Shown here: positions 1 through 16,101 of the stretch, piece by piece | Layout of the letters: each line of letters starts with the position of its first letter | Position numbering within the stretch: position 1 is the first letter of the stretch | IMG/VR virus record: IMGVR_UViG_3300035516_000805 | DNA from: a virus | Taxonomy: Duplodnaviria; Heunggongvirae; Uroviricota; Caudoviricetes | Reading direction: 5' to 3' (one strand) | Length of the DNA: 16,101 nt | Made by a program: the position numbers and the translations under genes | The notes under the pieces: model-generated | Told to the model about the DNA's origin: nothing | Seen by the model: the letters and a program-made list of their open reading frames with translations, nothing else | Databases searched by the model: none

Positions 1-50
1 TCAAATATTTAATATATTTCATACATTAACATTAATTTATCTAACTGAGA

Positions 51-220
51 TATATTTAATATTTTCATTATTATAAATATATAAGTTATAAAAAATATTT
101 TTTTATATTTAAAATAATGAAAATAATAAATATAATAAATATATTATTTATACTAATAATAAAAACATTAAAAATTATAAATAAACTATAAATTATAAAT
201 ACATTAAATAAAATAATAAA
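51..220. other. Extremely AT-rich non-coding tract with low-complexity direct repeats
   Basis: Hand count gives 7 G/C in 170 nt. AAATAATAAATATAA occurs at 121-135 and 211-225; AAATTATAAATA at 172-183 and 190-201. Function unknown. Confidence 0.6.
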
Positions 221-341
221 TATAAAGACCTTTCTTAATTGTAAAAATAAATTTTTATACTTTTTTACATTATTTATAAATGTAAGACGAATTTTGTAAA
301 AAGTCAATTTCATTTAAGTTTAAACAGAAAGGTACATATTT

Positions 342-830
342 ATGACAAATAGTATAAAACATCCTGTGAGCTTCAATTTGCCGTCAAATTTAAAAGAAAA
401 TAAATCAGAGGAAGAATATACCAAAATTAAAGAATTAATCAAAAATGAGCGAATTTCAAAGAATTATGGCATATTTTATATTTATGTAATTGAAAATGAC
501 AGTGGAAACATTAAAATTGGAATAACTCATAATTTTGAACAACGAAAGAAAAACTTATCAGGCAGCAATACCGGTGGACATAAGATTACAAAATACTATG
601 TCAGTGAACCGACTTATCTTTATTCTTTTGAAGGCATTTTACATAGCTTTTATAAAGAACATCGAATTGATGGAACTGAATGGTTTAAAGATTTGGATTT
701 TGATGAAGTTGTTTTAGAATTACAAAAATTATTTAACCATTCCTCTTACAACAAATTAAACACAACAAGAATGGAACATAATATTCAACATTATAAAAGT
801 ATTTTAGAAAAGGAAAGAGAAGAGAGATGA
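342..830 (+). CDS. T5orf172/MUG113-type GIY-YIG domain protein
   Basis: Motifs YIYVIENDSGNIKIGIT, R..NL, E..LH and RIDGTEWF match the T5orf172 pattern. RBS AGAAAGG upstream. Stop overlaps the next start (ATGA). Confidence 0.8.
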   Translation: MTNSIKHPVSFNLPSNLKENKSEEEYTKIKELIKNERISKNYGIFYIYVIENDSGNIKIGITHNFEQRKKNLSGSNTGGHKITKYYVSEPTYLYSFEGILHSFYKEHRIDGTEWFKDLDFDEVVLELQKLFNHSSYNKLNTTRMEHNIQHYKSILEKEREER

Positions 831-1363
831 AAACATTAATCAGTATTGATGCAAGTTCTAAGGCAACAGGAATTGCGATTTTTAAAATTACAAAGAATAA
901 TGAAGTAAAATATAAGACACATTTTTTAATAACAGTGCCGGAGGACTTAAAGAAATCAACAAAAGCAACAAAAAATCTTATGATGAGAAGACGAATAGAT
1001 TTTATGATGGTTGAAATCATAAAAATATTAGAAAGATATAACCCTGATTATATCCTGATGGAAGATATTTATGCTGGAAAAGATATTCATACATTAAAAA
1101 TGTTTGGACGTTTACAGGGTGCAATTGAATATTATTCCTTATCAAAACAAACTATTAAAAATCCTTATCCGGTAACTTTAATTTATATTGCACCTAATTC
1201 ATGGCGTTCTAAGTTAAAATTTCCTAATTTAAAACGTGAAGAACTTAAGCAATGCAGTATTAAATATATTGAAGACAAATTAAGTATTACTGTAACAGAT
1301 GATGAAGCAGATGCAATTTGTATAGGTTACAGTTTTCCTTTCGTTGTTAAAGATTATTGTTAA
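827..1363 (+). CDS. ruvC: Phage/plasmid-type RuvC-like Holliday junction resolvase
   Basis: ISIDASSKATG (Asp), ILMEDIY (Glu), P..W.SKL and DDEADAICIG (Asp pair) give the RuvC acidic tetrad layout. Translationally coupled to the upstream gene. Confidence 0.85.
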   Translation: MKTLISIDASSKATGIAIFKITKNNEVKYKTHFLITVPEDLKKSTKATKNLMMRRRIDFMMVEIIKILERYNPDYILMEDIYAGKDIHTLKMFGRLQGAIEYYSLSKQTIKNPYPVTLIYIAPNSWRSKLKFPNLKREELKQCSIKYIEDKLSITVTDDEADAICIGYSFPFVVKDYC

Positions 1364-1378
1364 TAATTTAAATTTTTT

Positions 1379-1420
1379 AATCCTCAGAGTTGAATCTGGG
1401 GATTTTTAATTATTTTTTTA
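1379..1420 (+). terminator. Intrinsic terminator after ruvC
   Basis: AATCCTCAGA (1379-1388) pairs with TCTGGGGATT (1395-1404): 10 bp with one G-U, followed by a T-rich tract. Confidence 0.7.
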
Positions 1421-1423
1421 CAT

Positions 1424-1455
1424 ACTATTGACATTATTAATAATTCAATGTCATA
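1424..1455 (+). promoter_or_regulatory. 32-bp palindromic promoter/operator, copy 1
   Basis: ACTATTGACATTATTAATAATTCAATGTCATA is identical to 5851-5882. It contains TTGACA and the inverted repeat TGACATT-N11-AATGTCA, and lies 33 nt upstream of the ATG at 1488. Confidence 0.8.
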
Positions 1456-1487
1456 GTTCAAATAAGGAAAGCAAGGAGGAATTAATT

Positions 1488-1748
1488 ATGTATTTGGTTA
1501 AAATTGTTAAGAATCATAATGTGTTGTCAATCTTACATTACCAATATTTTGAAAATATTATTGCAGGTATTGCAGACCAGTCTATTTTTTCAGAAATTGA
1601 TACAAGTCTTATCCCAAAGGATTATAAATCTCCGAAGATTTATTTTGCCAGTACAAATCCAGAACATAATACTGCTGATGATTTTGAGTTCAGATATGAA
1701 GATGGGATGTATATTTATGCAGGAACTATTTCTGTGTTTGATAAATAA
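1488..1748 (+). CDS. Hypothetical protein (86 aa)
   Basis: Strong RBS AAGGAGG precedes ATG 1488. The ORF-track start at 1428 falls inside the promoter motif and is rejected. Confidence 0.75.
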   Translation: MYLVKIVKNHNVLSILHYQYFENIIAGIADQSIFSEIDTSLIPKDYKSPKIYFASTNPEHNTADDFEFRYEDGMYIYAGTISVFDK

Positions 1749-1774
1749 CAGTAAAAACAAAGGATGTGTACAGT

Positions 1775-1957
1775 ATGAATAAATTTCAAAAAGACGAAAA
1801 CGATAACTGGTATACAGATAACGAAGATAAAAATGATATATTTAATGCAGACTATTGTTATGAGTGCAGCGGATATGGAGATGACTATTTCATCAATGAA
1901 AATGGCGAATTAGAGTGCTACTGTCCACAATGTCCGTTCCATAACCCAGATGTATAG
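1775..1957 (+). CDS. Small acidic Cys-rich phage-type protein (probable Zn-binding)
   Basis: CYEC...CYCPQC motifs. RBS AAAGGA spacing favours ATG 1775 over GTG 1766. Confidence 0.65.
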   Translation: MNKFQKDENDNWYTDNEDKNDIFNADYCYECSGYGDDYFINENGELECYCPQCPFHNPDV

Positions 1958-1984
1958 AATAATAAATAACGAAAGGAGTTTCAT

Positions 1985-2425
1985 ATGAAAACTACAGCAA
2001 AAGACATAATATTATTATGTAAAGGATGGTACAATGAACAGATTTATCCAACAATTTCAGATGCTTTGAAAGAATATTACTGTGAAAATTATATGCCTAT
2101 GCCGGTTGACGGTAAATGTGAAGACGAAGAATTTTTACTGGAAACGTTACTTTTACAGGTAATACAGGAAATCGAAGCAGAGTATCCGGACCGATTAAAT
2201 GGATTTATTAAAGGATTTATACATCAATCTTTGATAAAAAATATCCTGCTTGATGAACTGGATGCCATACACAACGTTGAAATTTTCTATTATATTATAA
2301 ATTTTTTGAAAAATTTGCCATTACAAGGAGCAAATCTTGTAACCATTGATACCGATAATTATTTTACATCACATATAGCTGATGGTGAAGAAATCGTAGA
2401 ATTAAAAATGCCTATAATTAACTAA
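1985..2425 (+). CDS. Hypothetical protein (146 aa)
   Basis: RBS GAAAGGAG, open frame, typical composition. No recognised domain. Confidence 0.75.
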   Translation: MKTTAKDIILLCKGWYNEQIYPTISDALKEYYCENYMPMPVDGKCEDEEFLLETLLLQVIQEIEAEYPDRLNGFIKGFIHQSLIKNILLDELDAIHNVEIFYYIINFLKNLPLQGANLVTIDTDNYFTSHIADGEEIVELKMPIIN

Positions 2426-2490
2426 TTATTTTATAATTACTGTTTATAAACAATATTAAATAAAAATAATAAAACGTGGAGGAAATAAAT

Positions 2491-2706
2491 ATGAAGAATA
2501 CAAACAAAGAGCCAATTACACAGGAACAGATAGACAGATGTTTACAGAACGCTAGTGAAATTGAAGAAGAAGTTGCAATTTTACAGGATAGGATAAATGC
2601 ATTGAGAACATATCTTACAGGGACAAAACTGGAAGATTTGGACGCAGATATGTTAGAAGATTTAGGTGATGTTGAAAAAGGACTTAAACATATCGAGTTG
2701 TACTAA
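2491..2706 (+). CDS. Small acidic, probably coiled-coil hypothetical protein (71 aa)
   Basis: RBS GGAGG precedes ATG 2491. Heptad-like pattern in EIEEEVAILQDRINALRTYL. Confidence 0.7.
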   Translation: MKNTNKEPITQEQIDRCLQNASEIEEEVAILQDRINALRTYLTGTKLEDLDADMLEDLGDVEKGLKHIELY

Positions 2707-2773
2707 AAAATTTTGAAAGAAACAGTTAAATAATTTGTTAAATCAACAGGATTTTTGAAATGGAGGGATAACA

Positions 2774-3214
2774 ATGAGTAAAGGATTTCAGACAGGAGCG
2801 TGTCTCCGTGAAATGGCAGACGAGGAGAGAATGAACAACATTCCGAGTGATTCAGAACAAAAGGTTCATCAAATCCGGTTAGTGTCAATATATTTTGACG
2901 ATGTATGCAGCGGGAAAAAGAGTTTTGAACTCCAAAAAAATGATAGACATTACAAGGTCGGCGATATAATTGAAATGATGGAGTTTGCAGACGGAAAGAA
3001 CACAGGACGCAGCGTAAGAGTGCTTGTGACATATCTGCTTGAAGATTATCCCGGAATTGAGGACGGATATTGCATAATGGCAACATTGCTCATGAATGAT
3101 GACGGGAAACCGTATGACAAAGTAGACATCGAACAGATTTGTGCAGATATAGAGGCGAACGGTGACGGTTGCACATATGATGGTGATGAATACATCATAG
3201 TTGAAAAGCGGTGA
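2774..3214 (+). CDS. DUF3850/ASCH (PUA-like) domain protein
   Basis: VHQIRL...YFDDVCSGKKSFELQKNDRHYKVGDII...TGR...VTYLLEDYPGIEDGYCIM matches the DUF3850 pattern. RBS GGAGG. GC about 42% by hand count over 2761-3180. Confidence 0.8.
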   Translation: MSKGFQTGACLREMADEERMNNIPSDSEQKVHQIRLVSIYFDDVCSGKKSFELQKNDRHYKVGDIIEMMEFADGKNTGRSVRVLVTYLLEDYPGIEDGYCIMATLLMNDDGKPYDKVDIEQICADIEANGDGCTYDGDEYIIVEKR

Positions 3215-3247
3215 GCATAGTAAAAGAGGGAGGTTTGTAAAGATATT

Positions 3248-3712
3248 ATGAATGAGAAAACAATTAAAATATTAATAAAAATACTATATTTGATTGGAGC
3301 CTGGGGCTGTTTATTTGTTGGCGGTATATTGATTTTTATATATAAAAATAACTGTAATGCAGAAGAAGTTTCCTGCATTGTTGAAAATATTGGAGAAGCT
3401 ACAGTTGAATATTCTAGTGTAGGTAGGACAAGTATTAATCTTCCAGTAACTATATCATATGAAGAAAATGGGGAAATTGAAACAAAAGATATAGTATTAG
3501 AAGCAGGTTCAGATTTTACTGTAGCAAAATTAACAGAGGCAAAGGAAAAATTAATTAACTTAAAAATAGGTGATGAAATTACATTATATAAAACTATATT
3601 TGGATTTTCGCTATCATCATTAACCGATGAAAATATTTTTATTATTTTCCTTTTTACGTTTTTTGCAATTATATTCATTAGTATATCTACTATGATGGTA
3701 AAAAAGAGGTAA
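3248..3712 (+). CDS. Two-TM membrane protein with a beta-rich extracytoplasmic loop
   Basis: Hydrophobic segments ILYLIGAWGCLFVGGILIFIY and IFIIFLFTFFAIIFISISTMMV, with a basic C-terminal KKR. Confidence 0.7.
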   Translation: MNEKTIKILIKILYLIGAWGCLFVGGILIFIYKNNCNAEEVSCIVENIGEATVEYSSVGRTSINLPVTISYEENGEIETKDIVLEAGSDFTVAKLTEAKEKLINLKIGDEITLYKTIFGFSLSSLTDENIFIIFLFTFFAIIFISISTMMVKKR

Positions 3713-3784
3713 AGTTTTTATGCTGATGATAATATTTTAATACACGAAACGTCAGAAATTATGAAAGATAATTTCTAAGGTTGT

Positions 3785-3815
3785 AATAAAAGTCCTAAAA
3801 GGACTTTTATTTTTT
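3785..3815 (+). terminator. Intrinsic terminator whose core matches hairpin B of the double-hairpin units
   Basis: AATAAAAGTCCT-AAA-AGGACTTTTATT is a perfect 12-bp stem followed by TTTT. The 15-nt core AGTCCTAAAAGGACT is identical at 7853-7867 and 13406-13420. Confidence 0.75.
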
Positions 3816-3916
3816 CACTTAATAGTAAAACTGTAAAATATTCTAAAATTAAAGGAACCTTTTTACAATTTCACTTGTCTTATTAAGTAAAAAGAAGAAT
3901 AGCGAGGTGAATTTTT

Positions 3917-4510
3917 ATGATTTATGAAAGTCCTATGATTGAAGTTGAAACTGCAAGCGGTGTAAGAGAAATAAAATTGACAACAGAAGAATTATCCAAT
4001 CGAAGAATATTTATTCAAGGTGAAATTGATAATGACTTAGCAATGTCTGTTGTTCAACAGATTATGTATTTACAAAAAGAAAGCAATGAACCTATTACCA
4101 TTTACATCTCCTCACCGGGCGGTAATGTTATGGACGGTTTACTTATTTATGATGCAATCGAAATGTGTCCTTGCATTGTTAAAACAGTTGTATTAGGTAT
4201 GGCTGCAAGTATGGGAGCTGTATTATTTGCCAGTGGAACAAAAGGAGAACGGTATATGTGTCCACATTCTAAAGTGATGATTCATGAGCCGTTAATTTCA
4301 AATGGCGTTGGTGGTTCAGCTACTTCCATAAAAAACATTTCAGAGTCTATTTTGGAAACAAAAAAGATTTTAAATACTATTTTAGCAAAACATTGTAATA
4401 AATCTATAAAAGAATTAAATAAGGCAACTTCTTATGATAATTATATGAATATTGAAGAAGCTATGAAATTTGGAATTTGTGATAAAACATTAGAAAGTTT
4501 ATTTGTATAA
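3917..4510 (+). CDS. clpP: ClpP-family serine protease subunit
   Basis: RRIFIQGEID, YISSPGGNV, GMAASMG (catalytic Ser), KVMIHEP (His), DNYM...EEAMKFGICD (Asp). RBS GAGGTG. Confidence 0.92.
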   Translation: MIYESPMIEVETASGVREIKLTTEELSNRRIFIQGEIDNDLAMSVVQQIMYLQKESNEPITIYISSPGGNVMDGLLIYDAIEMCPCIVKTVVLGMAASMGAVLFASGTKGERYMCPHSKVMIHEPLISNGVGGSATSIKNISESILETKKILNTILAKHCNKSIKELNKATSYDNYMNIEEAMKFGICDKTLESLFV

Positions 4511-4523
4511 GGGGGAATTTTTA

Positions 4524-5837
4524 ATGAATTATAGAGATTATTTAAGATGTGGAAGACCATATAAAGCAAAACCTTATTTTCAAATAAAACCATCGAATAG
4601 TATTGAAAATGAATATGAAGATAATCGTATGATACTTGCAAAAGACCAGTATTATGATTTGAATTCTATTTATACAAAAATTAACAATAATGTTTTAGTA
4701 GTAGGTCCAAGTGGGTCTGGTAAAACAAGAAGTGTAGTTATTCCTAATATACTGCAAGCTGTAGGAAGCTATATTATATCTGACCCTAAAGGTAATTTAT
4801 ATGATAAATATAGTGAATATTTAAAAGAAAGAGGATATAGAGTATTACGATTAGATTTTATCAATCCGGAAAAATCAATTCATTATAACCCTTTTAATTA
4901 TATACATAATACCAGAGACATTATTAAATACTCAAATATGTTATTATTTAGTGATAAAAATAAAGTTAATTCAACTGAACCGTACTGGGACCTTGCTGCA
5001 AAGGAACTTTTAACCAGTTTATTGTCATATTTAATTGAATTTACTCCGGAAAACTATCATACTATAGAAAATGTATTAAGACTTGCAATGAATTGCAAAA
5101 TAAGTGAAAACGGACGAAAAAGTGTAACAGAACAATTAATGGCAATTGCAGAACAAAAAAATCCAAACAGTTTTGCAGTCCGTAAATTTAATCAAGTTAT
5201 GGTTGGAGCAACAAAAACAATTCAATCTATTTTAGTTACTTTAACTATGCGACTTGGAAATTTAGACTTTCCAGAGTTAAATGATATGATGTTATATGAC
5301 GAAGTAGATATTACCTCTATCGGAACAACAAAAACAGCACTTTTTGTTGTTATAAGTGACACTGACAGAAGTATGGATAACATTGCAAATTTATTTTTTA
5401 CACAAGCAATGAATGAATTATGCTATTTTGCTGACAATTATTGTGAAAACAATGCATTACCTATTCATACAAGGTTTATCATGGATGATTTTGCTACAAA
5501 TGTGCAAATATTTGATTTTCCTAGAATGATTAGTTCTTATCGTTCCAGAAATATATCGTCTATGTTGATGATACAAACTGAAAGTCAACTGGAACAGTTA
5601 TACGGATATGATAAAAATACAATTATAGGTAATTGTGACACGTATCTTTACTTAGGCGGTAATGACCTTGAAACAGCAGAACATATCTCCAAACGAACTA
5701 ATTTACCACTTAAAAAGATACTTTATATGCCGATTGGAACAAATTGGATTTTCAGAAGAGGAGAAGAACCCTTTAATGGAATTAACTTTGAACTGGAAGA
5801 TTATGAACAAATGAAGGGAAATGAAAACGAATTGTAA
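4524..5837 (+). CDS. virD4: VirD4/TraG-like coupling-protein ATPase lacking an N-terminal membrane anchor (437 aa)
   Basis: NVLVVGPSGSGKT (Walker A), SYIISDPKG, YNPF, EPYW, FIMDDFA (Walker B variant), SSYRSRNI, IQTESQL, NCDTYLYLGGND. RBS GGGGGAA precedes ATG 4524, which is preferred over TTG 4503. Confidence 0.85.
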   Translation: MNYRDYLRCGRPYKAKPYFQIKPSNSIENEYEDNRMILAKDQYYDLNSIYTKINNNVLVVGPSGSGKTRSVVIPNILQAVGSYIISDPKGNLYDKYSEYLKERGYRVLRLDFINPEKSIHYNPFNYIHNTRDIIKYSNMLLFSDKNKVNSTEPYWDLAAKELLTSLLSYLIEFTPENYHTIENVLRLAMNCKISENGRKSVTEQLMAIAEQKNPNSFAVRKFNQVMVGATKTIQSILVTLTMRLGNLDFPELNDMMLYDEVDITSIGTTKTALFVVISDTDRSMDNIANLFFTQAMNELCYFADNYCENNALPIHTRFIMDDFATNVQIFDFPRMISSYRSRNISSMLMIQTESQLEQLYGYDKNTIIGNCDTYLYLGGNDLETAEHISKRTNLPLKKILYMPIGTNWIFRRGEEPFNGINFELEDYEQMKGNENEL

Positions 5838-5850
5838 AAAAATATTTAGA

Positions 5851-5882
5851 ACTATTGACATTATTAATAATTCAATGTCATA
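5851..5882 (+). promoter_or_regulatory. 32-bp palindromic promoter/operator, copy 2
   Basis: 32/32 identical to 1424-1455. TTGACA at 5855-5860, candidate extended -10 TGnCATATT. Confidence 0.8.
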
Positions 5883-6210
5883 TTAAAAATGAAGATAAGA
5901 AATAATCTTTGAGAACAAAGCGACTGGACATCAAAGGATGTATTAGTGGGTAACAAAGATTATAGTAAAATGGATATTTTATTAAATTAAGAAACAAAAA
6001 ATTTTAAATAAAAAAAATGTGGTTAATATACTGTTATTCCCAAACATTATAAATGAAAATATTGCGATATTAGATTTTATAATCTTCATTGAAATATGAA
6101 GTTCAATAAAAAGTTTGGTTTTACTAACGAGTAAAATAAGTTGTAGTGAATAACGTTAAAATATTAATACATCGCAAGTAACTTTTAGGTAAAAGTTGTA
6201 CTACGATTTA
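5883..6210 (+). ncRNA. Candidate structured leader or ncRNA (unclassified)
   Basis: About 350 nt without a credible ORF directly after promoter copy 2, with several nested helices (see findings). The AT-rich background makes chance pairing likely for the short helices. Confidence 0.3.
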
Positions 6211-6233
6211 GCATTTTTTATAAGGAGAATTTT

Positions 6234-6599
6234 ATGTTTGATTTAGATAATTTTAGTAAAGAATTTTTTGATTTTGATGAAAAAAGAACTTCTATTTTAA
6301 AAAATTTTATAAAAGATTTAAAGAATACTGATTATGTGAAGAAATCCGAAGCTCAAATTTATTTTGATAATAGCTGCATGATTGGCAATGCAGACTGGGG
6401 AAATATTGGAGAAAGTATTCCTTGTTTTTTAACATGTGAAAAACACCTTTTAAATGCAACTGCATATCGTGAAATACATAATTTAGTGAAAGAATATATA
6501 AAAAAATACAATTTTTATACAGATGTTAGCAGGGTTATAGATACATATGAATATTTAAGTTTAAATGAATTACAAGAAAATTTTAAATTAATAAATTAA
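6234..6599 (+). CDS. Hypothetical protein, paralog A
   Basis: RBS AAGGAG. Shares NFI..[DE][LI]KNT.[YF].K and LN..TA[YF]...ID..Y.Y with 6666-7013. Confidence 0.75.
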   Translation: MFDLDNFSKEFFDFDEKRTSILKNFIKDLKNTDYVKKSEAQIYFDNSCMIGNADWGNIGESIPCFLTCEKHLLNATAYREIHNLVKEYIKKYNFYTDVSRVIDTYEYLSLNELQENFKLIN

Positions 6600-6665
6600 T
6601 TAATATTTTTTTTAATACTAATCAATTACAGTTTAAAATATAAATTTTATAAAAGGAGTTTTAAT

Positions 6666-7013
6666 ATGAATAATTTAAATTTTTGGGGTAAAGATAAAGA
6701 CTTAGTTTTTAATTTTATCAGTGAAATTAAAAATACGTCTTTTTTTAAAGATTGTATTAAAGACTTATATATCAAAGAACCCGGTATAATAGATAATTTA
6801 AAATTTATTTACACTATTAAAGATAAACCATTAAATTATACTACTACAGCTTTTTGTAATTTTAATGAAGAAGTTTTAAAAATTAGCAATAAATTAAATA
6901 TTGAATATTATTTTATAGATGAGGCATATAATTATTTTGATACTATTTTAGATGTTGAAATTACAGATGAAATGATTGAATCAGAAGGATATAGAAAACT
7001 TATTATTTTGTAA
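6666..7013 (+). CDS. Hypothetical protein, paralog B
   Basis: RBS AAAGGAG. Manual alignment to 6234-6599. Confidence 0.75.
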   Translation: MNNLNFWGKDKDLVFNFISEIKNTSFFKDCIKDLYIKEPGIIDNLKFIYTIKDKPLNYTTTAFCNFNEEVLKISNKLNIEYYFIDEAYNYFDTILDVEITDEMIESEGYRKLIIL

Positions 7014-7050
7014 TTTTATTTAAAAAATAGAATTTTGATTTTACATTATT

Positions 7051-7084
7051 AATGATAGAAGAATAAAACTTCTATCATTTTTTT
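7051..7084 (+). terminator. Intrinsic terminator upstream of the HEPN-like gene
   Basis: AATGATAGAAG (7051-7061) / CTTCTATCATT (7069-7079), perfect 11 bp, then a T run. Confidence 0.7.
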
Positions 7085-7102
7085 ATTAAAGGAGTTCAGC
7101 AT

Positions 7103-7765
7103 ATGGCAATTAATCGAGGAAATTTATTTGAGAAAAAATATAATAGTTCTTATGAATATGATTATACAAATGAAATGTTTGAAGCTGCAGGGGAATATTA
7201 TAGAGCTGTATTACGCAATTTAGATAATAATATTATGGATAGAAGTACAATGGTAGATATTCAACTAGCAACAGAATGTTATTTAAAATCAATAATTGAA
7301 ACACTTTATCAAAAATCTATGTTTGAATTAAGTTTTTTAAGAAAAAAGATTTCTATGAAAGAAGTTAATCCTAATTATTCAATTAATGATTTTAGACAAG
7401 ATGGGGATATTAGTCATAATTTAAAACATATCTATAATGATTTTTTATATCCTAAAAATGATTATATAGGAAATCGTAGTGCTCGTTTAGTACATTATGA
7501 AGAATTAAAAAAATATATGAAACCAGAAAATATTCCGGGCTTACCAAAACGAGACAATATATTATCAAAAGAATTGGATAATTTATTTGCAGTATATAAT
7601 AATATTCGTTTACCGGGAGATAAAAGTATTCAAGTTAAACTCATGGAAGTTACTGAAAATGATATATCTGATATGTGTGTAGAAATATTAGATAAAGTAA
7701 AAGAAATTGCAACAGATTATCATGATTTAATTCTTTCAAAAGAAGAATTAAGAGATGAACGATAA
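7103..7765 (+). CDS. HEPN-like domain protein (stand-alone)
   Basis: IQLATECYLKS, ISHNLKHIY and YNNIRLPG parallel the HEPN (PF05168-type) motifs QQAxEKxLKA, tHdLxxL and YxxxRYP. RBS AAAGGAG. Confidence 0.55.
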   Translation: MAINRGNLFEKKYNSSYEYDYTNEMFEAAGEYYRAVLRNLDNNIMDRSTMVDIQLATECYLKSIIETLYQKSMFELSFLRKKISMKEVNPNYSINDFRQDGDISHNLKHIYNDFLYPKNDYIGNRSARLVHYEELKKYMKPENIPGLPKRDNILSKELDNLFAVYNNIRLPGDKSIQVKLMEVTENDISDMCVEILDKVKEIATDYHDLILSKEELRDER

Positions 7766-7772
7766 ATATACT

Positions 7773-7805
7773 AATAGAAGTTCATAAAAGAACTTCTATT
7801 TTTTT
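7773..7805 (+). terminator. Intrinsic terminator after the HEPN-like gene
   Basis: AATAGAAGTTC / GAACTTCTATT, perfect 11 bp with loop ATAAAA, then a T run. Confidence 0.75.
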
Positions 7806-7877
7806 ACAGTTATTTTCTATTAAAAAACAGAACTTCCAACACTACTGATAGTAGTCCTAAAAGGACTACTATCTAAG
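7806..7877 (-). repeat. Double-hairpin unit U1 (second arm of hairpin A degenerate)
   Basis: Minus strand reads CTTAG-ATAGTAGTCCT-TTT-AGGACTACTAT-CAGTAGT-GTTGGAAGTTCT...AACTGT. Positions 7829-7877 match U6 except for a compensated stem pair and an inverted loop. The left boundary is approximate. Confidence 0.85.
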
Positions 7878-7952
7878 GTTCTCATCGAATTTTTATTAAA
7901 ATAAAAATTTCGATTTTACATTATTATAATATCAACGATAAGGAGATATTAT

Positions 7953-10900
7953 ATGAAAACATTAGAAGAATTAGGTATAGAAAAAACTGATTTAGTTAGC
8001 CATAATCATTGTGCCACTGTTCAAGATGCTGTTTGTGGCGGTGTTGCAATGTGCAAAGGCGCACAAAACGCCGGATATTCTGCAATTGCAATTACAGACC
8101 ACGGAAACTTTTGCGGTATGCAGGACTGCTTAGATTATGCTGCAAATACTAAAGGTGCTTTAAAAGTAATTTATGGACTTGAAGGTTATTTGAATTATAA
8201 AAATAAACAGTTAAATGAAAATAATGAATTAATTGAAGATAACACTTTATTGAGAAACCGTCATATTCTTTGGCTTGCAAAGGACGAACAGGGAAAGCAT
8301 TTAATTGATAAAGTAAATGCTCAGGCAGACTTATATCGTGGTGTTCCTTCTATTAATTTTGAAGATATTAAACAATTATCAGGTGGACATGTAATATGTC
8401 AGACTGCCTGTATCGCTTCTCCTGCCGGTGAATATTTATTACATAATTATAATCTGGAACATAAAAAGTCTTTAAAGAAAACACAAAGAAAGATTAAAAC
8501 TGATACAGTAGAAACTATTCCTGTTCATGACAAAGAACCTTGGACACAGGAAGAAATGTATGAGAAAGCTAAGAATTATGTAAAAGAATTACAGGATATT
8601 TTTGGAGAAGATTTATTTGTAGAAATACAATATCACGGTTTAGAGCAAGAGAAAATTGTATATCCGCAAATGGTAAAGATTGCTAAAGAGCTTAATCTTC
8701 CACTTGTTATTACAAATGATGCTCATATGCCGGATAATTCAAGGAAATCTATTAATCAAAGAAAAGTAGCTGTTTATAAGCGTTATAAAAATGCTGCTGA
8801 TGATGAGGAACGGGAAGATGCAAATGATGAAATGTATATTAAATCACAAGAAGAACTTGCCAATTTCTTATTAGATAGTGGTCTTTATGATATAGAAGAT
8901 ATCCGTGAAGGCTTTCATTCTTTGAATGTTATAAATGAGAGATGTACTTATGAACAGAAAATTGAAGACCATGCTCCAAAATATGTACCATCTGAAACAG
9001 AAAAAAAAGAAGATGGAAGCTTTGACAGTAAAGAAAAATTAAGAGAAATCGCAATGAACGGATTACTTAATTGGCGTTTCAAAAATGGTTTTCCTGATGA
9101 AGAAACAAAAAAGAAATATATTGACAGGTTAAATTATGAATTAGACGTTATCTGTAATATGGGTTATGCAGATTATTTTTTAATTGTAAAAGACTTTCTG
9201 GAATATGGACGAGTTATCGCAGGCGTACCTAAAGATAAAATGAGCGAAGTCCCGCTTACTATCGAAGAAGCAAAAATATGGTGTGAAGAACATCATTATA
9301 CTATAGGATTTGGTATTGGTGTAGGACGTGGTTCCGGTGCAGGTTCATTAGTAGCTTATACAACAGGTATAACCGGTGTAGACCCTATTCCATTTGATTT
9401 GATTTTTGAACGTTTTTTAAATCCACAAAGAATAACTATGCCTGATATAGACAGTGATTTAGCTATGTATGTCCGTGAAAAATGCGTTGAATATGTTATT
9501 CACAAATACGGAGAAAAGAATGTTGTTGGTATTCAGACAAAAGCTATTATTCACCCTAAAAAAGGATTATCTGATGCTAAAATCTATTTATGTGAAGAAA
9601 AAGGCTGGAACGCTCAGGAAACACAAAAATTAGTATCTTTGATTAGTAAAGAAATTCCGAATTTAGTAAACTGGGATAGTAAAGTTGACCCTTTAAACCC
9701 TAACAGTTTAACATATTATCAGTCTATTAGTGATAAATTTAAAGATACTCCACATGCAAAGGAATTGATTGATTTAAGTTATGACCTTGAAGGCTCATTA
9801 ACTTCTTTAAGTGTTCACGCAGCAGGTAAAATTATTTTTGACAATTCCTATGAGAATGGTGTTATTGGTTATACACCTACAACCACAGCAAAAAAAGATA
9901 ATCAAAAAGTTATTGAAATGGATATGTCACAGGCTGAACACGCCGGACTGTTAAAAATGGACTTTTTAGGACTTCGTACTTTAAATATTATCACAGAAGC
10001 AAAACAGTTGATATTTAGGGAAAGAAAAGAAGACGTTGATGTTACTCAGACTATTTTACAAAATGACGAAAAATGCGTTGAAATGTATAAGTTATTTTTA
10101 AAAGCTGAAACAGGTAACATATTTCAGTTTAACTCTACCGGTATGAAACAGACAATGCAGCAATTATTTGATGGTATAAAACTGCAGGATATAACTGCAA
10201 AGAAAATGATTGACTGGCTTACGGCTTTAAATGCACTTTATAGACCGGGACCTATGGATGAAATTCCTAATTTTATGAAAAACCGTAATGGTATTGTAAT
10301 AAAATTATCAGAAGACAAACGAATTGAAGATATTGTATCCGTAACAAATGGCATTATAGTTTATCAGGAACAGGTTATGCGTATTTGTACAGACTGTGCA
10401 GGTTTTTCTATGGGAGAAGCTGACAATATCCGTAAATTTATGAGTAAGAAAAAACCTGATAAAATTGCTGAATACAGAGAATATTTTATTTATGGCAATA
10501 AAGAAAAAGGTATTAAAGGCTGTGTTAATAATGGTATGTCTGAAAAAGATGCTATTGAGATTTATGATAAAATGACTGCCTTTGCCAGTTATGCATTTAA
10601 TAAATCTCATGCTTTGGTATATGCTTTAACAGCTATGTATTGTATGTATTTAAAGGCTAATTATCCGGCTGAGTATTTATGTGCATGTTTAAACTGGGTA
10701 AGTGGAACTAAGGCAGATATACAGAGAAAAGAAGCAATTGCAGATATACATAAAATGGGTGTTGAGTTAGTACCACCTGATATTAATAATTCAAATGAAG
10801 ATACAGATGTTAAAAATGGTAAGATTATTTATGGATTAAATATGATTAAAAATATTAACAGTATATCTGATATTTTAGCTGAAAGAAAAGAAAACGGTGT

Positions 10901-12116
10901 ATTCATTAATTTAAAAGACTTCTTAATTCGTACAAAGCCAAATAAAAAAGTATTTGAATCATTAATGTATGCAGGAGCCTTAGATAAGATAATTGGTTTT
11001 CCAAGACAGAATTTATTTGAAAATATTACGAATAGTGAGACAAAACCTTATGAACAATTACTTGAAATTGTTGGAAATTATAAAGATTCTGTTGAAAAAT
11101 TAGAAGCATTAAATAAAGCACTTCGTATCTTACATCAATGCAATGGAATGATTACGATTGAAGAATTCCAAGAAAAATGTATTTCAGCAGGAATCGCAGC
11201 TTCTAGTTTTAATTATAACACGAAAAAAGTTCCGGCAGTATCTAAATTAGAGGACCGTAGAGATAATATTAGAAATGCTATTTATGAATATGACCGACAA
11301 TTAAGTGACTTTATTGAAGAACTATCAGAAAGAAACGTACCGGAAACAAACGTAAAAGTAAAAGAGTATGAAATGTTAGGACATTTTATTAATCATCCAT
11401 TACAAGGAATACCAACATTGGAATTCATAAATGATGAAGGGAAAAGTCCAAATAAATTAACCGGTATATTAACAGATGTTAAGGTTAATGTATCAAAGAA
11501 AAGTGGTCAAAAATATATGACTGCAACACTTTCTGATGAATTAAATTCAATTGATGTAATTGTATTTGGAAATGCTATACAGAAAATTGAACAAAATAAT
11601 AAACTTAATTTGTTAACAAACGTATCTGCAGTTACATTAACAGGAAATCTTAATATAGAAGAGAATGAAGTTGATACTGGGGAGTATGATGAAGACGGTA
11701 ATTCAATCACAACTATGGAATATAAGAGAACATTTTTTGTTAATGATGTAGAACGATTTAACATTAAATCCTTAAACAAAAAATCAGAAATGTTTTTATT
11801 AAACGTTCCAAGTAGGGGATACTATGAAAGTAATTTAAAAGAGTATTTAAAATCAAAGAGTGTTGAAAAAGACGGTCTTCCACTTACAATCGTAGAAACC
11901 GGATATGATAAAGTAAATAATAGAACATATCATAATTTTCACCGGACAATGTTAGAACAGGAATTTACATTGTCAGAACACGCTTTAAGATTAAATTATA
12001 CGGATGAATTTAAAGAGCACGGAATTGAATTAAAAAAAGTTGACTTAAATAGTAATTCTTTCTTGGATAGTAGTCTGAAAACTACTATCAGTACTGTTAG
12101 TACTGTTGAAAGGTGA
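7953..12116 (+). CDS. dnaE: DNA polymerase III alpha subunit (DnaE type, PHP + polymerase + HhH + OB)
   Basis: PHP motifs HNH, TDHG, GLE, NDAH; GRGSGAGSLVAY; FERFLNP; MPDIDSD; KMDFLGLRTL; IVYQEQVM; YAFNKSHA; C-terminal OB fold. RBS AAGGAG. The last 17 codons derive from repeat U2. Confidence 0.97.
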   Translation: MKTLEELGIEKTDLVSHNHCATVQDAVCGGVAMCKGAQNAGYSAIAITDHGNFCGMQDCLDYAANTKGALKVIYGLEGYLNYKNKQLNENNELIEDNTLLRNRHILWLAKDEQGKHLIDKVNAQADLYRGVPSINFEDIKQLSGGHVICQTACIASPAGEYLLHNYNLEHKKSLKKTQRKIKTDTVETIPVHDKEPWTQEEMYEKAKNYVKELQDIFGEDLFVEIQYHGLEQEKIVYPQMVKIAKELNLPLVITNDAHMPDNSRKSINQRKVAVYKRYKNAADDEEREDANDEMYIKSQEELANFLLDSGLYDIEDIREGFHSLNVINERCTYEQKIEDHAPKYVPSETEKKEDGSFDSKEKLREIAMNGLLNWRFKNGFPDEETKKKYIDRLNYELDVICNMGYADYFLIVKDFLEYGRVIAGVPKDKMSEVPLTIEEAKIWCEEHHYTIGFGIGVGRGSGAGSLVAYTTGITGVDPIPFDLIFERFLNPQRITMPDIDSDLAMYVREKCVEYVIHKYGEKNVVGIQTKAIIHPKKGLSDAKIYLCEEKGWNAQETQKLVSLISKEIPNLVNWDSKVDPLNPNSLTYYQSISDKFKDTPHAKELIDLSYDLEGSLTSLSVHAAGKIIFDNSYENGVIGYTPTTTAKKDNQKVIEMDMSQAEHAGLLKMDFLGLRTLNIITEAKQLIFRERKEDVDVTQTILQNDEKCVEMYKLFLKAETGNIFQFNSTGMKQTMQQLFDGIKLQDITAKKMIDWLTALNALYRPGPMDEIPNFMKNRNGIVIKLSEDKRIEDIVSVTNGIIVYQEQVMRICTDCAGFSMGEADNIRKFMSKKKPDKIAEYREYFIYGNKEKGIKGCVNNGMSEKDAIEIYDKMTAFASYAFNKSHALVYALTAMYCMYLKANYPAEYLCACLNWVSGTKADIQRKEAIADIHKMGVELVPPDINNSNEDTDVKNGKIIYGLNMIKNINSISDILAERKENGVFINLKDFLIRTKPNKKVFESLMYAGALDKIIGFPRQNLFENITNSETKPYEQLLEIVGNYKDSVEKLEALNKALRILHQCNGMITIEEFQEKCISAGIAASSFNYNTKKVPAVSKLEDRRDNIRNAIYEYDRQLSDFIEELSERNVPETNVKVKEYEMLGHFINHPLQGIPTLEFINDEGKSPNKLTGILTDVKVNVSKKSGQKYMTATLSDELNSIDVIVFGNAIQKIEQNNKLNLLTNVSAVTLTGNLNIEENEVDTGEYDEDGNSITTMEYKRTFFVNDVERFNIKSLNKKSEMFLLNVPSRGYYESNLKEYLKSKSVEKDGLPLTIVETGYDKVNNRTYHNFHRTMLEQEFTLSEHALRLNYTDEFKEHGIELKKVDLNSNSFLDSSLKTTISTVSTVER

Positions 12117-12208
12117 AACTTAGATGGTAGTTTTATAAAACTACCATTAGTAGTGTTAGTTTGTTGGTAGATAAAATCTACCAACAAACTAACTGACCTT
12201 CCAACTAA
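12062..12208 (+). repeat. Double-hairpin unit U2 (outer), overlapping the dnaE 3' end and interrupted by U3
   Basis: With U3 removed it reads CTTGG-ATAGTAGTC-TGAA-AACTACTAT-CAGTACT-GTT(AGTACTGTT)GAAAGGT-GAA-ACCTTCCAAC-TAA. It includes a 9-bp tandem duplication. Confidence 0.8.
12119..12196 (+). repeat. Double-hairpin unit U3 (78 bp, nested in U2)
   Basis: CTTAG-ATGGTAGTTTT-AT-AAAACTACCAT-TAGTAGT-GTTAGTTTGTTGGTAGAT-AAA-ATCTACCAACAAACTAAC-TGA; perfect 11-12 bp and 18 bp stems. Confidence 0.9.
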
Positions 12209-12234
12209 CCGGTAAATTCCATAAAAGATTTACT

Positions 12235-12290
12235 AAAAAAATACACAGATTAAAAAAGTTCTTTAAACCTTATAATCTGTGTATCTTTTT
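12235..12290. terminator. Probable bidirectional terminator between dnaE and the convergent operon
   Basis: ATACACAGATTA (12241-12252) / TAATCTGTGTAT (12273-12284), flanked by an A run and a T run. The 20-nt loop is unusually long. Confidence 0.6.
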
Positions 12291-12304
12291 ATATTAGCAA
12301 TAAA

Positions 12305-12643
12305 TTATTTACGTTGAGAATTATAACGCCATTGCTTTCCATAACAGATATATCCGTATCCATATTCACAACCTGTTTTACATTTATGGATACAGTCAAC
12401 ACATTCATGTTTGTATAAGAATATGAACAATTTAGAATGATTAAACGGAATACATTTTTCACAGTCGGAATTCAGAATTCGTTTCCATTCTTCCCATAGA
12501 ATATTATCTTCTTCTTTTGTGTTCATGAAATTTTCATAAGAGCCGCTGTAAATAACCTGTTCATCTGTATCGAAGATTGTGATTTCTTCAATATTAAACT
12601 GACTTTCATAACCTTTTAAAATATTCTTAACTTTTTTCATCAT
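12305..12643 (-). CDS. Hypothetical protein with Cys-rich C-terminus
   Basis: RBS AAGGAG. CVDCIHKCKTGC...C motif suggests metal binding. Confidence 0.7.
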   Translation of the reverse strand: MMKKVKNILKGYESQFNIEEITIFDTDEQVIYSGSYENFMNTKEEDNILWEEWKRILNSDCEKCIPFNHSKLFIFLYKHECVDCIHKCKTGCEYGYGYICYGKQWRYNSQRK

Positions 12644-12647
12644 CTAT

Positions 12648-13145
12648 TTAGCTCCTTAAATGATTTTCAACAAAGTTAACAATTTCCATAGGTGTGCAGG
12701 CATCAAATCCACACTCACTCGCTGCTTCAATACTCTTACCATTATCATCAATAAACAACACTTGGTCATAATTAATGAGCATCGCAGCGGCAATACCTTT
12801 TATCATATCAATTTTTTCTTTTCGTTTTCCAACAGAAAAGTTTTCCAATTTATACCCATAATTAAGAGTAACCCATTCAATTTTTCTTTGCATGTGTGGA
12901 AAACCAATTGTAGCAGACAACAAGCCAAATGTCTTAGTTCCACAACTATTAGCGTAATCCGTAAATTCCTTCATATGAGCATTTGGTTCACATTCTTCAA
13001 GAGGATAAACCACCTGAATAGGCTTACAAATTACATTATTATTATATACAACGTCTGATGAAATTCCACTATGCTTACTATGGATACACAGTGTATCATC
13101 AAAATCAAACAATATTAGTTTATAATTTATTATATCTTTTATCAT
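12648..13145 (-). CDS. HAD-superfamily hydrolase/phosphatase
   Basis: Motif I LILFDFDDTL, motif II LLSAT, a Lys (KRKEK) and motif IV FIDD. RBS GAGAGG. Confidence 0.8.
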   Translation of the reverse strand: MIKDIINYKLILFDFDDTLCIHSKHSGISSDVVYNNNVICKPIQVVYPLEECEPNAHMKEFTDYANSCGTKTFGLLSATIGFPHMQRKIEWVTLNYGYKLENFSVGKRKEKIDMIKGIAAAMLINYDQVLFIDDNGKSIEAASECGFDACTPMEIVNFVENHLRS

Positions 13146-13170
13146 AATTAATTTTACCTCTCTTTACAAT

Positions 13171-13284
13171 AGAATCATATTCTCAACACTACTAATAGTA
13201 GCTTAAATAATAGTTCTAAAAGAACTATTATAAGTAATGTTGGAAGATTTTATCTTCCAACTAATCTGAAGACTACTATCTAAG
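13171..13284 (-). repeat. Double-hairpin unit U4 (outer), interrupted by U5; hairpin A degenerate
   Basis: With U5 removed the minus strand reads CTTAG-ATAGTAGTC-TTCA-GACTACTAT-TAGTAGT-GTTGAGAAT-ATG-ATTCT. The left boundary is approximate. Confidence 0.8.
13202..13264 (+). repeat. Double-hairpin unit U5 (63 bp, nested antiparallel in U4)
   Basis: CTTAA-ATAATAGTTCT-AAA-AGAACTATTAT-AAGTAAT-GTTGGAAGAT-TTT-ATCTTCCAAC-TAA; both stems are perfect. Confidence 0.9.
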
Positions 13285-13298
13285 CTAGTTTATGCATA

Positions 13299-13541
13299 TT
13301 ATCTATCAATATCATAGACTGTTGGCTGCTCATCAATTGCTTTAATGCACTCTAAAATAGTGGTGTAAATCACTTGCTGCATAGTCTTATCATAACTTAG
13401 CTAGTAGTCCTAAAAGGACTACTAGCAGTAGTGTTGGAAGTTCTAAAGAACTTCCAACTGACCTAGTTCGTCCGCCGGACATTCTGAATACGCCCAATCA
13501 CTTAAATAGGCGGATAGCTTATCAGCATCAATCAATCTCAT
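13299..13541 (-). pseudogene. MRLIDAD-type prophage gene interrupted by unit U6
   Basis: ATG at 13541 overlaps the upstream TGA. It reads MRLIDADKLSAYLSDWAYSECPADELG, then 66 bp of U6 with in-frame TAG stops (first at 13445-13443), then resumes in frame YDKTMQQVIYTTILECIKAIDEQPTVYDIDR*. Not in the ORF track. Confidence 0.85.
13396..13461 (+). repeat. Double-hairpin unit U6 (66 bp, cleanest copy)
   Basis: CTTAG-CTAGTAGTCCT-AAA-AGGACTACTAG-CAGTAGT-GTTGGAAGTTCT-AA-AGAACTTCCAAC-TGA; perfect 11 and 12 bp stems. Confidence 0.92.
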
Positions 13542-13861
13542 TCTACATCGCTCCAATCTAATTTTTGACCACACTTATCACAATATTCTTGACCAAAATT
13601 TCCACCACACCATTTAGCACCAATTTCTGAAATAATTTTCCCTTTGCAAACAGGACAATTATAATTAACTGTTCCGTTCTTATAATCAAAGCAAATTACA
13701 GGTAAAGATACCTGCTTTTCGAGTGCTTTAATTGCTATATCAACACTTTTATAAGTGTCATCAGAAAATTTGTCCTCATTTTCTTTATCTGCTATTTCCA
13801 TAAACAATTTCAGATTTTTTAATCCTTCTATAGCTTGGTCAATTTCAGTTATTTTTTTCAT
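13538..13861 (-). CDS. Prophage-type Zn-ribbon protein
   Basis: AIKALEKQ...CPVC...YCDKCGQKLDWS is a recurrent pattern in small Firmicutes prophage genes. RBS GGAAGGTG. Coupled on both sides (TAATG, ATGA). Confidence 0.8.
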   Translation of the reverse strand: MKKITEIDQAIEGLKNLKLFMEIADKENEDKFSDDTYKSVDIAIKALEKQVSLPVICFDYKNGTVNYNCPVCKGKIISEIGAKWCGGNFGQEYCDKCGQKLDWSDVE

Positions 13862-14172
13862 TATATAATATCACCTTCCATTCCTTTTAATTGTTCTATA
13901 ATTTCATTACCTAAAAAGTTTTCTAGTTCCTCTTGCAAAGTTTCACGTTCAATTCCTTTCAATGCCTGTTCTGCTTCTTCTTCTGATAGAAACCACGTCT
14001 TCTGAAAAGTTTTATCAGTACAAATCTTTTCTATTCCAAATTCTATATATTTATTTAATTCTGCATACCATCCCTGCGAATTTATTACAATCTTTTTAAT
14101 CTTTTGGTGATAGATTCTATTAAATTCTGACAGTTCATTTAAGATATTTAATTTATAATTTATTTTATTTGG
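13861..14172 (-). pseudogene. 5'-truncated prophage-type gene abutting the IS right end
   Basis: 103 open codons PNKINYKLNILNELSEFNRIYHQKIKKIVINSQGWY...KTWFLSEEEAEQALKG...GDII* with no start codon. The stop overlaps the next ATG. The frame runs right up to the IS end at 14174. Confidence 0.75.
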
Positions 14173-14330
14173 AGTGAACTACCCACCACTTATAGAAGTG
14201 GGGGCTTCTAAGATGTTAATACATCTATTTAAGAAGTTTGATATTTAAGTTTCCACCTATTACTAGGCAATCCTTATTCTTACAGGCGTGTCCACTTCGC
14301 CTCTACTGTATAGGATAGTTAAATCCACAA
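14154..14330 (-). ncRNA. Predicted TnpB omegaRNA (reRNA) with flank-derived guide
   Basis: TnpB RNAs are known to derive from the tnpB 3' end and right end, with the guide from the flank. Visible hairpin CTTCT-AGATGT/ACATCT-AGAAG plus the right-end hairpin. Guide would begin UCCAAAUAAAAUAAAUUAUA (14173-14154). The 5' boundary is a guess. Confidence 0.65.
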
Positions 14331-15670
14331 CATTACTTTTACATAATATATTTAATGCTCCATTAACATCAGCATTAAGTGTTTTTCCATTAGAACATTG
14401 ATACATCCCTCTGTGAATACGCTTACCACTAAATATATAAATTTTAGGATTATCATTATTATAAACAGGAATTTTATCTTTATCAAAAAATGAAGCTTTT
14501 GATGTATAACTTTCTTCCTGTTTGATAAATACAATATTATTTAATTCACATAGATATTCAAGTTTTTCACGAAGTTTACCATATGGAATATTCACAAAGG
14601 TCTGATTATTAACTTTACCTATGTTTACATTTCTTTGAAATGTTTCATTATAACCTACAATAAGAGTGCCTATATTATTAATAATGCAATAATCTATAAT
14701 TTTACGAGCAACTTTATTCATATAATCATCAACCTTATTATTACGGTTACGAGTTAGAATTTTCATTCGATTGGTAGGATTTTTACCATAATGCTGTTTG
14801 TCTTTAATACTTTGTAAACGAGCAAACTCTTTATTATACCACTGGTTAATAGATTTAAGCTTTTTCCCATCAATAATAAAGGACCTTCCACTACTTGATA
14901 CAGCAGTTACGAGATTATTAATACCAAGGTCAAGAGCAAGTACATTGTTTTTATTAAGATTTCTTTGAATACATTCAGCTTCATAGGTGTACTGAATTTC
15001 AAAGAACCTTGCATTGGATTTTGGTATAATTCGAATTTCTTTAACTTTTTTATCAAGTAATACCGGCGGAATTGTAATCTCAATAGATTTATGGGTTTTC
15101 TTATATATATTAGAAAATGGTAAAATCAATTTATTCCCATTAAATCTTATAAAACCTATAACAAGAGTGGTATATCCATCTTTTGGAAGATATTTAGGTA
15201 ATTTACAATCTTTAAAAGCATACTTACCCTTTTTTGCAAGTTTTAAAAGTCCAAAGAATGACTTAAAGCTACCATCTACTTCTTTAAGAATTTGTTGTGC
15301 CATATTTGAATTAAGCAGCTTATAATTATCAGATGATTTTAAAAGGGCATAATTTTTTTCATAATTAAGATATTCGCCTTCATTAAAATAATATTGCCTA
15401 ACATTATAAATTGCCTGATTTGTTAAGTTTTTTGCGATATGGCAAAGTTCCTTAATAGAATTATAATCTTCTTTTGACAGATGTTTTACTTGTTGTTTGA
15501 CAGTTAAATACATATGATTTTTTCTCCTTTCTATAGATTTAGAGAATACTTTCTCTATGTATATATTATGACATGCATTTTACCAAAATTCCATATTTTT
15601 AGTAAAATATATTTATTATTAACATTCATCTTCCACCTATAGAGGTGGAAGTATTCTGTTAAATTTTCAG
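14174..15670 (-). mobile_element. Non-autonomous IS200/IS605-family element (IS1341-like, tnpB only), 1497 bp
   Basis: Left end: TTTAT|, then 15 nt, then AATA, then hairpin CTTCCACCT-CTAT-AGGTGGAAG (15630-15651). Right end: GAAG, then hairpin CCCCCACTT-CTAT-AAGTGGTGGG, then TAGTTCAC|. Spacing matches the known IS608 end layout. Only 156 nt lie between the left end and tnpB, so there is no tnpA. Confidence 0.9.
14263..15513 (-). CDS. tnpB: TnpB RNA-guided endonuclease (rearranged RuvC-II type)
   Basis: N-terminal AKNLTNQAIYNVRQ, RuvC-I ALDLGINN, RuvC-II region LIVGYN without the canonical Glu, EESYTSK, RuvC-III NADVNGALNI. RBS AAAGGAG. Confidence 0.93.
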   Translation of the reverse strand: MYLTVKQQVKHLSKEDYNSIKELCHIAKNLTNQAIYNVRQYYFNEGEYLNYEKNYALLKSSDNYKLLNSNMAQQILKEVDGSFKSFFGLLKLAKKGKYAFKDCKLPKYLPKDGYTTLVIGFIRFNGNKLILPFSNIYKKTHKSIEITIPPVLLDKKVKEIRIIPKSNARFFEIQYTYEAECIQRNLNKNNVLALDLGINNLVTAVSSSGRSFIIDGKKLKSINQWYNKEFARLQSIKDKQHYGKNPTNRMKILTRNRNNKVDDYMNKVARKIIDYCIINNIGTLIVGYNETFQRNVNIGKVNNQTFVNIPYGKLREKLEYLCELNNIVFIKQEESYTSKASFFDKDKIPVYNNDNPKIYIFSGKRIHRGMYQCSNGKTLNADVNGALNILCKSNVVDLTILYSRGEVDTPVRIRIA

Positions 15671-15675
15671 ATAAA

Positions 15676-15707
15676 TATGACATTGTATTACTAATAATGT
15701 CAACAGT
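15676..15707 (-). promoter_or_regulatory. 32-bp palindromic promoter/operator, copy 3
   Basis: Minus strand ACTGTTGACATTATTAGTAATACAATGTCATA is 29/32 identical to copies 1 and 2, with both palindrome arms intact. It ends immediately before the IS target TTTAT. Confidence 0.8.
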
Positions 15708-15721
15708 CTAAGTAAAATTTT

Positions 15722-16101
15722 TTAATAAAGTCCACGGTTCTGCATATAATGTTGTCTGCGTAAGCCTTCTATTTCAGCTTGTATTTCCTGCTCAAATGCA
15801 GCACGTTCAGTTTTAGTATAACTTACTGCATATTTCATCAGGTCCTTCATATCAATAATATCCATAATATCCATAGGATACTCTTGTAAAATACTCATAA
15901 TAATATTTTGATAACCGGTTGAATTTGTTTTTGTAATAATATTCTGCTGCGTAATTGTAATTGTACACTTTTCAGAAAATGACTCATCATAATCATTATC
16001 TTCCTCATTTTCTTCATCATTTAACCGGTTACAGATATGAATACGATATCCGTCATCTACAACATTACATATATATAAGTCAACTAATAAGTTCGCCTTT
16101 A
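15722..16101 (-). CDS. Partial hypothetical protein (5' end beyond the window)
   Basis: 126 codons open to the window edge: KANLLVDLYICNVVDDGYRIHIC...DEENEEDNDYDE...EGLRRQHYMQNRGLY*. Absent from the ORF track in this form. Confidence 0.7.
   Translation of the reverse strand, partial: KANLLVDLYICNVVDDGYRIHICNRLNDEENEEDNDYDESFSEKCTITITQQNIITKTNSTGYQNIIMSILQEYPMDIMDIIDMKDLMKYAVSYTKTERAAFEQEIQAEIEGLRRQHYMQNRGLY

Follow-up and report, generated by a model that had tools for sequence, protein, structure and literature searches.

GTAG-tagged REPs are defined by an unpaired GTAG, or a close variant of it, at one end of a palindromic stem-loop of 20 to 40 bp, and REP families, dimers, and intragenic REPs have all been described, with head-to-tail dimers being rare (PMC3733652). 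TnpA-REP, whose activity has been characterized in vitro, cuts at a CT dinucleotide 5' or 3' of the REP and uses the GTAG as a guide; the group 3 REPs are perfect palindromes of 8 bp with 3-nt loops (PMC8266576). The movement of REP-type repeats within cells is still unsettled. Here we conclude that a family of small double-hairpin DNA units is not without precedent but falls within the REP/BIME class, a known group of selfish hairpin repeats; its unusual features are a mobile unit composed of two different hairpins in tandem and a location on a Clostridia-type plasmid.

The window, by which we mean the whole analyzed stretch of 16,101 nucleotides, is the start of a 36.8-kb JGI contig that represents a low-GC, plasmid-like replicon of the Clostridia type from animal-gut metagenomes. 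An earlier note on this DNA had described six units, all of which were recovered when the window sequence was rechecked. They are given here together with the genes and the solo hairpin that the argument needs.

3787..3809, strand unspecified: weak B-like solo hairpin (TAAAAGTCC-TAAAA-GGACTTTTA) of family D2; covariance model score 20 bits, E 0.08.
7806..7877, minus strand: U1, located 3' of a 220-aa gene and 5' of dnaE; B hairpin, AGTAGT linker, and degenerate hairpin A; 50 bits in the covariance model.
7953..12116, plus strand: DnaE-like Pol III alpha gene, bordered by U1 on one side and U2/U3 on the other; its domains are PHP, DNA_pol3_alpha, finger, and HHH_6.
12062..12208/12209, plus strand: U2, a B-A unit whose hairpin A loop is interrupted by U3.
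12119..12196/12197, plus strand: U3, nested in the U2 hairpin A loop; a full B-A unit whose hairpin A is 18 bp long; 63.5 bits.
13171..13284, minus strand: U4, a B-A unit in which hairpin A is degenerate and the hairpin B loop is interrupted by U5 in the opposite orientation.
13202..13264/13265, plus strand: U5, a full B-A unit nested in U4, with linker AAGTAAT and 3' end TAAT; 75 bits.
13302..13541, minus strand: small gene split by U6; the product is now 32 aa and 58 aa when restored.
13396..13461/13462, plus strand: U6, a full B-A unit, antisense within the small gene; 92.3 bits.
14263..15513, minus strand: TnpB, the RNA-guided nuclease of an IS200/IS605-type element that lacks tnpA.

That the units share a scaffold, as the earlier note proposed, was confirmed by the core ACTAYYANNAGTANTGTTR, which matches six times at one mismatch or fewer, against a mean of 0.00 in 200 shuffles. 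The scaffold reads, from 5' to 3', (C)TTA, hairpin B (mostly xTAGTAGTxx), A-GTAG-T, hairpin A (mostly GTTGGAAGxx..xxCTTCCAAC), and TRA(C), and what is gained or lost is the whole B-A cassette of 63 to 67 nt. Because nearly every copy has a C after TRA, the register is C/TTAG...TRA/C with an ambiguity of 1 nt; the unpaired linker is A-GTAG-T because the NAGTANT that had been described has its N paired with the R of CTTAR. C1, T2, and T3 are invariant, as is the closing C of hairpin A, and the T that follows it is nearly so. The stems are 8 to 13 bp long (18 bp in U3), with loops of about 3 to 6 nt. This is the defining format of a GTAG-tagged REP/BIME (PMC3733652, PMC8266576), and the description of the unit as an element not recognized is not supported. 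A-GTAG-T lies directly 5' of hairpin A in 11 of the 12 seed copies (U5 has GTAA); an unpaired GTAG stands 1 nt 5' of a perfect palindrome of 8 to 13 bp; the linker of U2 carries GTAC instead. CT dinucleotides are present at both unit ends and are predicted cleavage sites. The copies are many, dispersed, mostly extragenic, and found in mosaic arrangements: the B-A unit is the commonest composite of a hairpin-module family that is probably private to this low-GC plasmid-like replicon, and the 36.8-kb contig carries 9 full B-A units in addition to about 8 partial modules (solo-A, solo-B, B-B, and truncated), while the related contig L023 has five full units in 9 kb.

Neither IMG/VR nor the GTDB representative genomes contained a match to either of two strict unit patterns. 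Five pattern matches in JGI metagenomes were rejected as chance matches without hairpins; since that collection evidently lacks the source samples, the result is a weak negative. A 9-kb stretch had no megablast match among phages and, among plasmids, matched only a TnpB gene, in Butyrivibrio. No sequencing runs were listed for a 7-kb stretch, and in two gut metatranscriptome runs found with a shorter stretch the contigs covered scattered pieces only, none of which spanned the ends of a unit.

When folded as single-stranded DNA, the units form two hairpins equally well on either strand, with energies of -16.5 to -26 kcal/mol and z scores of -7.7 to -10.1. Among 12 distinct copies, pairing is kept in 96.3% of the alignment cells, and both sides have changed in 13 of 21 pairs, a level of covariation reached by none of 500 shuffles; G.U pairs occupy only 5 of 243 cells in the same 12-copy alignment. 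Two further pairings were rejected: a closing stem for the whole unit, TTAG with CTRA, which showed no covariation, and an alternative between the B 3' arm and the linker, which is not preserved from copy to copy. At one orthologous site a loop has been inverted in place (AAA versus TTT) among 120 bases that are otherwise near-identical, and an in-place loop inversion is a signature of template switching (PMC8604942). The covariation should not be taken here as evidence for an RNA; the loop flips and the exclusively Watson-Crick changes point to template switching on DNA.

The unit boundaries had been deduced by removing U6, U3, and U5 in turn, and all three reconstructions were borne out. Removal of U6 yields a 58-aa open reading frame (ORF), the two halves of which match one PHROG colinearly: the N half matches positions 1 to 25 of the phrog_20593 profile (E 1.7e-4), the C half positions 23 to 44 (E 4e-4), and the rejoined 58-aa sequence reaches E 5.5e-12. 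The only product retrieved by a homologue search with the restored ORF was the truncated 32-aa one of the window itself. In strain L033 the arms that flank U3 pair perfectly (GTTGGAAGG/CCTTCCAAC); those that flank U5 read ATAGTAG/CTACTAT. Units tend to insert into each other's hairpins: three of the approximately 9 to 10 full units lie inside the hairpins of others, and units as a whole occupy 2.4% of the contig (P about 0.001).

The units also alter genes. U2, with a 9-nt tandem duplication (AGTACTGTT) not shared by L033, encodes the last 17 residues of DnaE and its stop codon; the protein is 1,387 aa here and 1,384 aa in L033. Relatives of this DnaE are at most 34% identical, and a match in Monoglobus is set among housekeeping genes. 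Where units lie in the sense frame of an ORF, the frame stays open and Ser/Thr-rich residues are added. The units rewrite protein ends, as in the DnaE tail, split a small gene, and form a linker inside an ORF. Their copies also break short-read assemblies and coincide with the breakpoints of a gene-cassette swap.

The earlier note's claim of mobility without target duplication is supported: contigs from other samples have empty orthologous sites at no fewer than four loci. That note had held that orthologous loci which always carry the units would argue against mobility, an objection that fails because of these empty sites. The filled and empty pairs, of which there are at least four, have exact C/TTAG...TRA/C junctions and no target-site duplication; the family is nonautonomous and mobile-looking. 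L023:368-434 is filled where the contig is empty, between 24765 and 24766; the 150-nt upstream flank is 100% identical and the downstream flank 97% identical, with 1 nt of junction ambiguity. Two tandem units at L023:2367-2508 are missing from the contig and from L024, and the U8+U7 complex is missing from L010. A further site is filled in L010 (6305-6368) and L011 and empty in the contig and L012; the insertion is of 63 nt and in frame, and the gene call is 200 aa, against 179 aa when the site is empty. Because L028 and L033 carry U1 to U6 at the same sites, these six have no empty allele in the data; U6 in L028 has one change in the hairpin A loop, and the A side of U1 is altered in L033.

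Units turn over at a high rate. Over 6.9 kb, identity to the L023 strain is about 99.1%, yet that strain differs by at least three unit indels and has units in a swapped cassette; this swap, of 1.7 kb and two genes, has its breakpoints at unit termini. A search with the 179-aa protein returned no outgroup, so insertion and precise excision are not polarized. The left flanks (TGAC, TGCC, TATC, TATC, TAAC, AAAC, TAGC, GAAC, and TTAC) contain no fixed word; a weak T-N-N-C tendency, with T at -4 in seven of nine by hand count, is only suggestive, and no clear target consensus 5' of the insertions emerged among the compared junctions. About eight units are on the plus strand and six on the minus strand, without bias.

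The statement that no mobilizer is visible in the window requires qualification: the TnpB gene had been missed, but TnpB is not a transposase and the ends of its element are unlike the units. Neither of its flanking hairpins, one near 15630-15652 (CTTCCACC..GGTGGAAG) and one near 14172-14200 (CCCACTT..AAGTGG), is related to the units, and the element was rejected as the mobilizer; CTTCCACC resembles hairpin A CTTCCAAC with the arms swapped, a similarity that was treated as chance. No Y1/HUH gene was found on the 36.8-kb contig or most variant contigs, either in the gene tables or in a relaxed Pfam scan of 10 unknown ORFs, and no REPtron (a RAYT flanked by REPs) was found on the contig or its variants. 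The only TnpA found belongs to an ordinary IS200/IS605 element with TnpA and TnpB on L010, whose GC-rich left-end hairpin (GCCCTC..GAGGGC) is unrelated to the units.

A hairpin-based single-strand or template-switch mechanism, as originally suggested, remains the best fit. Overall, the data are probably best explained by REP/BIME-like composite units that are gained or lost as whole cassettes and whose stems would be shaped by template switching. The hairpins would fold in single-stranded DNA, through which the unit would move; a putative Y1 HUH enzyme, with its gene outside the available DNA, would act in trans, guided by GTAG and with the conserved terminal CT dinucleotides as candidate cleavage sites. 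That movement takes this single-stranded route and is catalyzed by such a hairpin-recognizing enzyme, similar to RAYT/TnpA-REP, is a tentative proposal, at somewhat less than an even chance. The stems would be kept perfect and the loops flipped by intrastrand template switching at inverted repeats rather than by selection on an RNA, a process that we infer from a known mutational mechanism. Against this model stand the tandem heterodimer, the lack of a Y1/HUH gene, of strand bias, and of a conserved 5' target, which IS200/IS605-type chemistry predicts. Repeats of 6 nt and 11 nt at two junctions, ACTGAC at the ORF site and TTCCATTTTAC at the U8 site, would also fit slippage.

It is conceivable, if unlikely, that no dedicated enzyme is involved and that units spread through replication errors, with copy choice or template switching between hairpin-rich templates at short homologies of the unit ends, and are lost by hairpin-stimulated precise deletion between short repeats. 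The two junction repeats equal the unit's own 3' end, sequence change is far quicker in the hairpin regions than beside them, as in U1 and U3 of L033, no mobilizer was found on the contig or variant contigs, and the in-place loop inversion and Watson-Crick-only covariation show template switching on hairpins (PMC8604942). The remaining junctions, however, coincide exactly with the unit ends although their homology is only 0 to 2 nt, and the same 63- to 67-nt cassette recurs in unrelated contexts with its unpaired CTTA, AGTAGT, and TRAC conserved; such single-stranded motifs look like protein recognition, not slippage. Functional RNAs or terminator hairpins under selection are hardly tenable as an explanation and largely refuted. 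Several units lie just after genes (U1, U2/U3, and U4), and a neighboring true terminator (7773-7800) has arm sequence in common with the A-type hairpins, but among the six units only U5 hairpin A, read antisense, passes a loose T-run terminator pattern. The units end in TRAC without the T run that follows the GC-rich hairpin of an intrinsic terminator on the transcribed strand, lie in both orientations and also inside ORFs, and vary in presence between 99%-identical strains. An Rfam covariance-model scan gave no family match, the best overlapping hits (E 0.35 to 0.62) being far under the gathering scores; together with both orientations relative to transcription, equal folding of the strands, and rare G.U pairs, this places the constraint on the DNA and not on an RNA.

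Quite unlikely, too, is a derivation of the units as PATE-type MITEs from a resident IS200/IS605 element, moved by a TnpA of which a related strain has a copy and with the window TnpB element as a relative. PATEs resemble the units in their two subterminal hairpins, single-stranded DNA logic, and lack of a terminal inverted-repeat or target-duplication signature, and IS200/IS605 genes occur on the same replicon family, TnpB in the window and TnpA with TnpB on L010. Such a derivation would fit the absence of target duplication, the hairpin ends, and the lack of terminal protein genes. The units nevertheless match the ends of neither IS, the L010 left end and both window IS hairpins differing from B and A in sequence and arm order, and no conserved target of 4 to 5 nt is seen on the left flank. 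The hairpins abut the unit ends at 0 to 4 nt, whereas the IS608 hairpin-to-end spacing is about 10 to 19 nt. We also regard as very unlikely a site-specific recombination of folded single-stranded DNA by an integron-like tyrosine recombinase or a conjugative relaxase, for which the units would be cassettes without cargo or pseudo-oriT sites. A T4SS coupling protein is encoded on the replicon, which hence passes through a single-stranded stage, the unit start TTAGAT fits TTRRRY, hairpin A has the form GTTRRRR..YYYYAAC, and the 1.7-kb swap breaks at unit termini. In integrons, attC has the order RYYYAAC...GTTRRRY, recombines at G^TT, and has IntI nearby; the core-like boxes of the units are in the reverse order (GTTGGAAG..CTTCCAAC), the insertions, nested ones included, are not at G^TT, and the gene tables of the contig and variant contigs list no integrase or relaxase. 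A very unlikely variant is that an enzyme of the plasmid's own single-stranded DNA cycle, a conjugative relaxase or unrecognized nuclease and not a RAYT, processes the B-A unit as a minimal single-stranded cassette and that the C/TTAG and TRAC/ termini serve as joints for gene-cassette exchange, which, if true, would amount to integron-like gene shuffling without an integrase.

Between strains that are about 99% identical, several units were gained or lost, apparently recently, with junctions resolved to the base. Loop nesting, some in-frame insertions in genes, and a small plasmid-like replicon would make the family a compact natural test case for REP movement once its mobilizer is identified.

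Several other small repeats can be compared with the family. MITEs of the terminal inverted-repeat type (such as Correia and IS630/Tc1-derived elements), which also carry a target-site duplication, were set aside, the units having only a 4-nt TTAG/CTAA symmetry and no duplication at the junctions with 1 to 2 nt of ambiguity. The double-hairpin elements of Allomyces mitochondria and other mitochondrial hairpin repeats likewise consist of two adjacent hairpins that form a small mobile unit, are intergenic and genic, and show compensatory changes; however, they are organellar and GC-rich, bear no sequence relation to the units, and lack the GTAG tag, so that the analogy is behavioral only. Rickettsia palindromic elements, which are 100 to 150 bp long with one long hairpin, also insert in frame and leave the ORF open, as in the 179- to 200-aa change and the DnaE tail from U2, but they are of a different sequence family and host. 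The small dispersed repeats of cyanobacteria, reportedly single modules of 21 to 27 nt (Elhai et al., 2008), are similarly very small, mutually nesting hairpins inserted without duplication, although their sequence is unrelated.

The closest likeness is to REP/BIME/REPIN sequences (PMC3733652, PMC3116915, PMC8266576), with which the units share perfect palindromes, an unpaired 5' GTAG, and an adjacent CT, a mostly intergenic distribution with some intragenic copies, mosaic hairpin types, and no target duplication. Unlike those repeats, the units have AT-rich stems, reside on a plasmid-like Clostridia-type replicon and not a proteobacterial chromosome, and number in the tens rather than the hundreds. 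REPINs are inverted pairs (HH/TT), whereas the family described here is a head-to-tail B-A heterodimer; in both, it is the doublet, not the single hairpin, that is the replicating unit.

The window occupies positions 28-16128 of JGI contig Ga0376470_0000130 (36,826 bp; here, the contig), which was read in its entirety. All six double-hairpin units (U1 to U6) proposed in the earlier note were recovered where it had placed them, and the window contained six matches to the conserved core ACTAYYANNAGTANTGTTR, against an expectation of zero from 200 shuffles. Every unit forms two hairpins that fold equally well on both DNA strands; U6, for example, reaches -22.6 kcal/mol on either strand (z of about -8.4). 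A search of Rfam, which the note had suggested, gave no match. Two models, an HMM trained on 7 copies and a covariance model based on 12, identified nine full B-A units (hairpin B, linker, and hairpin A) on the contig, namely, the six reported and three more:

Contig 20567-20630: full B-A unit (HMM and covariance model)
Contig 29606-29672: full B-A unit (HMM and covariance model)
Contig 34412-34477: full B-A unit (HMM and covariance model)

There were also about eight partial or variant modules (solo A hairpins with a GTAG tag, solo B hairpins closed by CTTAG/CTAAG, B-B modules, and truncated forms), and the 9-kb variant contig L023 carried five full units. Scores of approximately 80 to 95 bits in the sense direction versus approximately 50 in the antisense direction mean that unit orientation is well defined. 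After refinement, the unit reads (C)TTA-[B]-A-GTAG-T-[A]-TRA(C), with the R of CTTAR paired to the base that opens the linker. In other samples, contigs assembled from short reads (L007, L008, L012, L025, and L027) repeatedly ended inside or beside units; for example, L008 broke off in U3, L027 in U6, and L012 at the seventh unit. Such behavior is expected of a multicopy repeat that breaks assemblies.

The three reconstructions from which the unit boundaries had been deduced all held. Excision of 13396-13461 (U6) gave a 58-amino-acid (aa) open reading frame (ORF) whose halves each match phrog_20593 on their own, the N-terminal half at positions 1 to 25 and the C-terminal half at positions 23 to 44; judged from these matches, U6 did split a real gene. 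The arms flanking U3 form a perfect GTTGGAAGG/CCTTCCAAC pair in strain L033, and those flanking U5 are ATAGTAG/CTACTAT. Three of the 9 or 10 full units lie inside other units; units make up 2.4% of the contig (chance probability of about 0.001). Within U2, a 9-nt tandem duplication at window 12090-12107 (AGTACTGTT twice), absent in L033, results in a DnaE protein of 1387 aa rather than 1384 aa; hairpin A of U2 has a mismatch in the window copy and is perfect in L033.

Comparison with contigs from other samples revealed filled and empty alleles at four sites:

S1, L010:6305-6368 and L011: 63-nt insertion within an ORF; empty in the contig and L012
S2, L023:368-434: filled; empty at contig 24765/24766
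S3, L023:2367-2508: two tandem units; absent in the contig and L024
S4: nested complex surrounding the seventh unit; absent from L010, where the junction has a repeat of 11 nt

No target-site duplication was present at any of these sites. At S2, identity is complete in the upstream flank and 97% in the downstream flank, and the junction ambiguity amounts to one C; of the S3 junctions, one is ambiguous by 2 nt and the other has 3 additional nt. The S1 ORF, with ACTGAC on both flanks of the insertion, remains open (200 aa filled versus 179 aa empty). Over 6.9 kb, the L023 strain shares approximately 99.1% identity with the contig, yet at least three unit events separate the two. The earlier note held that the consistent occupation of orthologous loci would argue against mobility; U1 to U6 are indeed fixed in all contigs covering them, so the question is answered by the empty alleles of other family copies and not by these six. 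The alleles indicate that the moving unit is the B-A cassette. Overall, the reading given in the earlier note is supported in part.

The 179/200-aa ORF also holds a solo GTAG-tagged A hairpin in both alleles, and thus contains an old family member as well as a polymorphic one:

Contig 21113-21165, minus strand: solo A hairpin
L010:5957-6009, plus strand: solo A hairpin

Elsewhere, 1.7 kb of L023 (3457-5179), carrying genes for a 212-aa product and a radical-SAM protein, is swapped for 0.3 kb of the contig (29345-29668). Both breakpoints fall at unit termini (TAAC/TTAG on the left and TTAAG/ on the right), with units or solo hairpins along each version.

Covariation among the 12 seed copies was strong: 96.3% of cells were paired, both-sided changes occurred in 13 of 21 pairs, and G.U pairs filled only 5 of 243 cells. 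None of 500 shuffles equaled the observed value, and every slid control collapsed. Relative to the direction of transcription, units occur in either orientation, and some are within ORFs; they lack T-runs, and both strands fold equally well. One orthologous site has the loop T-AAA-A in one strain but T-TTT-A in two others, with 120 bases otherwise near-identical. Arm homogenization and inversion of the spacer are the published hallmark of template switching by a polymerase at inverted repeats (PMC8604942). A DNA-level process is therefore a better reading of the covariation than selection on an RNA fold. At window 7773-7800, a genuine terminator-like hairpin, AATAGAAGTTC-ATAAAA-GAACTTCTATT, followed by a T-run, adjoins U1 and has the arm sequence GAAGTTC/GAACTTC in common with A-type hairpins, a hint that terminators and unit hairpins swap sequence.

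The replicon (GC content of about 28%) encodes ClpP, a T4SS coupling protein, and a DnaE-like polymerase whose closest relatives are at most 34% identical; two HipA_C-domain genes lie farther along the contig, beyond the window. Proteins of the contig are also present on a 91.9-kb record, and pieces of the replicon occur in animal-gut metatranscriptome runs. Strict unit patterns had zero matches in IMG/VR and the GTDB representatives; within these collections, the family appears to be private to an uncultured lineage. Other strain differences include an HNH endonuclease gene (229 aa; L031:29-718, sample 3300035499) upstream of a 267-aa gene, where the contig has different small ORFs, a further strain-specific insertion. 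In L023 (3191-3195), the 1.6 kb between two HipA_C paralogues (contig 27480-29079) is missing and a 133-aa hybrid ORF remains, which looks like a deletion via recombination between the paralogues. Several operons are preceded by a repeated module that resembles a promoter, ACTATTGACATTATTAATAATTCAATGTCATA, which combines TTGACA with an internal palindrome:

Window 1422-1468, minus strand: promoter-like module
Window 5849-5895, minus strand: promoter-like module
Window 15673-15707, minus strand: promoter-like module

The earlier note saw no mobilizer gene in the window. It had overlooked a tnpB gene (14263-15513). Relaxing the thresholds revealed no other gene on the contig with similarity to an HUH enzyme. 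Two IS200/IS605 copies were identified:

Window 14100-15700, minus strand: tnpB-only IS200/IS605-type element (TnpB, 416 aa; NF040570, E value of 1.2e-54)
L010:1-1850, minus strand: full IS200/IS605 element (TnpA, 138 aa, plus TnpB) in a related strain, sample 3300035498

The window tnpB shares 78% DNA identity with one carried by a plasmid of Butyrivibrio proteoclasticus. Its element has subterminal hairpins on the left (CTTCCACC-TCTATA-GGTGGAAG) and right (CCCACTT-CTAT-AAGTGG), the latter probably the omega-RNA region. The L010 element follows a 130-aa gene, contig homology stopping at about L010:1848, and its left end carries a GC-rich hairpin unlike the units. Comparison of the units with both copies was negative, the hairpins of neither element being related to B and A. 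The left flanks of unit insertions have no fixed word in common; a T-N-N-C tendency resembling the TRAC end of the unit is suggestive only. The most likely mobilizer, tentatively proposed at somewhat below even odds, is a putative trans-acting, hairpin-specific single-stranded DNA enzyme.

GTAG-tagged REPs are short palindromes with a GTAG left unpaired at one end; they occur as mosaics and dimers and are in some cases intragenic (PMC3733652). TnpA-REP, guided by GTAG, cleaves at a CT dinucleotide on the 5' or 3' side of the REP, and group-3 REPs are perfect 8-bp palindromes with 3-nt loops (PMC8266576). The family departs from this format in that its mobile units are heterodimers joined head to tail, reportedly a rare type, and in that no RAYT was found on the DNA examined here. 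Features that fit the format are the A-GTAG-T leader of hairpin A, the invariant CT with which units start, and a CT that recurs at the foot of hairpin A. On its sequence format, we classify the unit family as REP/BIME-like.

Follow-up and report, generated by a model that had tools for sequence, protein, structure and literature searches.

Classical MITEs, which depend on a DDE transposase, are bounded by terminal inverted repeats and flanked by target-site duplications. Rolling-circle elements of the IS91/Helitron type have a 3′ CTRR preceded by a hairpin and a fixed 5′ end, duplicate no target sequence and are moved by a Y2 HUH Rep. Mini-elements derived from IS200/IS605 (PATEs) keep ends homologous to those of a parent IS with tnpA. 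Hairpins of another kind, the intrinsic terminators, close a transcription unit with a GC-rich stem and a T-run behind it.

Among the described systems closest to the repeats analysed here are the REP, BIME and REPIN sequences with RAYT of E. coli and Pseudomonas (PMC3333891, PMC2817692). These are short, repeated and mostly intergenic palindromes with GTAG just 5′ of the hairpin, which cluster in mosaics, show no target duplication and have occasional copies at gene ends. The Y1 enzyme associated with REPs works on single strands only and requires a GTAG-tagged REP in cis; it cleaves short motifs (C^T) in a region extending more than 400 nt around this REP and is capable of strand transfer, and neither this enzyme nor IS200/IS605 leaves target repeats (PMC3333891). 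The E. coli enzyme, TnpA-REP (RAYT), requires a mismatch or a bulge in the REP stem (PMC3333891). The RAYT gene, which encodes a Y1 HUH enzyme, belongs to the genome that contains the repeats and usually has repeats on either side. According to the published RAYT/BIME model, the enzyme, once attached to a resident REP, cleaves single-stranded DNA close to it, and clusters grow by insertion near resident copies (PMC3333891). IS200/IS605 elements and their gene-less derivatives have subterminal hairpins at both ends and insert precisely beside a short specific motif, with no target duplication, through a single-strand ‘peel and paste’ chemistry (PMC3333891). Repeated palindromes are also known hot spots for mobile DNA that inserts specifically inside them, as described for IS1397, ISKpn1, IS621 and ISPpu9/10 (PMC1525189). 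Finally, fungal and sponge mitochondria contain double-hairpin and other repetitive hairpin-forming elements, i.e. AT-rich or GC-rich double or triple hairpins with conserved stems, which occupy intergenic regions and variable gene parts and are kept in transcripts; the double hairpins of sponges are ascribed to tandem insertion and not to nesting (PMC2800124).

The window considered here, i.e. the whole analysed stretch of 16,101 nt, belongs to an uncultivated AT-rich plasmid-like replicon of ~92 kb and contains a previously undescribed family of small mobile repeats, present in six copies (U1 to U6). All six units proposed in the first-pass annotation are confirmed where it had placed them. 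Like REP/BIME sequences, they are short, repeated and mostly intergenic palindromes with GTAG just 5′ of a hairpin, they cluster, they lack target duplications and they occasionally stand at gene ends. However, a unit consists of two different tandem hairpins with fixed CTTAR...CTRA ends and not of two inverted REPs, its AT-rich stems are perfect and so lack the mismatch that E. coli RAYT requires, its junctions are not the C^T of that enzyme, and it resides on a plasmid-like element with no RAYT gene in the 16-kb window. Subterminal hairpins at both ends and precise insertion beside a short motif recall IS200/IS605, whose chemistry would yield such junctions (PMC3333891), but the two hairpins of a unit are dissimilar, the cleavage points would lie only 3–5 nt from the hairpin feet and the window contains no tnpA. 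Its sole transposon-type gene is a TnpB, and a derivation of the units from this TnpB element is rejected, as the hairpins at the element ends (14183-14204 and 15630-15651) are unlike the units and are not matched by the unit profile.

Differences from the other systems are larger. Whereas IS1397 and the other examples are full-size members of the IS3 and IS110 families that encode a transposase of their own, the invader is here the same small repeat as the host. The mitochondrial elements belong to organelle genomes and are unrelated to the units in sequence. Unlike classical MITEs, the units have a terminal symmetry of 4 nt only (TTAG/CTAA) and no target duplication. The 3′ end of the units, CTGA or CTAA with an abutting hairpin, is compatible with CTRR, but CT stands at the 5′ end in place of TC, the flanks differ from A^T and there is no Rep in the window; a rolling-circle likeness is a lead only.

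Architecture and distribution of the units

The units measure 63–78 nt and comprise, in unit orientation, CTTAG, hairpin B, the linker (C/T)AGTAGT, hairpin A and CT(G/A)A. Their ends, 5′-CTTAR...CTRA-3′, are defined by three independent restorations, namely those of hairpin B in U4, of hairpin A in U2 and of the reading frame split by U6. No unit copy is flanked by direct repeats; a duplicated base, if any, amounts to a single C at most, in three of four copies, and U5 has none. GTAG is found directly 5′ of hairpin A in U1, U3, U4 and U6 (four of the six), with GTAA in U5 and GTAC in U2, each one base off, and the stem of hairpin B contains GTAG/CTAC as well. Intact hairpins have perfect stems of 10–18 bp, the sole mismatch being in the interrupted hairpin A of U2.

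Both unit orientations are present in the window (Table 1). Five of the six units are packed into 1.4 kb (12062-13461), two of them being nested and U6 lying 112 nt from U4/U5, and U1 is an isolated copy at 7.8 kb. The hairpin B core of U1 is that of U6 on the same absolute strand, despite the inversion of one unit relative to the other. The clusters bracket two genes, one for a HAD-like protein and one for a Cys-rich protein without Pfam match. The reading of these two genes as a ‘REPtron’ is rejected, the 165-aa protein having a HAD-type DxDxT motif and not an HUH motif. Programmed translational bypass of the units is also discarded, as the ORFs simply end at stop codons.

Table 1. Repeat units and associated features of the 16,101-nt window
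Feature	Position	Strand	Description
dnaE (Pol III alpha)	7953..12116	+	tail rewritten by U2
U1	7829..7877	-	ends in the hairpin A loop (truncated); matches profile positions 1-49
Non-unit hairpin, 5′ arm	12050..12061	+	TAGTAATTCTTT; pairs with 12224-12235 after removal of U2 and U3; U2 at its arm/loop junction
U2, left part	12062..12118	+	CTTGG, hairpin B (ATAGTAGT/ACTACTAT), linker (9 nt of it duplicated), hairpin A without its 3′ arm
U3, inner unit, 78 nt	12119..12196	+	perfect 11-bp and 18-bp stems; at the loop/3′-arm junction of U2 hairpin A
U2, right part	12197..12208	+	3′ arm of hairpin A (CCTTCCAAC) and terminal TAA; end possibly as far as 12212
Non-unit hairpin, 3′ arm	12224..12235	+	AAAGATTTACTA; partner of 12050-12061 in the pre-insertion hairpin
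U4, part 1	about 13165..13201	-	decayed hairpin A, linker, one arm of hairpin B (ATAGTAG on + strand)
U5, inner unit, 63 nt	13202..13264	+	both stems perfect (11 bp and 10 bp); in an arm of U4 hairpin B, 2 nt from its loop
U4, part 2	13265..13284	-	TC-TGAA-GACTACTAT-CTAAG on + strand, i.e. rest of hairpin B and CTTAG end
Gene split by U6	13299..13541	-	N-terminal half 13462-13541, C-terminal half 13299-13395; both match phrog_20593
U6, full non-nested unit, 66 nt	13396..13461	+	splits a 58-codon gene; control and definition of unit ends

Nesting of units within units

U3 is located between GTTGAAAGG-TGAAA and CCTTCCAAC of U2, in the same orientation and with a junction ambiguity of 1 nt, and U5 between ATAGTAG and TC-TGAA-GACTACTAT of U4, in the opposite orientation and with no junction ambiguity. 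The uninterrupted units U3, U5 and U6, and no others, were used to build an nhmmer profile. Upon in silico deletion of U3, the match to U2 grows from profile positions 1–43 (19.7 bits) to positions 1–65 (25.7 bits, E 6e-7), and the match to U4 gains as well when U5 is deleted, scoring 21.0 bits (E 2e-5, positions 1–41) against 9.6 bits (E 0.07) before. Deletion of the non-nested U6, taken as a control, gives no new unit match with this profile. At the level of the hairpins, removal of U3 restores a 9-bp hairpin A in U2, predicted to read GTTGGAAGG-TGAAA-CCTTCCAAC when uninterrupted, and its split arms still pair around U3 (single-strand DNA fold, z = -8.5). Removal of exactly the 63 nt of U5 restores a hairpin B in U4 that is identical to that of U2 at 21/22 positions. 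The first-pass annotation had placed U3 beside the loop of hairpin A of U2, in the same orientation, and U5 in an arm of hairpin B of U4, in the opposite orientation, and had seen there two independent nesting events; since the deletions restore both hosts and the control does not, this description holds.

The inner units have perfect stems and the outer units are decayed, hairpin A being degenerate in U4 and carrying an A-C mismatch in U2. The A-C mismatch is absent in relatives, as implied by their protein tails (VGR-stop). Judged from these sequences, U3 and U5 are later insertions into the older copies U2 and U4, in two independent events with fixed ends and no target duplication.

Additional information comes from the end of dnaE, as the left part of U2 encodes the last 17 residues of DnaE and its TGA stop. 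Near-identical DnaE relatives end in TTLSSVGR, and because their tails read in this way, U2 is seen to be present in three relatives without the 9-nt duplication. This 9-nt linker insertion is common to U2 and U3 and absent from the U2 of relatives, which suggests that U3 may be of local origin. On a 1088-nt relative contig, the ~45-aa fragment of the downstream HAD-like gene that is expected if the contig is free of U3 is not on record, which is weakly consistent with the presence of U3 on it. DNA searches returned nothing related in the phage collection and chance matches only in the plasmid collection. Four unit patterns, like DnaE, gave chance matches only against viral contigs, neither DnaE nor a 25-base unit pattern had a match in the genome collection, and a metagenome scan with an overly loose pattern produced 100 chance matches, none with hairpin A or with similarity to the window.

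Insertion sites

U6 provides a non-nested insertion whose borders can be read from a coding frame. The two halves of the split gene match phrog_20593 at consecutive profile positions (1–25 and 23–44), and the frame is continuous again once the 66 nt of U6 are taken out, the joined ORF matching phrog_20593 with an E-value of 5.5e-12; a frame restored by coincidence has a 1-in-3 chance. The protein collection contains no intact 58-aa homologue of this gene, and no hairpin forms at the insertion site of U6. It can be reasoned that C^T junctions at both ends would need an excision of 62 or 67 nt, which breaks the frame, and that excision to such junctions leaves the host hairpins unrestored.

A target motif, ^YC, which is new here, emerges from the comparison of the sites. 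YC is found directly 3′ of all four mapped insertion sites, and CC at three of these (P 1e-5 to 3e-5), with n=4 sites in total and a less certain boundary for U2; seen from the other strand, insertion occurs 3′ of GG or GA. The TC at the U5 site is host sequence because it pairs in the restored U4 stem. Host units contain ~20% of the YC/CC-type target motifs in non-coding DNA.

The sites also have a structural trait in common. Three of the four have a hairpin of at least 8 bp whose loop is ≤2 nt away, among them the U2 site, which lies in a non-unit hairpin. With all DNA as background the associated P is 0.0009, and with non-coding DNA only it is 0.037, for a hairpin criterion that is lenient (22% of non-coding junctions pass), was chosen post hoc and is applied to n=4 sites. 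A preference for the hairpin apex is therefore suggestive only, and unproven.

Frequency of nesting

Two nestings among six copies had been regarded, at first pass, as far more than random placement suggests. This is true if every base is a possible target, the probability of at least two of five insertions falling in a host unit being then 0.002. It no longer is under more realistic conditions of survival and targeting: the same probability is 0.14 when only non-coding DNA is available and 0.10–0.81 under regional insertion, and that of two nestings is 0.25–0.31 when non-coding DNA and the target motif are both required. Once only harmless, motif-bearing sites are counted, the frequency of nesting is roughly that of chance. 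The family is an ordinary REP-like selfish repeat, and its nesting is no proof of cruciform-targeted insertion.

Mode of insertion and alternative explanations

The units probably constitute a private family of small non-autonomous mobile elements, similar to REP/BIME sequences or to IS200/IS605 mini-elements and moved as a single strand by an HUH enzyme. The enzyme, a Y1 TnpA/RAYT-like protein or another HUH nickase, would use the hairpins as recognition sites and insert the unit directly 5′ of YC, usually CC; no HUH/Y1 gene is found in the 16-kb window. Insertions would persist mostly in non-essential DNA, of which the units locally form a large share, and about one-fifth of the target motifs, which contain C and are rare, lie in units. 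An enzyme sitting on a resident unit may cut nearby, and a preference for hairpin tips may contribute. Nesting would be expected without cruciform-directed targeting because of this survival bias, of the local share of units and motifs, and of nearby cutting.

Two readings dispense with transposition into resident copies. It is very improbable that no insertion took place and that the outer halves arose independently as truncated fragments, or by palindrome recombination or slippage, and flank full units by chance. Truncated units do exist, as U1 ends in the loop of hairpin A and U4 has no proper hairpin A, and the short downstream-gene fragment that marks a U3-free contig was not found. However, the flanks of both nestings are correctly ordered and oriented and can pair in the variable portion of the stem, they rejoin to a family-typical hairpin exactly at the CTTAR...CTRA ends that also bound U6, and inner and outer copies differ in stem sequence, which excludes simple duplication. 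It is hardly credible that the hairpins serve, under selection, as RNA or transcription signals such as terminators or mRNA 3′-end protectors, and are stacked by selection for stronger structure, even if U2/U3 are downstream of dnaE, the clusters are intergenic and both hairpin cores, A and B, are found again in two terminator hairpins of the ordinary type (3785-3811 and 7773-7800). The units have no T-runs, a terminator scan of them retains only hairpin A of U5, on the - strand and with a poor tail, and a separate, true bidirectional terminator is located 3′ of U2/U3, at about 12236-12276. In addition, units occur in both orientations, one of them disrupts a gene and another rewrites the DnaE tail; a known RNA family is rejected, the units having no Rfam match.

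Other readings accept insertion and differ in what directs it. The first-pass annotation proposed that DNA structure does so, insertion being aimed at extruded hairpins or cruciforms, or at breaks made at their tips, with autocatalytic growth of palindrome clusters. We consider this unlikely. The loop-proximal position of three sites, one of them in a non-unit hairpin, argues for it, as do the truncation of U1 exactly in a hairpin loop, the identical same-strand hairpin B core in the inverted U1 and U6, which suggests hairpin processing at the DNA level, and a weak RuvC-like ORF at 827-1363. Nevertheless, the U6 site is free of hairpins, the position relative to the loop varies over the three sites (5′ junction, 3′ junction and 2 nt inside the arm), the common YC motif accounts for the sites at least equally well, nesting is unremarkable under the non-coding and motif nulls, and the lenient hairpin criterion was fixed after the data had been seen. 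The proposed preference is not established. That the family is a self-nesting element which an enzyme hitherto unconnected with such repeats directs to the tips of its own and other hairpins is decidedly improbable; this enzyme could be a relaxase or Rep-type HUH nickase of the replicon, or a cruciform-cutting nuclease acting with repair. Possible, if tentative, is a targeting tethered to the units, in which the enzyme on a resident unit cuts or joins only neighbouring single-stranded DNA, so that new copies end up within or next to old ones, be the target a hairpin or not. The packing of the units within 1.4 kb, with two nested and U6 close by, is in line with it, and so is the 9-nt insertion in U2 and U3, through the local origin of U3 that it suggests. 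The E. coli REP enzyme likewise needs a REP in cis and cuts over more than 400 nt around it, and growth of BIMEs into BIMEs has been proposed; the idea of a self-amplifying cluster is essentially this published RAYT/BIME model (PMC3333891). On the other hand, the candidate enzyme is only hypothetical, U1 is solitary, and in one 16-kb window tethering is inseparable from survivorship in a gene-poor, convergently transcribed spot.

Biological significance

Element-in-element nesting is weak evidence of structural targeting, two nestings in six copies being unremarkable when sites must be survivable and carry the motif. The defined ends, the target motif and the absence of target duplication narrow down which enzyme might mobilise the family. 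If hairpin tips are indeed targeted, palindrome clusters would grow autocatalytically on a conjugative or phage-like replicon, and such a preference, if confirmed across the whole element, would be a clean natural example of BIME-like cluster build-up.

Nested units

U3 and U5, two of six copies of a small double-hairpin repeat, are genuine insertions into other copies, U3 lying within hairpin A of U2 and U5 within hairpin B of U4. Units were defined by repeat search, hairpin listing and alignment, the data set being these six copies in 16 kb. All are built on one scaffold which, in unit orientation, comprises CTTAG, hairpin B (ATAGTAG...CTACTAT), the linker (C/T)AGTAGT, hairpin A (GTTGGAAG...CTTCCAAC) and CT(G/A)A. 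Stem tips and loops vary between copies, and no intact stem contains a mismatch over its 10-18 bp. Searching the window with a profile of intact units gave no additional convincing copy.

Positions of the repeat units and of other features in the window
Feature	Position	Strand	Remarks
U1	7829-7877	-	ends within hairpin A loop
U2	12062-12118, 12197-12208	+	host of U3
U3	12119-12196	+	inner, 78 nt
U4	about 13165-13201, 13265-13284	-	host of U5; decayed hairpin A
U5	13202-13264	+	inner, 63 nt
U6	13396-13461	+	non-nested, 66 nt
Gene split by U6	13299-13541		small, phage family phrog_20593
dnaE	7953-12116		1387-aa Pol III alpha
tnpB	14263-15513	-	of TnpB-only insertion sequence
TnpB-only insertion sequence	14171-15660		
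Its subterminal hairpins	15630-15651, 14183-14204		ATAG loop on + strand
ORF without start codon	13862 to about 14170	-	
Terminator hairpins	3785-3811, 7773-7800		ordinary, with T-runs
Palindrome TTGACATTATTAATAATTCAATGTCA	1424-1468, 5851-5895, 15674-15707		promoter/operator-like, upstream of genes
Motif TTTTACATTATT	about 7040 and 7915		
GIY-YIG-type ORF	342-830		T5orf172/MUG113
Adjoining ORF	827-1363		RuvC-like, weak

An nhmmer profile made from U3, U5 and U6 only was searched against the native window and against versions lacking a single unit. With U3 deleted, U2 is matched over its full length (profile positions 1-65, 25.7 bits) instead of as a left-hand fragment (profile positions 1-43, 19.7 bits), deletion of U5 raises the U4 score from 9.6 to 21.0 bits, and control deletion of U6 yields nothing new at the junction. 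The rejoined hairpin B of U4, ATAGTAGTC-TGAA-GACTACTAT, differs from its U2 counterpart at only one of 22 positions (21 identical); the rejoined hairpin A of U2 is GTTGAAAGG-TGAAA-CCTTCCAAC, and in a single-strand fold its arms pair around U3 even when U3 is present. The nesting noted in the first-pass annotation is thus upheld, as are the orientations it gave (U3 the same as U2, U5 opposite to U4). The stems of the inner units are flawless, while hairpin A has an A-C mismatch in U2 and is degenerate in U4, a pattern of wear that fits inner units younger than the outer ones. A weak and indirect test with protein fragments gave no sign of a relative without U3.

The final 17 codons and stop of dnaE come from U2 (12062-12116), in whose absence the gene would stop two codons later (NSNSFR-stop). 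Other contigs encode three near-identical DnaE proteins whose tail, ...TTLSSVGR-stop, is 3 residues shorter. These C-termini imply that U2 is present in the relatives, that its GTTGGAAGG arm is perfect there and that it lacks the 9-nt linker duplication common to U2 and U3 in the window; the duplication therefore arose in the lineage of the window.

On the same absolute strand, the hairpin B core (23 nt including the loop) is identical in U1 (7849-7871) and U6 (13402-13424); as the two units are oppositely oriented, the loop is reversed with respect to unit orientation, as though the tip could invert at the DNA level. The terminator hairpins also have cores in common with the units: AGTCCTAAAAGGACT (15 nt) is the hairpin B core of U1 and U6, and GAAGTTC...GAACTTC is the hairpin A tip. 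Such sharing is unlikely by chance and suggests either exchange of hairpin tips or descent of the terminators from decayed units.

Unit ends and mode of insertion

The ends 5'-CTTAR...CTRA-3' emerge consistently from three independent restorations, those of the U4 hairpin (with an unambiguous junction), the U2 hairpin and U6. Exact deletion of the 66 nt of U6 fuses two short - strand ORFs in frame. Both pieces match phrog_20593, the N-terminal 26 residues with E 1.7e-4 (profile positions 1-25) and the C-terminal 31 residues with E 4e-4 (positions 23-44), and the joined 58-aa ORF reaches E 5.5e-12. U6 is therefore a precise insertion into a gene, its exact junction being set solely by the reading frame, with a 1-in-3 chance of coincidence. 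The upstream piece now stops at a TAG in the hairpin A loop; the protein collection yielded no intact homologue (31-102 aa) of the split gene.

Flanking direct repeats are absent from all unit copies. Hairpin ends, precise insertion and lack of target duplication are the signature of HUH single-strand transposition, for example in IS200/IS605 and REP/RAYT (PMC3333891). No enzyme of this kind is encoded within the window.

Nesting frequency and target preference

Nesting had also been thought more frequent than random placement predicts, an excess that depends entirely on the null model. The statistic was the probability that at least two of five later insertions fall inside a host unit, host units summing to 241 nt. 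The excess stands if every base of the window is targetable (P 0.002); it is lost if targets are other non-coding DNA only (about 1.5 kb permissive; P 0.14) or non-coding DNA with a required motif (P 0.31 for CC, 0.25 for YC), and P ranges from 0.10 to 0.81 if insertion is limited to the 1.5-kb cluster region. This motif, absent from the earlier account, directly follows the insertion site: YC (Y, C or T) at all four mapped sites (U2, U3, U5 and U6) and CC at three, with P of 1e-5 and about 3e-5, respectively, CC having a frequency of 2% in this DNA. The TC at U5 has to belong to the host, since it takes part in the pairing of the restored stem. Within permissive DNA, host units contain 12 of 54 CC/GG and 40 of 205 YC/GR dinucleotides, and nesting is therefore roughly as frequent as expected.

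Insertion directed by structure, with the preference for hairpins or cruciforms proposed earlier, is possible but unproven. Three of the four mapped sites are apical, that is, at most 2 nt from the loop (3-16 nt) of a hairpin with at least 8 paired bases and at most one mismatch, and they include the U2 site, which after removal of U2 and U3 is the arm/loop junction of a non-unit hairpin (TAGTAATTCTTT...AAAGATTTACTA). Apical positions make up 6% of all junctions (P 0.0009) and 22% of non-coding junctions (P 0.037), under a definition that was fixed but chosen with the data already seen. Structural targeting is further weakened by the lack of a hairpin at the U6 site and by the differing placement of the three apical sites relative to the loop.

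Relation to known elements

In their working, the units come closest to REP/BIME elements or IS200/IS605 mini-elements, with which they share a GTAG tag and the lack of target duplication. They have neither the imperfect stem nor the C^T features seen with RAYT in E. coli and, unlike IS200/IS605 mini-elements, they share no homology with a parent IS. For several families of IS elements, REP units are on record as hot spots of insertion (PMC1525189), clusters have been proposed to grow by insertion beside resident units because cleavage requires a bound REP in cis (PMC3333891), and mobile repeats with two or three hairpins have been described from mitochondria (PMC2800124). The kind of phenomenon is therefore already known, while the nesting units themselves are new and private to this case.

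The TnpB element has end hairpins of its own, unlike the units; these two matching subterminal hairpins flank tnpB. It lies between a promoter-like palindrome and the ORF without start codon, which it has probably separated from its start or promoter.

Genomic context

The window has 28% GC and encodes ClpP, a TraG/VirD4-type coupling protein, TnpB, DnaE and many small genes without Pfam match. A 91,929-nt metagenome contig is on record as the source of its proteins, and in the plasmid collection the closest dnaE genes are on Clostridia plasmids (about 30-34% identity); the replicon therefore reads as a large element, plasmid- or phage-like, from an uncultivated bacterium of low GC content. 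At about 12000-12300, exactly where the U2/U3 cluster lies, there is a change of sign in GC skew as well as in gene orientation, and this convergence point may be a meeting place of replication forks or transcripts. Near the start of the window, the ORF with a GIY-YIG-type domain adjoins one with a weak RuvC-like match (E 2e-4, under the Pfam cut-off). A junction-resolving nuclease would bear on any idea of cruciform processing.
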